Below are positions 1 to 64,000 of a DNA stretch of 64,000 bases, piece by piece (the stretch's first letter is position 1; each line of letters opens with the position of its first letter). The stretch is from Longimicrobiales bacterium. Its GTDB lineage: Bacteria > Gemmatimonadota > Gemmatimonadetes > Longimicrobiales > Gaopeijiaceae. Made by a program: the position numbers and the translations under genes. The DNA lies in the NCBI GenBank assembly GCA_965249725.1, contig CBDFMQ010000002.1, positions 2,496,001 through 2,560,000 on the forward strand. Reading direction: 5' to 3'. The notes under the pieces are model-generated. The model was given only the letters and a program-made list of their open reading frames with translations. It had not been told where the DNA came from and made no database searches.

Positions 1-787
1 TCTCGCCGAAACGCACTCGGGGGCTGAATTCCCGGAGATGTACAGTCGTGCTCCGCGTATCCAATGACTGCTGGAAGAGCGCGATGCGCGTCTCGGCCCA
101 GAGCCGCTTACCGAACAGGAGGGGCGAGTTCACAGCAGCGGCCAGCACCGGTCCCATGACCGCCTGCGACATGTTGTACATGTCGGCGAATTCGTCTGCA
201 TCGACCTGTAGGTGGACCTGACAACTCGTGTTGCAGGCCTCGAGCATGACGGAGTCGTGCTCGATCTGAAGCTCGTCCCGCCCCTCGATCTGCAGTCGGT
301 AGGCCCCGCCGCGCATCTTGTTCAAGGCCTCGTTCAGGGCGTAGTAGCGAGCCTTGGGCGTGATGTTGTCGAGCGTCAGGTCGGATTTGCTGAGGGTGGG
401 CAGGATTCCCGACAACACGATCTCGGCACCCACCTTGTGCGCCGCATCGCGGGCCATGCCCAGCAGCTCTTCGATTCGGACCTGGAGTCCACCGAAGCAC
501 CCGCCCTCCAACATCATGGGCTCGATGTTCATCTCGAGATTGAACTGAGCCAACTCCGGCGTGAAGCTGTCTTCGTCGAGAAGATCGAGGACCTGTAGAG
601 CCACAGGGGCCGGTCTCCAAGCGTGGTCGACCAGGAACATCTCCTGCTCGCAGCCGAACCGTCGCACCCCCGACTCGATCATGCCGTCTTCCAGCATCTT
701 CTCCAACGCCCTCAGGTCGGTGAGAAGGGCCTTGGTGAACGACCGGATCGCTTCGCTCCCCTGCTCCGGGACGAGGTCTTGACCCAT
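1..787 (-). CDS. Glutamate-cysteine ligase (GCS2-like) family protein, 5' part, runs off the window edge
   Basis: Not in the ORF track. Manual translation from ATG at 787 gives MGQDLVPEQGSEAIRSFTKALLTDLRALEKML...RRFGCEQEMFLVD...ELAQFNLEMN...EACNTSCQVHLQV...NSPLLFGKRLWAETRIALFQQS, open to position 1; motifs are typical of carboxylate-amine ligases. Confidence 0.8.
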   Translation of the reverse strand, partial: MGQDLVPEQGSEAIRSFTKALLTDLRALEKMLEDGMIESGVRRFGCEQEMFLVDHAWRPAPVALQVLDLLDEDSFTPELAQFNLEMNIEPMMLEGGCFGGLQVRIEELLGMARDAAHKVGAEIVLSGILPTLSKSDLTLDNITPKARYYALNEALNKMRGGAYRLQIEGRDELQIEHDSVMLEACNTSCQVHLQVDADEFADMYNMSQAVMGPVLAAAVNSPLLFGKRLWAETRIALFQQSLDTRSTTVHLREFSPRVRFGE

Positions 788-831
788 GCGTATCGCTCTA
801 GAGGGCTATTGGAGGAATCGCGGACACGAAC

Positions 832-1503
832 TCACTCGATAAATGTAGCGATCTCGTCGATCGATTTCTTGGTGATATCGGGCACCTGGGCGTCTTCTTC
901 CGGATAGCCCACCACCAAGATCAGGAATACTCTCTCGTTCTTGGGTCGTCCGACGATCTCGTTCAGAAAACCCATCGGGGACGGAGTGTGCGTGAGGGAG
1001 GCCAAACCGGCCTGGTGAACCGCCGTAATCAACATGCCCGTCGCGATGCCCACCGACTCGGTCACGTAGTAGTTCTTGGACTTGTGACCGTCCCCGGCGA
1101 GCTCATAGCTCTCCGCTAGAATCACGATCAGGTAAGGGGCCTTCTCCAGAAATGGCTTGTGCTCGTCGGTGCCCAGATGCTCCAGGGCCTCGAGCCACTC
1201 GTCGCCCGCCCGGCCCGCATAGAACTCCCGCTCCTCTTCTTCCGCCGCTTCCCGGATCTGACGCTTGATGTCCGGGTCACCGACGACCACGAAGTGCCAC
1301 GGCTGCTTGTTGGCTCCGTTGGGGGCCGTGCCGGCCGCCAGCAGGCAGTTTTCGATGACTTCCCGCGGGACCGGGCGATCTGAGAAATCCCGGACCGTAC
1401 GCCGCCTGCGCACCTCTTCGAGAAAGCTCGCCGAGCGGGTCCTCATCTCGTCTTCGGGTAGCCGGACGTAGCTGGGAAGAGGTATGAAACCGGCTTTGGG
1501 CAT
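832..1503 (-). CDS. Nitroreductase-family protein, iodotyrosine deiodinase (IYD)-like
   Basis: [71 protein letters not shown] match the IYD subgroup. Confidence 0.85.
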
Positions 1504-1507
1504 GGAT

Positions 1508-2062
1508 TCAGCTGCTCGTTAGTTGTTGGTGGACCAGGACCAGATTACGGACACGCTCCCACGTTGCAAGTACCCGCGCGGCAGGCACACCCAATTGGTT
1601 CGCTAGAACGCGGATGTTCACCAGTGCCACTAAGGCCCCATCCTCCACGGGCAGCGAAGCCCAATCAGCCCGTGGCGTCTCCCCGAAGCTTCGATACGTA
1701 TCAGCAAGCGGACCCAGGCTCGTGTCCGGCTGAAAGGAGATCCGAAAGACGTCGGCGCCCACGCCGTAACGCTGGGTTATCGTCATCCAGGGCGCCCCGG
1801 CGTCCCGTTGCGTTGCGATCGCGTCCGGCGACACGCCGGCTCGTCTCGCAACAAAGAGAACGACCGTGATCTCCTCGGGCGGCAACTGCCACTCGCCCAA
1901 GATCCGAACCTCCTCCAACGAGACCGAAAAGGCTGCACCGACCGTCCGGTAGTAAGCCTCGACAGCAGCATCGTCCGGTCCAGGGAGCTGGGCCGACGAC
2001 GAAGGGGGTAGGACGCACATCACCAGGAGCGCTCCAAACACGGCTTTTACGACTGAGCCCAT
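1508..2062 (-). CDS. Hypothetical exported protein
   Basis: 184-aa ORF with signal-peptide-like N-terminus (..SSSAQ), ending 4 nt before the IYD-like start. Confidence 0.65.
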
Positions 2063-2302
2063 TGCTCTCTCCCGACCGGGGTGCGCCTCCCAACGGACTC
2101 AGCGCCCGCCGAGGATCCGAGAATCGCACGCTTCCACAATCTTCTACTCGAATGGAGGATCCGCCATGCACTGGCCCCATCCTCTACCGCAATGCCCGTG
2201 CCGCCACTTCGTATGGTCAGGGTGCGGCATCGAGTGAAATAGCGCCAACGCGTGGGACGTTCGAACTCTTGACTGCCAAATCGGCGGGTTCACGGGCACC
2301 TG

Positions 2303-2317
2303 TGGCACGACTCTTGA
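2303..2317 (+). promoter_or_regulatory. Possible sigma-54 (-24/-12) promoter upstream of the STAS gene
   Basis: TGGCACG-ACTC-TTGA: perfect -24 box, -12 box TTGA instead of TTGC, ~60 nt before the RBS/ATG. Confidence 0.35.
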
Positions 2318-2375
2318 GGTGTAATAAGGTGGAGCGGCCGCCACGACGGCGACCGACCAACGACGCGAGGAGGTC

Positions 2376-2702
2376 ATGATGAACGGGCACGATAGCAACA
2401 GGTGGGGTCGGAAGCTTCCGGCTAACATGCCGGTTGTTGCCACCGCGCCTACAGAGGCCACATCCCTCGAGACGCCCCCCGAGGCGTCTCCGGAACTCGA
2501 TCTCGTCATCGACTTCCATGGGGCGCAAATCTTTGGCCTGGCTGGACTTACGATGCTCTTGACGGCGCAGCAGATCGCCGACTCCGAGAATCGACAGGTT
2601 TGGCTGATGGACCTTCCAGAGGGCGCGTGGCGTCTTCTCAGGGCCCTGGGTCTGGATGACCACTTCGTATGCGTCCCCCTTATGGGAGACCAGCCGAACT
2701 AG
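2376..2702 (+). CDS. STAS-domain protein (anti-anti-sigma factor-like)
   Basis: LVIDFHGAQIFGLAGLTMLL...VWLMDLPEGAWRLLRALGLDDHF is the STAS pattern; GAGGAGG RBS. Confidence 0.65.
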   Translation: MMNGHDSNRWGRKLPANMPVVATAPTEATSLETPPEASPELDLVIDFHGAQIFGLAGLTMLLTAQQIADSENRQVWLMDLPEGAWRLLRALGLDDHFVCVPLMGDQPN

Positions 2703-2718
2703 TAGTAACAGAGTGGAG

Positions 2719-2756
2719 AAAGCCCTTCGCCGAGTACCGGCGAAGGGCTTTTTTTT
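2719..2756 (+). terminator. Rho-independent terminator
   Basis: Stem AAAGCCCTTCGCCG / CGGCGAAGGGCTTT followed by a T run, between convergent genes. Confidence 0.85.
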
Positions 2757-2800
2757 CGCATTTCGGACCAAAGTGCCCACTGAATGGGTCAGATTTCCGA

Positions 2801-4357
2801 CTACTCAGACACGATCTGACTCCAGCTCTCCGGGTTCCACTGCGGCCGTTCGGTGCGTTCGGCCACTTCGTAGCCGAGGAAGAACAAGAGCTTGGTGATC
2901 CTCGACGCCTTGTCCGTATCAATGCGATCCACCTCGTCGTCGAGCCCGTGGTAGTCGTCGTGCGTCCCGTTGAAGAAGAACAGGATCGGCACACCCTTCT
3001 GGGCGAAGTTGAAGTGGTCCGACCGATAGTAGAACCGCTCGTCCGGCCAGATATCGTCGATGGCGGTCATGTCGAGTTCGGGGTGCGCACCGTTCACCTG
3101 GTTCATCGTCGCGCCCAGGTCGGAGTGCTCCTTGCCGATGACGACGATCGTATCCGACCAATTCCGCCCGATCATGTCGGCGTTCAGATTCGCCACCATG
3201 CGATCGTGCGGTATCGGTGAGTTGTTCGCGTAGTACTCGCTGCCCCACAGGCCCTTCTCCTCCCCGCTGACGGTCAGGAAGACCATCGAACGCTTGGGCC
3301 TCGTGCTCATCCTCGCGTAGGCCTCGGCCAGCTCGAGGATGGCCGTGGTTCCAGAAGCGTCGTCGTCGGCACCGTTGTAGATGCTGTCTCCCTCGGCATT
3401 CGGTGTTCCCATACCGATGTGGTCCATGTGCGCACTGAAGATCACGTACTCGTCTTTGAGCACTGGATCACTCCCCTCGAGGATGCCCACCACGTTGGGG
3501 GCCGAGTCGTCGTCGATGACCCGGACTCGCGATGATAGTCGGAGAGTCAGTCCCGGAGCATCGAGGACGGTGACGTTCCGTCGCTCACGGGCCGCGGCGA
3601 GGTCCACCCCGTAGGCAGCCAGGATCGGCTCGATGGCCCGGTCCCTGACTTCCAGGGTCAGACCACCCGATCCACCTCCGCCGGAGCCAACGCGCACGCT
3701 CGACGTGTTCTCGAGGCTCTGGACCACGCTGTTCCAATCGCGGTCGGATTTGCTCGTCGCGACGAGCACGGAGAGGGCCCCCTCTCGCCGTAGGTTGGCA
3801 ACGAATCGGAAGCTGCTCCGGTCCGTTCCCGCCGGTGAGGACGCCACGATCACATGCTTGCCATTCACTGCCGCACCGATCTCGGGGGTCACGCTCCCCA
3901 GCCCCGCCAGAACCACCACCTCACCTTCCGCCTCGGCTTCGGATGCTCCACGGGGCGAAATGAGATCGCGGCCGAATCTCAACTCTCCACCGCCACTCAC
4001 TTCGGCGGAAGATGCGACGATATCGGCACCCACCCTCTGAATGGCGTACCGCTGGATGTAGCCGCCGGCGTCGCCACCCGGAGTCAGTCCGAGTCGCTCG
4101 AACTCGCTCGCGATCCAGGCCGCGGTCATCTCCAGACCGGGACTCGGGGTGTTCCGCCCGCCCATGCTGTCGTGGGCGATCACGCTGATCTTCCTGAAGT
4201 AGTCGTCCGGCGTGATGGATGCGGCCGCACCAAGCACGTCCGCCGTAAGGGGTGCCAGAGAGACCTCTTGTTCGGAGGGCGTGACCCCCGACTCCTGGGC
4301 GCAGGCGGAGGCCGTGGCCACCACGGTCCCGACCAACAACGCAATTGCCGTCTTCAT
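2801..4357 (-). CDS. M28 family aminopeptidase with PA-like insert, probable lipoprotein
   Basis: SAHMDHIG, NGADDDASGT, SGEEKGLWGS, NADMIGR, RSDHFNF, DYH; lipobox-like TASAC. Confidence 0.9.
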   Translation of the reverse strand: MKTAIALLVGTVVATASACAQESGVTPSEQEVSLAPLTADVLGAAASITPDDYFRKISVIAHDSMGGRNTPSPGLEMTAAWIASEFERLGLTPGGDAGGYIQRYAIQRVGADIVASSAEVSGGGELRFGRDLISPRGASEAEAEGEVVVLAGLGSVTPEIGAAVNGKHVIVASSPAGTDRSSFRFVANLRREGALSVLVATSKSDRDWNSVVQSLENTSSVRVGSGGGGSGGLTLEVRDRAIEPILAAYGVDLAAARERRNVTVLDAPGLTLRLSSRVRVIDDDSAPNVVGILEGSDPVLKDEYVIFSAHMDHIGMGTPNAEGDSIYNGADDDASGTTAILELAEAYARMSTRPKRSMVFLTVSGEEKGLWGSEYYANNSPIPHDRMVANLNADMIGRNWSDTIVVIGKEHSDLGATMNQVNGAHPELDMTAIDDIWPDERFYYRSDHFNFAQKGVPILFFFNGTHDDYHGLDDEVDRIDTDKASRITKLLFFLGYEVAERTERPQWNPESWSQIVSE

Positions 4358-4514
4358 CTAAGCGATTCCAGTCAACAGTTCGAAATAGGCCTCAGTGCGA
4401 AACAAGCCTCAAAGAGATACGAGACGAGGCCCATAGTTTACCGCTCCGCTCATCACGGGCCAACGAGTGGATCGCATGACGGCCATGCGGAAGAAGTAGG
4501 GCAGGTAGCGGGGG

Positions 4515-5645
4515 TCAGCGCCCTGCCACTGCCCGGTCGAGCAGATCCGACAGCTGCGCCTCGCCAAGGGGCCCGCGAAGGATGCCCAAGCCACCCGGGA
4601 CGGCGCGGACCACCTGGCTCCATCCCTCCGGGAGGGGCAGATCCATAAGACCCTCCGCGTCCTTCAGAGCGTCTCGCTCCGACCGTTCCGGACCCTGCGC
4701 CTCGCGTAGGGCCACCTTTCGGCTGTCGTCGCCACCCTCTCCAGGCACGAACCGCAACTCGATCGTACGCCCGTCGGGGAGTCCGTGGACGATCGTCACC
4801 GCCGGACCAGTATCCCCGAATACACTCGACACGTAGACGTCGCGAATCGGCAGCCCCGGAATCACGAAGGAGCCCGTGCGTCCGGCGACCGACACCTCAT
4901 CGGTGACGATCGCCGCCGCCGCCTGAGGCAGGGCCTCCGATACGCGCTGCTGGACGAGCTGGCTCGCTGCGCCTCCTACGTCCCGCCGTCCGACCTCGGC
5001 TTCCTCCGCAGATTCCATGCGGGCCACATCAGGAGCGTCCGCGGTCGGAGCGTCCACAGAAGGGGCCGAGACCTCGGAGATCGCCGAGATCGCCCCGCGG
5101 GCGGCCGTCGGTGCGGTCTCCGCGTCGAGATCTTGCGACTGAACCGGCGCTGCAGCGGAGGCGGAGAAGTCGTCCAGTTCCGCCTGTCGGTCGCCGGAAT
5201 CGGCGTCGAAAGCGTTGACGGCCTCGTTGGCCCGGGACTCGAGACCTCCTTGAACCGCTCCCGCGGCGAGCGAAGGTGTCGTAGCCAAGTCGCGGGCGGG
5301 CGACGTGAGATCGCGGGCCAGCCATCCGGCTCCGAGCGATACCACGATCGTGGCCGCCATCCGGAGGGTCCGGAAGCTCGAACCACCAGCGGCCGGGCGA
5401 CCCGGCTCAGACTCACCGGCCCGAGCGACCAGCTCCTCGAACGGTGCGAGGTCCAACGGGGCCTCGGCAGTCGCGGCCAGAATCTCCGAAGCGACCAAGC
5501 GGAGCTGCCGCTCCTCGTCCAGCAACCGTGCGCAAACGTCGCACTCGTCCAGGTGCTGCCTGACGCGCTCGGCCTCGTCCTCGGGAAAAGCGCCCAGGGC
5601 GCCATCGAGGTAGGCGTGGATGTCTCCCTTACTGACGTGCGGCAT
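4515..5645 (-). CDS. Zinc-binding anti-sigma factor (zf-HC2) with one TM segment
   Basis: MPHVSKGDIHAYLDG...HLDECDVC (HxxxCxxC), hydrophobic MAATIVVSLGAGWLA; overlaps the ECF sigma stop. Confidence 0.8.
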   Translation of the reverse strand: MPHVSKGDIHAYLDGALGAFPEDEAERVRQHLDECDVCARLLDEERQLRLVASEILAATAEAPLDLAPFEELVARAGESEPGRPAAGGSSFRTLRMAATIVVSLGAGWLARDLTSPARDLATTPSLAAGAVQGGLESRANEAVNAFDADSGDRQAELDDFSASAAAPVQSQDLDAETAPTAARGAISAISEVSAPSVDAPTADAPDVARMESAEEAEVGRRDVGGAASQLVQQRVSEALPQAAAAIVTDEVSVAGRTGSFVIPGLPIRDVYVSSVFGDTGPAVTIVHGLPDGRTIELRFVPGEGGDDSRKVALREAQGPERSERDALKDAEGLMDLPLPEGWSQVVRAVPGGLGILRGPLGEAQLSDLLDRAVAGR

Positions 5646-6135
5646 CTGCTTGCTCCAGCTCTCCATGCGCCTTCACGAGCCGCTGTCTGGCCCGGGCGAG
5701 CGTGGTCCCCACCGCTCCCACGGACAAGTCCAGCGCCTCCGCGATCTCTTCGTAGTTCTGCCCTGCATCCCACAGAAGAAGGGCCTCACGGTCCCGTTCC
5801 CCCAGGCACTCCAGCGCTCTCCGGACCTCCGCCTCGCGCTCGCCTCGCTCCAACTCCGCCTGCGGATCGGGAGCGGGCCCACGAACCTCGACCTCGGACT
5901 TGAGAAGGGTGAGGTGCTTCTTACGACGCATGGCGGTCCGCGCCTCGTCACGAGCCAGGTTGGCCGCTACAGTAAACAGCCAGGCCCGGGGCTTTTCGGG
6001 TTGCTCCCGCAGCGCACGGACGAACGTCTCCTGTGCCAGATCCTTGGCCCGCTCCAGATCCCACACCTTGCGGTGGAGGAAGCGAACCAGATCCGGCAGA
6101 GTCGTTCGGTAGAGCTCTGCCCAGTCAGCGTCCAC
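5629..6135 (-). CDS. ECF RNA polymerase sigma factor
   Basis: Region 2 AKDLAQETFVRA / AWLFTVAANLARD and region 4 REALLL...YEEIAEALDLSVGAVGTTLARARQRL. Confidence 0.9.
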   Translation of the reverse strand: MDADWAELYRTTLPDLVRFLHRKVWDLERAKDLAQETFVRALREQPEKPRAWLFTVAANLARDEARTAMRRKKHLTLLKSEVEVRGPAPDPQAELERGEREAEVRRALECLGERDREALLLWDAGQNYEEIAEALDLSVGAVGTTLARARQRLVKAHGELEQADAARQ

Positions 6136-6335
6136 AGCGTCCTCGCTCGATCACGTAGGAGGCCCATTCTCCATGGTGGGGCTCCGAAGCTTGGCTCAGG
6201 TACCCCACGGACGACCCCTGAGAGCCGTCCTGCATATCTGGAGACGAACGAGACGCATCGACTTGCACACACACGTACGGGCGCACGGGTCGACTCAAAC
6301 CGCGTGGCATGACCTCGCCAGCGGGGCAGTTGGGC

Positions 6336-9011
6336 CTAGTCGGCCCTCAATGCAGCAACCGGATCGATGCGGGTGGCTCTCCGAGCGGGGATGTAGCTCG
6401 CCAGGAGCGCGACCGCGATCAGGAGTCCCGAAACGGTGACCAACGTCACCGGGTCCCCCTCGGATACGCCGAACAGGAGTGACGAGGCCAGGCGACTGAA
6501 CCCGAAGGCCGCTACCAGGCCGAGGGCGAGCCCCCCCAGGGCCAGACGAAGCCCCTGCGCGACCACCAGGCGTCGAACGTCGCTGGGTTGGGCGCCCAAC
6601 GAGACCCTCACGCCCATCTCATGGGTGCGCTGCGAGACGGTGTAGGAAAGGACGCCGAAGAGGCCAACAGCTGCGAGGACCAGCGCTACTGCGCCGAAGA
6701 CCCCCAGGAGCACCGTGTTGAACCGGCGTCCAGCGACCGATGACGACAGAGCCTCTTCCGTAGCAGACACGTTCTCCACGGGCACCGTCGAGTCGAAGCT
6801 CCAGACGGCCTCGCGGATCGCAGGCAAGACCGTCGCGATATCACCGTCCGCCCGCACGAGAAGGGTCATGTCGGTCATCGGCCGCTGACCGTGTGGGAAG
6901 TAGAATCCCGGCTGGGCTTCGGCCTCACGGCCGAAGTACCGGACGTTGGATGCGAGCCCAACGATCTCCCAGCGGCCCGTGGGAGTCCCTTCCCACCAGG
7001 TTCCCAACTGCAGGACCTGACCGATCGGATTCTCGCCGGGGAAGTAGCGATCGGCGAACGCCTGGTTGATCATCACCACACCCGGCGCCTCCGCGTGGTC
7101 GAGATCCGTGAAGTCACGACCCCGCACCAACGGGATGCCCGCCGTTTCGAAGTACCCGGGCGAGACCGGTCGGTACTGGGCCTCCGGCCTCACACCACCG
7201 TCCGGCTCCGGCCGGCCCTCGACCCAGAAGCTCGTGGTCCAACTGGGGTCGGTGGGCCCTGCATAGGCCACTGCAGCGTTGCGAACACCCGATGCGTCGC
7301 GGGTCTGGCGTGTGACCTGGTCGAAGAAGGACGCCACCTCCGGCCACCTCTCGGGGGTGTACTGCGTGAACGGCAGTGCCAGCGTCACCTCCCAGAGGTC
7401 GTCCGGGTTGAAGCCCGGATCGACGGACTGGACGGCGATGAAGCTCCGAATCAGGAGGCCGGATGCGACCACGAGAACCATGGCCACGGCGGTCTCGAGA
7501 ATCACGAGCGACCCACGGAGTCGACCGCCGGAGATGCCTCGCATACCGCGTGAACCGTCCTTGAGTGTCTCAGAGACCCGAGCGTTGGAGCCGCGCAGGG
7601 CAGGCACAAGACCGAAGATCACCGCCGTCATGAGTGTCACGCCGGCCATGATCGCCAGGATGCGTACGTCCATAACGATCTCGTCAGCCCGGGGCAGAGC
7701 CTGCGGTGGGGCCGATGCGAGTATCACACGAAGGCCGGCATAAGCCAGGCCCAGGCCGGCTACCCCACCGATCACGGCCAGAAGCGCACTCTCAGTGAGA
7801 AGCTGCCGAACGAGCCGGATACGTCCGGCACCGAGCGCCGTCCGGATCGCCACCTCCTGGCCCCGGGCCGCCGTCCGAGCCAGAAGCAGGTTGGCCACGT
7901 TGGCGCAGACGATGAGCAGCACCAGACCAACCGCGCCCAAGAGGATGAGCAACGCCGGTCGGGCGTTGCCTACCATGGCCTCTTTGAGTGGCTCGACCCA
8001 GGCCGATCGCTCCAGGTTGCTGTCCGGGTACTGCTCTTCCAGAAGCGACGCGATGGCGGCGAACTCCTCGGAGGCCGCCGTGGCATCGATTCCCGGCTTG
8101 AGGCGTCCGACCACGATCAGGCGGTGCATGCCTCGGTCGTCACGGCCCACGTCCTGGGCTGCCGGCAACCACATGGACACCCCGCCCGGGTAGTCGAAAG
8201 AGGCGGGCATCACTCCGACGATGGAATGGGTCACCCCGTCCACCTCGACGGAGCTACCCAAGACCGTGGGATCGCCTCCGTAGCGCTGCCTCCACAACCC
8301 GTGTGCAAGCACGGCGACCGGCTGCCCGTCAATCACATCTTCTTCGTCGAGAATGACCCTGCCCAGCGCCGCCGGCACCCCGAAGGCGCGGAACAGGCTG
8401 GACGTCACCCGTCCGATCGGAACCGATGTCGGCTCCGCATCCCCTGACGTGACGGTGGCCTGTGGGGTCCGATACGCGCCCAACTCCTCGAAGGACTCCT
8501 GGGTCGAAAGGAAGTCCTGGAGGTCGGGATACGAGGTCCATCCTCGCCCGAAGCTGCCCGGCTGGGTGGACCTCCCCCACACCAAGGCGAGCCGATCCCC
8601 TCCCTCGAAGGGCAGCGATCGGAAGAGTACCGCGTCCACGACCGTGAAGATGGCGGTGTTGGCACCGATCCCGACGGCGATCGTGGCCACGGCCACAAGA
8701 GCGAACCCGGGGCGGCGCAGCAGCGCCCGCGACCCGTACCGAACATCCTGAGCGAGCGTCCCCACCCAGTCACCCCTCCCATATCTCGTTCTACGATTCC
8801 CTGCCAGTTCCTCGACCCATTCACCCGCCACGGCCCGGGTCACGTCGAGCGCCTCTCCGGCGACGAGTCGCATCGCCGCCCCCAAGCCCGCCGCTCGAGC
8901 TCTGCCTAACCGCTGCGCAAAGACGAACACCATCTCATCGCCATGCTCCCACCGGAAATCGCGAGGGAGAAGGCGAGTCACCGCCCGGTACAGCCACACC
9001 ACGGTCCGCAT
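6336..9011 (-). CDS. ADOP-type duplicated ABC permease (MacB/FtsX-like), copy 1
   Basis: QDVRYGSRALLRRPGF, GIGANTAIF, LLIVCANVANLLLAR, EVAIRTALGAGR, RTHEMGVRVSLGA, YIPARRATRIDPVAALRAD. Confidence 0.92.
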   Translation of the reverse strand: MRTVVWLYRAVTRLLPRDFRWEHGDEMVFVFAQRLGRARAAGLGAAMRLVAGEALDVTRAVAGEWVEELAGNRRTRYGRGDWVGTLAQDVRYGSRALLRRPGFALVAVATIAVGIGANTAIFTVVDAVLFRSLPFEGGDRLALVWGRSTQPGSFGRGWTSYPDLQDFLSTQESFEELGAYRTPQATVTSGDAEPTSVPIGRVTSSLFRAFGVPAALGRVILDEEDVIDGQPVAVLAHGLWRQRYGGDPTVLGSSVEVDGVTHSIVGVMPASFDYPGGVSMWLPAAQDVGRDDRGMHRLIVVGRLKPGIDATAASEEFAAIASLLEEQYPDSNLERSAWVEPLKEAMVGNARPALLILLGAVGLVLLIVCANVANLLLARTAARGQEVAIRTALGAGRIRLVRQLLTESALLAVIGGVAGLGLAYAGLRVILASAPPQALPRADEIVMDVRILAIMAGVTLMTAVIFGLVPALRGSNARVSETLKDGSRGMRGISGGRLRGSLVILETAVAMVLVVASGLLIRSFIAVQSVDPGFNPDDLWEVTLALPFTQYTPERWPEVASFFDQVTRQTRDASGVRNAAVAYAGPTDPSWTTSFWVEGRPEPDGGVRPEAQYRPVSPGYFETAGIPLVRGRDFTDLDHAEAPGVVMINQAFADRYFPGENPIGQVLQLGTWWEGTPTGRWEIVGLASNVRYFGREAEAQPGFYFPHGQRPMTDMTLLVRADGDIATVLPAIREAVWSFDSTVPVENVSATEEALSSSVAGRRFNTVLLGVFGAVALVLAAVGLFGVLSYTVSQRTHEMGVRVSLGAQPSDVRRLVVAQGLRLALGGLALGLVAAFGFSRLASSLLFGVSEGDPVTLVTVSGLLIAVALLASYIPARRATRIDPVAALRAD

Positions 9012-9014
9012 CTA

Positions 9015-9383
9015 TCAGCTCCGCTTCGCGGGTCCAGCGAACGCGGGAAGCACGTTCTGGGCCCGAGCGAGATCTGTTAGGCGCTCGTGCCGACGCGCCT
9101 CCGCCTCCACGACTGCGTGTCCCAACGGCGTGAGTTCATAGTACTTACGCCGGGGATCCGTCTCCTCGGCCGGACGCGCCGCCTCGTCGATGAGACCGTC
9201 CTTCCGTAGACGCTTGATCGCCGAGTAGAGCGTGCCCGTCCCGATCGTCACCTCTCCATCGGTGCGCCGCTCGACCTCGAGCAGGATTCCGTAGCCGTGG
9301 CGGGCGCCCTCCACCATCGACAGCAGAATCAGGAACACCGGCTCGCTTATGGGCTGGTGGTCCGAAACGTCGTATTCACTCAT
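9015..9383 (-). CDS. PadR family transcriptional regulator
   Basis: ILLSM..GARHGYGI, GTGTLYSAIKRL, RRKYYELTPLG; start chosen at ATG 9383 after GGAG; directly upstream of ADOP copy 1. Confidence 0.88.
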   Translation of the reverse strand: MSEYDVSDHQPISEPVFLILLSMVEGARHGYGILLEVERRTDGEVTIGTGTLYSAIKRLRKDGLIDEAARPAEETDPRRKYYELTPLGHAVVEAEARRHERLTDLARAQNVLPAFAGPAKRS

Positions 9384-9431
9384 GGATGACTCCATCTCGA
9401 GCCTCATTCTCCGTAGATACCTCGTCACTAA

Positions 9432-9452
9432 CTATATCAGTATACGATATAG
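9432..9452. promoter_or_regulatory. Palindromic candidate PadR operator overlapping a -10 box
   Basis: CTATATC-AGTATAC-GATATAG (7-7-7 inverted repeat), AT-rich; reads TATACT on the minus strand. Confidence 0.55.
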
Positions 9453-9482
9453 CGAGAGGTGACCCAATGGCGCCTGGATACG

Positions 9483-9511
9483 AAAAAGGGGGCGACCGTG
9501 GTCGCCCCCTT
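9483..9511 (-). terminator. Rho-independent terminator of the ABC ATPase gene
   Basis: AAAAAGGGGGCGACC-GT-GGTCGCCCCCTT, a hairpin followed by a U-run on the minus strand. Confidence 0.8.
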
Positions 9512-9533
9512 CGACGCGCTGACCGCTCAGCGC

Positions 9534-10289
9534 CTAGACGTCGAAGCCGGACTCCTCGAGCTCTGTCGCGTGCTCGGCCCGCTTTGCGTCTTCTTCGTCG
9601 ACCACCTGGCCGTCGAAGAGGTGCACCGAACGCTCCGCCACCGTGGCGTAGCGCGGATCGTGCGTCACCATGCAGATCGTGGCGCCCTCGTCGTGGAGCT
9701 CGTTCATCAGGTCCATGACGGCGTTGCCGTTCTTGGAGTCGAGGTTACCCGTCGGCTCGTCCGCCAGCAGGATGAGGGGTCTGCCCACAATGGCCCGGGC
9801 CACCGCCACACGCTGCTGCTGACCGCCCGAGAGCTGGCTCGGGTAGTGCGTCATGCGGTGGGCCATGCCCACCCGCTCCAACGACGCATGCACGCGCTCC
9901 TTACGCTCGGCTCCACCCATGCCGCGATATGTGAGCGGTAGCTCGACGTTCTCGAAGACCGTCAGGTCCCCGATCAGGTTGAACGCCTGGAAGATGAACC
10001 CGATGGCCTGGTTGCGGATCTTGGCCCGCTGAGAAGCCGTCAGGTTGGCAACCGGCTCGCCGTCGAGCAGATAGTCGCCGCCCGTAGGCGAATCCAGCAG
10101 CCCGAGAATCGAGAGTAGAGTGGTCTTACCGCAGCCCGACGGGCCCGCGATGGAGACGAACTCGCCCGCCGCGATGTTCAGGTGGATCTCGGAGAGGGCA
10201 TGAGTCTCGACCTCTTCCGTGTAGAACACCTTGCTCAGACCGTTCAGGTTGATGAGGGCCGTGTCCTGTGTCGAATCGCTGGTTTCCAT
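9534..10289 (-). CDS. ABC transporter ATP-binding protein (MacB/LolD-type)
   Basis: Walker A GPSGCGKT, signature LSGGQQQRVA, Walker B ILLADEPTGNLD, H-loop VTHD. Confidence 0.93.
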   Translation of the reverse strand: METSDSTQDTALINLNGLSKVFYTEEVETHALSEIHLNIAAGEFVSIAGPSGCGKTTLLSILGLLDSPTGGDYLLDGEPVANLTASQRAKIRNQAIGFIFQAFNLIGDLTVFENVELPLTYRGMGGAERKERVHASLERVGMAHRMTHYPSQLSGGQQQRVAVARAIVGRPLILLADEPTGNLDSKNGNAVMDLMNELHDEGATICMVTHDPRYATVAERSVHLFDGQVVDEEDAKRAEHATELEESGFDV

Positions 10290-10345
10290 CCGTGCTGCTC
10301 CCTATCTGTGAACCGACTCGCGGGAGGTCCCCCGCTTGGTCATAA

Positions 10346-10741
10346 CTATAGACGAGATTTGTCCGTCAGAAGTTGCATTCGGTGAATCAGCGAACGTCCT
10401 GGCGTGCTCAGTTGTTGGAACAGGACAGAACTACCAAGGTCGGTGGCCAACGGCGAACTCTTCTTGGGCCAGCTCACCCAAAGGCCGCCATTAGGTCGCA
10501 GCCTCCGAGACAGATCGGGGAAACGAGCCCGGAGTTCGCCTTCATCGGTCACGAAGACGATGGCCACGTCGAGCTCGAGATCAGAATCCGGCTCCGCCTC
10601 GACGAGTACATCGTCGGGCAAGGGGTCGATCAGCTCGGGAAAGTGGGCCGGGGCGTCGAAGGTGCCGACGCGGTGGCCTGTCTTGATCCCCAGCTTCTTG
10701 GAGAGTGGAGTGCCGGAGTATCCGGCGGGCACGGGTGACAT
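10346..10741 (-). pseudogene. DUF3052-like protein, apparently C-terminally truncated
   Basis: AGYSGTPLSKKLGIK...GGLWVSWPKKSS..TDL is recognisable, then similarity stops at ~10435; the usual GLVDxKVCA tail was not seen. Confidence 0.55.
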
Positions 10742-10899
10742 CCTGGTATGGTAGGACCGGGTCCTGAGCGGGGCCACCGGGTCTGTCGCAGATAGGATGC
10801 TCCATGGATACTGAGACACCCGCTCCACGGGAACACGGCAGACCGATTCGGGTGTGACACCCCCAGACCTCGCGTAAGACCTCAACGTTGGGAAGGCCC

Positions 10900-13290
10900 A
10901 TGGACCAGCTTCGGCACGACGTCCGCTTCGCCTTCCGATCGATCGTGCGCAATCCCACCATAAGCCTGGTCGCCGTCGTCTCTCTGGCGCTTGGAATCGG
11001 GGCGAACGCCGCGATCTTCAGCGTCGTCGACGTATTCATGCTGAGGCCCCTCCCGTTCCCCGAGGCCGAGCAGCTGGTGAAGCTCTCGGACACCTTCGCG
11101 GAACGCGGCTTTAGGGGGGTGGACACGTCGATGCCCACACTCATCGACTGGCGGACACAGAGCGAGACGATGGACATCGCCGGCTTCGACGACGTCGGCC
11201 TCAACATGTCGGGCGGCGATCAGCCCGAACGCCTGAGCGGACTATCCGTCTCCTACAACTTCTTCGATGTGCTGAGGGTTCAACCGGCCCAGGGACGAGG
11301 CTTCCTCCCCGAGGAAGAGAAGGAGGGGTCGGGCCGGGTGCTGGTCATCAGCGATGGTCTCTGGCAACGCACCTTCGGCGCTGATCCCGAGATCCTCGGC
11401 CGGATCATCGGGCTGGACGGTGAGCAATACACGGTCGTGGGTGTCATGCCGGCCAAGTTCGAGTTCGACAGACCGACCCATGAAATCTGGATTCCCCAGG
11501 AGGATCCTGGTGAGGAGTGGCGGGGGACCCACTACATGGATGCTTTCGGTCGGATCGGATCAGGTTCGTCCATGGAGCTCGCACGAGCGGAGATGAGCCA
11601 GATCCAGGCCCGCCTGGGCAACATCCACCCCGACCTGTCCGGCTGGGGTGCACAAGTGACTCCCCTGCGCGACGAGTGGTTCGACGAGGGCTTCAGGCAG
11701 GGCAGCGCCATTTCCAGCGTAGCGGTCTTTTTCGTGCTGCTCATCGCCTGCGCCAACGTGGCCAATCTGCTGCTGGCCCGCGGAGCGGGTCGGGGACGGG
11801 AGATCGCCCTTCGAGGGGCGCTTGGAGCCGGCCGGCGGCGCATCGCCCGGCAGCTCCTCACGGAGAGCGTCATCTTGGCGTTCGTCGGTGGGGCTGCGGG
11901 GCTCTTCGTGGCGGTGCTCGGCATCCGGGGCATCGTCGGGCTCATTCCACCGATCTTCCCCCGCCTCGACGAGATCGGGCTGGATCCGCGGACGTTGGCG
12001 TTCACCGCGGCCCTGACCCTGGTTTCCGGCCTCGTGTTCGGGCTCCTTCCCGCCCTTGGTGCGTCACGTTCGAACCTGCGAGACGCCTTGAGTGAGGGGG
12101 GGCGGGGCGGATCGGGCGGACGAAGCGGGAAGCTCCGCGGCGCCCTGGTCATGGCTGAGATCTCGCTGGCCATGGTCCTGTTGATCTCGGCGACGCTGCT
12201 GGTCAAGTCGTACGCCGGATTGCGGAACGTGGAGCTCGGCTTCGGCACCGAGGACATCGTGACGGCCACCGTCACTCTCCCGGAGGTCCAGTACCCCGCG
12301 GAGGAGGACGTCACGACCTTCCACCAAGAGCTCCTGATGCGCCTTCGGGCGCTCCCCGGGGTCGTGGAGGTCGGAGGCGTCAGCAGGCTGCCGACGCGGG
12401 GCGCGAACCAGACGCAATACGCTCTGCCCGGTCAGTCACCAGTGGCCGAGGGACAGGAACCCTTCACCTTCTTCCGAGCGGTTACGCCGGGCTATATGGA
12501 GTCCATGAGCATGACGTTGGTGGCCGGCCGAGCGATCGACGCCGGGGACGTCGAGGGCACGCCCGAGGTCGCGGTCGTCAACGAGCGCTTCGCTGAGCGC
12601 CACTGGCCCGACGAGAGTCCGTTGGGAGAGACGATCGCCTTCGGCGAGACCGTCGTGGAGATCGTGGGAGTCGTGGGGAATACTCGGGACTTCGGCCCCA
12701 ACGGCTCCGCTCCCGTCATGGTCTATCAAGCTGCCTACCAGGGCGGCGACCGGCGCATGACCTACGTCGTACAGACCACCACCGACCCCGCATCCCTCAT
12801 CGAGGGCATCCGGGAACAGGTCAGGGCGGCCGATCCCGAACAACCGGTCTATTCGGTAGCAACCATGTCCACGTTCATCGCCGAGTCCCTCAGCGGGGAT
12901 GTCGCGATGGTCAAGATCCTCGGGGTGCTGGCGATCATCGCGTTCATACTGGCGGCGGCCGGCGTGTACGGAGTGCTGGCCTACTCGGTGGCACAGCGGA
13001 CGCGTGAGATGGGCATCCGCATGGCGTTGGGAGCACAGCGACGGGACGTGCTCACTCTGGTCGTGCGCCAGGGGTTGACGTTAGCCTTGGTGGGCATCGG
13101 AGTGGGGCTGCTCGCGGCCTTCGCGTCCACTCGAGGGCTTGCTTTCTTCCTCGTTGGGGTGGACCCACTGGACGTACAGGTCTTCGCGTCCGTGACCTTC
13201 TTGCTGTTGCTCACCGGCATCGCGGCGAGCTACCTGCCGGCCCGCCGCGCCACACGAGTCGATCCCATGCTGGCTCTCCGTCCGGACTGA
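10900..13290 (+). CDS. ADOP-type duplicated ABC permease, copy 2
   Basis: DVRFAFRSIVRNP, GIGANAAIFS, LLIACANVANLLLAR, RTREMGIRMALGA, YLPARRATRVDPMLALRPD. Confidence 0.92.
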   Translation: MDQLRHDVRFAFRSIVRNPTISLVAVVSLALGIGANAAIFSVVDVFMLRPLPFPEAEQLVKLSDTFAERGFRGVDTSMPTLIDWRTQSETMDIAGFDDVGLNMSGGDQPERLSGLSVSYNFFDVLRVQPAQGRGFLPEEEKEGSGRVLVISDGLWQRTFGADPEILGRIIGLDGEQYTVVGVMPAKFEFDRPTHEIWIPQEDPGEEWRGTHYMDAFGRIGSGSSMELARAEMSQIQARLGNIHPDLSGWGAQVTPLRDEWFDEGFRQGSAISSVAVFFVLLIACANVANLLLARGAGRGREIALRGALGAGRRRIARQLLTESVILAFVGGAAGLFVAVLGIRGIVGLIPPIFPRLDEIGLDPRTLAFTAALTLVSGLVFGLLPALGASRSNLRDALSEGGRGGSGGRSGKLRGALVMAEISLAMVLLISATLLVKSYAGLRNVELGFGTEDIVTATVTLPEVQYPAEEDVTTFHQELLMRLRALPGVVEVGGVSRLPTRGANQTQYALPGQSPVAEGQEPFTFFRAVTPGYMESMSMTLVAGRAIDAGDVEGTPEVAVVNERFAERHWPDESPLGETIAFGETVVEIVGVVGNTRDFGPNGSAPVMVYQAAYQGGDRRMTYVVQTTTDPASLIEGIREQVRAADPEQPVYSVATMSTFIAESLSGDVAMVKILGVLAIIAFILAAAGVYGVLAYSVAQRTREMGIRMALGAQRRDVLTLVVRQGLTLALVGIGVGLLAAFASTRGLAFFLVGVDPLDVQVFASVTFLLLLTGIAASYLPARRATRVDPMLALRPD

Positions 13291-13368
13291 TTGCTCTCCA
13301 TCCGGATCCGTCCTTCCCTTCCCCTCGGACCTCTTTGTTGAGTCCGCTTTCGGCTCCATACTATCTGG

Positions 13369-14151
13369 ATGGAATTACTAACCAGCCCTGAAGCGTGGGT
13401 GGCTCTGGCCACCCTCACGATTCTCGAGATCGTCCTCGGAATCGACAACATCGTCTTCATCTCCGTCCTCGCGGACCGACTGCCCGCAAAGGAGCGGCCC
13501 AAGGCACGTCAGTTGGGCCTGGCCCTGGCGATGGGTACGCGCATCGTGCTGCTGTTCTCCATCACCTGGATCATGCGGCTCACGGCCCCCCTCTTCACGG
13601 TTTTTGGGCATGCGACTTCCGGACGGGACCTGATCCTCATCATCGGGGGCCTCTTTCTGCTCACGAAGTCCACCCGAGAGATCCACCACAAGATGGAGGG
13701 GGCCGACGGCGACGGACACGGATCCGGTGGCAAAGCGGTGACCTTTAGGGGAGTCCTGATTCAGATCGCTCTGCTGGACATGATCTTCTCACTGGACTCG
13801 GTGATCACCGCCGTGGGCATGGCAGACGATCTCGCCGTCATGGTCACGGCCGTGATTCTGGCCGTGGGCGTCATGATGATTTCGGCCGGACCGGTCGGGA
13901 ACTTCGTCTCCGAGCACCCCACCGTGAAGATGCTCGCCCTCAGCTTCCTCTTGCTGATCGGAACGAGCCTGGTGGCCGATGGCGTCGGCTTCCACATCCC
14001 GAAGGGCTACATCTACTTCGCCATGGGATTCTCGGTCTTCGTGGAGTTCCTCAACCTCCGGGCCCACCCCACGGGCGCCGGGGGCTCAGGTGCGGGCACC
14101 CGGCACCCGCCTGAGGCGCAACAGGCGACGGCGGGCGGCGGCGACAGCTAG
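13369..14151 (+). CDS. TerC family membrane protein
   Basis: LTILEIVLGIDNIVFI, DMIFSLDSVITAVGM, HPTVKMLALSFLLLIG, HIPKGYIYFAMGFS. Confidence 0.92.
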   Translation: MELLTSPEAWVALATLTILEIVLGIDNIVFISVLADRLPAKERPKARQLGLALAMGTRIVLLFSITWIMRLTAPLFTVFGHATSGRDLILIIGGLFLLTKSTREIHHKMEGADGDGHGSGGKAVTFRGVLIQIALLDMIFSLDSVITAVGMADDLAVMVTAVILAVGVMMISAGPVGNFVSEHPTVKMLALSFLLLIGTSLVADGVGFHIPKGYIYFAMGFSVFVEFLNLRAHPTGAGGSGAGTRHPPEAQQATAGGGDS

Positions 14152-14223
14152 AGGTCGCCCACCGCCCACCACCCGCGGCGCAGCGTCGCCGGTGAAGCGT
14201 CGCCGGTGAAGCGCCAGTGGAGC

Positions 14224-14820
14224 TTACATGCTTAAGCCAGGCTCCCCGTCGGAGACGTTGAAGCGGATCCACATGCCGGTCACGGCGTGTCCGGGGATGT
14301 AGCACACAATCGCGTATTCACCGGCTGCGTCGGCCGTGAACGTGAACGACTCGCTCTCGCCCGGGAGCGTAGACTCGGTCATCGACGTCGGATCGCCGGT
14401 GATCGCGCCGGCGAACACCGGCTGGGGGTTGTCGAACATGGCGCCGTAGCCGCCCACCTGCGCGTCGACTCCAAGGCTGTGGGCCATGGCGGCGTCGTCG
14501 TTGGTGAACTCGACGGTGATCTCGTAGCCCACCGGCACGGTGATCGTCCCCTCGCCGTTGGCCATGCCATTGAACTTCCACCCGCCATCCATCTGGGCGG
14601 CGATGTGGAGCTCGACGGTCATGGCATCGTTATCGATGTGATACCAGTCAGGCATCCCGCCCGCGGGAGCAGCTTCCGCGGCCGGCTCGGCGGCCGGCTC
14701 GGATGCCGCGGGAGCAGCGTCGGGGGAGTCGGAGCCGCCACAGGCCACGAGCCCGGCGGTCATCATGGCGGTCAGACCCAGCTTGGCTGAGTGCTTCATT
14801 GTCAGGTACTCCTGTTGCAA
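14224..14820 (-). CDS. Blue-copper (sulfocyanin/rusticyanin-like cupredoxin) lipoprotein
   Basis: Lipobox LVAC, Ala/Pro linker, AHSLG and C-YIPG-H-AVTG-M type-1 copper ligands. Confidence 0.8.
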   Translation of the reverse strand: MQQEYLTMKHSAKLGLTAMMTAGLVACGGSDSPDAAPAASEPAAEPAAEAAPAGGMPDWYHIDNDAMTVELHIAAQMDGGWKFNGMANGEGTITVPVGYEITVEFTNDDAAMAHSLGVDAQVGGYGAMFDNPQPVFAGAITGDPTSMTESTLPGESESFTFTADAAGEYAIVCYIPGHAVTGMWIRFNVSDGEPGLSM

Positions 14821-14932
14821 CGATGGGCCGGCCCTTAGGTAAACGACGGCCCTGAGAACGGACGCTGGAAAATACCGAACCGGTGGTGGTGAGGTAAGAC
14901 GTTGGAATGCCCTCCAGAGGACGCCGGGCGAG

Positions 14933-14964
14933 AAAAAAAAAGAGCGCCGCCCGAAAGGCGCCGC
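14933..14964 (-). terminator. Probable terminator after the small ORF
   Basis: GC stem GCGCCGCC/GGCGCCGC with one mismatch, next to an A9 run (U-run on the minus strand). Confidence 0.55.
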
Positions 14965-14990
14965 CCCAAGAAAGGCTGGAGAACTCGACT

Positions 14991-15155
14991 CTAGTCGTCG
15001 CTCTGACCCCCCACGGCCGGCACGACGTCACGACGCTCCACCGGGAGCGCCTCTTGGGCCATCCGCCGAAGCAGCTCGGCCCCACGGCTATCCCCCTCAT
15101 CCTCGACCCGACTCGCCGCTCGGAGTAAGTGTCTGATTCTCTCTTCCACGCTCAT
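14991..15155 (-). CDS. Small hypothetical protein (54 aa)
   Basis: MSVEERIRHLLRAASRVEDEGDSRGAELLRRMAQEA...; strong purine-rich RBS GAGGAAGGAGAGGAAG and a downstream terminator. Confidence 0.6.
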   Translation of the reverse strand: MSVEERIRHLLRAASRVEDEGDSRGAELLRRMAQEALPVERRDVVPAVGGQSDD

Positions 15156-15339
15156 CTTCCTCTCCTTCCTCACCGGGCCGATCTCTAACACGGCCCTCAG
15201 CCCCTCTCTCCCACTATTTCTACAATACGGTTCTGGACTCTCGCTGTTTCAGGCTCACCATAAGAACCGACCCTTCTCTTGCTCTGACGTATACAAGACG
15301 AGGAAGGTTGCGTCCAAGTCACATCGGGGGTCACATCGC

Positions 15340-15368
15340 TTGACAGCCGTGTGGTGCAGTGGCACGCT
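15340..15368 (+). promoter_or_regulatory. Sigma-70-type promoter, probably giving a leaderless mRNA
   Basis: TTGACA-17 nt-CACGCT, 5 nt before ATG 15374; preceded by direct repeat GTCACATCG x2 (15318-15338). Confidence 0.5.
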
Positions 15369-15373
15369 GCGGG

Positions 15374-16531
15374 ATGACTGACCCAGCTTCGAACCTGCCC
15401 GCCGGCGGAGCTCGCGCGCCCGGCCTTCTCAAGCGGTACCTCCTCCCCGGATTCGTCTTTCAGTCGGTGATTATCGCCGGCGGATACGGCACTGGAAGGG
15501 AGTTGGCCGAGTTCTTCCTGCCCTACGGTCCCAAGGGCGGACTCCTGGCCATGATGCTGGTGTCCATGACGTTTTGGTCGCTTGTGTGCGCCGTCGCCTT
15601 CGAGTACGCGCGGGTCTTCCAGGCGTATGACTACCGGACCTTCTGTAAGCATCTACTTGGTCGCGGGTGGGTGGTCTTCGAGTTGACCTATGCCGCCCTG
15701 CTGATGGTCGTGTTGGCCGTGATCGCTTCGGCGGCGGGCTCGATTCTGCAGGAGACGTTCGAGCTCCCGTATGCCGTGGGCGTCGTCGGAATCATGGTGG
15801 CGATCGGGTTCCTGGTTTTCGAGGGGACCGGCCTCATCGAGAAGGTGCTGGCCAGCTGGTCCTTCGTGCTCTACGGCACGTTCATCGTCTTGTTCGGCTG
15901 GTCATTGTCGGCGTTCAGTTCGGAGATCTCGACGGCACTCGAGACGGTTCCCGTAGGCAAGGGCTGGTTCGTGGGGGGCATCGCCTACGCGGCGTACAAC
16001 GTGGCGATCATCCCCGTGCTGCTCTTCGGGGTGAGACATGTGACCACCCGGAAGGAAGCGTTGATCGCGGGGGGCCTCTCCGGACCCATCGCGATCATTC
16101 CGGGCTTCTTTCTGCTCCTGGCTATGATCAGCCAGTACCCCGCCATAGCCGACGAGACGGTGCCCGTGAACCTGATCCTCGAAGGACTCGGCTCCCGAAC
16201 GTTCCAGATCGTATTTCAGATCTGCCTGTTCGGGACCCTCATCGAGACCGGCACCGGCCTGATCCACGGCGTGAACGAGCGGTTGGCCGTGACCTTCAAG
16301 GAGGCCGGGAAGGAGCTGCCACCGAAGGTCCGCCCGGTGATCGCCGTGACGCTGTTGGTGATCGGCGCGCTGCTGGCCCAGTTCGGACTGATCGGCCTGA
16401 TCGCCCGTGGGTACGGCACGCTCACATGGATCTTTCTGGTCGTGGTCTTGCTGCCTCTCCTGACCTGGGGCGTGTGGCAGATCGCGACCGCCGACACGGC
16501 ACGAGAGGGCGCAACCGCCCCCACGGCCTAG
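15374..16531 (+). CDS. YkvI-like membrane protein (putative amino acid permease)
   Basis: FQSVIIAGGYGTGRELAEFF, ~10 hydrophobic segments, FGLIGLIARGYG. Confidence 0.8.
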   Translation: MTDPASNLPAGGARAPGLLKRYLLPGFVFQSVIIAGGYGTGRELAEFFLPYGPKGGLLAMMLVSMTFWSLVCAVAFEYARVFQAYDYRTFCKHLLGRGWVVFELTYAALLMVVLAVIASAAGSILQETFELPYAVGVVGIMVAIGFLVFEGTGLIEKVLASWSFVLYGTFIVLFGWSLSAFSSEISTALETVPVGKGWFVGGIAYAAYNVAIIPVLLFGVRHVTTRKEALIAGGLSGPIAIIPGFFLLLAMISQYPAIADETVPVNLILEGLGSRTFQIVFQICLFGTLIETGTGLIHGVNERLAVTFKEAGKELPPKVRPVIAVTLLVIGALLAQFGLIGLIARGYGTLTWIFLVVVLLPLLTWGVWQIATADTAREGATAPTA

Positions 16532-18321
16532 GAAATCGGTCTGCCGTCCGGCGCCTGGTAGCCGGGGCCGCGCACCATCATGCCCGGTTTGGCATTGGTG
16601 TGCTGCCCGTTCCGCACGACCGCAACGCCGTTCACGTAGACGTCCCGCATCCCCTCCGACACCTGGTGGGGCTCCTCGAACGTGGCCCGGTCGATGATCG
16701 TCTCAGGGTCGAAGATCACGAGATCGGCGTAGAAGCCCTCCTTGAGTACGCCGCGATCGGGGATCGAAAGGCGCGTGGCCACAGCCGAACTCATCTTCCG
16801 GATGGCGTCCTCCAGCGGCAGCACCCCCTGATCCCGCACATAGCGACCGAGAATGCGCGGGTAGGTTCCGTAGCTCCTCGGATGCACCAAAGCACCTGAT
16901 GCGTCCGGATTCACACCGCCGGCATCGGTCCCGAACTTGATCCACGGCTGCTGCATCTGTAGGGCGACGTTCTCCTCGCTCATGAGGAAGTAGATGGTGC
17001 CCACGCGCTGACGTTCGTCGAGAACCAGGTCCATCGCGGTATCGATCCAGTCCTTGCCCATCTCTGCCGCGATGTCGTCCAGGTAACGACCCACGTACTG
17101 CTGGTTCTCGGGCTTATCCAGGCCGAGAATCAGAACACCCGCCGGCGTGGCGAGAGTGCAGAAGCTCTCCCAAACCTCCTGCTGGTTCTCGATCTCCTCA
17201 CGGATCCGCTGCCGCGCCTCACTATCCGCGAGGTTGGCGAAGAGCTTTCCATCTGCAGAGGCCGACGGAGGGAAACACGCGTTGAGTCCCGTGCCGCCTG
17301 CGACATACGGGTACATGTTGGCCTGCACGTCCACTCCGGCGGCCCGGGCCGAGTCGATCTTGGCGATCGCGAGAGCGGCCTTGTCCCAGTTGCGCCGGCC
17401 TGCGGCCTTGAGGTGATAGATCTCCACCGGTACTCCCCCGCGATCCCCGATCTCGATGGCCTCATCGATCGCCTCCAGATAGTCGTCCGCCTCGGAGCGC
17501 ATGTGCGTGATGTACACGCCTCCGTAGCCGGCCATCGCCCCGGCGATCTCACCCAGCTCGGCGGTCGACGCGAAGTTGCCCGGGGGATAGACCAGGGCCG
17601 ACGCGATACCGAACGCACCGTCCTCCATGGCCCGCCTCACCACCGCCTTCATCGTGTCCAGCTCCGCGGGTGCGGCAGCCCCCATGCGCATTCCGACCGC
17701 GTACGTACGCACCGTGCTAGCCCCGAGGAACGAGCCCTGGTTGGCCGACGTGCCGTGTGCCTCCATGGCCTTCAACCACGCGTCGAAGCCGTGATCACCG
17801 GAAAAGCTGCGAGCCAGGCGGTCGGCCTGTGAGTCGTCGTCCTCACGTGGCCCAAGGTCCGACGGGTTCACCGGGGCGTTCGTGCTGCCCTCCCCCATGA
17901 TCTCCGTCGTGATGCCCTGTGTGACCTTGCTGATGACCCTTCCGTCTCCCTCGAGGAAGGAGTAGCGCGAGTGGCTCTGGATATCGATGAAGCCAGGGGC
18001 GACCACGTGTCCGAAGGCATCGACCCGCTCGACCGTCGACGCTCGGCGCAGCATGCCGCGGGGTGCGATCTCGGCGATGCGGCCGTCCTTCACGGCCAGG
18101 TCTCCGAAGAACCATGCGTTGCCGGTCCCGTCTACGATCTTCCCGTTCTCGATGATGAGATCGTACTGGACCCCGGGCTCGGGTGCCGGCTCGACCGCGG
18201 GCTCTGGCTCCGGAGCGGGAAGAGGCACCGCTACCGCAGGGGGAGGCGTACCCGCTCCGCATGAGGAGAGGGCCAAGACAGTGAAGAACAGGGCGAGCGG
18301 TCGTAAACGAAGCAGGTACAT
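16528..18321 (-). CDS. N-acyl-D-amino acid deacylase (D-aminoacylase), probable lipoprotein
   Basis: GKIVDGTG, APGFIDIQSHS, YITHMRSE, EIYHLK, HPRSYGTYPRILGRYVRD, DRATFEEPHQ; lipobox LSSC. Confidence 0.9.
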   Translation of the reverse strand: MYLLRLRPLALFFTVLALSSCGAGTPPPAVAVPLPAPEPEPAVEPAPEPGVQYDLIIENGKIVDGTGNAWFFGDLAVKDGRIAEIAPRGMLRRASTVERVDAFGHVVAPGFIDIQSHSRYSFLEGDGRVISKVTQGITTEIMGEGSTNAPVNPSDLGPREDDDSQADRLARSFSGDHGFDAWLKAMEAHGTSANQGSFLGASTVRTYAVGMRMGAAAPAELDTMKAVVRRAMEDGAFGIASALVYPPGNFASTAELGEIAGAMAGYGGVYITHMRSEADDYLEAIDEAIEIGDRGGVPVEIYHLKAAGRRNWDKAALAIAKIDSARAAGVDVQANMYPYVAGGTGLNACFPPSASADGKLFANLADSEARQRIREEIENQQEVWESFCTLATPAGVLILGLDKPENQQYVGRYLDDIAAEMGKDWIDTAMDLVLDERQRVGTIYFLMSEENVALQMQQPWIKFGTDAGGVNPDASGALVHPRSYGTYPRILGRYVRDQGVLPLEDAIRKMSSAVATRLSIPDRGVLKEGFYADLVIFDPETIIDRATFEEPHQVSEGMRDVYVNGVAVVRNGQHTNAKPGMMVRGPGYQAPDGRPIS

Positions 18322-18325
18322 TCTG

Positions 18326-19456
18326 TCACCGATATCCGTAGTAAGTGCGGCCTTGAGGCGGCGAGGGCGGAGGCGGAGGTGTCCAGCGCCCAGACTCGTA
18401 GTCGAACCAGCGCTCGAAGAGCCGGGCAGAGAACTCGCCGCCCGCGTCGGGGTCGAGCCCCCTCAGTACCTCGCCCATGACACCGGAATAACCCGCCTGG
18501 GCGACGCTGATGAGGGCCGTGAGTCCATCGTACGCGTCCCCGAAGCTCTCGGCCGTGAAGGTCACGGATCCTGAGTCGTAGCGAATGCCGGGCACCCCTT
18601 CGAGAGAGGCCAGTGAAGCCGGTGGCACGGCATCGAGGGTCGCCTCGACCGGAGTCGCGGCCCGCATGACCCGGGCACTGCCGAGTCCCTCAATGGCGGC
18701 CTGAGCTTCCGCACGGAGCTGGGCCCGGACTTCGTCGACGGGATACACCTCGGCCGTGGAGGCGCTGGTGGCCTCCTTCACCGTCACGTATCGGATCCAG
18801 GGCATCGTCGCCAGATCGGCCGCGAGCTTGTCATCGCCTGATGCGAAGATGACAGGGACGCCGACCCGACCCCAGGAGAGGGCCACGATCTCGGTCTCGG
18901 TGATGCTCTGCCCATTGAGCCGGACTCCGATGCCGAGCGTGTAGGTGTGAGAGGCAAAGCCCCGGCTTCCCGTCTTGGCATGCATCCCCACCACGGCCAC
19001 CGCGTCGAAGGCACCCGCCTCGACGATATCGACGTAGGCCTCGAAGGGCTCCGACCGGCTGAGCATCTCGGCTCGCGGGTCGAGCCGATCGAGAATGATG
19101 TCGGGCTCCGGACTGCCACTCCCATGCCCATCCACGACCCGCACCACGTCCGCTCCTCCGTCGAACAACCCAGCGATGACGGCGTTCACGTCCCCGATTA
19201 GATATTCCCGGCCCTGCGGATAGAACTCGGTATTGCGAGCCGAGAACGTGCGGGGGTCCGACTGACCGGAAAGGCCTTCCATGTCGTGCAGGACCAACAC
19301 CCGGAGCTCACCATCGTCGTCGGGCGCCGGGTCGGCGAGGGTCCACGGATCGCCTTGGCCGACGTTGCCGTCAACGTCCTGCCCGGACTCTATTGCGCAC
19401 CCCGCCAAGGCCGCGCTCGTCAGGAGTGTCAGGGCCCAGTGTGCTCGAAACTTCAT
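18326..19456 (-). CDS. M55 family (DppA-like) D-aminopeptidase, probable lipoprotein
   Basis: DMEGLSG, VDGHGSG, VGMHAK..GFASHT, VPVIFASGDD; lipobox LAGC. Confidence 0.85.
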   Translation of the reverse strand: MKFRAHWALTLLTSAALAGCAIESGQDVDGNVGQGDPWTLADPAPDDDGELRVLVLHDMEGLSGQSDPRTFSARNTEFYPQGREYLIGDVNAVIAGLFDGGADVVRVVDGHGSGSPEPDIILDRLDPRAEMLSRSEPFEAYVDIVEAGAFDAVAVVGMHAKTGSRGFASHTYTLGIGVRLNGQSITETEIVALSWGRVGVPVIFASGDDKLAADLATMPWIRYVTVKEATSASTAEVYPVDEVRAQLRAEAQAAIEGLGSARVMRAATPVEATLDAVPPASLASLEGVPGIRYDSGSVTFTAESFGDAYDGLTALISVAQAGYSGVMGEVLRGLDPDAGGEFSARLFERWFDYESGRWTPPPPPSPPQGRTYYGYR

Positions 19457-19572
19457 GCTTCGGTGCCTCTCGGCGTGGGAGATCCGGCCATGGCCAGCAT
19501 GATAGGGACGAACGACTCCCGGAGCCACGCTCCGGTCTTGCCCAGGACATCCTCTCGCTGAACCTTGCCCGC

Positions 19573-20274
19573 ATGCCCACGCGACTTTTGAGCCCAGAGC
19601 AATTCAAGGAGGCTGATCGAGCCGGACGCGATCAGACGGAACTGGCCCACCTGCCGTGGCAGAAGAGAGCACTCGACATCGCGCTGTCCTTGGGCCTCCT
19701 GGCGGTTCTCGCCCCGCTCATGCTCCTCATCGCCATCGTGATCCACTTAGAGGGATTGTTCCGGCCGTCCATCCGAGGCCCGACGTTCCTATCGGAACCG
19801 CGAGGCTCGGAGGGGAAGGTCTTCCGGATTCCGAAGTTCCGGATCATTCGCATGGACGTGTACCGGAAGGTCTCGGCCGAGCAGAAGTACCTTCACATCA
19901 AGCCGATGGAGCGGGTCCCGGAGAACCTCACGGCGACGGGGCACTACCTCAAGAAGTTCTACCTCGACGAGCTTCCTCAGCTCTTCTCTATCCTGAGGGG
20001 TGACATGAGCTTCGTCGGCCCCCGACCGTGGCCGCTCGAGCCGTACTACGACGAGATCGAGCGCGGCATCCTCAGGAAGAAGTTGATCCGGCCGGGGCTG
20101 ACCGGGTTGGTCCAGGCGAACAAAGGGAATGCCGACTCGCGAGACGAGTGGACGCTCGACTACTCGTACCTCGGATTCATGGCCTCGAGCCGCAGCGGTT
20201 GGGCCAAGTTGTGGTTCGACCTCAACATCATGTTCTGGTCCCTCAAGACCGTGCTTCAGGCCAAGGGTCTCTAG
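19573..20274 (+). CDS. Bacterial sugar transferase (small monotopic phosphoglycosyl transferase)
   Basis: KRALDIALS, KFR, LDELPQLFSILRGDMSFVGPRP, RPGLTGLVQ. Confidence 0.85.
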   Translation: MPTRLLSPEQFKEADRAGRDQTELAHLPWQKRALDIALSLGLLAVLAPLMLLIAIVIHLEGLFRPSIRGPTFLSEPRGSEGKVFRIPKFRIIRMDVYRKVSAEQKYLHIKPMERVPENLTATGHYLKKFYLDELPQLFSILRGDMSFVGPRPWPLEPYYDEIERGILRKKLIRPGLTGLVQANKGNADSRDEWTLDYSYLGFMASSRSGWAKLWFDLNIMFWSLKTVLQAKGL

Positions 20275-20332
20275 GGGACTCCCACGGCTGGGCACAACTG
20301 GGAACCCCCGCGGGATTGACTCCGGCCATATC

Positions 20333-20377
20333 TACCTGTTACAAGTATACCTTCTGATAGTATACCTGTAAGCTAGC
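20333..20377. promoter_or_regulatory. Tandem 15-bp quasi-palindromic boxes, candidate PadR operator
   Basis: TACCTGTTACAAGTA | TACCTTCTGATAGTA | TACCTGTAAGCTAGC directly upstream of padR. Confidence 0.5.
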
Positions 20378-20386
20378 GAGGGGATT

Positions 20387-20764
20387 GTGGCCACGACTCC
20401 ATCGAGGGCGGCGGCGGATGACGTCGACCGGCATGTCCCGCTGACCAACCTGGCGTTTCTGATCCTTCTCGCCCTCGCCGATCAAGACCTGCACGGGTAC
20501 GCCCTCATCAAAGAGATAGACGCGCGTTCGGGCGGATACACGAAGCTGCGCTCCGGCACGTTGTACGCCGCGATGCGTAGGCTCGACGCGGCCGGCCTGG
20601 TCTGTGAGTCCGGGGAACGTCCGGCACCCGACCAGGACGACCAACGCCGGCGGTACTACGGGATCACCGAGTTGGGGCTGGCGGTCGTGCGGGCCGAAGC
20701 CAACCGCCTGGCAGGCCTGCTGAACGCGGCGGAGAGTAAGAACCTCGTGGGCGAGGGGGCCTAG
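20387..20764 (+). CDS. PadR family transcriptional regulator
   Basis: ILLALADQDLHGYALIKEI, SGTLYAAMRRL, RRRYYGITELG. Confidence 0.9.
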   Translation: MATTPSRAAADDVDRHVPLTNLAFLILLALADQDLHGYALIKEIDARSGGYTKLRSGTLYAAMRRLDAAGLVCESGERPAPDQDDQRRRYYGITELGLAVVRAEANRLAGLLNAAESKNLVGEGA

Positions 20765-20774
20765 GGCGCCGACG

Positions 20775-23543
20775 ATGCGGGCTCCCCTACCCCGACCCAT
20801 CGTCCACGTCACCCGGTGGCTGTGCCGTCTTGCCCTACGGGCGTTCCCCCATGTTGAGAGGGACTCCGACGGCCCGGCGCTTGAGGCCGCCGTCCTGGAC
20901 GCACTGGCCTCAGCCCTTCGCACGCGTGGCTGGCTCGGTGTGATCTGGACCTTGGTGGCGGAGACGACGGACGTGGTGTGGGCGGGGATCGGGATGAGGC
21001 TTCGGGCTCCCGATCGGGGGGTCGGGGAGCCGAGCGGGCGGGGCGGAGCGATGGGGGGATGGGTACGGGACCTGCACTTCGCATTTAGGGGTCTACGTAG
21101 AAACCCGGGATTCGCCTGGGCAGCCGTATCCGTGCTAGCACTCGGCATCGGCGCCAGCACGGCGATCTTCTCGGTGGTGGACGGAGTCCTCCTCCGTCCC
21201 CTGCCCTATCCCGAGCCCGACCGTCTGGTCCTCCTATGGAACCACATCGAGAGCGAGCCGAGCCGAATGATCCCCATCGCCGGCCCGGACGTCGCCGTGT
21301 TCAGAGAACGAACGCGGCTCTTTGACGGCTTCGCTTTTGCGAGCCGGGTTACGGATGCGACTCTGGTCACGACAGACCCGACGCATGTCCGTATGGCGCT
21401 GATCACATCGGATTTCTTCGACCTTCTGGGCTCTTCGGCGCAGTTGGGCCGGACGTTCGTGCCTGAAGACGGCGCCGCCCCCACGGACGATGACGGCCCG
21501 ACCGTGGGCACGCCGCCAGCTCCGTTGGTGCTGAGCCACGGCTTCTGGGTTCGCAGGTTCGGTCAGGCACCGGACGTGGTCGGGCGCACGGTCCGGGTCA
21601 ATGGCGAGGCCACCATGGTCGTAGGCGTGATGCCGGAGGACTTCTCCGTGCTGCTCCCGCCCCACTCGGGCATCCCCGCAGACGTGGACGCCTGGTCGCC
21701 AATCCGCGTCGAGCTCCGGGCGTTCGAGCGAACGAGCGGCCGTGCCCTGGACCAGGATTCGGACAACAGCGGCGCGGTTCTGGCTCGTCTCGCCCGCGGC
21801 GTCACGCTCGCCCAGGCCCAGCGCGAGATGGACGCCGTCTCGCTCGATCTACGTCGGGAGGTGCCGTCCTACGAGGCTGCGCGTCTCGGGGTGGAAGTGC
21901 GCTCAATGCAGGATGACCTCACACGACGGGCGCGTCCAACGCTGATCGCCGTTTGGGCAGCGGGCGGCTTCCTCCTCCTGATCGCCTGCCTCAACGTGGC
22001 CCTCCTGGTCCTAGCTCGAAGTACCGGACGGGTCTCCGAGTTCGCCCTTCGTACCGCCTTGGGGGCGAGGCGCCTCCGGATCGTGAGACAGATCACCGTC
22101 GAGAATCTCACCCTCGCTGCGCTGGGATGCGTCGCCGGATGGATCCTGGCAGGCGTCGGCGTCGACATTCTGCTTCGATTCGCTCCGCCCGGGCTGCCTC
22201 GCCTGGATGGAGTCGGTGTCGACGGAAGATCACTCGGCTTTGCGGTGACGTGCGCCGTCGTCGCCGCCGTGATCTTCGGGGGCCTTCCTGGCCTGCTGAC
22301 GCTGCGCACCTCCGGAAGGGCGGCGCTCGGCTCCGGGGGCGGACTCGGTAGCCGGCGTACCAGCAGGGCCCGCTCGGCGTTCGTCGTCGGTGAAGTCGCC
22401 CTGGCGGTCGTATTGCTCGCGACCGGAGGGCTGCTGGTCCGGTCCGTGAAGGAACTCGAGCGAGTCAGGCCGGGGTTCGACGCGGAGGGAGTCCTCACCT
22501 TCTCACTCTCCCTCAGGGGAGCCAATCAATATTCGGGCCCGGGAGACCGTGCGCGCTTCGTCAGGGCCTTCGAGGACCAGGTAGAGGCAATCCCGGGAGT
22601 CGAGGGTGTTGGCCTGGTCGGACGGCTACCCCTCGGAGGCCGTGCCTGGACACAGCCGTACGGACTGCCCGGACAAGGCGAGAGGCAGTGGGCCGAGAAC
22701 CGGGCCGACTTCCGGATGGTCACGTCCAACTACTTCCGGGCCATCGGTAGCCGGCTGCTCGAGGGGCGCTCGTTCACCGAGGAGGAGGACCTCATTGAGG
22801 AGCGCCGGGTCGCGGTCATCGACGAAAAGCTGGCTCGCCGACTCGCCCCGGGGGGATCAGCGCTCGGCCTGAGGATCGGGATTCCGTTGGACGGGGATCC
22901 AGTGGAGGCCGAGGTGGTGGGAGTGGTGGAGGATGTGCGCTACGAGGATCTCAAGGCCGAGGGTCGCGAAGCCATCTATGTCCCGTATCGGCAGGAGGCG
23001 TCGCGTGACGTGGCGTTCGCGGTGCGAACCCAAGTGGACCCCGAAACCGTGACCACACCGATCCGGCTGGTCCTACAGGCGTTGGATCCGGAGCTGACGT
23101 TGTACGAAGTCAGGCCTATGCCGGACTATGTCCGCGCCTCCATCGCCCCGACCCGTTTCGTACTGACCTTGGTCGCCGGATTCGGGGTGGTGGCTCTGAT
23201 CTCCACGCTGATCGGGCTCTACGGGCTCATCGTGTTCACGGTGAGCGATCGAAGCCGTGAGATCGGGCTGCGTCTGGCCATCGGAGCCGATTCGGCACGT
23301 GTACTCTGGGACGTCGCCGTCGGCGGAATGAGGCTCGTCGTCGTGGGGCTGCTCGTAGGCCTCGGCCTGGCCTTCCTATTCGGATCGGCGCTCGAAGGGC
23401 TGCTGTTCGGAGTCCGAGCACTGGATCCGTCCTCACTGTTCGGGGCAGCCCTGCTGCTACTCGCGACGGCCGGCGTGGCGATTTGGGTGCCCGCTCGGCG
23501 CGCGGCGACCATCGACCCCGCCTCGGCTCTGCGCGCTCAATAG
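20775..23543 (+). CDS. ADOP-type duplicated ABC permease, copy 3
   Basis: DLHFAFRGLRRNPGF, GIGASTAIFS, LLIACLNVA, RSREIGLRLAIGA, WVPARRAATIDPASALRAQ. Confidence 0.92.
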   Translation: MRAPLPRPIVHVTRWLCRLALRAFPHVERDSDGPALEAAVLDALASALRTRGWLGVIWTLVAETTDVVWAGIGMRLRAPDRGVGEPSGRGGAMGGWVRDLHFAFRGLRRNPGFAWAAVSVLALGIGASTAIFSVVDGVLLRPLPYPEPDRLVLLWNHIESEPSRMIPIAGPDVAVFRERTRLFDGFAFASRVTDATLVTTDPTHVRMALITSDFFDLLGSSAQLGRTFVPEDGAAPTDDDGPTVGTPPAPLVLSHGFWVRRFGQAPDVVGRTVRVNGEATMVVGVMPEDFSVLLPPHSGIPADVDAWSPIRVELRAFERTSGRALDQDSDNSGAVLARLARGVTLAQAQREMDAVSLDLRREVPSYEAARLGVEVRSMQDDLTRRARPTLIAVWAAGGFLLLIACLNVALLVLARSTGRVSEFALRTALGARRLRIVRQITVENLTLAALGCVAGWILAGVGVDILLRFAPPGLPRLDGVGVDGRSLGFAVTCAVVAAVIFGGLPGLLTLRTSGRAALGSGGGLGSRRTSRARSAFVVGEVALAVVLLATGGLLVRSVKELERVRPGFDAEGVLTFSLSLRGANQYSGPGDRARFVRAFEDQVEAIPGVEGVGLVGRLPLGGRAWTQPYGLPGQGERQWAENRADFRMVTSNYFRAIGSRLLEGRSFTEEEDLIEERRVAVIDEKLARRLAPGGSALGLRIGIPLDGDPVEAEVVGVVEDVRYEDLKAEGREAIYVPYRQEASRDVAFAVRTQVDPETVTTPIRLVLQALDPELTLYEVRPMPDYVRASIAPTRFVLTLVAGFGVVALISTLIGLYGLIVFTVSDRSREIGLRLAIGADSARVLWDVAVGGMRLVVVGLLVGLGLAFLFGSALEGLLFGVRALDPSSLFGAALLLLATAGVAIWVPARRAATIDPASALRAQ

Positions 23544-23778
23544 GGCCCTCGGGCAGAGCTCCGATAGAGGGCGGAGCCCGTTGTGCTGCCAGTGTGACCT
23601 ATCCGTCCCGGATTTAGGACGCTCCCTACCGGCCCGCCGCGCCGATCAGTGTGGACCCAACCCCGCCACAGGGACCCGATCCTCGGATTCGGAGATCCCT
23701 GTAACTTCTTTGCGGTCAATCACGTAAGGACCCAACACACGCTCCGAAGGGCTCGGAGATGCTCTGCGGAATTCGGGT

Positions 23779-23795
23779 TTGGCCCGCTTTCTGCA
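23779..23795 (+). promoter_or_regulatory. Candidate sigma-54 promoter
   Basis: TTGGCCCGCTTTCTGCA has exact GG-N10-GC spacing, followed by the A/C-rich leader ATAACAACACAAGAG. Confidence 0.5.
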
Positions 23796-23872
23796 TAGCC
23801 CATAACAACACAAGAGTGGTGGATTGAATTGTGAAATGGTCGAATCTGGCCCGGGAAGAAGTGAGGAGAGGG

Positions 23873-23980
23873 ATGTTTATCCAGGTGACACGTCCGAGGA
23901 GCAGCAAAGCGTTACGAGTGGGGCTGATTCTGGCCTCGTGGGCATTCCTCGTACTCGGCTTCATGCTTCATAACGCATGA
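23873..23980 (+). CDS. Small membrane peptide (35 aa), not in the ORF track
   Basis: MFIQVTRPRSSKALRVGLILASWAFLVLGFMLHNA*; RBS GAGGAG; basic N-terminus plus one hydrophobic helix; hairpin TCTGCCGA-T-TCGGCAGA downstream. Confidence 0.5.
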   Translation: MFIQVTRPRSSKALRVGLILASWAFLVLGFMLHNA

Positions 23981-24068
23981 TCAGATAGGCGTCCAACTAA
24001 CGGACGCCGTCCCGTTCTGCCGATTCGGCAGACGAGATAGATGGGTGGATGGGATGGGACCCGCCGTT

Positions 24069-24131
24069 TTGACTCGGTGTTGAAACCCGGTGTTGAGACT
24101 CGGTGTTGAGACTCGGTGTTGAGACTCGGTG
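24069..24131. repeat. 13-bp tandem repeat (GACTCGGTGTTGA) x ~5
   Basis: Directly visible; one degenerate copy. Confidence 0.9.
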
Positions 24132-24228
24132 GGTGGCAGGAGAGGCTCCGTGGCCGATGGCCGCGGGGCCTCTTTGCGTTTCGCTTGTGGGTGCCGCGCC
24201 CTTCCCTCAGGTTGCGCGAAGTCCCTCT

Positions 24229-24276
24229 ACCACCCAGCGCACCACCCAGCGCACGACCCGGCGCATGACCCGGCGA
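24229..24276. repeat. 12-bp degenerate tandem repeat (ACCACCCAGCGC) x4
   Basis: accacccagcgc accacccagcgc acgacccggcgc atgacccggcga. Confidence 0.8.
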
Positions 24277-24302
24277 GCACCTGCCTCACGCGGGGGAAGC
24301 AC

Positions 24303-24464
24303 TTGGACGACGCCCGATTCCTGAGCCAATTCAAATCTCGTACGCTTCCGTACGACCCGTCGGCGGCCTTCTGCGAGGGACACCCTGATTTTCTCGACAA
24401 GAACGTCCTGCTGAACTTCTATTCCAACGAGCGGCTCATGAGCGCTTCGCGATCACGGCGCTAG
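24303..24464 (+). pseudogene. Internally deleted remnant of a conserved hypothetical protein
   Basis: LDDARFLSQFKSRTLP joined directly to FCEGHPDFLDKNVLLNFYSNERLMS resembles the two ends of a longer hypothetical family with the middle missing (recalled, not searched). Confidence 0.4.
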
Positions 24465-24501
24465 CCCGGACGCTGCTCGGCGGCTAGATGCTGCTCGGCA
24501 G

Positions 24502-25533
24502 CTAGTAGAGCGCCTGCGTGTCGAGCACGTTCAGTAGCGGCTCGTCTGCCAAATAACGCCTGAGGTTCTCGCAGAATAGGTCGGTGATTCTACCATTCTC
24601 GCGGTCGCTCGTGCTTGCCGAGTGAGGGCTCACAATCACCTTTGACATGTCCCAGAGGGGGGAGTCCGTCGGGAGCGGTTCCTCGGCGAACACGTCCAAC
24701 GCGGCCCCTGCCAGATGCCCCGACGTGAGAGCATCGGCGAGCGCATCCTCATCCACCAGGGCGCCACGCGACACGTTGATCACCACGGCTCCCGGGGCCA
24801 GCAGTGCGAGCTCACTCTCGCCGATCAATCCCTCGGTCTCCGGCGTGTGCGGAGCCCCCAACACGATGTGCTCCGCCCCCTCGATCGCTCTGTGGAGGTC
24901 CGTGAACGCGAACAGCTCGTCGAGGTACAGCGAGTCCGGATCGACGCCGTCGACGGTGCGCTTCACTCCCACGGTGCGCATCCCTAACGCCCGAGCCATT
25001 CTGGCCACCTCGGTCCCGATGGACCCCATGCCCACGATGACCACGCTGCGGCCCGGCAGATCGGTAGCGGCGTATCGCTCCCAGTGATGCCGCGCCTGGT
25101 CCTCGAGCGTCCCGATCAGGCGCTTCCGGAACGCCAACATTGCCATGATGCTGAATTCGGCGAGGGGAATGGCGTGAACGCCGCTCGCGGTCGTGAAGAC
25201 TGTGTTCGGCATGCGCTCCGCGTAACCCAAGCGGTGCACCAGCTGGCCGATTCCAGCGCTCGTTGCCTGGATCCAACGCACATCGGGAGCACGCTCAGGT
25301 AGGTCGTCGAAGTGGGTCCGATCGAAATCGAAGAGCACCTCGGCGCTCGCCAGGTGGGCGAGCCAACCCTGCTCGTCCGTTTCCGATCGTTCGAACGGTG
25401 CCCCGGTGTGGTCCGCCCCGTATCGCGGTGTGGCGAGGAGGGTCGGCTCGTAGACGACGTCCAGGCGAGGATCGACCCCGCGAATCCGCTCTACGTGCTC
25501 CGGCTCGAGATAGCTGGCGATGACGAGGTGCAT
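24502..25533 (-). CDS. D-2-hydroxyacid dehydrogenase (NAD-binding)
   Basis: WIQATSAG, IVGMGSIG, HTPETEGLI, INVSRGALVDE, GAALDVFAEEPLP, SPHSAS; start at MHLVIASY. Confidence 0.9.
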   Translation of the reverse strand: MHLVIASYLEPEHVERIRGVDPRLDVVYEPTLLATPRYGADHTGAPFERSETDEQGWLAHLASAEVLFDFDRTHFDDLPERAPDVRWIQATSAGIGQLVHRLGYAERMPNTVFTTASGVHAIPLAEFSIMAMLAFRKRLIGTLEDQARHHWERYAATDLPGRSVVIVGMGSIGTEVARMARALGMRTVGVKRTVDGVDPDSLYLDELFAFTDLHRAIEGAEHIVLGAPHTPETEGLIGESELALLAPGAVVINVSRGALVDEDALADALTSGHLAGAALDVFAEEPLPTDSPLWDMSKVIVSPHSASTSDRENGRITDLFCENLRRYLADEPLLNVLDTQALY

Positions 25534-25538
25534 GTCCT

Positions 25539-25931
25539 CTAGAGCAGGTTCTGCCTCGTCCTGGCCCCTGACGTCATGCGTGCCAGAGTTTGATTCAGCT
25601 TCTTCTCCAGCGCGGCGGTGCGTTCCTTGGCCTCGGTTGCGGAAAGCCGCTCTTGCCCGAACAAGTGGCACGTCGTGTAGAACTCGCGGAAGTGACTCAG
25701 GATTTCGCCGACCTCTCGACGTGCGTCGTGATCGGCTCGGCGATCGGGATCGTCGCTCGCCGCTCCCTCCAAGGCGTCGTCGTCACCACCCGAATACACC
25801 GCGCGCTGGGCCAGCAGAAGGGCCGGCACCATCGACATGGCCACCCTCACCACGACATCATCCACAAGCACGACCGCAATAGCAATCAAGACGAGAAGGA
25901 AGATGATGGTGCCCTTGTCACTGCCATTCAT
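25539..25931 (-). CDS. Hypothetical membrane protein
   Basis: Two N-terminal hydrophobic segments; ends 5 nt before the dehydrogenase start. Confidence 0.6.
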   Translation of the reverse strand: MNGSDKGTIIFLLVLIAIAVVLVDDVVVRVAMSMVPALLLAQRAVYSGGDDDALEGAASDDPDRRADHDARREVGEILSHFREFYTTCHLFGQERLSATEAKERTAALEKKLNQTLARMTSGARTRQNLL

Positions 25932-26058
25932 GGTGACGCCTCGCGCTTCTTGGTGACTTGGAGAGCTACTTCAATGGTACACTCGTCGGTGCCGTCGGGC
26001 CTCCCTTTTTTTGCTCTACTGCAACCTTTGACGCCCTCGCGTCGTCCTATAGACAACG

Positions 26059-26125
26059 CTCTTGTAGACAGGCGAGGGGAACTCCTGTAGGCTGTCTAGG
26101 AGACGCCTTGTAGGCTGTCTAGGGG
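26059..26125. promoter_or_regulatory. Three 21-bp boxes at a 23-bp period, candidate PadR operator array
   Basis: CTCTTGTAGACAGGCGAGGGG, CTCCTGTAGGCTGTCTAGGAG, GCCTTGTAGGCTGTCTAGGGG just upstream of padR. Confidence 0.6.
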
Positions 26126-26153
26126 AAGACATATCAAAAGGGAGCGACGCCGC

Positions 26154-26489
26154 GTGGGCACAGCACGAACCGATCTGCTACAGGGGACCCTCGACCTCCT
26201 GGTCCTGAAGACACTCCAGGTCGGGCAACCGATGCACGGATGGGGCGTCGCCGTGCGCATCCAACAGGTCTCCGAGGACACCCTTCGGCTCAACCAGGGC
26301 TCCCTGTATCCGGCACTTCACCGGCTCGAGCACAAGGGATGGGTCCAATCCGAATGGGGAACGTCCGAGAACAATCGAAGGGCCAAGTTCTACAGCCTGA
26401 CGACCCTGGGCGGGTCGAAGTTGGCTGAGGAGCAGGCTCACTGGGATCTGTTCACGGGTGCGGTCGAGCGCATCCTGACGTCGGGCTGA
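26154..26489 (+). CDS. PadR family regulator (acidobacterial type)
   Basis: DLLQGTLDLLVLKTL, MHGWGVAVRIQQVS, NQGSLYPALHRLE, WGTSENNRRAKFYSLT. Confidence 0.93.
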   Translation: MGTARTDLLQGTLDLLVLKTLQVGQPMHGWGVAVRIQQVSEDTLRLNQGSLYPALHRLEHKGWVQSEWGTSENNRRAKFYSLTTLGGSKLAEEQAHWDLFTGAVERILTSG

Positions 26490-26508
26490 AGCCGAGTAAG
26501 GGGCGGGA

Positions 26509-29190
26509 ATGATGGGGATGTTCATGGACTGGCTCAGGGGTTGGCACCTCAAGCTGAAGACCATTCTGCGTCCCGACGCCGCATGGATGGCGTTGGACGA
26601 CGAACTCCGCTTCCACGTGGAGATGGAGATCGATCGCCTGATCCGAGAAGGACGTTCACCGAAGGACGCCCGCCGAGAAGCGATGATCCGCTTCGGGGGT
26701 GTCGATCGATTCGCCGAGAAAACCCGGGAGGCCCGGGGCACACAATTGGGGGAGGACGTAATGCAGGATCTCAAGTACGGGATACGGATGATCGTGAAGA
26801 ACCCACTGTTCAGCACGGTGGCGATTCTTACGCTCGCACTCGGCATCGGCGCGAATACTGCCATCTACACGGTGGTCGAGGCCGTCCTTCTCGAGCCGCT
26901 TCCCTTTGAGAATCCGAACGAACTGGCCCTGCTTTGGACCCGCAACGACGCCGAGAACCAGGACAAGTACATGGTTTCGCCGATGGACTTCGACGACTGG
27001 CGCACCATGAACTCGACGTTCGAGTCCATGGCAGGCTTCTGGCCAACCACCGGTACGCTCACCGAGGTCGACGGCAACCCGACTCGTGTGCGCATCGTGT
27101 ACACGACCGAGGACTTTTTTCAGGTGATGGGCGCGGCTCCGTTCTCAGGACGCACCTTCGGGCCGGATGACGGCCCGGGGTCGACCCAGGTCGTCATTCT
27201 GAGCCACGGATTCTGGCAGCGTCGCTTCGGAGGGGACGTGGCCATCGTGGGGCAGACGATCACGATCGATGGCAACCCCTTCGAGGTGATTGGAATCGTG
27301 CGACCCGAGCACACATACCCCACCGACGCCGAGATGTGGGTCAACATGAATTGGCCTATGCAGATCCAGAGCCGCGGTGCCCGTTGGATGAGCGCCATCG
27401 GCCGGCTCTCGGATGAGGACGGTATGGCCGCCGCGCGGGCAGACCTGACGGCAGTGGCGGCTCGCGTCGAACAAGCGAATCCAGCATCTAACCGGGGCTG
27501 GACCGTCACGATGGAGAAGCTCCACGCCGAGATGGTGGGCGATACCCGAACCGCCCTCCTGATCCTGCTGGGTGCGACCGGCTTGGTCCTGCTCATCGCA
27601 TGCGCGAACGTGGCGAACCTGCTGCTTTCCCGCTCGGAAGTCAGAGCCAAGGAGATCGCTGTACGGGTGGCGTTCGGGGCAGGCCGTGGCAGGCTCGTGC
27701 GACAGTTGGTCACCGAGAGTCTGGTGCTCGCGGGAGCGGGCGCTGTCCTTGGGCTGGCCTTGGCGCAGGTCGGGGTGAGGGTGCTGCTCGGGATGGCCCC
27801 CGTGACCCTTCCTCGCGGAGACGCGATAGCACTCGACGGCACCGTGTTGGGCATCATGGCCGGGGTGAGCCTACTCACGGGGATCTTGTTCGGGCTGGCC
27901 CCCATCGTGCGTCTGCTGCGCTCGGACCTGCACAGCTCCATGCGGGACGGATCGCGATCCACCGCCAACGCCAACAAGCACCGCATCCAGAACGCTTTTG
28001 TGGTCGGTCAGTTCGCCATGGCCCTGATGCTCGTGGTCGGGGCCGGGCTGCTGGTGCGTAGCTTCCAGAACCTCCGCTCGGTGGACAGCGGCTTCGTGTC
28101 GTCTGGTGTGCTCACGCTGGAACTCGACGTCTCGACGGCCATCGCCGCCACCCATCCGGAGGTCATCGACTTCTACGACCAGTTCGAGCAGCGGGTTGCA
28201 GCGCTTCCCGGTGTGACCGGGGTGGGTGACGCATCGACGCTCCCACTCGCCGAGGCGCTCGACTACAGCGTGCCCTTCAGCTTCGTCGACTGGGAGGTGC
28301 CGGCCGAGATCGAGACGCGAGCGTTCATCCGTCCCGTAAGTCCAGGCTTCCTGGAGGCCATGAGGACCCCCATCGTGGCTGGCCGCAACTTCAACTCCCT
28401 GGACCGGGTGGGGGCTCCCGGCGTGGCGCTCATCAACGAGGCGCTGGCCGAGCGCTTTTTCCGGGGAGAGGATCCCATCGGCACGAAGATCGGCAACATG
28501 CAGACCCAGTACGGACCCCTGGGCGGGATCCACATGGCCGGCGACATCAGTGAATCCGAGATCGTGGGCGTGGTGAAGGACGTGAAGTACGACGGTCTCA
28601 AGTCGGATGCCGTTCCGGCTCTCTACCTCAGTGGACTCCAGACCTCGATCAAGCGGAGAACCATTGCGGTCCGTTCCACGGGCTCATCCGCTACGCTCCT
28701 GCCCGCCATCCGCAGAGAACTGGCCGCCATGAACCCGAGCATGGCTCTCACGAACGTCAAGACCATGGACGATGTGCTGTCGAATGCGCAGTCCCGAGAT
28801 CGGTTCAGCGCTCTCCTGCTGACCATGTTCGGGTTCGTGGCACTGATCCTGGCTTCCGTGGGTGTCTATGGCGTACTGGCCTACGCCGTGGAACAACGGA
28901 CCAACGAAGTCGGAATCCGCATGGCGTTGGGAGCCGACCGGAGCGACGTGCGGAGCATGGTGCTGATCGACGGAGTCAAGCTCGTGTTGATCGGGTTGGG
29001 CGTGGGAGTGGTGGGAGCGATCTCGCTCTCAGGTCTTCTGGCCAGTCAGCTCTTCGGCGTGAATCCCCGCGAGCCGTTTACCTACATCGCCGTGGCCTCA
29101 GCTCTTCTGGTGGTGGGATTGGTGGCCAGCTACGTGCCCGCGTGGAAGGCGACGAGGGTGTCGCCGGTGGTGGCGATGAGGTGCGAGTAG
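26509..29190 (+). CDS. ADOP-type duplicated ABC permease with permease-prefix domain, copy 4
   Basis: LDDELRFHVEME...ARREAMIRFGG prefix, QDLKYGIR, LLIACANVANLLL, RTNEVGIRMALGA, YVPAWKATRVSPVVAMRCE. Confidence 0.93.
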   Translation: MMGMFMDWLRGWHLKLKTILRPDAAWMALDDELRFHVEMEIDRLIREGRSPKDARREAMIRFGGVDRFAEKTREARGTQLGEDVMQDLKYGIRMIVKNPLFSTVAILTLALGIGANTAIYTVVEAVLLEPLPFENPNELALLWTRNDAENQDKYMVSPMDFDDWRTMNSTFESMAGFWPTTGTLTEVDGNPTRVRIVYTTEDFFQVMGAAPFSGRTFGPDDGPGSTQVVILSHGFWQRRFGGDVAIVGQTITIDGNPFEVIGIVRPEHTYPTDAEMWVNMNWPMQIQSRGARWMSAIGRLSDEDGMAAARADLTAVAARVEQANPASNRGWTVTMEKLHAEMVGDTRTALLILLGATGLVLLIACANVANLLLSRSEVRAKEIAVRVAFGAGRGRLVRQLVTESLVLAGAGAVLGLALAQVGVRVLLGMAPVTLPRGDAIALDGTVLGIMAGVSLLTGILFGLAPIVRLLRSDLHSSMRDGSRSTANANKHRIQNAFVVGQFAMALMLVVGAGLLVRSFQNLRSVDSGFVSSGVLTLELDVSTAIAATHPEVIDFYDQFEQRVAALPGVTGVGDASTLPLAEALDYSVPFSFVDWEVPAEIETRAFIRPVSPGFLEAMRTPIVAGRNFNSLDRVGAPGVALINEALAERFFRGEDPIGTKIGNMQTQYGPLGGIHMAGDISESEIVGVVKDVKYDGLKSDAVPALYLSGLQTSIKRRTIAVRSTGSSATLLPAIRRELAAMNPSMALTNVKTMDDVLSNAQSRDRFSALLLTMFGFVALILASVGVYGVLAYAVEQRTNEVGIRMALGADRSDVRSMVLIDGVKLVLIGLGVGVVGAISLSGLLASQLFGVNPREPFTYIAVASALLVVGLVASYVPAWKATRVSPVVAMRCE

Positions 29191-29227
29191 GGGGATCGAG
29201 AGGCTCAGGACGTGCGGGCTTCCTCTC

Positions 29228-31894
29228 CTACCGCGTAGTCAACTCCTCCGAAAAACCCTCGATCACCACGAGAGGCATGAGATCCGCCTCGTTTGACAGC
29301 TGGATCATCACGAACCGATCTCCGTCGGGGTGGACGTCGTATTGAGCATGGGTTCCGCCTAATGAAGTGCCGGCAAAAGAGAACAACGGCCGCCTTCGAC
29401 CGATGATGAACGTGGCCCCGGGAAGGACCTCCGCCGCCATGAGCTGGAAATCCCCGCTCTTGTAGTACAGCTCGTTACCGTCGGGCGCCCAGCGCGGGGA
29501 CGTGGCCCGATCTGTCGAAACCGGCCACTTGCCATCATTGACGTTGGGGAAGGGCCTGACGTAGATGTGCTCCTCGCCGGACTCGTTCGAAACGTACGCG
29601 ATCCACCGGCTGTCCGGTGAAAGGGCGAAGTTGCCCTCGAAGGCGTTCGGATCGTTGAGCAGGGGCGTCAACTCTGATCCAGTCCCAAGCCGCGTCGCGT
29701 AGATGTCCCCGGCCATGCGCACCACCATCCACTCGCCATCTCGAGAAAACTCGACTTCGGCGATCCGCCCGGGGGCGTCCAGCACCAACTCGGCGGGTGC
29801 CGCGGCGTCACTGCGACGCGCGTACACATCTTGGTTCTCGATGCGCTGCGACAGGAAGGCGATCGTGGTCTCGTCCGGCATCCACACGCCGCGAATCGAG
29901 TTCTCCTCAAAGGTCAGCTTGGACTGGGGCCCGGCGTCGAGTTCCTTGACCCAAACGTGTCGCTCGACCCCGTCGACAATAGTCACCGACAACCGGCTCC
30001 CGTCCGGCGAGAGTCGGGGATCCACGAAGAGCCCGCGCCAACTGGCGTCGATCGGCACGGCGTTCCCACTCCGGTCCATCCAGACCGCAGTACGGTCCCC
30101 GGATGTCGTTACGGTACCAGGCGTGTACACCAGAGTCCCGTTCTCCGAGACGGCAAAGTCGGCCGTGACCAACGCCTCGACCTCAAGCCCCTCGAAGACA
30201 GGCGTAACAGGGCCCAACTCGAGGGTGGCGGGATCGAGCGAGGCCGCCACCAGCGTCCCGTCTCCTCGCACCGCCAGGATATGGCCGGTGTTGGACCATA
30301 CAGCCTGGATTCCCTGCAGAAGCACCGTGACCTCGCCCGTCTCGATGTCGGCGACGGCGATGTCCCGGGTGTCCGCGTCGTACTGATTCACCCTGGCCCT
30401 CGCGAAGAGCACCAGCCGAGAGTCCGGAAGAACGTCCGGAAAGTAGTGGCCAATCTCCTGGCTGGTGGAGTCCGCCCGCGTGATCGTCTCGACGTCACCG
30501 CCCGTCTCGGACACGCGATACATTGAGGACGGCGATTCGACGTCCAAATCCCACTGGCTGAAGTAAAGGTACCCGTCGTCCCCCCAGGACACGCCCGCGC
30601 GGCGGAGCCGAGGGTCGGCGTAGAGCGTTAGCGGCGGGCGGCCATCGAGCGAAGCGACCGCGAGGGTTCGGTCATCCGTGATGAATGCAACCCGGTCGCC
30701 ATCGGGCGAGAACGTGGGCTGGCTACCGAAGTCGGTGCCGGGGAGCTCGACCGGCTCGAGTCGATCACGCGTCCGGACCCAGAGGGCCGGCCGACCGGAT
30801 TCCTCGGTCATGCCCGAGTAGACGATGCTGCGTCCATCCGGCGAGATCGTCACGTTGCTTCCGAAGTCGGTGTTGGCGCCCAATCCAACGGGCACGTCGA
30901 GCTCATAGCGGAGGACGCCCTGCCCCTCGGCCGCGGGGCGACTGAACGCTACGAACGCGAGGGCGATCGTCGTCGCGGCGAGTACGCCCGTCGACAGCAT
31001 CCAGCGACGAGAACTCGCGCCGCCCGCCACCGCACCCGTCGGCTCGCCACCGTGCCTGAAGCCGGGGTCGTTCAGCGCGTCGGCGAGGGCCTTGGCGGTC
31101 GGGAATCGGTCGGCCGGCAGCTTCTCGAGCACCCGCCGGATCGCCGCATCCACATTAGCCGGAATCGTCGGCCGGGCGGTCGTCGCGGACACGGGTCCGC
31201 CCGCGATGATCTTGCCGAGCACCGCCTGGGCCGTCGCCCCCGCGTAGGGCGGCTCGCCCACCAGCGTCTCGAAGAGCACGCAGCCGAGCGCGTACATGTC
31301 GCTCTGCGGGCCCACGAACGTGTCGCCCGTCGCCTGCTCCGGGCTCATGTAATAAGGCGTGCCCACGCTGAGCCCTGTCTCGGTGAGGCGCGCGCCGCCC
31401 GCCGCTCCCACAGCCAACGCGATCCCGAAGTCCGCAATGACGGGCCTACCCTCCTGGAGTAGGATGTTGGCCGGCTTGATGTCGCGATGCACAACCTTCT
31501 GGCGGTGCGCATAGTCGAGCGCCTCAGCCAGGTCCGTGGCGAGACGAACGGCCTCATCGACCGGCAGTTGGTGCTCCCGGTTGAGACGGTCCCGCAACGA
31601 CTCGCCCTCCACGTAAGGCATCACGTAGTAGAGGAACGTGTCCGCCTCGCCCGAATCGAAGAGCGGAAGGATGTTCGGGTGCTGCAGGTTCGCGGTGGTC
31701 TTGATCTCAGCCAGGAAGCGTTCGGCTCCGACTACGGCGGCCAGTTCGGGCTTCAGGACTTTGAGGGCGACCTTGCGCTCGTGTTTGAGATCGTCCGCCA
31801 GGTAGACCGTCGCCATCCCGCCTTCACCCAGCTCGCGCTCGATTGCGTAGCGACCCCGGAGGGCGGCGTTCAGTCGTTCGATGGGATCGGACAT
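29228..31894 (-). CDS. Hanks-type Ser/Thr protein kinase with TM segment and TolB/PD40 beta-propeller
   Basis: LGEGGMATVY, VALKV, HRDIKPANIL, DFGIA, GTPYYMSPEQ; repeated SPDG motifs in the C-terminal half. Confidence 0.93.
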   Translation of the reverse strand: MSDPIERLNAALRGRYAIERELGEGGMATVYLADDLKHERKVALKVLKPELAAVVGAERFLAEIKTTANLQHPNILPLFDSGEADTFLYYVMPYVEGESLRDRLNREHQLPVDEAVRLATDLAEALDYAHRQKVVHRDIKPANILLQEGRPVIADFGIALAVGAAGGARLTETGLSVGTPYYMSPEQATGDTFVGPQSDMYALGCVLFETLVGEPPYAGATAQAVLGKIIAGGPVSATTARPTIPANVDAAIRRVLEKLPADRFPTAKALADALNDPGFRHGGEPTGAVAGGASSRRWMLSTGVLAATTIALAFVAFSRPAAEGQGVLRYELDVPVGLGANTDFGSNVTISPDGRSIVYSGMTEESGRPALWVRTRDRLEPVELPGTDFGSQPTFSPDGDRVAFITDDRTLAVASLDGRPPLTLYADPRLRRAGVSWGDDGYLYFSQWDLDVESPSSMYRVSETGGDVETITRADSTSQEIGHYFPDVLPDSRLVLFARARVNQYDADTRDIAVADIETGEVTVLLQGIQAVWSNTGHILAVRGDGTLVAASLDPATLELGPVTPVFEGLEVEALVTADFAVSENGTLVYTPGTVTTSGDRTAVWMDRSGNAVPIDASWRGLFVDPRLSPDGSRLSVTIVDGVERHVWVKELDAGPQSKLTFEENSIRGVWMPDETTIAFLSQRIENQDVYARRSDAAAPAELVLDAPGRIAEVEFSRDGEWMVVRMAGDIYATRLGTGSELTPLLNDPNAFEGNFALSPDSRWIAYVSNESGEEHIYVRPFPNVNDGKWPVSTDRATSPRWAPDGNELYYKSGDFQLMAAEVLPGATFIIGRRRPLFSFAGTSLGGTHAQYDVHPDGDRFVMIQLSNEADLMPLVVIEGFSEELTTR

Positions 31895-31991
31895 GGCGAG
31901 GCTCCTGGATCAGGCGGTGCTCAACATCCTATCCGCAAGTCGGGGAGGCGCAAGCAGAGGCGGTCGATTCGCTCATCGCCTAGAGCCGGAT

Positions 31992-32450
31992 TCAGTTCTC
32001 GAGCGCCTTCAACTTGCGGTGCATGTCAAGTCGGTCGGCGCGGAAGTCGGACTCGTAGCGGTCGAAGCGGACATCCAGGCCGTCGAAGCGGCTCTCCAAC
32101 CCGTCGAATCGGACCTCGAGGCGGTCGAAGCGCTCCTCCAACCCGTCGAGTCGGACCTCGAGGCGGTCGAACCACCCCTCCAATCCATCGAACCGAACCT
32201 CAAGGTCGTCGAAGCGGCTCTCCAGGTGGATGAAGCGGACTTCGAGACCCTCGAACTTGGACTCCAGGCGCTCGACCCGGGCCTCGATGCGGTCGAGTCG
32301 CTCGTTGGTGGCCACCAACCCGTCCACCACCTGGCGAACGTCGTCCCTCATCGCCTCGACGCCCACCTCCAGCTTGGTGAGCCTCGTTTCGATCCTGTCG
32401 AATCTCTTCCCCAGGAATTCGACTAACTCGGAGAATTCGCTGTCGGTCAT
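31992..32450 (-). CDS. Coiled-coil heptad-repeat protein
   Basis: Repeats of (R/K)FDxLEx across most of the 152 aa; 21/42-bp DNA periodicity. Confidence 0.7.
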   Translation of the reverse strand: MTDSEFSELVEFLGKRFDRIETRLTKLEVGVEAMRDDVRQVVDGLVATNERLDRIEARVERLESKFEGLEVRFIHLESRFDDLEVRFDGLEGWFDRLEVRLDGLEERFDRLEVRFDGLESRFDGLDVRFDRYESDFRADRLDMHRKLKALEN

Positions 32451-32672
32451 CCGCGTTGGGCCATGGGTGTCGGGGAGGACGAAGAGGGCAATCTATGCCG
32501 GGGGGTCGGATCAATCCATGTCAGGATGGGAATCTGCCCAAGGGGGAGGTAGAAGCGCCACCTTGCGGCGGTTGAGTCAGTGGTGGAACAATGGTCTTCG
32601 TAGGTTCGCCCTCCGGCCGTGCTGTCCGTCACACGGCCGGCACGGCCCGTCTTGGGAGTGTCGGAGGAACAC

Positions 32673-33629
32673 ATGAGACCATGGACCCTTCTTTTCGGCT
32701 CCGCGTTCACCGTCGCGCTCATCGGCTGCGCCGACTCCCCGACTCCCGTGCCGCCGGAGGGCTACGTGGAGGTCCCGGGCGGCAGAATCTGGTATCAGAC
32801 CCTCGGTGCCGAGTCGACCGGGACGCCCCTCCTCGTCATCCATGGCGGACCTGGTTTCGGCAGCTGCTCCTATGTCTCGACCCTCACGGGGATCGCCCAG
32901 GACAGACCCGTCATCCTCTACGATCAGCTCGCTGCCGGACGATCGGATCACGCGGACGACACCTCCCTCTGGGAGATTCCCCGCTTCCTTGAAGAGATCG
33001 ATGCGCTGCGCACGGCCCTCCGGCTGGACGAGGTCCACGTAATGGGGCCTTCGTGGGGGGGCACGCTGGCGATCGAGTACATGCTTACGCGACCGGAAGG
33101 AGTGCGCTCGATCGTGTTCGTGGGGCCAATGCTCAGCACGCCTCGTTGGGTCGAGGAAGCCGCCGACTTGATTGAGCAGCTCCCTCCGAGTCAGCCGGAG
33201 GCGTTGAGGCAGGGGGAGGCGACCGGTGACTACGCGTCGCCGGAATACCTGGCCGCGACCGATTCCTTCTACGCCCGTTTCTTGGTGCGCAGCGAGTGGC
33301 CGTGGCCGGTGCTTCCGGGCTGTGAGGACGATCCCGGTCCAAACATGCAGGTCTACGAGCACATGTGGGGACCGACGGAGTTCACGGCGACCGGAACACT
33401 GCTGGACTTCGATCGGGTGGACCGGCTGCCGGAGCTCGATCTGCCCGTGCTCTTCGTCGTCGGCCGCTACGACGAGATTCCGACTGAGACCGTGCGCGAG
33501 TTCGCCGGACTGGTTCCCGGGGCCGCCTTCGAGATCATCGAGGATGCGGGGCACATGGTCAACATCGACGGCACGGAGGCATTTAACTCAGCGGTCGCCG
33601 CTTTCCTCGGGGACGTAGCCGTCCGCTGA
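32673..33629 (+). CDS. Proline iminopeptidase-family alpha/beta hydrolase, probable lipoprotein
   Basis: HGGPG, YDQLAAGRS, GPSWGG nucleophile, MWGPTEF..TGTL, GRYDE, AGH; lipobox LIGC; GGAGG RBS. Confidence 0.88.
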   Translation: MRPWTLLFGSAFTVALIGCADSPTPVPPEGYVEVPGGRIWYQTLGAESTGTPLLVIHGGPGFGSCSYVSTLTGIAQDRPVILYDQLAAGRSDHADDTSLWEIPRFLEEIDALRTALRLDEVHVMGPSWGGTLAIEYMLTRPEGVRSIVFVGPMLSTPRWVEEAADLIEQLPPSQPEALRQGEATGDYASPEYLAATDSFYARFLVRSEWPWPVLPGCEDDPGPNMQVYEHMWGPTEFTATGTLLDFDRVDRLPELDLPVLFVVGRYDEIPTETVREFAGLVPGAAFEIIEDAGHMVNIDGTEAFNSAVAAFLGDVAVR

Positions 33630-33706
33630 GGGGGAGCTCCCGAAACGAACATCGCCCCGCCCACTCCCCGTGGACGGGGCGACTCGTCAGTGCGCTGTGC
33701 TACCGG

Positions 33707-34135
33707 TCAGTTGGTCGGCCAACGCTGGTGAAACGACACCTGGCAGGACTGGCGTTCTAGGTGCGAGTACCACGCCCCCCAAAGCTCTGCCCACCGTGCG
33801 TCGTTCGCCATCACCTGGCGCCTTCCCCGTTCCCTATCATCCCACTCGGCCACGTTGGCTACCTCGTAGATCGTGGTGAAGTGCGCGTCTCCCCACACTC
33901 GCTGACGGAACGACCCGTAAACGGCACCGGGCAATTCCGGCGTGTTGGCAACCGCGTACTCCACGAACTCCGAAAAAGCGGCGCGTAGTGCAGGTCCCTC
34001 CCCAGGCGGTATGTCGCACTGTCGCACGGCCAGCATGGCTGCCGGCTCCTGCGCTTGTGCGGTCTGAGGGGCGAGGATCACGGCAAGTACCAGAGCGACG
34101 AATCCGATGGCGTTGCCGGGGATGTGGACGCGCAT
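33707..34135 (-). CDS. Hypothetical exported protein
   Basis: MRVHIPGNAIGFVALVLAVILAPQTAQAQ signal peptide after a GGAGGAG RBS. Confidence 0.65.
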   Translation of the reverse strand: MRVHIPGNAIGFVALVLAVILAPQTAQAQEPAAMLAVRQCDIPPGEGPALRAAFSEFVEYAVANTPELPGAVYGSFRQRVWGDAHFTTIYEVANVAEWDDRERGRRQVMANDARWAELWGAWYSHLERQSCQVSFHQRWPTN

Positions 34136-34381
34136 GTTACTCCTCCAGTCTGATCGGGTCTGCTCCCGACAGACTACGAGGAGATCGACCAAGGTGGTGA
34201 TCCTCAGCGGCGGGCTGCGGGAGGGGCCGCATGATAGATGCAGTTTGGGCGCGAGCGCAAACAAAAAAGCGCCGGCCGGACTGGAAAAGCCGTGCGCCGC
34301 TTGGTCCCCCGAGTGCGGAGGGTCGCAGACGCCACTATGATCCGAGGGTTCCTGTCGATCCCCATGTCGGTGAGCAATGCT

Positions 34382-36769
34382 ATGAAGCATCCTAGCCCCC
34401 TTCTCTGGTTAACCCTCGCGCTGTCTGCCCTCGGGTTCGTTCCGCGGGGTGCCCAGGCAATGACCCAAACGATGGCTGCCGGTGGTCCCTTGGCCGGATA
34501 CGGAACCTCTGTGGCTGTGAGCGACGGCGCGGTGTTCGTCGGAGAGGTTGGCAACATCATGCGGCCAGGCGCGGTCTATGTGTACCAAGAGGCCGGAGGC
34601 CAGTGGTCTGAAGCGGCCAGAATCGAAGCTTCCGACGGTTCCCCCGCCGACGGTTTCGGAGCGACCCTGGCAGTGGATAAGGCCACGATGCTGGTCGGAG
34701 CTATGCGTGAGGGTAAGGGGACTGTCTACACCTTCCAACGGACGGAATCGGGAGTTTGGGAGGAGGTGGGGCGACTCCTGCCCGACGAGGCGCCACCTCC
34801 AGGCTTCGGAGCCAGCCTGGCGATGCGAGACGGGATCGCCGTGGTCGGGGCGCCGGGAGCTACGGCAAGCTCACCAGCAGCCGCTGAAGAGGTGGTGTTC
34901 GTGTTCGAGCTGAACGGTGCCACCTCAACCCCGGGGGAACGCCTCGTTTCGGGGACACGCCCAGGCGGGTTCGGAGCGAGCGTTGCTGTCGAAGGGGACC
35001 GGTTCTTGGTGGGGGCTCCTCGAGAGGGTGGATCCGGAGCGGTCCATGAGTTCCGGCGCGCGCGGGGACAGTGGAAACACACCAGCATGTTGGCCGCCGC
35101 CGGCCTCAACGTTGACGACGGGTTCGGAGGTGCTGTCAGCCTAGACGGCGGTCGAGCGTTGGTGTCGGCTCCTGGCCGGGATGGTGCACGCGGCTCCGTG
35201 TTCGTGTTTGCGCTGGACGTTGAGACGGGTGCTTGGAGCCAGGTCGAGGAGCTTTCCCCGGCCCAGAGTGACGCCTCCGGCGGTCTTGGCACTTCCCTGG
35301 CAGCCGATGACGGTCACGTGTGGGCGGGAGCCCCCCGGGCCAACGACCGACGAGGGGTCGCTTACGTCTTTACCGCCGCACCGGGGACCGACCCTGCAGA
35401 GACCAGGGTCAGTCCTGAACTTCTCAGCGGCGACGCATTCGGTTCGAGCGTTGATGTGAGGGGTCCGGTGGCCGTTCTCGGTTTGACCGGGGCCGACTAT
35501 GGCATGGGTCGAGCGATCATCTATGAGCGCAGGGATGGAGCCTGGCAGAGGGCCCAAATCGTCATGGGTCAGGTCGAACAATTCGCGGCGGTCCGTGGCG
35601 GTCAGATCGATTGTACGGGTGGCAAGGCCTTGGCGTTCGACTGTAGCGAGTACGACCTGGTGGCTTACATGCCGATTGAGGAGCTCGGTGGTCCCCGCGG
35701 TGTGAGGATGAACGACATCTGGGGATGGACCGACCAGGTGACAGGACGCGAGTACGCGCTGGCCGGCCGACGCGACGGAACCTCATTCGTAGATGTCAGC
35801 GATCCGGCCGACCCGAGGTATGTGGGCCAACTCCTCAGAACGGCAGGGTCCCCGGCGAGTACGCACCGGGACATCAAGGTCTATGCAGATCATGCCTTTA
35901 TCGTCGCCGACGGCGCCCAGGAGCACGGCGTACAGGTGTTCGATCTGACCCAGCTCCGGGACGTCATCGAACCGATCACGTTCGAGGAGACTGCCCACTA
36001 CGACGGAATCGCTAGTGCTCACAACATCGTGATCAACGAGGAGTCCGGCTTCGCGTACAGCGTCGGGAACAAGGCTGGTGGAGAAACCTGCGGAGGAGGC
36101 CTTCACATCATCGACGTCAGGGAACCCACCAAGCCGACGTTTGCCGGGTGTTTCGCCGACCCCCTTACCGGCAGATCGAACACCGGAACGACACACGACG
36201 CCCAGTGTGTTTCCTACCGAGGACCCGATCAGGACCACGTCGGCAAGGAGATCTGCCTGGGTGCTAACCAGACCGCGCTCAGCATCGCAGACGTGACCGA
36301 CCCGGCCAACGCGAAGGCGATCGCACGGGTCAGCTATCCCAATCTGGGCTTCACTCACCAAGGGTGGCTCACAGAGGATCATCGGTACTTCTACACGAAC
36401 GATGAACTGGACGAGATCGCCGGTCTCCCAAAGACCCGCACGTTGATCTGGGACCTCTCAGACCTGGACGATCCGCAACTGGTCAAAGAGCACTTCGGCA
36501 CCCAAGCGGGCAGCGATCACAACCTCTACATCCGCGGCGATCTGATGTATCAGTCCAACTACCGGAGCGGTCTGCGTGTTCTCGACATCAGCGATCGCGA
36601 GAATCCGGTGGAAATCGGGTACTTCGATACCGTGCCCTACGGAGACAATTCGGCCGGTATGGGATTCGGCTCGTGGAGCAACTACCCATTTTTCGAGAGC
36701 GGCATTGTCATCCTGACGAGCAACTACGAGGGATTGTTCATCCTCAAGAAGAAGCAGCCCATAACCTGA
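34382..36769 (+). CDS. Choice-of-anchor B family exported protein with FG-GAP repeats (paralog 1)
   Basis: Signal peptide, multiple FG..VA....LVGAP repeats, NDIWGWTD, RDIKVY, AHNIVINE, HDAQCV, HQGWLTED, HNLY, WSNYPFFESG. Confidence 0.88.
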   Translation: MKHPSPLLWLTLALSALGFVPRGAQAMTQTMAAGGPLAGYGTSVAVSDGAVFVGEVGNIMRPGAVYVYQEAGGQWSEAARIEASDGSPADGFGATLAVDKATMLVGAMREGKGTVYTFQRTESGVWEEVGRLLPDEAPPPGFGASLAMRDGIAVVGAPGATASSPAAAEEVVFVFELNGATSTPGERLVSGTRPGGFGASVAVEGDRFLVGAPREGGSGAVHEFRRARGQWKHTSMLAAAGLNVDDGFGGAVSLDGGRALVSAPGRDGARGSVFVFALDVETGAWSQVEELSPAQSDASGGLGTSLAADDGHVWAGAPRANDRRGVAYVFTAAPGTDPAETRVSPELLSGDAFGSSVDVRGPVAVLGLTGADYGMGRAIIYERRDGAWQRAQIVMGQVEQFAAVRGGQIDCTGGKALAFDCSEYDLVAYMPIEELGGPRGVRMNDIWGWTDQVTGREYALAGRRDGTSFVDVSDPADPRYVGQLLRTAGSPASTHRDIKVYADHAFIVADGAQEHGVQVFDLTQLRDVIEPITFEETAHYDGIASAHNIVINEESGFAYSVGNKAGGETCGGGLHIIDVREPTKPTFAGCFADPLTGRSNTGTTHDAQCVSYRGPDQDHVGKEICLGANQTALSIADVTDPANAKAIARVSYPNLGFTHQGWLTEDHRYFYTNDELDEIAGLPKTRTLIWDLSDLDDPQLVKEHFGTQAGSDHNLYIRGDLMYQSNYRSGLRVLDISDRENPVEIGYFDTVPYGDNSAGMGFGSWSNYPFFESGIVILTSNYEGLFILKKKQPIT

Positions 36770-36794
36770 GGGCCGGACTTCGTTCGGCCTCTCT

Positions 36795-37056
<262 letters not shown>

Positions 37057-37143
37057 ATTTGCAGGGCCTCATCCGGCCGCTGCGATGCTAATGATCGCCA
37101 CTTCACTGCGCGGGTCAAGGTTCGGGGGCGACCGCTGAAACGG

Positions 37144-37178
37144 GAAACGCGCCCGCCGCCGGTTAGGCGACGGGCGCG
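37144..37178 (-). terminator. Hairpin/terminator after rnpB
   Basis: CGCGCCCGCCGCC-GGTTA-GGCGACGGGCGCG with a short adjacent A run. Confidence 0.55.
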
Positions 37179-37183
37179 ACAAC

Positions 37184-37565
<382 letters not shown>

Positions 37566-37668
37566 TACAAGCCCATGCGGACCAAGAATCCGGCGCCGAA
37601 GCGCCGGATCTCGCTGGTACGTCTAACTCTAAACCCAACCGCAGTTTGGAACAACGATGGAGCCGTGA

Positions 37669-38229
37669 TCAGAAGGTCCAGAACAGTCCCGCACTCATCT
37701 CGGTGCTGGACTGCGTGATCAGCTCGTGGTTGTCCTGCCGGAAGCGGTACTCGGCCCGGACGCCCAAGTGGTCGGAGACCCAAAGGCGGAACCCGAACGG
37801 GAAGTAGAAGGTGTTTCGCGAGAAGCGCTGACCCTCGGAATCCTCGTCATACCGGGCGAAAATACCAGCCGACGCGCCGCCGTACGGCTCGAACGGACCC
37901 ATGACGTGACGAAACTGCACGCCGACGGTAAGCGCGAAGAGACTCGCCTTCTTCGTCGGCAGCGAAGGGGCGAACTCAAAATCGTCGTCCTGCTGCACGT
38001 CCGGACGACTAAACCACGCCTCGACCTCTACGCGGGCGTAGTCGGCCATGCGCGTGTCCGCCCTGACCGAAAAGGCCGGAAACTTCTCATTAGCGGAGGG
38101 TTCGTAGCTCAGTGCTCCGCCCATCACGGCGACGCTCCAGCTATCCCTGAGCGTTGGCGAATCGGACGTCTGACCCGCGAGTGGCGAGCCCACGAGCACC
38201 ATCAGGGCTGCGGCGGTCGGAACCTTCAC
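37669..38229 (-). CDS. Small outer-membrane beta-barrel protein
   Basis: Signal peptide, alternating strands (FEPYGGASAG, LGVRAEYRF), C-terminal Phe (GLFWTF). Confidence 0.75.
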   Translation of the reverse strand: MKVPTAAALMVLVGSPLAGQTSDSPTLRDSWSVAVMGGALSYEPSANEKFPAFSVRADTRMADYARVEVEAWFSRPDVQQDDDFEFAPSLPTKKASLFALTVGVQFRHVMGPFEPYGGASAGIFARYDEDSEGQRFSRNTFYFPFGFRLWVSDHLGVRAEYRFRQDNHELITQSSTEMSAGLFWTF

Positions 38230-38390
38230 TTTGGATATCCGGCTGAGAGATCGATTTCTTCGGACGGGCTAAGACTAGTCGTCCGGTTCAGCACGGGCCA
38301 GAAGGAGGAAGCCCTGGCCTCAACACCGCCGGCCGTCGATGTTTGGCCCTTCGTCGCAGAGCATCCGACCGGCAAGGAGCGTTTCAAGAA

Positions 38391-39548
38391 GTGCAGCCGA
38401 GACCATCCTACGACATCGATGCCTGGAGGGCCCAGATACCCATCCTCCAGACCATGATTCCCATGAACAACTGCTCGCAGGCGCCGCAGGCGGTGTCCGT
38501 ACGCGAGGCGGCCGAGCGCTACCTGGACTCCTGGCGCGACGACGTGATGGACTGGGAGCCCTGGATCGAAGAGGTGGAGCGCGCGCGCGCCGAATTCGCC
38601 CGACTGATCAATGCGGATCCGGAGGACGTGGGGGTTTGTGGTTCGGTGTCTCAGGCCACGGCTGCAGTGGCCGGTGCACTCTCGTATGACGTCCCGCGAG
38701 ACACGGTCGTGGTATCGCAGGCGGAGTTCCCGACGGTGGGGCACGTATGGCAGGCCCACCAACGCCTCGGCGCCAAGCTGCGGTGGGTGCCCGTGGAGGG
38801 TGGAGAGATCTCGTTGGATCGGTACTCAGAGACGCTGGATGCCGACGTGGCCCTGGTCTCCGCCTGCCACGGCTACTACCAGACAGGCTTCAAGCAGGAT
38901 ATCGACGCCCTCGTCGACCTTGCCCACACTGCCGGCGCTCTCTTGTTCGTGGACGCGTACCAGACGCTCGGCACCCACCCGATCGACGTGCAGTCACTGG
39001 ACGTCGACTTCCTGGCTTCCGGTAATCTGAAGTACCTCATGGGCGTGCCGGGAATCGCCTTCCTCTATGTGAGACGGGATGTGGCCGAAGGGCTGGAGCC
39101 CAACGTGACGGGTTGGTTCGGCCAGCGGCATCCTTACGCGTTCGAGGTGGACGTATTGGAGTTCGCCGGAGGCGCTCGCCGTTTCGACACGGGTACTCCC
39201 CCAATCCCCAACGCCTATATCGCTCGCGCCGGGATGGAGATCATCAACGAGGTCGGGCCCGCGGCGATCAAGGAGTGGACCGAAGAGCTGTCACGGTGTC
39301 TCATCGAGGGTGGTCTGGAACGAGGCCTCGCCCGGATCGGTCCGGACGACCCCGCACGAAAGACGCCGAGTACCGCCTTCGTGTGTCCCGGAGATTCCCA
39401 TGTCGCGGAGGCGATGCTGCGCGAGCGCGGCGTGATCGGCTCAGCTCGAGGACACGTGGTTCGGATGGCTCCCCATTTCTACTCCACGATCGAGGACGTA
39501 GACACGGCGCTCGACGCCTTGGCCGAGGTATTCGGGGAGCTCGCGTGA
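38391..39548 (+). CDS. Class V PLP-dependent aminotransferase (kynureninase/desulfurase-like)
   Basis: EFPT, VDAYQTLG, DFLASGNLKYLMG (PLP Lys), GWF, RRFDTGTP, RMAPHFY; start uncertain (38343-38462). Confidence 0.85.
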   Translation: MQPRPSYDIDAWRAQIPILQTMIPMNNCSQAPQAVSVREAAERYLDSWRDDVMDWEPWIEEVERARAEFARLINADPEDVGVCGSVSQATAAVAGALSYDVPRDTVVVSQAEFPTVGHVWQAHQRLGAKLRWVPVEGGEISLDRYSETLDADVALVSACHGYYQTGFKQDIDALVDLAHTAGALLFVDAYQTLGTHPIDVQSLDVDFLASGNLKYLMGVPGIAFLYVRRDVAEGLEPNVTGWFGQRHPYAFEVDVLEFAGGARRFDTGTPPIPNAYIARAGMEIINEVGPAAIKEWTEELSRCLIEGGLERGLARIGPDDPARKTPSTAFVCPGDSHVAEAMLRERGVIGSARGHVVRMAPHFYSTIEDVDTALDALAEVFGELA

Positions 39549-40897
39549 CCGAGGGCGCCGGGCTGACCCGCGAGACCTTCACGTCCCGGCTGGGGCTTGT
39601 GGCCACCATGATCGGTGTGGCCGTGGGGCTCGGGAACGTGTGGCGGTTCCCCTACATGGTGGGGCGTTTCGGCGGAGCGGCGTTCGTGCTGGTCTACCTG
39701 CTACTCGCACTTCTGATCGGGATTCCGGCGCTGATGGCCGAGTGGTCCCTCGGCCGCCACACACGCCGCGGCAGCGTCGGCGCCTTCGCCCAGGCCGGCC
39801 TCCCGGCGGGAAGGGCCCTCGGCTGGTTCTTCTTCTTCGCGGTCACCGCAGCGAACGGCTACTACAGCACGGCCATCGGGTGGGTTCTGTATCACGGCGT
39901 AGGGGAGGCCGCGGCGTTGGTCGGAATGCCCTTCGACGCATCAGGGGTCCTTCCTCCCGAGGCGGGATTCAGTCCAAGGTCGTTGGGACTGCAGCTGCTG
40001 TGCACCTCTACCGTCGTACTTGCCTGTGTCGTGGTGTTGGTGAGGGGACTCAGGTCGGGAATCGAGCGTGCCAGCTCGGTGATCACCCCCCTGCTCTTCG
40101 TGATCCTCATCATTCTGGTCGTGCGCGGGCTGACGCTGCCCGGAGCAGAAGAAGGGGTCCAGTGGTTTCTGTTCAAGTTCGAGTTGAGCGACTTGAACGC
40201 GGCCGTGGTTCTTGCAGCGCTGGGCCAGGTAGTCTTCTCTTTGGCGCTGGGCGGCACCTTCATGGTTGTGTACGGATCGTACCTGAATGAAAGCGACGCC
40301 CTCGGGTCGAACGCCATTCTCACGGTCCTGGGCGACACCGGAGCGGGCCTCCTCGCCGGGCTGGCCATCTTCCCGGCGGTCTTCGCGCTGGGCCTCGAGC
40401 CTGGAAGCGGTCCGGGGCTCATCTTCGCGACCCTTCCCCAGGTCTTCTCCGGCATGCCCGCGGGACACCTCTTCGGCCTCCTTTTCTTCGTCGCGCTGGG
40501 CAGCGCCGCCTACCTGAGCGCGGTGGCGGCTTTCGAGGTGCTGGTCGCCGGTCTGACCGACAACACGGACATGGACCGGAGCCGCGCCGTCTGGCTCGTG
40601 GCAGGCAGCGTCGTCCTCTTGGCGATCCCGCCGATGATCAACCTCAAGATCTTCATTCCCTGGGATCTCACGTTCGGGACGGGCTTCCAGACGGTCGGAG
40701 CACTCGCCGCAGCGGTGACCGTCGGATGGGCGCTGAAGCGAGGTGACGCGCTGAAACAGCTGGCGGGTGACCGGGCGGACGAGAGGCTGTTCAGATGGCT
40801 CTACTTCTGGATCCGCTTCGTCGTCCCGGGAGCCATTCTGGCCGTGGGCACCTGGTGGGTGCTCACGGAAGTGCTCGGTGTCGTGGGCGGCGTCTAA
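39545..40897 (+). CDS. Sodium-dependent transporter, NSS/SNF family
   Basis: SRLGLVATMIGVAVGLGNVWRFPY..GGAAF, QVVFSLALG, YGSYL, GPGLIF; GTG start overlaps the upstream TGA. Confidence 0.9.
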   Translation: MTEGAGLTRETFTSRLGLVATMIGVAVGLGNVWRFPYMVGRFGGAAFVLVYLLLALLIGIPALMAEWSLGRHTRRGSVGAFAQAGLPAGRALGWFFFFAVTAANGYYSTAIGWVLYHGVGEAAALVGMPFDASGVLPPEAGFSPRSLGLQLLCTSTVVLACVVVLVRGLRSGIERASSVITPLLFVILIILVVRGLTLPGAEEGVQWFLFKFELSDLNAAVVLAALGQVVFSLALGGTFMVVYGSYLNESDALGSNAILTVLGDTGAGLLAGLAIFPAVFALGLEPGSGPGLIFATLPQVFSGMPAGHLFGLLFFVALGSAAYLSAVAAFEVLVAGLTDNTDMDRSRAVWLVAGSVVLLAIPPMINLKIFIPWDLTFGTGFQTVGALAAAVTVGWALKRGDALKQLAGDRADERLFRWLYFWIRFVVPGAILAVGTWWVLTEVLGVVGGV

Positions 40898-41868
40898 GGA
40901 CCGCCGGCCATCCAGCGGTAGATCCCTCGGACATTGAGAGAGAACCACGCGTCGTACTGGCCCCAGTGGCTGAACTCGGGCAAGCGGATCTCCTCAGCGG
41001 CTCTGTCTTCCGACCATCCTGCTTCGATCGCGGCTCTGACCTCGGATCGAAGCTGATCGTAGTAGGCGATCTGGCGACGGATGGAGCTTCGGTCCCCGGA
41101 CGGGCCGTGCCCGAAGACCATGGTCTCGAAGTCGATCTCCAGGAGTCCGGTGAGGGATTCGAAGAAATCAGGAAAGACCCAGGACCCCATGTCCTGATAG
41201 CCGACACGATCGTGGGACACGAAGTCCACGGCGAACGCCACCTGTACGTCCGGAACGAAGACGACCGTCGAGTTGTCGGTGTGGTTGGCCCCGACGTAGT
41301 GGAGCTCGATGTCCCGGCCACCCAGGTTGAAGGACATGAACTCTTGGTATGTGACCGTGGGCACGGGAAGGTCGGGGCTACCGGCCGCAGCAATGGGCGC
41401 GGCCGCGTTGCGGTGCGCCAGAATCGGCACAGTCTGACCCATCTCGCCCATGAGGGCCGGAGCGCCCGTCGCGTGGTCGGCGTCCTTATGGCTATAGACA
41501 ATGGCCACCAGCGGAGCGCCGGGTGCCACCTTCTCGATCTCCCTGGCGTACTGCGTCGCCGCCTCCGGAGAGATCGGGTCGACGGCCACGACACCGGCCG
41601 GGGTGACGATGAAGAACCCGTTGTGTCCCTGCCACCGATACTGATAGACCCCATCGGCGACGCGGGTCGTCTCGTAGTCCGGGGTCTGTGCCTCGACAGC
41701 GCGTGCACCGACCGCCAGGGCGCCGACCGCCAGGGGACCGACCGCGAAGGGACCAAGCGCCATCGGCCCGAACGCGACCAGCGAACCAGCCACGAACCCG
41801 GCCAAGGACCACATCGTCTTCGACCGCAGGGAACCGCATGTGACTCGTCTCATGGAAGTGGTCCTCAT
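40894..41868 (-). CDS. Exported metallo-beta-lactamase-fold hydrolase
   Basis: VAVDP, YSHKDADHATG (variant HxHxDH), NHTDN, FAVD, VFGHG; signal region with GPxAV repeats; ATG overlaps the upstream TGA. Confidence 0.8.
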   Translation of the reverse strand: MRTTSMRRVTCGSLRSKTMWSLAGFVAGSLVAFGPMALGPFAVGPLAVGALAVGARAVEAQTPDYETTRVADGVYQYRWQGHNGFFIVTPAGVVAVDPISPEAATQYAREIEKVAPGAPLVAIVYSHKDADHATGAPALMGEMGQTVPILAHRNAAAPIAAAGSPDLPVPTVTYQEFMSFNLGGRDIELHYVGANHTDNSTVVFVPDVQVAFAVDFVSHDRVGYQDMGSWVFPDFFESLTGLLEIDFETMVFGHGPSGDRSSIRRQIAYYDQLRSEVRAAIEAGWSEDRAAEEIRLPEFSHWGQYDAWFSLNVRGIYRWMAGGP

Positions 41869-42602
41869 GGAATGGTGGGCAGCATGGCGCCGCTGTCTAA
41901 CAGGTCCGTGGCTATCGTCGCATCGAGGGCGAAGACGAGCACGAACCCTCCGACGCCCAGGATCAGAGCGATCATGAACACAGTGTAGGATATCCGAAGC
42001 AGCTGAAATTTCTTCTTGAGCACCTGACCGAGTCCGTACAGATCCCTCACCATGTTGATGTAGAGATGGTCGGGCGTCAGCATCAGGTCCTTCATGCCTT
42101 CCACGAAGTCGCCCTCGGAAAGGTTCACGAAGTTGCCGAAGAAGAGGATGTTGGCGTCGTTGCGATCGATGTCCTCCAGCGTGAGCGGCTGGCTACTGAC
42201 TCTGGGGCGCGCCGCCAGGACCGCGAAGACCAGGGCGGCAAGGCAGCCCAGAAGCAGAATGCTCACGGGCAGGACCAGGAGCGGCAGGCCCCCGATACGC
42301 GGTGCCAGCGCGGCGAGTGTGATCGAGATGATCAGACCGTTCACGCTGATCATGATATTGGCCTTGCTGTCGGCCAGGCCGACCAGATCCTGGTGGACCC
42401 GGTAGCTGGTCCGGAACATCGTCTCGATGCCACGCGACGATCCGAGAGATGTCGGCTTGTTCTTCTTCTTCTTGCCCTTCTTGGCGCCGTCCGCCACGGG
42501 GGCCTCTCCTCCACCGCCAGGGACTCCCGCGGACACGTCCGCCTCGACGCCCTCGCTGGCGGCCTCCGTGGCGTCTCTCGGTTCGTTCTGCTCTAAGTCC
42601 AT
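41865..42602 (-). CDS. Pycsar-effector-like membrane protein (DUF5706)
   Basis: RGIETMFRT..H..L..LADSKANIMISVNGLIIS, FAVLAARP, NILFFGNF, DLYGLGQVLKKKFQLLRISYTVFM; ~3 TM segments. Confidence 0.82.
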   Translation of the reverse strand: MDLEQNEPRDATEAASEGVEADVSAGVPGGGGEAPVADGAKKGKKKKNKPTSLGSSRGIETMFRTSYRVHQDLVGLADSKANIMISVNGLIISITLAALAPRIGGLPLLVLPVSILLLGCLAALVFAVLAARPRVSSQPLTLEDIDRNDANILFFGNFVNLSEGDFVEGMKDLMLTPDHLYINMVRDLYGLGQVLKKKFQLLRISYTVFMIALILGVGGFVLVFALDATIATDLLDSGAMLPTIP

Positions 42603-42618
42603 GCGTTCTCACTCTGGC

Positions 42619-44767
42619 TCAACGGGATCGGACCTCCCCCAACAGTTCTTCCAAGTACCGGTACGTGTCAATCTGGCTGCGCACGGACAACGCTCCGTCG
42701 GCGGTCACGAATCGGTTGCTCTGCTCCGCGTCGATCATCCGGGCCTTGGTGTTGTCGGCGAGCTGAAGGCCCAACACGTGCTTTAGCTGGGCCTTAACGT
42801 CGGGATCATAGATCGGAAACGCGACCTCGACCCTTCGGTTCAGATTGCGGGTCATCCAATCGGCCGAGGCCAAATACAGCCGCTCGGCACCCGCTGCGTT
42901 GAACAGGTAGATGCGCGAGTGCTCCAGGAATCGGTCTACGATGCTACGGCCGGAGATCGTTTCGCTGAGGTCGTCCACCCCCGGGCGGAGGCAACAGATA
43001 CCTCGAATCAAGAGCTGAACCGGGACACCCGCGGCACTGGCCTCGTAGAGCCGGTCGATCATGCCACTGTCCTGGAGGCTATTCATTTTGGCGGTGATTC
43101 CCGAGGCTCGCCCGGCCCGTGCCTCGTCGATCTCGGCCTCGATGAGCGCGTTGAAGCGGTCCCTCAGGTGATGGGGCGCCACGAGGAGGTGCTCAAAGTG
43201 AGGCTCCACGTCCTCGCCGCCGAGAATGCGGAACACGCAACGCACCTCTTTCGTGAGCCTCTCGTCGGCGGTCATGAGCCCGTGGTCCGAGTAGATGAGT
43301 GCGGTGTTCTCATTGAAGTTGCCCGTGGGCCAGGAGCGCGTAGTACCGGTTGGCGTCACCCTCGCGTCGCTGGATGAGCGCCAGCTTGGCGTGCACCTTG
43401 ATCCCCTGCCGGCCATAGAAGGTGCGCACCCCGGCGCGCTCCATCCGCTCGGCCCACTCCAGGTTGAGCTCTTCATCGAAGCGCGCCTGAACCTCGACGA
43501 AGGCCGACACGTCCTTGCCGTTCCGGGCGGCCTCGATGAGGGCTTCGACGACCGCGGAATCCCGGGCGACCCGATACAGCGAAATCCAGATGGCGTTCAC
43601 GCCGGGATCGGCCGCCGCCGCCTCGATAAAACGCACGACACGGTCATACGACTGGTACGGGAAGTGCAGCAACCGGTCCCGCTCCGAGACGGCTTCGAAC
43701 AGGTTCGTGGCACTGTCCAGCGCCGGATGGCCCAGCGGGGGGAGTGGCGGATCCTCATGCTCGGGCGCGTCACCCGCCGGGAATCCGAACAGGTCGTGTA
43801 GGTTGTGGTAGCGCCCTCCCAGGATCAGGTCCTCATCCCGGATTCCGAGGCCGACTTTCACACGGTTCATTATCACATGAGGGAGTCGCATGTCGTAGAG
43901 GAAGCGGATCGGGATCCCCGTGTCGCGCTTCTTCAGGCTCTTCCTGATCGCCTCCTTGAGCCCCTGGTCGAACTCGTCGTCGAGATGCAGGTCGGCGTCC
44001 CGGGATACCTTGACCGCGTATGCCCCAGCCACGACCTGGTCCGGGAATACGCTCGGGAGGTTGTGTCGGATGATGTCGTCGAGGAATACGACGTAGCACC
44101 GGTCACCGGTGACCGGAATGGAGAGGAACCTCGGGAGGGGCGGACTCGGGACCTCCACGAGCCCCAACCTCGGTCCGGAGGATCCCACTCTTATGTCCTG
44201 GCTGGGCTGGAGCTCTACGACCAGGTAGACCGTGTGGTCCTTCAGGAAGACCCCCTCTCCACCCTCCTCCAGATACGTAGGCTTCAGGAGGGGCCCGACG
44301 TGCTCGACGAAGTAGTCCTCAAGGGTCGAGTGGTACTCCTCAGGTAGTCCGACCTCGTCGACGAGGTCGATTCCCGCCTCGTTCAGCGCTGGGAGGATCT
44401 GCTCTCGGAAGGCGGCCCCGAATCGTTCCTGCTGTGCGAGCGCGACGTCGTGGATCTCGCGGAGTAGGCGCGAAGGGTTCAAGCGGCGCTTCTTGCCCTT
44501 CTTATTCTTGATTGAGAGAAGGGCCCTGAGCGACGCCACTCGTACACGAAAGAACTCGTCCAGATTGGACGAGAAGATGGCGAGGAACTTGAGGCGCTCG
44601 AAGAGCGGAACCGCCGGGTTCTCCGCCTCTTGGAGCACCCGCTCGTTGAAGGAGAGCCAACTCAGCTCACGGTTGACGTAGCGCTCGCCGGTGGAGTCAA
44701 CGCCCAACCCCGCCTCGGTCGGATCCTCCTCCGCCACGAGGGCGCTCGGAGTGGTGCGATCCGTCAC
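42619..44767 (-). CDS. ppk1: Polyphosphate kinase 1, split by a +1 frameshift at ~43328
   Basis: YVNRELSWLSFNERVL, FLAIFSSNLDEFFRVRVA, ARFDEE.N, KVHAKL in one frame; TGNFNE.TA.IYSD, KMNSL, RGICCL, VDRFLEHSR, SADWMTRNLNRRVE in the other. Removing one G from GGG 43327-43329 restores YALLATGNFNE. Confidence 0.92.
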
Positions 44768-44769
44768 CT

Positions 44770-47505
44770 TCAGAAGGAGAATCCGAGGCCCCCGAGGAGT
44801 CGGGTCGAGTCGTCGGACTGAGCCACGGTTACCGAGATGAGAGGCGTGTGTTGCCGTAGGAACGAGAACCACACGCCGCCGCCGTAGGCCCAACGCCAGA
44901 GGTCTGAGTCCTCACCCTCGAGGTACACGCGCCCCACGTCGACCATTCCGTGGACTCCGACCTGTCCCGGAAGAGGGCTACTCAGCGCACCCAGGCGCAG
45001 CCGCAGCTCACTCTTCGCGAAGACCATGGCGTCGCCGGCGTAGCGGTCATCCGCCGCACCTCGGAAGTTCTCCGCACCGCCAAGATAAGCCGCGCTGAGA
45101 TAGGGATAGTCGCCCCACAGCTTCTCACCGCCCACCTCGAGCGCGAGGACGGGTGACATGGGCATGGTCGCCTGCAGGAAGACCTCCGCAGAACCCGCCA
45201 CGCTCCCGTAGTCGGACCGCAGCTCCGAGAACTCCGGGAAGTACGTGGCCTCTACCTGAATGCGAGCGCCCTTGGTCGGAAACCAGGCGTGGTCACGAGC
45301 ATCCCAATCGATCCCCGTCTCGATCCCGAACTGGAACAGGTCCGAGAACCCGTACGGACTCTCCTGGGCAATGAGCCGTCCCTCGTTCTTCGACTGCGAA
45401 TGCAGATCGAGTTCGAACAAAGCTCCGCCTGTCAGGACCACGTCGCCCGACGTCCAACTGAGTTCCGATTCGAAGGTCAGAGCCTGGCGATCGACCTGGT
45501 AGAAGTCGAGATCATCCGAATCCGACTGGACGGTCTCGTTCCCTAAACCGAAGAATCGGTACCGGTCGGCCCCCTGGTATCGCGCGCGTGCCTCGCCGCG
45601 AAGCCTACCCACGGGAAAACTCGCGCGCAGCTCCACGAGCGGAAGCTGAGTCGCCGTCCCGATCCCGACCGTATAGCCCACCGAGCTACCGTACGGGTAC
45701 TGGCGAAAGGCGAAGCTTCGCCGGTTCGCACCCATCTCACCGTATACGCCCTTCCTCCCGCCGATCTCGAAGAACGGGAAGTACGTCCACGCGTGACCCC
45801 AGTCCCGGGGAGGTGCTCCATAGCTCTCGACCACGTCGGGAGCATCGTAGTCGTACTCGTGAACCGATGTGTTCCGCCCCCGGGTGATCTCGTTGTTCCC
45901 GCGATCATCGTGGAACTCGACTCGCCCCGAACCACCGGTCTCGTCGAGGAGTACATCGGCCCGGCCGCCTCCTACGATACGGAGGGTCACCCGCGCATCG
46001 GCGTCGCCCCGCACCACAGCCCGGTCCTGCTCACCCAAGAGGTAGAGCCGCACATCTTCGGTTTCTGAGCCGAGGAAGGTCCGATCGTAGTATGCGTCTC
46101 CCCTGGGCTGTTCGTCGCTGTCCTTTTCCCAGAGCCGGACGCGCACCCGGTCTCCCTCCAACCACTCTACGAGGGCGTACTCCTCCTCGTCGGTTCCGTA
46201 CACGTCCACGTTGCGCACGAGGAGGTCGTAGAACGCACGCGCCTGGACCATCAGGTTATCGCGGCGCTGGGTCAGGGCGCCCAACATGAACTCCCCCACC
46301 CGATCGTAGTACGGAGCGGGCATGCGCCTCACCGCATCCCGAATCACATCGTCGTTCAGCCTCTGTTGGAGGTCGGAGGCGATGGCCTGCCACATGCTCC
46401 ATTCGAGGCCGGTGAGGAACTTCCGGTCCAGGGCTCGGCCGGACCAGGTGATCTCGATGGCCGATGGGTAGTCCTCCTCGAAGCCTACCAGGTGGCGCGC
46501 CACGCTGGGAGAGATGCTCTTGAACCACTTCAGGAGGAGGCCGTCCAGCCTCGTCAGAGCCCAGTCCCGATCTCTGGGCACGGGCCTGAAGACGAGGACA
46601 CCGTCGTTCTCGAAACCGGCCCAACGCCACTGGTCGGGGTGCCGGTCCCAGTCCCCCACGAACATGTCCAGCAGTCGAGCGCGCAAGAAATCCTCCGCGT
46701 CGACGCGGTTGTCCGGGTCCTCTTCCAGTCGCTCGAAGAGGCGATCGGAGCTGATGACCCGAGTGGACCCCGCGAAGCCCGGCTCGCCGTTCTCTCCCTC
46801 GTCGGGCCGCTCTTCGATGAACCCCAGGAGTCCGGCGAATTCCTGCTGGAACTCACCCAGGCGAGGCTCGTCGGGCATGACCACGAGTGTCGGGTCGGGA
46901 TGCAAGACCCCCGCAGCCTCGAGGAGCGGGGCAACCACGATGGCAGACATGGGGAAAATGGCAGAGATCTGGTCCTGCTGTGCCCACGCGACGAACGTCT
47001 CCTGCAGCAGCGGGTCTAGACCCCGAGCTGCGTCCTTGTCGATCGAGCGGAAGTTGTAGAGGACCCCGTCCTCCCCGCGCATCCTCAAGGATGAGGTCTG
47101 CTTCCCTCCGCCCCGCCGCACCACCGTGAGTCCGCCGGCGTAGTCATCGAAGTCGAGTACCTGCGCTCTGACGGGAATCCGCCAGAGCTCCCGCCAGCCA
47201 TGCCCCATCATGGCGGCGCGCCACGGGTGCGCATCGTAACTCCGCCCCGCCGCACCACCGTGAGTCCGCCGGCGTAGTCATCGAAGTCGAGTACCTGCGC
47301 TCTGACGGGAATCCGCCAGAGCTCCCGCCAGCCATGCCCCATCATGGCGGCGCGCCACGGGTGCGCATCGTAACTCATGCGCGGAGTCGCGAGCACCGAG
47401 TCTCCTCCCGAAGGCGTCTGCGCCGCCCGGGGCCGGCCCAGTCAGCAAGGCCAGGCCGAGCAACACGAGCCCCAGCCGGCTCAGTGCCGTTGGCGAGAGG
47501 ATCAT
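44770..47505 (-). CDS. Outer-membrane Omp85/BamA-TamA-like barrel fused to an N-terminal atypical kinase-like domain; 5' end disrupted as assembled
   Basis: Signal peptide from ATG 47505; GGGKQT loop, DWDRHPDQ and PRDRD motifs; C-terminal strands with LGGAENFRG..DRYAGD and terminal GLGFSF. Interrupted by an extra base near 47427 and a 134-bp duplication. Confidence 0.75.
47106..47373. repeat. Exact 134-bp tandem duplication
   Basis: 47106-47239 equals 47240-47373, with CTC microhomology at the junction. Confidence 0.93.
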
Positions 47506-47669
47506 CGTTGGCTCCGTTGGAATACGGGGTGGAGAGGCGGTGTGCATCGGGACGAGAGGTGTCGATCTAGTAATGGCCATCGGCCCCACACGGGGCAAGC
47601 GTCCTTGTTGCGTGCCGCTTCCTTGTCGATCTTCGGTCGATCTGCGACTACTCTCAAAAAGCACAGGCG

Positions 47670-48194
47670 ATGCTGAACGTTCCACACACGCGGCTCTTGG
47701 CAGTCCTACTGGCGGTTTTCCTGCTGGCTGTGCCACGTCAGGCTCTATCGCAAGACGGGGCCACGGTGGTGTACCTCGTTAGGCACGCCGAGAAAGTCGA
47801 CGACTCCAAGAACCCTCCCCTTTCGGCGGCCGGCCGTGAGCGGGCGGCGCTTCTGGCGAACATGCTGCGCGACGCGGGACTCACACACCTGCACAGCACC
47901 GATCTGGAGCGCACGCGAGACACGGCGGCGCCAGTCGCAGCCCAGCTGGACCTCGAGATTCACTTCTACGATCAGCGTGATCTGCCGGGATTCGCCGAAC
48001 GACTCCGCGCCACACCCGGACGGCATCTGGTGAGTGGTCATTCGGACACCACCCCGACGATGGTGAGGCTGCTCGGGGGTGAGACGTCCGACATCGCCGA
48101 TCCGGAGTACGACCGCCTCTATGTGCTCACGCTCGAGCCGGGCGGGCAGGCGACGACCGTACTGATCCGCTTCGGGGCATCCTCCGGAGGCTGA
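47670..48194 (+). CDS. Exported histidine phosphatase (SixA/PGM-like)
   Basis: Signal peptide, YLVRHAEK, LSAAGRERA, STDLERTRDTA, VSGHSDT. Confidence 0.88.
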   Translation: MLNVPHTRLLAVLLAVFLLAVPRQALSQDGATVVYLVRHAEKVDDSKNPPLSAAGRERAALLANMLRDAGLTHLHSTDLERTRDTAAPVAAQLDLEIHFYDQRDLPGFAERLRATPGRHLVSGHSDTTPTMVRLLGGETSDIADPEYDRLYVLTLEPGGQATTVLIRFGASSGG

Positions 48195-48269
48195 TCGGCC
48201 CGAAGGAACCACGCTCGTGCCCCGTAGTGTAGGCTAAACGCGCGTGGAAGAACCCTCACCGAGACCCAC

Positions 48270-49862
48270 TTGGCCAGCATCGCACTAGCAGAAACCCAAC
48301 CCGACGTTCTGAAAGCCCTGAGATCTCTCGGTGGCCGCGGTACCGTGGGCGACGTCGTCTCGAACGCCGGACTCCCCCGCGACCAGGTGGAAACCACGCT
48401 CAAGGGCCTTCTCGAGACCCACGAAGGGCACCTCGAAGTCTCGGACTCGGGGGAGCTGGTCTACCTGTTCGACAAGAAGCTGATCCGACGCGATCGCGTC
48501 TCGACGATCGAACGCCTCAAGGCGACCGCCCGGACCTTCCTGACCGGTGCGTTCAAGGCGTGGATCGTCACGATGCTCGTGGTCTACTTCGTGGTGTTCG
48601 TCGCCTTGGTCGTCGCGGCCTTGGTGGCGATGGCGTCGCGTGGCGGAGACCGGAGGAGTGGAGGAGGCAGTTGGGGACGAGGCGGCGGTCGGCACAGCGG
48701 TCACTTTCACTTTCCGAGCTTCTGGCTCTGGTACTACATCTGGACCCCGCGCTGGCGGCTGGGCCGCCCGTACTACGGTCACCGCTGGGAGAGGACCCTC
48801 GAGAAGGACAACCGCCCGCCCTTCTACAAGAAGGTCTTCGCGTTCGTCTTCGGTCCCGACCGGCCGAGGCCGACGCAGAAGCAGCTCGACCGATCCACCC
48901 TCCGCCTGATTCGGGCGCGAAGGGGCGTGCTGACCACGGCCGAACTCATGGAGCACAACGCCCTCCCCCGCCCCGAGGCCGAGGACGAGATGGGTCGACT
49001 GCTCGGATCGTACGCGGGGGAGCCGACCGTCTCACCGGACGGAGAGCTGGTGTACGCGTTCCCGGAGCTGATGGTGAGCGCCCACGGGCCTGTCACCGCC
49101 AAGGAGCCCAACCCGGCCTGGCTCCGCATGGAGTACCCGCTCGAACTCACGGGCAATGAGAAGAAGCACGATGCGCTGATCGCCGGGATGAACGGATTCA
49201 CGCTGGTGGCCGGAGCCACGGCACCCTGGTTCATATTCCCGCAGCTCGGCATCTCCGGGCCTGCCGCGTTCGTCGGGCTCGTGTTGGTGCCCGTGGTGTT
49301 CAGCGTGCTCTTCTTCGGTGTGCCCCTGCTGCGCATGATGGGAGTGCGACGCGAGAACAAGGCACGCAAGGCCCGCAATGTGAGACGCCTGGTCCTGGGG
49401 CTGGTCTACCGAGAGGCTCTCGCCGGACGTGGAGCCGTGACGGTGGAAGCGGCCGCCGGCTACGTGCGGAACCGCCTGAAGGACCAGGCGGTCGATGATG
49501 TCGAAGTCGAGGCAGCCCTCCACTCCATCGCCGCCGAGTTCAATGCCGACGTCACCTCGGGAGCCGACGGGTCCTTGGTGTTCACGTTGCCTGCGATCCG
49601 GCGAGAGTTCGTGGCGAGTGAGATGGTACGTCAGGGCCTCGCACTGGAAAACCGCAAACTGGGCGACATCGTGTATTCGAGCGCCGACTCGTCCGTGGAG
49701 GCCTCCAAACGAGACCTGGACGAATTCGACCGGCAACTCGCCGGCGCGGAGATGGACCTGAGCGGTTATCTGCCGTCGCCAGACCGGGCGGGCTTCGAGG
49801 ACGACTACGAGATCGTAGCGTTCGATGAGGAGCTGCGGGGCAAAAGCATCAAGCGGGGCTAG
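48270..49862 (+). CDS. Conserved membrane protein resembling the plastid/cyanobacterial At5g03900 family
   Basis: RGTVGDVVSNAGL...EGHLEVSDSGELVYLF, TM, VFAFVFGP, RGVLTTAEL, GEPTVSPDGELVYAFPEL. Confidence 0.65.
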   Translation: MASIALAETQPDVLKALRSLGGRGTVGDVVSNAGLPRDQVETTLKGLLETHEGHLEVSDSGELVYLFDKKLIRRDRVSTIERLKATARTFLTGAFKAWIVTMLVVYFVVFVALVVAALVAMASRGGDRRSGGGSWGRGGGRHSGHFHFPSFWLWYYIWTPRWRLGRPYYGHRWERTLEKDNRPPFYKKVFAFVFGPDRPRPTQKQLDRSTLRLIRARRGVLTTAELMEHNALPRPEAEDEMGRLLGSYAGEPTVSPDGELVYAFPELMVSAHGPVTAKEPNPAWLRMEYPLELTGNEKKHDALIAGMNGFTLVAGATAPWFIFPQLGISGPAAFVGLVLVPVVFSVLFFGVPLLRMMGVRRENKARKARNVRRLVLGLVYREALAGRGAVTVEAAAGYVRNRLKDQAVDDVEVEAALHSIAAEFNADVTSGADGSLVFTLPAIRREFVASEMVRQGLALENRKLGDIVYSSADSSVEASKRDLDEFDRQLAGAEMDLSGYLPSPDRAGFEDDYEIVAFDEELRGKSIKRG

Positions 49863-51378
49863 ACCCAACCTCGACCGACCCGCGGACCCCCGACGCTCGA
49901 CCCCGAAACCCCGAGGACGCTCGAGCCCGAAGCTCCGATTGCGCTCGACTCCGAAACCCCGATGTGGACGATTCAACGGACACTTCCAGGGCCTCGAGCG
50001 CCCGCTTGAACACGTCGGAGGGGATGTCGACCTCGCGCTTGTAACGGGCCGACCCGGTGAAATAGTCGGGCTCGATGCCTCGGGCCCGGTTCTCCTCAAT
50101 GAGCGCCTCGACAGGCTCGGGAGTCAGCGGTGGGGTCGGGGATGGCTGGTCGGGGATCATCCTCATCTTCGGATCGAGGAAGTAGAGCCGCTCCCCCCGA
50201 GGGAAGTGAGCCGTATACCCTTCCTCGTGCACCAACCGATGATGAAACTGGCACAGCAGCACCAGGTTCTCGAGCTTGGTCGCTCCACCGTCGGCCCAGT
50301 GCCTGATGTGATGAGCGTCGGTGAAGCGGAGGCCGCAACCCGGGAATCGGCATCCTCGGTCCCGGGACTCCAGCGCCCGCCTGAGCGCCGGCGGCATCGT
50401 GCGAGTCTTGCGGCCCACGTCAAGAATCGAACCAGCGGGTGACTCGATGAGCCGCACCACGCTGGCGTCGCACGAGAGCCTCCGGGACGTTTCCGCGGAA
50501 ACGCGTGTGCCGTCTTCGAGGTCGGAACGGCCGGGCTCCGTGTCGGATTGCAGCGTGGGCGCCTCGACGTGCAGGACCACTTGGTAGCGTTCGGCCCGGG
50601 TGCCGCTGATGGGGGCTGTGTGGTCGCGTCGATCTTCAGCACGCTCCTGCCCGAACCCGGCCGCCAGCGCTCTCTCCGCCACCAGCCCCACCGCATCTGC
50701 CCGCCGCTGCTTCGGTGTGACGTCCTTTGAGGAACCGGTCAAAGCGTCCTCGCCAGAAGCGCTCTCACGGAACAGCGCGTCACTCGCCGCATCCACAGCC
50801 TGCAGGAGCATCGCTCCCGCCTCCGGATCCAACCGGCCACGCACCACGTACATGCCCTCTTCGTCCGGGAACACTGAAAAGCAGCGCGAGCGATGACGCA
50901 TCCGCTCGAACTCGGCCTCGTCGTGCCGGCTCAGGCTACGCCACGCCCGCACCACCCGCTCCAACTGGGCCGCCGTGCACGAGTGGGCGAGCTCGAGCAG
51001 CTCCCCCTCACTCGCGGGAGTGGCCACGCGCGTGAGCGCCCTCACCTTGGCGAAGGACAGCTCCCCCTGGGCCATGGACGCACCGATCCGAGGAAGCTCC
51101 ACGAGGGCACGCGAGGCTCGCACCCTCTCTCGGGCGGCCCCCAGATCGATCCCGGTGCGGAAGGCGAGCCAGTGGGCGCACGACCTGTGGCCGCCGGGCT
51201 CCCACCCTCTGAGCCGGTCGAACTCAGCGATCAGGGTGAGAAGGCGGTGCTCAGCGGCATGGATGTGCGCGGCGAGTGTAGCGATCTCGTCCCCCAAATC
51301 CTGGAGGTCGTCGAGGTGGTTGTCGGAGCTGGTGGGAGCGTACGGGACATCTGGAACAGTGAGCGTGGCGGGACGCAT
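49849..51378 (-). CDS. DUF222-domain HNH endonuclease (13E12/Rv1128c-like)
   Basis: SCAHWLAFRTG, GELSFAKVRALTRVA, RRLSCDA, LDVGRKTR..PPALRRALESRDRGCRFPGC, DAHHIRHWADGGAT.LENLVLLCQFHH..VHE. Confidence 0.9.
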   Translation of the reverse strand: MRPATLTVPDVPYAPTSSDNHLDDLQDLGDEIATLAAHIHAAEHRLLTLIAEFDRLRGWEPGGHRSCAHWLAFRTGIDLGAARERVRASRALVELPRIGASMAQGELSFAKVRALTRVATPASEGELLELAHSCTAAQLERVVRAWRSLSRHDEAEFERMRHRSRCFSVFPDEEGMYVVRGRLDPEAGAMLLQAVDAASDALFRESASGEDALTGSSKDVTPKQRRADAVGLVAERALAAGFGQERAEDRRDHTAPISGTRAERYQVVLHVEAPTLQSDTEPGRSDLEDGTRVSAETSRRLSCDASVVRLIESPAGSILDVGRKTRTMPPALRRALESRDRGCRFPGCGLRFTDAHHIRHWADGGATKLENLVLLCQFHHRLVHEEGYTAHFPRGERLYFLDPKMRMIPDQPSPTPPLTPEPVEALIEENRARGIEPDYFTGSARYKREVDIPSDVFKRALEALEVSVESSTSGFRSRAQSELRARASSGFRGRASGVRGSVEVGSSPA

Positions 51379-51763
51379 CGGAAACCCCTGATCTGTAATG
51401 GCGGTAACGACTTACAGTGAAATATAAGGGGCATATTTCGGGCCTCTCAGAGGCCCCTGGAGGCGCGAGGAGGGGTGTCGAGGTCAAAGAAGTCGCAACG
51501 ACCGTGGTTGACGGGGCGGCCGGCACGGGGAGGCCGTAGACAAGCCGATTCAGACACACTCCCGGACCTAGCGGACTACGTCTTACGCAAAGCCGTCCAT
51601 AGCTGGATGGGACTACGCGCAGGCGGCGGACTACAGGTAGAGGATGGGTGTGGACTACGCATGGGGGACGGGCGCGGACTACGCGCCGGATGCGGAAAAC
51701 GTACGGAAAACGCGTGGCGGTTGGGACTAAGCAGTGGCAGGGGGGTGCTGGTAAGGGCGTCCG

Positions 51764-52585
51764 TCAGTGGGTCAGAGCGTATAACACGATGTTGATCCCC
51801 AGGGCGTATGACTGGGGCGAGAACTGGAAGAAGAACTGATCGTCCTCGCCCTCGCGTTCCCAACCATCCGCGATGTCCGTGTTGTGGGTCATGACCACGA
51901 TAAGCCGCCCCGCCTTGTCCCGGATGCCGCGAAGGTGTGCCTCCTCGCTGTCGCGACCCTGCTCTGAGGTCCCGGAACGCCCACTCCGACGCCAATACTG
52001 AATGGACGGGACTTGAGGCACCTCGTGGACATCGTAGAGGGCATTCAATAAGAGATGGCCGGCCGGGATGTCGACGATCGGAAACTCGGCGGGCGGGAGC
52101 GCCTTGCCGATCTCGCGCGCCCATGTCGCCCACGCCCGACTGCCCCAGAAGTCGTCTGCCCAGAGGAAGCCCCCCTGCTCCAGGTAGAGGCGCAAGCGCT
52201 CGGCCTCCTCGGGGTCGATGCCGTTGGTACCGACGTCGGACATGAAGACGAAGGGGCATGCGAACAACTCGTCGTCCATGATCTGGACGATGCGGTGATC
52301 CGGCTCTCCGTATTCCGTTTGCCGTATAGGGGTCGTCGTGAGCTGGGAGAGACGCAGCATGAGGTTCCGATCCCCATCCGGATAATCGGTCCTCCAGCCC
52401 TGGCCCAGCGGCTCCCGGCGCACCTGGCGATAGGCTACGCGGCAGAACGTGAACGAGCGCTGATCGAGGTGGAGGGGAGCTTGATGCCTCGATAAAAGGT
52501 CGGACGTACCCCACATCGTCCCCAATATCGTGGCGGTGTAGAGCAGTCCTTTCATAGGCCGAACGTGCCCGGGGGGCCTCTTCAC
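51764..52585 (-). CDS. DUF4159 domain protein
   Basis: FTFCRVAY, WRTDYPDGDRNL, LRLYLEQGGFLWADDFWG, HNTDIADGWERE, LGINIVLYALTH; start 52585 or 52555. Confidence 0.85.
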   Translation of the reverse strand: MKRPPGHVRPMKGLLYTATILGTMWGTSDLLSRHQAPLHLDQRSFTFCRVAYRQVRREPLGQGWRTDYPDGDRNLMLRLSQLTTTPIRQTEYGEPDHRIVQIMDDELFACPFVFMSDVGTNGIDPEEAERLRLYLEQGGFLWADDFWGSRAWATWAREIGKALPPAEFPIVDIPAGHLLLNALYDVHEVPQVPSIQYWRRSGRSGTSEQGRDSEEAHLRGIRDKAGRLIVVMTHNTDIADGWEREGEDDQFFFQFSPQSYALGINIVLYALTH

Positions 52586-52888
52586 TGTCAAACTCCCCTC
52601 CCCTTGAGCGGCGCCCACTTCGCGTGCAGGTTGGTACCAAGACGGCGTTCGAGCGCTCGACGCTAGAGAAGATCGAGCAACTCAAGGCCGTCTACGACAT
52701 GGACTATGGCTCGGAGGCGAGCCACAAGATGGTTGAGGGAGACGGGGAGTAGGCGACCACCCCAGGGCGGTCGCTTGCGGAGGGAGGAGTCGTCACGCAC
52801 GTTAACATCGTTTCTTACCACTCCCCCACGGCCCCGGGTTCGACGTTGTTGCCCCCGCGGATCGGGGACCGTAGCTATGGAGACCGCC

Positions 52889-53299
52889 ATGACCCACGCA
52901 GCGACCCAACCCACAGGCCTGTCTCCGGAAGACAAGGCCGACATCGTCTCGGCCCATCCGGACTTCGAACGATTCCTGTTGACCGGCGACTTCCAATCAC
53001 TCGGCGCCCTCTATACGGCTGACGCCACGCTGTTGCCGCCCGGTCAGCCCGCGGTCCAGGGACAAGCAGCGATCGCCGAGTTTATGAGCGGCTTCCCTCC
53101 ACTCAGCGAATTCAAGCTGCACGTCGACCAGATCGATGGCCGCGAAGATATGGCCTATGTGATCGGCACCTACACGATGACCATGGAGATCGACGGTGAG
53201 TCGGTCCCCGATCAGGGGAAGTACATCGAGATCCGACGTAGGGAGCCCGACGGCCAGTGGGCGATACACGCAGACATCTTCAACTCGAGCCAGGGCTAG
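52889..53299 (+). CDS. NTF2/SnoaL-like (DUF4440) protein
   Basis: GD..SLGALYTADATLLPPG..AVQG, DMAYVIGTY, DQGKYIEI.RR..DGQWAIHADIFNS. Confidence 0.85.
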   Translation: MTHAATQPTGLSPEDKADIVSAHPDFERFLLTGDFQSLGALYTADATLLPPGQPAVQGQAAIAEFMSGFPPLSEFKLHVDQIDGREDMAYVIGTYTMTMEIDGESVPDQGKYIEIRRREPDGQWAIHADIFNSSQG

Positions 53300-53337
53300 T
53301 ACCGGCTCCCGCCATACCGCTAATCCAGGAGGATCCA

Positions 53338-54765
53338 ATGCACCACGTTGCACCCGCACGGTTCGCCGTCTCTATATGTCTCGCTCTCGCAGTGCTCATC
53401 GGACCCGCGACGCATCAGGCCCTCGCTCAGGACGATGAAGCACGCGTCCTGCAGGTAACCACCGAATCGGAGCAGGCCGAGGCCCACTTCTGGGCGGGCG
53501 TCGACGATGTCGAGAACGTGTTCTTGAGCCGATCGGCAATGCACTTCGAGCAGGCGCTGGAACTGGACCCGGATTTCGGCATGGCTCAGTTCATGCACGC
53601 CCGGAGCGCGCCTGGAATGGGCCGTGCGGAGCGCCTCGAGAAGATGGCGGCGGCCATGGCGGTCCTCGCAAACGCATCCGCCGGTGAACTGGCGTTTGCC
53701 TCGGCCATACGGGAGCAATTCGCCGGCAACGCCCGCGAGGCACGGGCGATGTACGCCGCGGCAGCTCGAATCTCTCCCGACGATCCACACGTCGCGTTCC
53801 GCCGCGCGGCCTTTACGGGTGCGGGGGGCTCGGCGGACCGTCTGAGGGCCCTGACGAACGTGCGGGAGGCGCACCCCACCTTCGCCGCCAGCGCGAACAC
53901 TCTGGCATACCTACAGTGGAACATGGGAGACCAGGCCAGAGCCCGGCAGAACGTGGCTCGATACATGGAGCTGGCCGGTTCGCATCCGAACTCGCACGAC
54001 TCGTACGCCGAGCTCTTCCAGTTCAGCGGCATGATCGAGGAAGCCATCGCCCACTACAACATGGCCCTCGAGTTGGACGAGACCTACACCGCAGGGTACA
54101 CGGGACTCGCCGAGGCCTATATGCTGGCGGGCGACGGCGACATGGCTCGCGATGCCCTTGAGCGTGCGGCCCCGCACTCGACTACGAACGGTCTGAACAA
54201 CCTTGGCCGAGCCGTGGCCAACACCTACCTGATGGAAGGTGACACACGCAGGGCCGAAGAAGCGCTCCAGGAGGCGGCACAGAAGCTCGAGGCGATCAAC
54301 AACAATGGCCTGACCGCCCAGGCGCACCGGGAACTGGCGGTGTTGGCGGCGCTCGGTGGCGATGCCGCCATGGCGCACGGGCACCTCGAGAAGGCACTGG
54401 AATTCCAGGATGCGAATGCAGCTCAGCACGCGATGGCCGCGATCACCCACGGCCTGATGGGTCATGCCGGACCGGCCGCCAGGGCCGCCGCCGCCTTCGA
54501 GGAGGCGACGGGGCCCAACAACACGTTCGCCGCCACTCTCACCGGCTACGCGCAGCTCGTCGGTGGAGACGCCGAAGGAGCCCGCCGGTCGCTCGTCAAG
54601 TCGGGCCTCCGCGGTCCCTGGGAGAAGGCCTTCATGGCCCTGACCGAAAAGGCTCTCGGGAACGAAGATGAGGCGGAGCGCTGGGAGCAGGCCGTCTGGG
54701 CCCACAACCAGCACACTGCGTTCAACTTGGGTGTGGCGTTCTCCCGCTTGATCGTATCCGACTAG
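53338..54765 (+). CDS. Exported tetratricopeptide-repeat protein
   Basis: Signal peptide; FEQALELDPDFGMA, NSHDSYAE...EAIAHYNMALELD; AGGAGG RBS. Confidence 0.8.
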   Translation: MHHVAPARFAVSICLALAVLIGPATHQALAQDDEARVLQVTTESEQAEAHFWAGVDDVENVFLSRSAMHFEQALELDPDFGMAQFMHARSAPGMGRAERLEKMAAAMAVLANASAGELAFASAIREQFAGNAREARAMYAAAARISPDDPHVAFRRAAFTGAGGSADRLRALTNVREAHPTFAASANTLAYLQWNMGDQARARQNVARYMELAGSHPNSHDSYAELFQFSGMIEEAIAHYNMALELDETYTAGYTGLAEAYMLAGDGDMARDALERAAPHSTTNGLNNLGRAVANTYLMEGDTRRAEEALQEAAQKLEAINNNGLTAQAHRELAVLAALGGDAAMAHGHLEKALEFQDANAAQHAMAAITHGLMGHAGPAARAAAAFEEATGPNNTFAATLTGYAQLVGGDAEGARRSLVKSGLRGPWEKAFMALTEKALGNEDEAERWEQAVWAHNQHTAFNLGVAFSRLIVSD

Positions 54766-54790
54766 GAGAGAGATCCCCTCAGGAAGGACG

Positions 54791-54826
54791 GAAGGCCCCG
54801 ACCCCTGGCGGGTCGGGGCCTTCTTC
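54791..54826. terminator. Terminator hairpin between convergent genes
   Basis: GAAGGCCCCGACCC-CTGGC-GGGTCGGGGCCTTC-TTC. Confidence 0.75.
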
Positions 54827-54851
54827 ACGATCGCAACGATCGCCGTTCCGC

Positions 54852-57107
54852 TCAGTCCGCGCCGACCGCCGTCTGCAACTGCACCAGCCGCGGCTGGATC
54901 TTCTCCATGTCGTGCTTGCAGACGCCGGCCTTGGTCAGGAGCTTGACCTCGCAGATGTTGCAGCGGACGCACTCCTTGAAGTCAACGTCCGGACCTCTGA
55001 TAGCCCCGGTGGGACAGCTCTGCTCGCAGACCTTGCAGATATCGCACTGCTTGACCCGCGGAATGCGGAAGAACGACACCAGTGAGGCGACGCCGAGAGC
55101 GGCGCCCAACGGGCAGGCGTACCGGCAGTAGAACCTCGGAATCACGACGGAGGCCAGCAGAACGCTGCCGGCGATGCTCCACATGAGCACCGAAGAGCTG
55201 AGGAAGAACACAGTGCCGAACGGCTCGAAGTACCCGTAGATCGAGAGGTCGCTGTTGACCACGGCGGTGACGAGGATGAGCCCGAGGATGCCGTACTTGA
55301 TGTAGATGGCCCGGTCATGGATCTGGCTCGGCACTTTTCGCTGGAAGCGCTTCGGAACCACGCGCTCGATGAAGTCCTGTAGAGCCCCGAACGGACACAG
55401 GAATCCGCAGAACACGCGCCCCCAGAGCAAGGTCGTCACCACGGTGAAGATGATCATGACGAGCATGACCAGGTCGCCGAGGTAGACACGAGGACCACCG
55501 GCGATTCCGCTGGTGATGTGGGAGATCGAAAGAAAGCCTCCGTCGACCCACCCCAGATACACGAGGGTGCCGCCCAGAGCTACCCACCGCGCGGGCACGC
55601 CCTTGAAGATGAAGGCGTTCAGCGCAAGACCGAAGATTATGAGAAGCCCCACAACCCGGCTCCAGCGTGTCTGCGCCAGCATCAGAGAGAAGGCGGACTC
55701 CTCCTCTTCCTCCTCGAAATCGAAATCGAAACCCAACCCGGCCTGGTCGGCCGGCAGGGCCGTGGCGGCGTCCGGCTGCACCGTCACCTCCGGCTGCGGC
55801 GGCACCGCCGCGGCGGTCTCCGCGGGGGCCCCTGCCTCTGCCGTGGTCCCGTTCACGTCGGCTTCGGGGTCGGCGCCATTCGTCCCGTGCGTCTCGCCGG
55901 CAGCGGCGGTAGCCGTGGCCGTGGCGGTGTCGGCATCCGCTGCCGCCGCGGGATTGCCTCCAGATGTGCCACCATCGGGCGAAGCGGCCGCGGTGGTCTG
56001 AGCAGGAGTCTCACCACCCCGTACGAATTCCAACACGTCCGGGGCGATCGTGTACTCGATCGTGAAGGGATCGCCCTGCCCGTCATCGTACTGGATCGTA
56101 AAGGGCTGGCTCAGGTCTACCGCGGGGTCGATCAACAGCATCGCAGCATAGAAGACCTGCTCGGCCATCTTGCCCTCTTCGGGCCTGCCCCAGTACACCA
56201 CCTGATTCCTGGGAAGCGGATAGGACTCCCCACCCTGCAGCACGGTGATGGCCCTGGGCCGGAATCCCGCGATGAAGCTCCCGTCGAGGCCGAGAATCAT
56301 CAGGTGGAAGTCCTCGTACCTCGGACCCACCTTCTCGAGCATGGACGCATAGGAGTCGGCACCCACGACAATGTCGCCGAGCCTCTCGTTGCCCACGTAG
56401 GTGAACGAGAGATCGAGCCCAAGAGCGTTGTAGCGGACGACCTCCATCTTCGCGATGAGACCACTCGAAACCAGCTCGAGCCAACTGAGCTGCTCGATCG
56501 CGTCGGCCGTCAGCCCCTCGCCGCTCGAAGCGGCCACCACCGTGGGTGCGGGTCGACGCAGATAGGCCATCGCCACCCGACGAGCCGAGTTGCGGATACC
56601 CCGGGCCATGGCCCCGGCGGAGATCGTGGCCCCACTAACGCCGTCGAGGTCCCGGTAGATCCTGAACGCATCGGCGACATGCTTTCCGGCGTACTGCGAC
56701 TCGACACCCGGGCCCCTGAGAAAGTCCCCAACCGAGGCCACCAGGGCCTCGTGGTAGTTGATCACCGTGGCCCCGGTGAGGTTGCCGGCCAGGTCGACGC
56801 CGACCAGCACCTGGATGGTCCCGCTGTATCCAAACTCCTCAGGGGGTAGATCGGACGTCAGGAACAGGTAACCGACGAGTACTTGTGAGGTGCCGTTCGG
56901 GTCGTCGGCAAAAGCGTGGTAGACGGGGGGCGATCCGCTCTTCTCCGAGAAGCTCGTGGCCTCGGGCATGACCCCGCGGAGCCTGGCATCGTCGATCTTC
57001 AGGGGAATCTGGGCGTCCGCGCCTCGTGGCAGCATCAGCAGCAGCGCAAATGCTGTAGCTCCGCACAGTCGAAGCGTGAAGCCCTTCCCGGGCATGTTCC
57101 TCGCCAT
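54852..57107 (-). CDS. NosR/NirI-like membrane protein with FMN-binding domain and 4Fe-4S clusters
   Basis: GYSG.I.VLVG, DGVSGATIS flavinylation motif, WGRVFCGFLCPFGALQD, RFYCRYACPLGA, CDICKVCEQSCP, CVRCNICE. Confidence 0.82.
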   Translation of the reverse strand: MARNMPGKGFTLRLCGATAFALLLMLPRGADAQIPLKIDDARLRGVMPEATSFSEKSGSPPVYHAFADDPNGTSQVLVGYLFLTSDLPPEEFGYSGTIQVLVGVDLAGNLTGATVINYHEALVASVGDFLRGPGVESQYAGKHVADAFRIYRDLDGVSGATISAGAMARGIRNSARRVAMAYLRRPAPTVVAASSGEGLTADAIEQLSWLELVSSGLIAKMEVVRYNALGLDLSFTYVGNERLGDIVVGADSYASMLEKVGPRYEDFHLMILGLDGSFIAGFRPRAITVLQGGESYPLPRNQVVYWGRPEEGKMAEQVFYAAMLLIDPAVDLSQPFTIQYDDGQGDPFTIEYTIAPDVLEFVRGGETPAQTTAAASPDGGTSGGNPAAAADADTATATATAAAGETHGTNGADPEADVNGTTAEAGAPAETAAAVPPQPEVTVQPDAATALPADQAGLGFDFDFEEEEEESAFSLMLAQTRWSRVVGLLIIFGLALNAFIFKGVPARWVALGGTLVYLGWVDGGFLSISHITSGIAGGPRVYLGDLVMLVMIIFTVVTTLLWGRVFCGFLCPFGALQDFIERVVPKRFQRKVPSQIHDRAIYIKYGILGLILVTAVVNSDLSIYGYFEPFGTVFFLSSSVLMWSIAGSVLLASVVIPRFYCRYACPLGAALGVASLVSFFRIPRVKQCDICKVCEQSCPTGAIRGPDVDFKECVRCNICEVKLLTKAGVCKHDMEKIQPRLVQLQTAVGAD

Positions 57108-57202
57108 CATTCTCCCCTGACCAATCACCGGCTCGGTAAGCGCGGGCTCATTGAGCTTTGACGCCTTCTCCGGGTATGTCAAGCTTACGCTCTCTCCGCT
57201 GA

Positions 57203-57298
57203 CACAGCTTCTACTACGGCTTCTGCCACCGCTTCTGCCACCGCTTCTACCACCGCTTCTGCCACCGCTTCTGCCACCGCTTCTACCACAGCTTCTCG
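57203..57298. repeat. 12-bp tandem repeat (CACCGCTTCTRC) x8 spanning the DUF885 stop codon
   Basis: Eight consecutive units; the last two carry the gene's EKLW-stop. Confidence 0.92.
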
Positions 57299-58941
57299 AT
57301 CTCGTCTTCGAGGCCCGTCATCTCCCACCGAATCAGCGACACCGGGATCATCCCAGCGGCGTGGAACTCGTCGACGAACCGGCCCAGGCTGAATTCGTCG
57401 CCGAGCTGCTGAGCCCGGTCCGCGAGCAGCTTGTCAATGGCGACTTTGCCGATCACGTAGCTGGTACCGTAGGTGGGCTGCTCCAAGTAGAGCTGCTGCT
57501 CACCCCAGACGGTGTTGCTTTCGGGCGGCATCCAGTTCCGCGGCGTCCACTTGGAAGCGTAGTCCACGGCCTCCTGGATGGTGTATTCATTGCTATGCAT
57601 CTTCAGGCCGCCCATCGCCCGGGCGGCACGCTGGGCCAACAGGATGTAGACGAGTTCCTGCGCTCTCGGCAGGTCGTCGAGGTATCCGGCACCCATGACC
57701 AGCTCTTCCATGCCGGTCGCGTAGCCCTCGGCCCGGGCGGACCAGATGTTGTAGAGTAGCGGGACCCGGCGAATGGGACTCGAGTGAGCCTCGGCATCCA
57801 TACGAGCCAGATCGAACCAGTGCGTTCCGTGCGCCCTCATCGGCAGCATGTTGCGATAGCTGACTTCACTGAAGAAGCCGATGTCACCCTCAGGAGGTGA
57901 GAAGCGCCCCTCACGGGCCATGAGCGCCGGCTCGGCATACTCGGGCACGGTGAAGAAGTCCTCACGATCGAGGAACCGGATGAACTCACGGACCGCTGCT
58001 CTATACTGGCGCTGATACTGGCCCTCCGACGAGATCAACGGGAGCTCGGACCGGTTGCGGTTCTTGTTCTCGAGCAGCTTCAGGTAGGCCCAGGACCGGC
58101 CCAATTCCCGCTCGACGATCGCGACCTGATCGGCCCAGGTGTAAGGCAGGAGCGCCACGTTCTTCAGGTACCAGTCGTATTCCTCCACCCCGACTCCCGA
58201 GGAAGCTGTCGTGCCGGCTTGCCGCTCCTCGATCCAAGCGATGTACTCGTCGACGGCGGCCTGGGCGGCCTCGGCGTCGGCCGAGAGGTCCGGGTAGTCG
58301 TCAGAGACCCGCTCCGCCAATCCTCCCAGCGTCCGACTCACGCCCCCCATGGCCCGCATGCTGAGGAACCAAAGGTCCGCAGCCTCGACGACGAGGTTCG
58401 TCTTCGCCTGCTCTAAGATGGCGGGCATGACGCTGACGCCCTCTTGGATCTCGGCCGCGCTTCGATCGGACAGCGGGAACTGGTAGGTCCAAAGTTCGAC
58501 GGCCCCGTGCATGACCTCGCCCTCACGGGCCGGAACGTCGGACTGGGACCCGTGAATGAGCATGTAGAATGCGGGATTTCTCGCCCAAGGGCGCAGCACC
58601 CGGTGGTCGAACTCCAGGCCGTTCATCTCGGCTCGGACGATGTGGTAGTCGACCTGCTCGGAGATGGGCCATCCCCCGGGGTCGATCGCCGCCAAACGGG
58701 TCTGGTATCCCCTGAGCTCCTGCGCCTGCTGGGCCATCGCGGCCGCGGTGTAGTCGGGCACGCCCTCGGTCACATCCGGAGCCTGAAAGCTCCGCCACTC
58801 CTGGTGGAGTGTGAGGAGGTCCTCATACCGGGTGCTCTGGGCCACGTCCTCTCCCGCCGGGGTCGATGCGCCCTGACAGGAAACGAGAAGCACCAGAGCT
58901 GCAACTACGGTCGGGCGAATCCGTGCGGTACGCATCAGCAT
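57283..58941 (-). CDS. DUF885 family protein, probable lipoprotein
   Basis: RPWARNPAFY, AEGYATGMEE, QPTYGTSYVIGK..I..L, FSLGRFVDEF...G.IP.SLI; lipobox-like LVSC. Confidence 0.8.
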   Translation of the reverse strand: MLMRTARIRPTVVAALVLLVSCQGASTPAGEDVAQSTRYEDLLTLHQEWRSFQAPDVTEGVPDYTAAAMAQQAQELRGYQTRLAAIDPGGWPISEQVDYHIVRAEMNGLEFDHRVLRPWARNPAFYMLIHGSQSDVPAREGEVMHGAVELWTYQFPLSDRSAAEIQEGVSVMPAILEQAKTNLVVEAADLWFLSMRAMGGVSRTLGGLAERVSDDYPDLSADAEAAQAAVDEYIAWIEERQAGTTASSGVGVEEYDWYLKNVALLPYTWADQVAIVERELGRSWAYLKLLENKNRNRSELPLISSEGQYQRQYRAAVREFIRFLDREDFFTVPEYAEPALMAREGRFSPPEGDIGFFSEVSYRNMLPMRAHGTHWFDLARMDAEAHSSPIRRVPLLYNIWSARAEGYATGMEELVMGAGYLDDLPRAQELVYILLAQRAARAMGGLKMHSNEYTIQEAVDYASKWTPRNWMPPESNTVWGEQQLYLEQPTYGTSYVIGKVAIDKLLADRAQQLGDEFSLGRFVDEFHAAGMIPVSLIRWEMTGLEDEIEKLW

Positions 58942-59086
58942 GCCAACCTCCTTAAGGGCGAGCTGGCGGGCCCCCCTTTGGATGGGAAAAGCGGTGTGCG
59001 ATTGTACTTCAGGCCGGCCCGCGCCACCAGCACGGCTCTAGAGTTCCTGATTGAGTCGTGGGTGCCCCCCCGGTAGATTGCCTGCC

Positions 59087-59869
59087 ATGAGCCCACCGGA
59101 CGATTCCTCCCGCCGTTACGGCGACCGTGAGATCGGCTTGATCCTGAAGCGTGCCACGGAGCTTCAGGACACCGCCCCAGAGCCGTCGGGAAGCGGGCTC
59201 TCCCTCGCGGAACTGGAAGAGATCGCCCTCGAGGCGGGAATCGATCCCACTCACCTTCGCCGCGCCGCGGCCGAGGTTGAGGCCGGGGCACCCGCATCGG
59301 GGATCTCCGCCGCCTTCCTCGGCACGTCACCCACGATCTCACTCGAGCGGGTCATCCAGGGAGAGATCGAGGAAGAGGTGTTCGAGATTCTCGTTCCCGA
59401 GATTCAACACGTGGATACCGGACAGGGCGTGCCCAGCCTCTTCGGCCGGACGCTGACCTGGCGCTCGAACACCCCGTCGAACACGCGGGCCCTCCAACTC
59501 ACCGTATCATCGCGCGATGGCGAGACACAGATCCGCATCGAAGAACAGCTCCACGGATTTGCCGGTGGACTCTTCGGTGGGCTCGTGGGGGGCGGCGGGG
59601 CGGGAATCGGGGTGGGCGTCGGTGTGGGGGTGGGCGTCGACGTGCTGGGATCGGTCCTTTTCAGCGTGGCCTTCCCGCTAGGTGTGATCGGGGGGTGCTA
59701 CCTGATCGCACGCTCCATTTTCGGTGCCACCGTACGCCGTAGACAGCGAACGCTGCACGGCTTGATGGACCGACTCACCGAGATCGTGAAGCGTGAGATG
59801 TCACGGAAGGAACTAGAGGGTGGCGAGCCCACCCAGGCGCTCCCGCCAGGGGATGCCGCACCCTCTTAA
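59087..59869 (+). CDS. Hypothetical membrane protein
   Basis: RRYGDREIGLILKRATELQ, GLSLAELEEIALEAGIDP..LRRAA, Gly-rich TM hairpin near the C-terminus. Confidence 0.75.
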   Translation: MSPPDDSSRRYGDREIGLILKRATELQDTAPEPSGSGLSLAELEEIALEAGIDPTHLRRAAAEVEAGAPASGISAAFLGTSPTISLERVIQGEIEEEVFEILVPEIQHVDTGQGVPSLFGRTLTWRSNTPSNTRALQLTVSSRDGETQIRIEEQLHGFAGGLFGGLVGGGGAGIGVGVGVGVGVDVLGSVLFSVAFPLGVIGGCYLIARSIFGATVRRRQRTLHGLMDRLTEIVKREMSRKELEGGEPTQALPPGDAAPS

Positions 59870-60014
59870 GTCGGCGGATCAGCGACTGTGCTGGCTCCCC
59901 CAGGCTTCGCAAGCGAATAGGACGTAGCCAACCCGGTTCCCGTTGCCGCCGGGAATGCGCCGCCGTATCCTCGACGATTCACCCTGCCTGCCTCACTCAC
60001 ACTCCGGAGCGCTC

Positions 60015-60950
60015 TTGGACCTCCTTCTACTGATCCTCGGCCTGGTCGCGCTCTGGCAGGGTACCGACTTCGCTCTGGAGGGCGCCCTCCGGATCAGCTC
60101 CCGATACGGTGTCTCGAGGGGCTTCGTCGGCCTCACCGTTCTAGCCATCGGCACCGGGCTGCCCGAGCTCGTCGTGGGGGTCGTCGGGGGCATGGAGCAG
60201 CTGAGCGGGATCGAGGCTTCGGGAGTCGTGGTCGGCAACATGACCGGGAGCGTCGTGGCTCAAGGCGCCCTGGTCCTGGGCGTATCGGGGCTCTTCACAT
60301 ACCTGCGGCTCGCCCCCCGCATGATCCGACGGGACGGGACGATCCTGCTGCTGGCCATCGGGCTGTTCGCGCTGGTGGGTAGTGACGGCGAAATCGCCCG
60401 CGCCGAAGGGGCGGTTTTGATCGTCGGCTACGCGATCTACCTGGTGGCGCTCTTGCAAGCCGAGCGGAACGGGAAGTATGCACCGAAGCCCCCGGAGGGA
60501 CGGGCCATCGTCGACTTCCTGACGGTGGCTCTCGGCCTCGCCACGGTGGTGGTCGCCGCGCACGTGGTGGTCCTCAACGCCATCTCCATCGCGGAGAGCT
60601 GGAACGTGAGTCAGACCGTCATCGGCATCTTCCTCGTCGGGGCGGGAACCAGCCTCCCCGAGTTGGCCCTGTCGGTCCGTGCCGCTGCCAAGGGGCAGTC
60701 GAGCATCTCGGTGGGGAACATCATCGGAAGCAACACCTTCGATCTGATGGTGCCCCTGGGGGCGAGTTCCCTGCTCTTCCCCCTCACGGTGAGCCGCGAC
60801 GTGCTGTTCATCGACGTGCCCGTCATGGTGATCATGACCATCACGGCGCTCTTCTTCTTCGTCCGGACGAAGGGACTCCAGAAGCGCGAGGCAATGACGC
60901 TTCTGATCATGTACGTCACCTACGTGGTCCTGCGCATCTTCATCCTTTAG
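60015..60950 (+). CDS. Ca2+/Na+ antiporter (CaCA, YrbG-like)
   Basis: Alpha repeats GLTVLAIGTGLPEL..GN..GS and GAGTSLPEL..VGNIIGSN.F. Confidence 0.9.
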   Translation: MDLLLLILGLVALWQGTDFALEGALRISSRYGVSRGFVGLTVLAIGTGLPELVVGVVGGMEQLSGIEASGVVVGNMTGSVVAQGALVLGVSGLFTYLRLAPRMIRRDGTILLLAIGLFALVGSDGEIARAEGAVLIVGYAIYLVALLQAERNGKYAPKPPEGRAIVDFLTVALGLATVVVAAHVVVLNAISIAESWNVSQTVIGIFLVGAGTSLPELALSVRAAAKGQSSISVGNIIGSNTFDLMVPLGASSLLFPLTVSRDVLFIDVPVMVIMTITALFFFVRTKGLQKREAMTLLIMYVTYVVLRIFIL

Positions 60951-61204
60951 GCCCGTGGACGGTCCTTACGGCCCCATTCCGGGGACCCCAGGCGCGGAGT
61001 CACCCGCTTCCAGTTGTAGGCACCCAGGGCTCCGACCACGGGCACCAGTCCCGCCTTCAGCAGCAGAACCCTACCATAGGGCGAGCCGAACAACCCGCCC
61101 CAGGATCCTACGTGAAGCCATGACGCGAAGAGTCCCTTGCCGACGAGGATTGCGACGCTCCCTATCGCCAGAGGGAAGAACGAGACGACGGCTCCGGGAA
61201 GCAC
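60947..61204 (-). pseudogene. CopD-like C-terminal fragment
   Basis: FPLAIGSVAILV..GLFASWLHVGS...FGSPYGRVLLLK..LV.....GAYNWKRVTPRL matches the last TM segments of CopD; N-terminal part absent. Confidence 0.6.
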
Positions 61205-61213
61205 GTCGCGCGC

Positions 61214-63638
61214 CTAGAACACCGGCTGATCCCGCTTCTTCAGGATGAACAACCCTTCCTGCAGGCTCGTCACGATGATCGTACCACTCTCGAAGAACGG
61301 ATAGTTGCTCCAGGCTCCACTGAACCCCGGGCCATCCTGGTACGGGGACGTGTCGAAAGAGCCCACCTCCCGCGGGTTTTCCGGGTCGGAGATATCGAGA
61401 ATGTGGAGTCCGTACCGGTAATTCGCCTGATAGACGTGGTCGTCCTTCACGTAGAGATTGTGGGCGCTCGCCGTCATCGAGCCCATGAACTGCTTGGTGA
61501 GGACCGGGTCGTCGACGTCGCTCAGATCCCAAATGAGCGTGCGGGTGGTCGGAACGTTGCCACGGACCACATCGCTCTCGTCGTCTACGTAGAAGAAGCG
61601 ATGGTCCTCCGTCAGCCAGCCCTGATGGATGTACGCCGAGTTGGGGGACGTAGCACGCGCTACCGCCACGGGGTTGTCTTTGTCCGTGACATCGGAGATC
61701 GCGAAGAATCCACCGTTCAGGTTGAGGCAGAGTTCTCGTCCCTGATAGTCCCGGTCCGGGCCGCGGTAGATGACGCACTGAGAGTCGTGCGTGCCGCGCT
61801 CCTCCACGAAACAACCCACGAACTCGGGGTTGAGAGGCTCCTGGATGTTCATCATGTGGAGCCCGCCGCCGCAGGTCTCGCCGCCGGCCCGGTTCCCGAC
61901 CGTGTAGGCGAAACCCGTCTCCTCATTGATGATGATGTTGTGGGAGCTTCCGAAACCCGTGTAGTGCACGTCGGGTTCGAAGAGCGCCGGTGGGTTCGCA
62001 ACGCTGCGCAACCGGGTCAGGTCGAAGACCTGCATGCCGTGGGCTCCGGCTCCATCCGCCACGATGAACGCGTGGTTCTTGTACGTCTTGATGTCGCGCC
62101 ACAACTGCGACGGTGGCGTGTCGGCCGGCTTGGGGAGATCACCGATGAGGACCGGATTCGTCGGATCCGTGATGTCGATGAACGAGGTGCCGTCGTTCCG
62201 GCCCACCAGAGCGTACTCCCGATTTGTGTCCGGATCCGTCCACCCCCAGTTGTCGTTTGTCCGGACACCGCGAGCATTGTGTCCGTCCCGGAGAATCGAG
62301 TTGGGCACGAAGGACAGGAGCTCCACGTCGTCGCAGTCGAAGGGGCCGACCTTGCCGTCGGTGCACCGCCGCTCCTCTCCCGTCAGAGCCCCGAGGGCGT
62401 CCGGGGCGCTCACCAATATGTCACCACCCTGCCAGTCTCCTGATGAATCGCGCTCGTAGACGTAGACGGCGCCTGACTGGTGGTGCATGCCCGTCGCCAC
62501 GACCGCCGCGACCCCACCGGCCGCGAAGATCTTGTCGCCGTAGGCGTCCCGGGTGACGGTCTCCGCGAGGCGCATCCGACGCGGGGCGTCGAGATAGCCC
62601 TCGTCACCGCCGCGGTACACGTATACGGAACCCATGTCGTTGCCCCTCGGAGCGGGCGCACCGACCCAGATGTCGCTGCCGTCCAGGGCCACGGCGTCAC
62701 CGAACCGGTCACCCGCGATGCTGTTGTACGCGGCGAGACGGGACTGCTCAGACCAAGCGCCCGAACCGGAGTCCCGTCGATAGAGGAAGGCTGCGCCGTG
62801 GCCGGCCCCGCTGCCCGGGGACCCGACGATCGCCGCGTCGCCCTGCATGGAGATCGAGACGCCGAAGTTGGCCCCCTGTTCGATCCTGGAGTCCAGTACG
62901 GCGGTCTCCCGCCAATCCCCATTCTCCAGCCTGAACTCGTAGACGCGGCCCACGCCCTCGATCTTGGTGTCGCCGAGGACGCTCCAATTCGGAGCACCGA
63001 TGAGCGTTCGTCCGTCCGCCACGACCACGGTGGCGCCGAAGCGGTCGTTTACCACGCCGTCCGAGGCCCGCATGCTGCCGCGCTGAACCCAGTCGCCTCC
63101 TGCGTCGCGCTGGAAAGCGTGGACCATTCCTGGCGGGATGTCCGGGACGCCGGCGCGGGGGCGTGGGGATCGTGCCCGGCTCCCCCACAAGGAGCCAGTC
63201 GCCGTCGGCCGCTATCTCGACGCCGAAGTCGGTTCCGCAGTAGCCATACTGACCACACCCCGGGTCGGTGCCGTTCACGCCATCGCCCGACACCGTGCCT
63301 GTGTGACGCCAGCTACGTCCATCCCGCTCGTAGGTGTGCAAAGGCCCGTTCCGCTGGCCGATGAACAGTGTGTTGCCGGTCGTCGCGAGCACCGTGCCGA
63401 ATCCGTCGGCTCGCTCCGTGTCGGGTGCCTGGATCCGGGCCGACTCCTGCCAAGCGTTGCCGGCCTTGCGGTAGACGTAGACCGCCCCGGACCGGAAGGT
63501 CGGGTTGGGCTCGGCGATGATCAGCTCGTCATCGCCTACGAGAACCGCGTTCCCGAACGAACCGGACTGTGCGAGAGCAGGTACTCCCGCGACGGCGAGG
63601 AGGGCGAAGGACATGAGAAGGGGACGCAACGAACGCAT
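61214..63638 (-). CDS. Choice-of-anchor B family exported protein with FG-GAP repeats (paralog 2), +1 frameshift at ~63160
   Basis: Signal peptide and FG-GAP repeats in the 63638 frame; NDNWGWTD, WRDIKTY, HQGWLTED, AWSNYPFFESG in the 61214 frame. Removing one G from G5 63157-63161 joins them. Confidence 0.85.
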
Positions 63639-63777
63639 GGGACCTCCAGGAATGGCGACTGATATCGACCTCCGCCGGTTGAATCAACCTCCGACGAACA
63701 GCGGTCGATCAACAAAGTAGGGGCGCCTGCCGACGGCGGCGAGAACCGCCCCTTGGATCTCCCCCTTGGATCTCCCC

Positions 63778-64000
63778 CTACGATCTCCGCATCGCCAGGC
63801 CCAGGAGAATCACCCCCCCGGCCGCCATGAGGAGCATGAGCACCATCGTGTCGACGAGACCCGATCGTGTTACCGCGAGAGGCGCGTCGAGCGGTGCGAT
63901 CACCTCGAGCACTCCACGCACGTCACCGTCGCTCCAGTCGGCCTTCGGCGTTTCCGGGTGGGCGTTGTGGCACGCGACGCACTCCGGGCGCATCAGGTCG
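63778..64000 (-). CDS. C-terminus of a Tll0287/DUF3365-like heme c protein (partial)
   Basis: DLMRPECVACHNAHPETPKADW..GDVRGVLEV followed by one TM segment and stop. Confidence 0.75.
   Translation of the reverse strand, partial: DLMRPECVACHNAHPETPKADWSDGDVRGVLEVIAPLDAPLAVTRSGLVDTMVLMLLMAAGGVILLGLAMRRS

Follow-up and report, generated by a model that had tools for sequence, protein, structure and literature searches.

A gene for a predicted kinase domain fused to an Omp85 barrel, the polyphosphate kinase gene ppk1 and a gene for the membrane protein PycTM form a conserved core that recurs in two phyla, the Gemmatimonadota and the Bacteroidota. This core is found in the window, the stretch of 64,000 nucleotides from a Longimicrobiales bacterium that was analysed here. 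Ppk1 synthesises polyphosphate from ATP, and the reading favored here, to which slightly less than even chances are given, treats the core as a housekeeping module of the envelope: polyphosphate made by Ppk1 would leave through a PycTM pore and reach a kinase and phosphatases in the periplasm. Ppk1 would dock from the cytoplasmic side on PycTM, which is predicted to form an oligomeric pore with a putative N-in/C-out topology. Polyphosphate, whose export we infer, would be the cargo and would move outward. Once in the periplasm it might serve the predicted CotH-like kinase, held on the Omp85 barrel, and the partner phosphatases. In relatives the module is linked to cyclase/HD genes, whose cyclic nucleotide may gate the pore.

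Pfam searches and the letters of the window place four co-oriented genes (barrel, ppk1, PycTM and MBL) on the minus strand, and the matches obtained at the locus are Omp85, all four Ppk1 domains, PycTM, Lactamase_B and His_Phos_1. The barrel stop is separated by 2 nt from the GTG of ppk1, ppk1 by 16 nt from the DUF5706/PycTM gene, and the barrel ATG (47505) by 164 nt from the start of a histidine phosphatase gene on the opposite strand, all of which reproduces the original prediction. The ATGA overlap that it gave between PycTM and MBL is present as letters, but the MBL start matching four relatives, with their ribosome-binding site and first codons, is 41853, 11 nt past the PycTM stop, and the overlap is absent in all four relatives compared. 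Promoter and terminator scans of the locus gave counts at chance level. The features are as follows.

44770 to 47505, minus strand: kinase-Omp85 fusion gene, with a signal peptide, a predicted CotH/PI4K-like kinase domain, an all-beta linker and a barrel, and no POTRA
47424 to 47505, minus strand: putative signal peptide of the barrel protein, a hydrophobic N-terminus at the position that it has in relatives P0002-P0007
47106 to 47376, no strand: 134-bp perfect tandem duplication, with a 2-nt loss at 47423; assembly artefact
46213 to 47211, minus strand: atypical protein-kinase-like domain, with the glycine loop GGGKQT (47095-47112), DWDRHPDQ (46630-46653) and PRDRDW (46561-46578)
44773 to 45795, minus strand: Omp85-family beta-barrel, modelled with 16 strands in relative P0003
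42619 to 44767, minus strand: ppk1 (polyphosphate kinase 1); frameshift at about 43327, past the KVHAK histidine, with loss of the last domain
41865 to 42602, minus strand: PycTM/DUF5706 three-helix membrane protein of 245 aa, from Pfam and sequence
40894 to 41853, minus strand: exported MBL-fold protein with the motif SHKDADH, likely start 41853; genus-specific passenger
47670 to 48194, plus strand: exported histidine phosphatase (RHAEK), divergent; near-genus-specific neighbour

All eight runs skip the duplication in the barrel gene and carry the two nucleotides absent at 47423, so both are assembly artefacts; a biological role for the repeat was rejected, since no run carries it. A one-base insertion at 46369, within the kinase domain, is present in six of the eight. 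The barrel protein is about 865 aa long in intact relatives. PF01103 (Omp85) is above its cut-off, the top Foldseek matches of the barrel are TamA/BamA, and a sequence search against solved structures gave matches to the barrel part only. Pfam matched no POTRA domain in this protein, and the linker (386-503) is modelled as helix-free, with only short strands. PF00149 was not found in the window's barrel protein or in intact close relatives; it is present in the Bacteroidota orthologues (about 1240 aa, PF00149 plus Omp85).

Modelling agrees with the proposal that this barrel carries an exported kinase-like domain, and predicts for it a CotH/PI4K-like fold. The domain model (pLDDT 93) matches CotH at Z 15.4 (rmsd 4.0, 249 aligned) and PI4KII-alpha at Z 14.7, a tie within 1, and holds the glycine loop and the catalytic and metal-binding aspartates of the CotH/PI4K/HipA group. 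DxDRHxxQ is kept in 120 of 129 kinase domains and PxDRD in 117 of them. The CotH family (PF08757) was not matched by the domain in Pfam at E values up to 5, profile comparison of the barrel kinase with a soluble CotH-like neighbour gave nothing, and the atlas CotH score of 0.78 is a lead only.

The original prediction took ppk1 for a working polymerase gene and missed its frameshift, which breaks it in seven of the eight read sets. A one-base insertion at about 43327 splits the gene at codon 481, with a stop at 43310-43312, and polyphosphate synthesis from the assembled ppk1 is thus impossible. Contigs of seven of the eight runs bridge the site of the extra base without a gap, while run X15 lacks it and holds an intact allele, and the break is therefore real and polymorphic. 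The four Ppk1 domains and the KVHAK histidine stand in one frame in the X15 allele and in relatives such as G002, and not in the window. Programmed frameshifting was rejected because the gene is either whole in relatives or interrupted at other sites, and because run X15 has the intact allele. The read haplotypes have barrel and ppk1 both intact in one run, ppk1 alone broken in one, both broken in six and the barrel alone broken in none, a distribution that counts in favor of the export model; the module is undergoing loss in the source species. Breaks seen in other assemblies of the genus are possibly assembly errors, like the duplication in the window. PycTM is intact in all eight runs despite the broken ppk1, which counts against the export model, though a second, intact ppk1 exists.

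The window's PycTM protein scores 97.7 bits on PF18967 and has three hydrophobic helices (42300-42356, 42225-42281 and 41925-41981). A lysine-rich stretch at about 42456-42482 lies ahead of its conserved core, and the 28 residues that precede the core contain a median of 10 Lys/Arg in 43 proteins.

A gene-neighbourhood survey, which had been proposed as a check and was run here, found the linkage of the three-gene core to be conserved and that of the MBL and histidine phosphatase genes not to be. Among the best 80 of 278 barrel loci, mostly from Gemmatimonadota, 31 contain ppk1, 29 PycTM and 20 both; ppk1 is immediately upstream of PycTM in 17 and overlaps it in 10 of these. In L116, L128, G060, G093 and G087, too, an HD-PycTM gene adjoins ppk1, in some of them together with SixA. 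The 33 Bacteroidota barrel stretches contain PycTM (21), metallophosphoesterase (18), HD (15), propeller (14), cyclase (13) and ppk1 (1). The cyclase/HD layer, overlooked before, is thus dominant in Bacteroidota, and the position of most copies beside these genes and not ppk1 counts against export by Ppk1 and PycTM. Many barrel paralogues (up to four matches per genome) lack these neighbours. None of the 11 ppk1-less genomes among 41 relatives has the barrel or PycTM, none of the 11 among 71 Bacteroidota has PycTM, and the barrel kinase is accompanied by PycTM, or the reverse, in 27 of 29 and 27 of 33; these counts are inflated by kinship and genome size, and ppk1 is common anyway (30 of 41 relatives, 60 of 71 Bacteroidota).

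Membrane partners exchange at these loci. Of the 31 ppk1-bearing barrel loci, again within the best 80 of 278, 20 have PycTM, five DUF4956 and none both. In relatives, DUF4956 is a partner of both the barrel and a CYTH-Ppk1 fusion. A soluble exported CotH-like kinase accompanies DUF4956 in the window's own genome (C1) and in L063, and cyclase-PycTM in G104, where the barrel kinase is unmatched. DUF4956 thus replaces PycTM and the soluble CotH-like kinase replaces the barrel, mirroring the VTC-DUF4956-CotH operons; the parallel with those neighbourhoods, drawn in advance, extends to part-for-part swaps. VTC polymerase, DUF4956 and CotH genes are absent from the window operon; DUF4956 and a CotH-like gene are located elsewhere in its genome.

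Three full-length Ppk1-PycTM fusion proteins exist, with mutual identity of 66-73%. The genomes G153 and G157, in which the barrel is present as well, confirm two of them as single frames; all three come from one family and may be a single event, and their linkers keep an internal Met. HD fusions make up most long PycTM proteins and a cyclase-PycTM fusion is also real, so that the cytoplasmic partner of PycTM can be any of three, of which Ppk1 is only one. All three N-terminal partners act on nucleotides, which suits a different and rather doubtful reading: a nucleotide would be the cargo or signal, PycTM would be a pore or receptor linked to cyclic nucleotides within a signalling circuit of the envelope (cyclase, HD, periplasmic kinase and phosphoesterase), and Ppk1 would act beside it as a source or regenerator of ATP. 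Cyclase and PycTM share 11 of the 33 Bacteroidota stretches and 12 of the best 80 of 278, mostly Gemmatimonadota, loci. One cyclase-TPR clade, with Gln in place of the Lys of adenylyl cyclases, is linked in both phyla, and ATP could fit through a 15 A pore. The predicted kinase also retains the motifs of an ATP-type pocket, which counts against polyphosphate as donor. This reading does not, however, account for the DUF4956 swap and the correspondence with VTC-polymerase operons, for the links of SixA/CYTH with ppk1 or for a locus with the order PycTM, phytase-like gene and phosphate-selective porin O/P. Moreover, the window operon has no cyclase, and the orthologue of the linked cyclase is split and lies elsewhere in the assembly.

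The exported enzymes were expected to include the MBL hydrolase and the histidine phosphatase, whose linkage proved to be nearly genus-bound. In the best 80 of 278 barrel loci, MBL is found in four, all of its own genus, and the histidine phosphatase in seven (divergent and adjacent in five), and both were rejected as core parts on this linkage. The MBL motif is SH(K/Q)DADH and not the HxHxDH first read; with 38.4 bits against a cut-off of 200 and the motif SHKDADH, the protein falls outside subclass B1 metallo-beta-lactamases. The conserved exported partners are instead a metallophosphoesterase, fused or adjacent in 18 of 33 Bacteroidota stretches and eight of the best 80 of 278 loci, and a beta-propeller; a phytase-like propeller follows helix 3 in four PycTM proteins. 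Together with the SdiA propellers, histidine phosphatases and porin O/P, these are parts of a scavenging type, and the porin and phosphatases fit uptake equally well, which counts against the outward model. Under inward flux, exported phosphatases and the porin or barrel would free phosphate from organic or condensed phosphates, PycTM would admit it and Ppk1 would store it as polyphosphate. This is unlikely: the exported kinase, the most constant part (motif in 120 of 129 domains), is left without a phosphoryl donor or role, and Ppk1 uses ATP, not free phosphate, so that tethering it to an uptake pore would gain little.

It is quite improbable that the locus is a co-regulated phosphate neighbourhood whose products are physically uncoupled, the fusions being accidents of overlapping genes. 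Deletion fusions do arise (P0006, P0121 and P0122), ppk1 is far from the barrel in most Bacteroidota sampled and gene order varies, but the full-length fusions survived about 30% divergence, PycTM is the meeting point of four separate fusion kinds and the membrane partners next to ppk1 are mutually exclusive. Abortive-infection defence of the Pycsar kind, with the barrel kinase sensing phage and PycTM killing the cell, would account for the PycTM matches in Pfam and PADLOC and for the several Bacteroidota loci where a cyclase gene immediately precedes PycTM, but it is most improbable, since window-type PycTM is 57-60% identical across phyla and 18-19% identical to a true Pycsar-like pair of the same order, PycC models score five cyclases linked in relatives at 21-49 bits and the control pair at 182, and the kinase tree, with 70 Gemmatimonadota rows on one side of one branch (support 99), has the pattern expected for inheritance. 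Judged from these sequences, the window PycTM clade is slow-evolving and most probably outside Pycsar defence.

The outward polyphosphate module can tentatively be extended, although this extension is doubtful, to a bacterial VTC-like machine of unrelated parts. Ppk1 would thread nascent polyphosphate through a hexameric, cyclic-nucleotide-gated PycTM, and periplasmic CotH-fold kinases would take polyphosphate as phosphoryl donor; PycTM/DUF4956, Ppk1/VTC and barrel-kinase/CotH would be interchangeable in one widespread pathway, from which the Pycsar killing pore was recruited. To our knowledge, no polyphosphate-using kinase of the CotH/PI4K-like fold has been described, which counts against the export model. 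The module bears on two questions, the phosphoryl-donor supply of exported CotH-type kinases and the route of polyphosphate to the envelope, and as Ppk1 and PycTM occur naturally as a single chain, the coupling of synthesis to export can be tested with one protein. In Bacteroidota and Gemmatimonadota, thousands of genes annotated as 'Pycsar effector' probably have no role in defence.

A description of the barrel/ppk1/PycTM arrangement was not found in the literature, where the 2015 paper on nucleotide-centric systems may cover such neighbourhoods and the supplementary tables of the Pucsar preprint may list the linked cyclases. Several known systems are comparable in part. The eukaryotic VTC complex makes polyphosphate and releases it into vacuoles. 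In layout it resembles the Ppk1-PycTM fusions, with the polymerase N-terminal to a membrane domain of three helices. No homology is claimed; both domains are from other families, and the coupling in the window-type module is putative. The VTC-polymerase/DUF4956/CotH group of Firmicutes and Actinobacteria, as presented in the two Pel papers (bioRxiv 10.1101/768473 and 10.1101/2024.04.20.589940), likewise combines, within a single operon, a polyphosphate polymerase of the cytoplasm with a small membrane protein and an exported kinase of the CotH fold. In the window, unrelated or remote stand-ins take these places, Ppk1 and PycTM the first two and a DRH-type kinase on an Omp85 barrel the third, and unlike in that group no Pel genes were seen linked to the module. 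Both papers leave these genes unexplained (bioRxiv 10.1101/768473 and 10.1101/2024.04.20.589940), and the latter supposes that the polyphosphate remains cytoplasmic (bioRxiv 10.1101/2024.04.20.589940).

The PycTM/PucTM proteins of Pycsar and Pucsar share with the window protein a Pfam family and three helices, and cyclase genes adjoin PycTM in relatives; PucTM is described as a hexamer with a 15.2 A channel (PMC11224242; bioRxiv 10.64898/2026.08.12.744502). The window clade differs in being separate and slow-evolving, in its basic N-terminal stretch, in the absence of a PycC-type cyclase from the operon and in its fusions to Ppk1, HD, cyclase or propeller. The Bacteroidota orthologues of the barrel protein correspond to the Omp85 'Metallo' subfamily as delineated in PMC4104836, with the same middle domain. 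This domain is termed a metalloprotease there, and the word kinase is absent from the main text (PMC4104836). The window protein lacks PF00149, and its middle domain is predicted to be a kinase fold; 'Metallo' proteins would thus contain an unannotated kinase domain, whose fold Pfam does not recognise. Finally, PlpD, the patatin-Omp85 protein of Pseudomonas, also has an enzyme domain N-terminal to an Omp85 barrel, and this domain is reported to stay in the periplasm (PMC11116518); in the window protein, a predicted kinase stands in place of the patatin and an all-beta linker in place of the POTRA.

The locus occupies the minus strand of the window, where a gene fusing a kinase-like domain to an Omp85 barrel (44770..47505) precedes ppk1 (42619..44767), a PycTM (DUF5706) gene (41865..42602) and an MBL gene (40894..41853), with a divergent histidine phosphatase gene (47670..48194) on the plus strand. 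These positions and the gaps of 2, 16 and 164 nt, as given in the original prediction, were confirmed on the window sequence, and Pfam returned the same gene identities; the predicted ATGA overlap is incidental, the MBL gene starting probably at 41853. The names of homologues assign the genome to the order Longimicrobiales in Gemmatimonadota. Two defects had been overlooked: the ppk1 frame is broken at ~43327 and a 134-bp duplication interrupts the 5' end of the barrel gene. Reads were checked in 8 of the 18 sequencing runs containing the locus, from 6 studies (one run, X1, may be the source sample). The duplication is an assembly error, since all eight runs pass over it and carry 2 additional nt at 47423. 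Seven runs bridge the ppk1 break unchanged, which shows it to be real; the extra base is absent from the remaining run, X15. Six runs also insert one base at 46369, within the kinase domain. Both ppk1 and the barrel gene are intact in one run, ppk1 is broken in one and both are broken in six; no indel is listed among the eight for PycTM, MBL or the histidine phosphatase. Five other assemblies of close relatives, read as assembly sequence only, contain a break in the barrel gene or ppk1 (four) or an internal deletion in PycTM (the fifth). The window's copy of the module is decaying; a second ppk1 of this genome is intact and adjoins sixA.

Four other features were observed in the window:
48270-49862: 530-aa membrane protein adjoining the locus, intact in all close relatives examined, with no match in Pfam, NCBIfam or PADLOC
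49849-51378: 509-aa gene with a 4-nt deletion at 49999 in three of four runs; its C-terminal motif is presumably HNH-like
36983-37564: tRNA and RNase P class A RNA
31992-32450: 152-aa protein of 7-residue repeats (21-nt period), coiled-coil-like

The best 80 of 278 GTDB barrel loci, mostly from Gemmatimonadota, with flanks of at most 8 kb and many on short contigs, were surveyed for neighbouring genes with a gene caller and profiles of our own. The predicted linkage holds for ppk1 (31 loci) and PycTM (29), found together in 20, and fails to extend to the window-type MBL (4, all of its own genus) and histidine phosphatase (7). PycTM lies directly downstream of ppk1 in 17 of these 80 loci, the genes overlapping in 10. 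A class III cyclase occurs in 18 (2 of another type), an SdiA-regulated propeller in 15, SixA in 14, and DUF4956 and a metallophosphoesterase in 8 each. In five ppk1 loci DUF4956 replaces PycTM, usually with a CYTH-Ppk1 fusion; no ppk1 locus of this set carries both membrane genes, which co-occur in two loci without ppk1. Among 41 related genomes, counts inflated by kinship and genome size are 30 for ppk1, 22 for the barrel and 13 for PycTM (3 of them weak and Pycsar-like), and none of the 11 genomes without ppk1 has either of the other two. The cyclase-TPR gene preceding the barrel in relatives has an orthologue elsewhere in the window's genome (G000:C3:2766056-2767971), which the assembly sequence splits into frames of 297 and 341 aa.

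Intact relatives of the barrel protein measure ~865 aa, and 1574 of 8000 scored candidates matched. Its kinase region has no Pfam match. The model of residues 1-350 of the window's barrel protein (pLDDT 93) matches CtkA, HipA, PI4KII and CotH in Foldseek and, against 48,161 chains, scores Z 15.4 with CotH and 14.7 with PI4KII-alpha; DxDRHxxQ is retained in 120 of 129 kinase domains. In the full-length model of a relative, P0003 (pLDDT 91), a signal peptide and the kinase are followed by a linker of short beta strands and then by a 16-strand barrel resembling TamA/BamA, with POTRA absent. By analogy with PlpD, as described in the accessible part of PMC11116518, the kinase domain is probably periplasmic. 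Bacteroidota orthologues of ~1240 aa carry an extra N-terminal metallophosphoesterase and correspond to the 'Metallo' subfamily of PMC4104836, whose accessible main text never mentions a kinase. In a quick tree of 129 kinase rows, 8 duplicate loci being excluded, the Gemmatimonadota are grouped together.

Fusions were sought among the best 120 of 248 longer PycTM proteins. Most are HD-PycTM; three are full-length Ppk1-PycTM, four bear a C-terminal phytase-like propeller and one is a cyclase-PycTM. With three helices, PycTM would place the Ppk1, HD and cyclase parts inside and the propeller outside. The Ppk1-PycTM fusions share 66-73% identity. Of 61 genomes of the family, only G153 and G157 have a strong PycTM match; each encodes one of these fusions in a single frame and has the barrel elsewhere. 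These counts leave out three apparent deletion products, namely two partial Ppk1-PycTM proteins and a barrel-Ppk1 protein. PycTM-propeller fusions (~670 aa, L176-L218) recur in ~30 metagenome loci, largely one near-identical group, beside housekeeping genes and with neither ppk1 nor barrel nearby. On a 4-kb metagenome contig (L204:374-3379), PycTM is followed by a phytase-like gene and a phosphate-selective porin O/P. The cyclase-PycTM fusion was confirmed in genome G104, where no barrel kinase was found, directly after an exported CotH-like kinase gene. This CotH-like family also follows DUF4956 in locus L063 and in the window's own genome:
G000:C1:410034-412139: DUF4956 gene, then exported CotH-like kinase; second membrane-protein/kinase pair, no polymerase adjacent

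The favoured reading, held tentatively at somewhat under even chances, is that Ppk1 would dock on one side of PycTM and couple polyphosphate synthesis to export, and that the polymer would reach the periplasmic kinase and phosphatases. It is preferred because it alone explains the Ppk1 tether on one side with phosphatase-like domains on the other, and the basic vestibule (a median of 10 Lys/Arg ahead of the PycTM core in 43 proteins) together with the three-way parallel to VTC operons. According to the accessible part of a preprint (bioRxiv 10.64898/2026.08.12.744502), PucTM, which is related to PycTM, assembles into a hexamer whose channel measures 15.2 A.

What speaks most against a simple polyphosphate interpretation is the scarcity of ppk1 beside the module in Bacteroidota. 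In 71 genomes drawn evenly from this phylum, the kinase was matched in 29, PycTM in 33 and both in 27, counts similarly inflated. Among 33 stretches of at most 20 kb, covering 35 of 36 matches, PycTM was found in 21 (one more, in L143, was missed by the gene caller), a metallophosphoesterase in 18, HD in 15, the propeller in 14, a cyclase in 13 and ppk1 in only one. Genome-wide, ppk1 is present in 60 of the 71, and every one of the 33 genomes with PycTM has it. The two genes are adjacent in three genomes; in six of one clade ppk1 lies ~12 kb from the kinase, with unrelated genes between. Two other proteins recur next to the Bacteroidota module: one of 350 aa (L152:7054-8106) without Pfam match, in which kinase-like motifs were recognised by eye, and a GAF protein of 788 aa (L153:14127-16493; 8 loci).

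A nucleotide as cargo or signal fits this cyclase/HD layer better than polyphosphate export does, and is given about one chance in four. Inward phosphate scavenging appears less probable still, and loose co-regulation of the genes improbable. Defence is very unlikely: the window PycTM core shares 57-60% identity with Bacteroidota copies against 18-19% with a Pycsar-like pair of the same order, that pair's cyclase reaches 182 bits on PycC where five module-linked cyclases reach 21-49, and the Gemmatimonadota stay together in the kinase tree. The control pair is:
L168:3120-4355: PycTM of 161 aa and PycC-like cyclase

Searches of the open full-text literature, subscription papers being outside reach, returned no description of the module, whether for DUF5706 or for PycTM with polyphosphate. 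The VTC/DUF4956/CotH operons, as presented in the accessible parts of bioRxiv 10.1101/768473 and 10.1101/2024.04.20.589940, parallel Ppk1, PycTM and the barrel kinase in all three members. The module is a further form of this still unexplained triad of polymerase, membrane protein and exported kinase.
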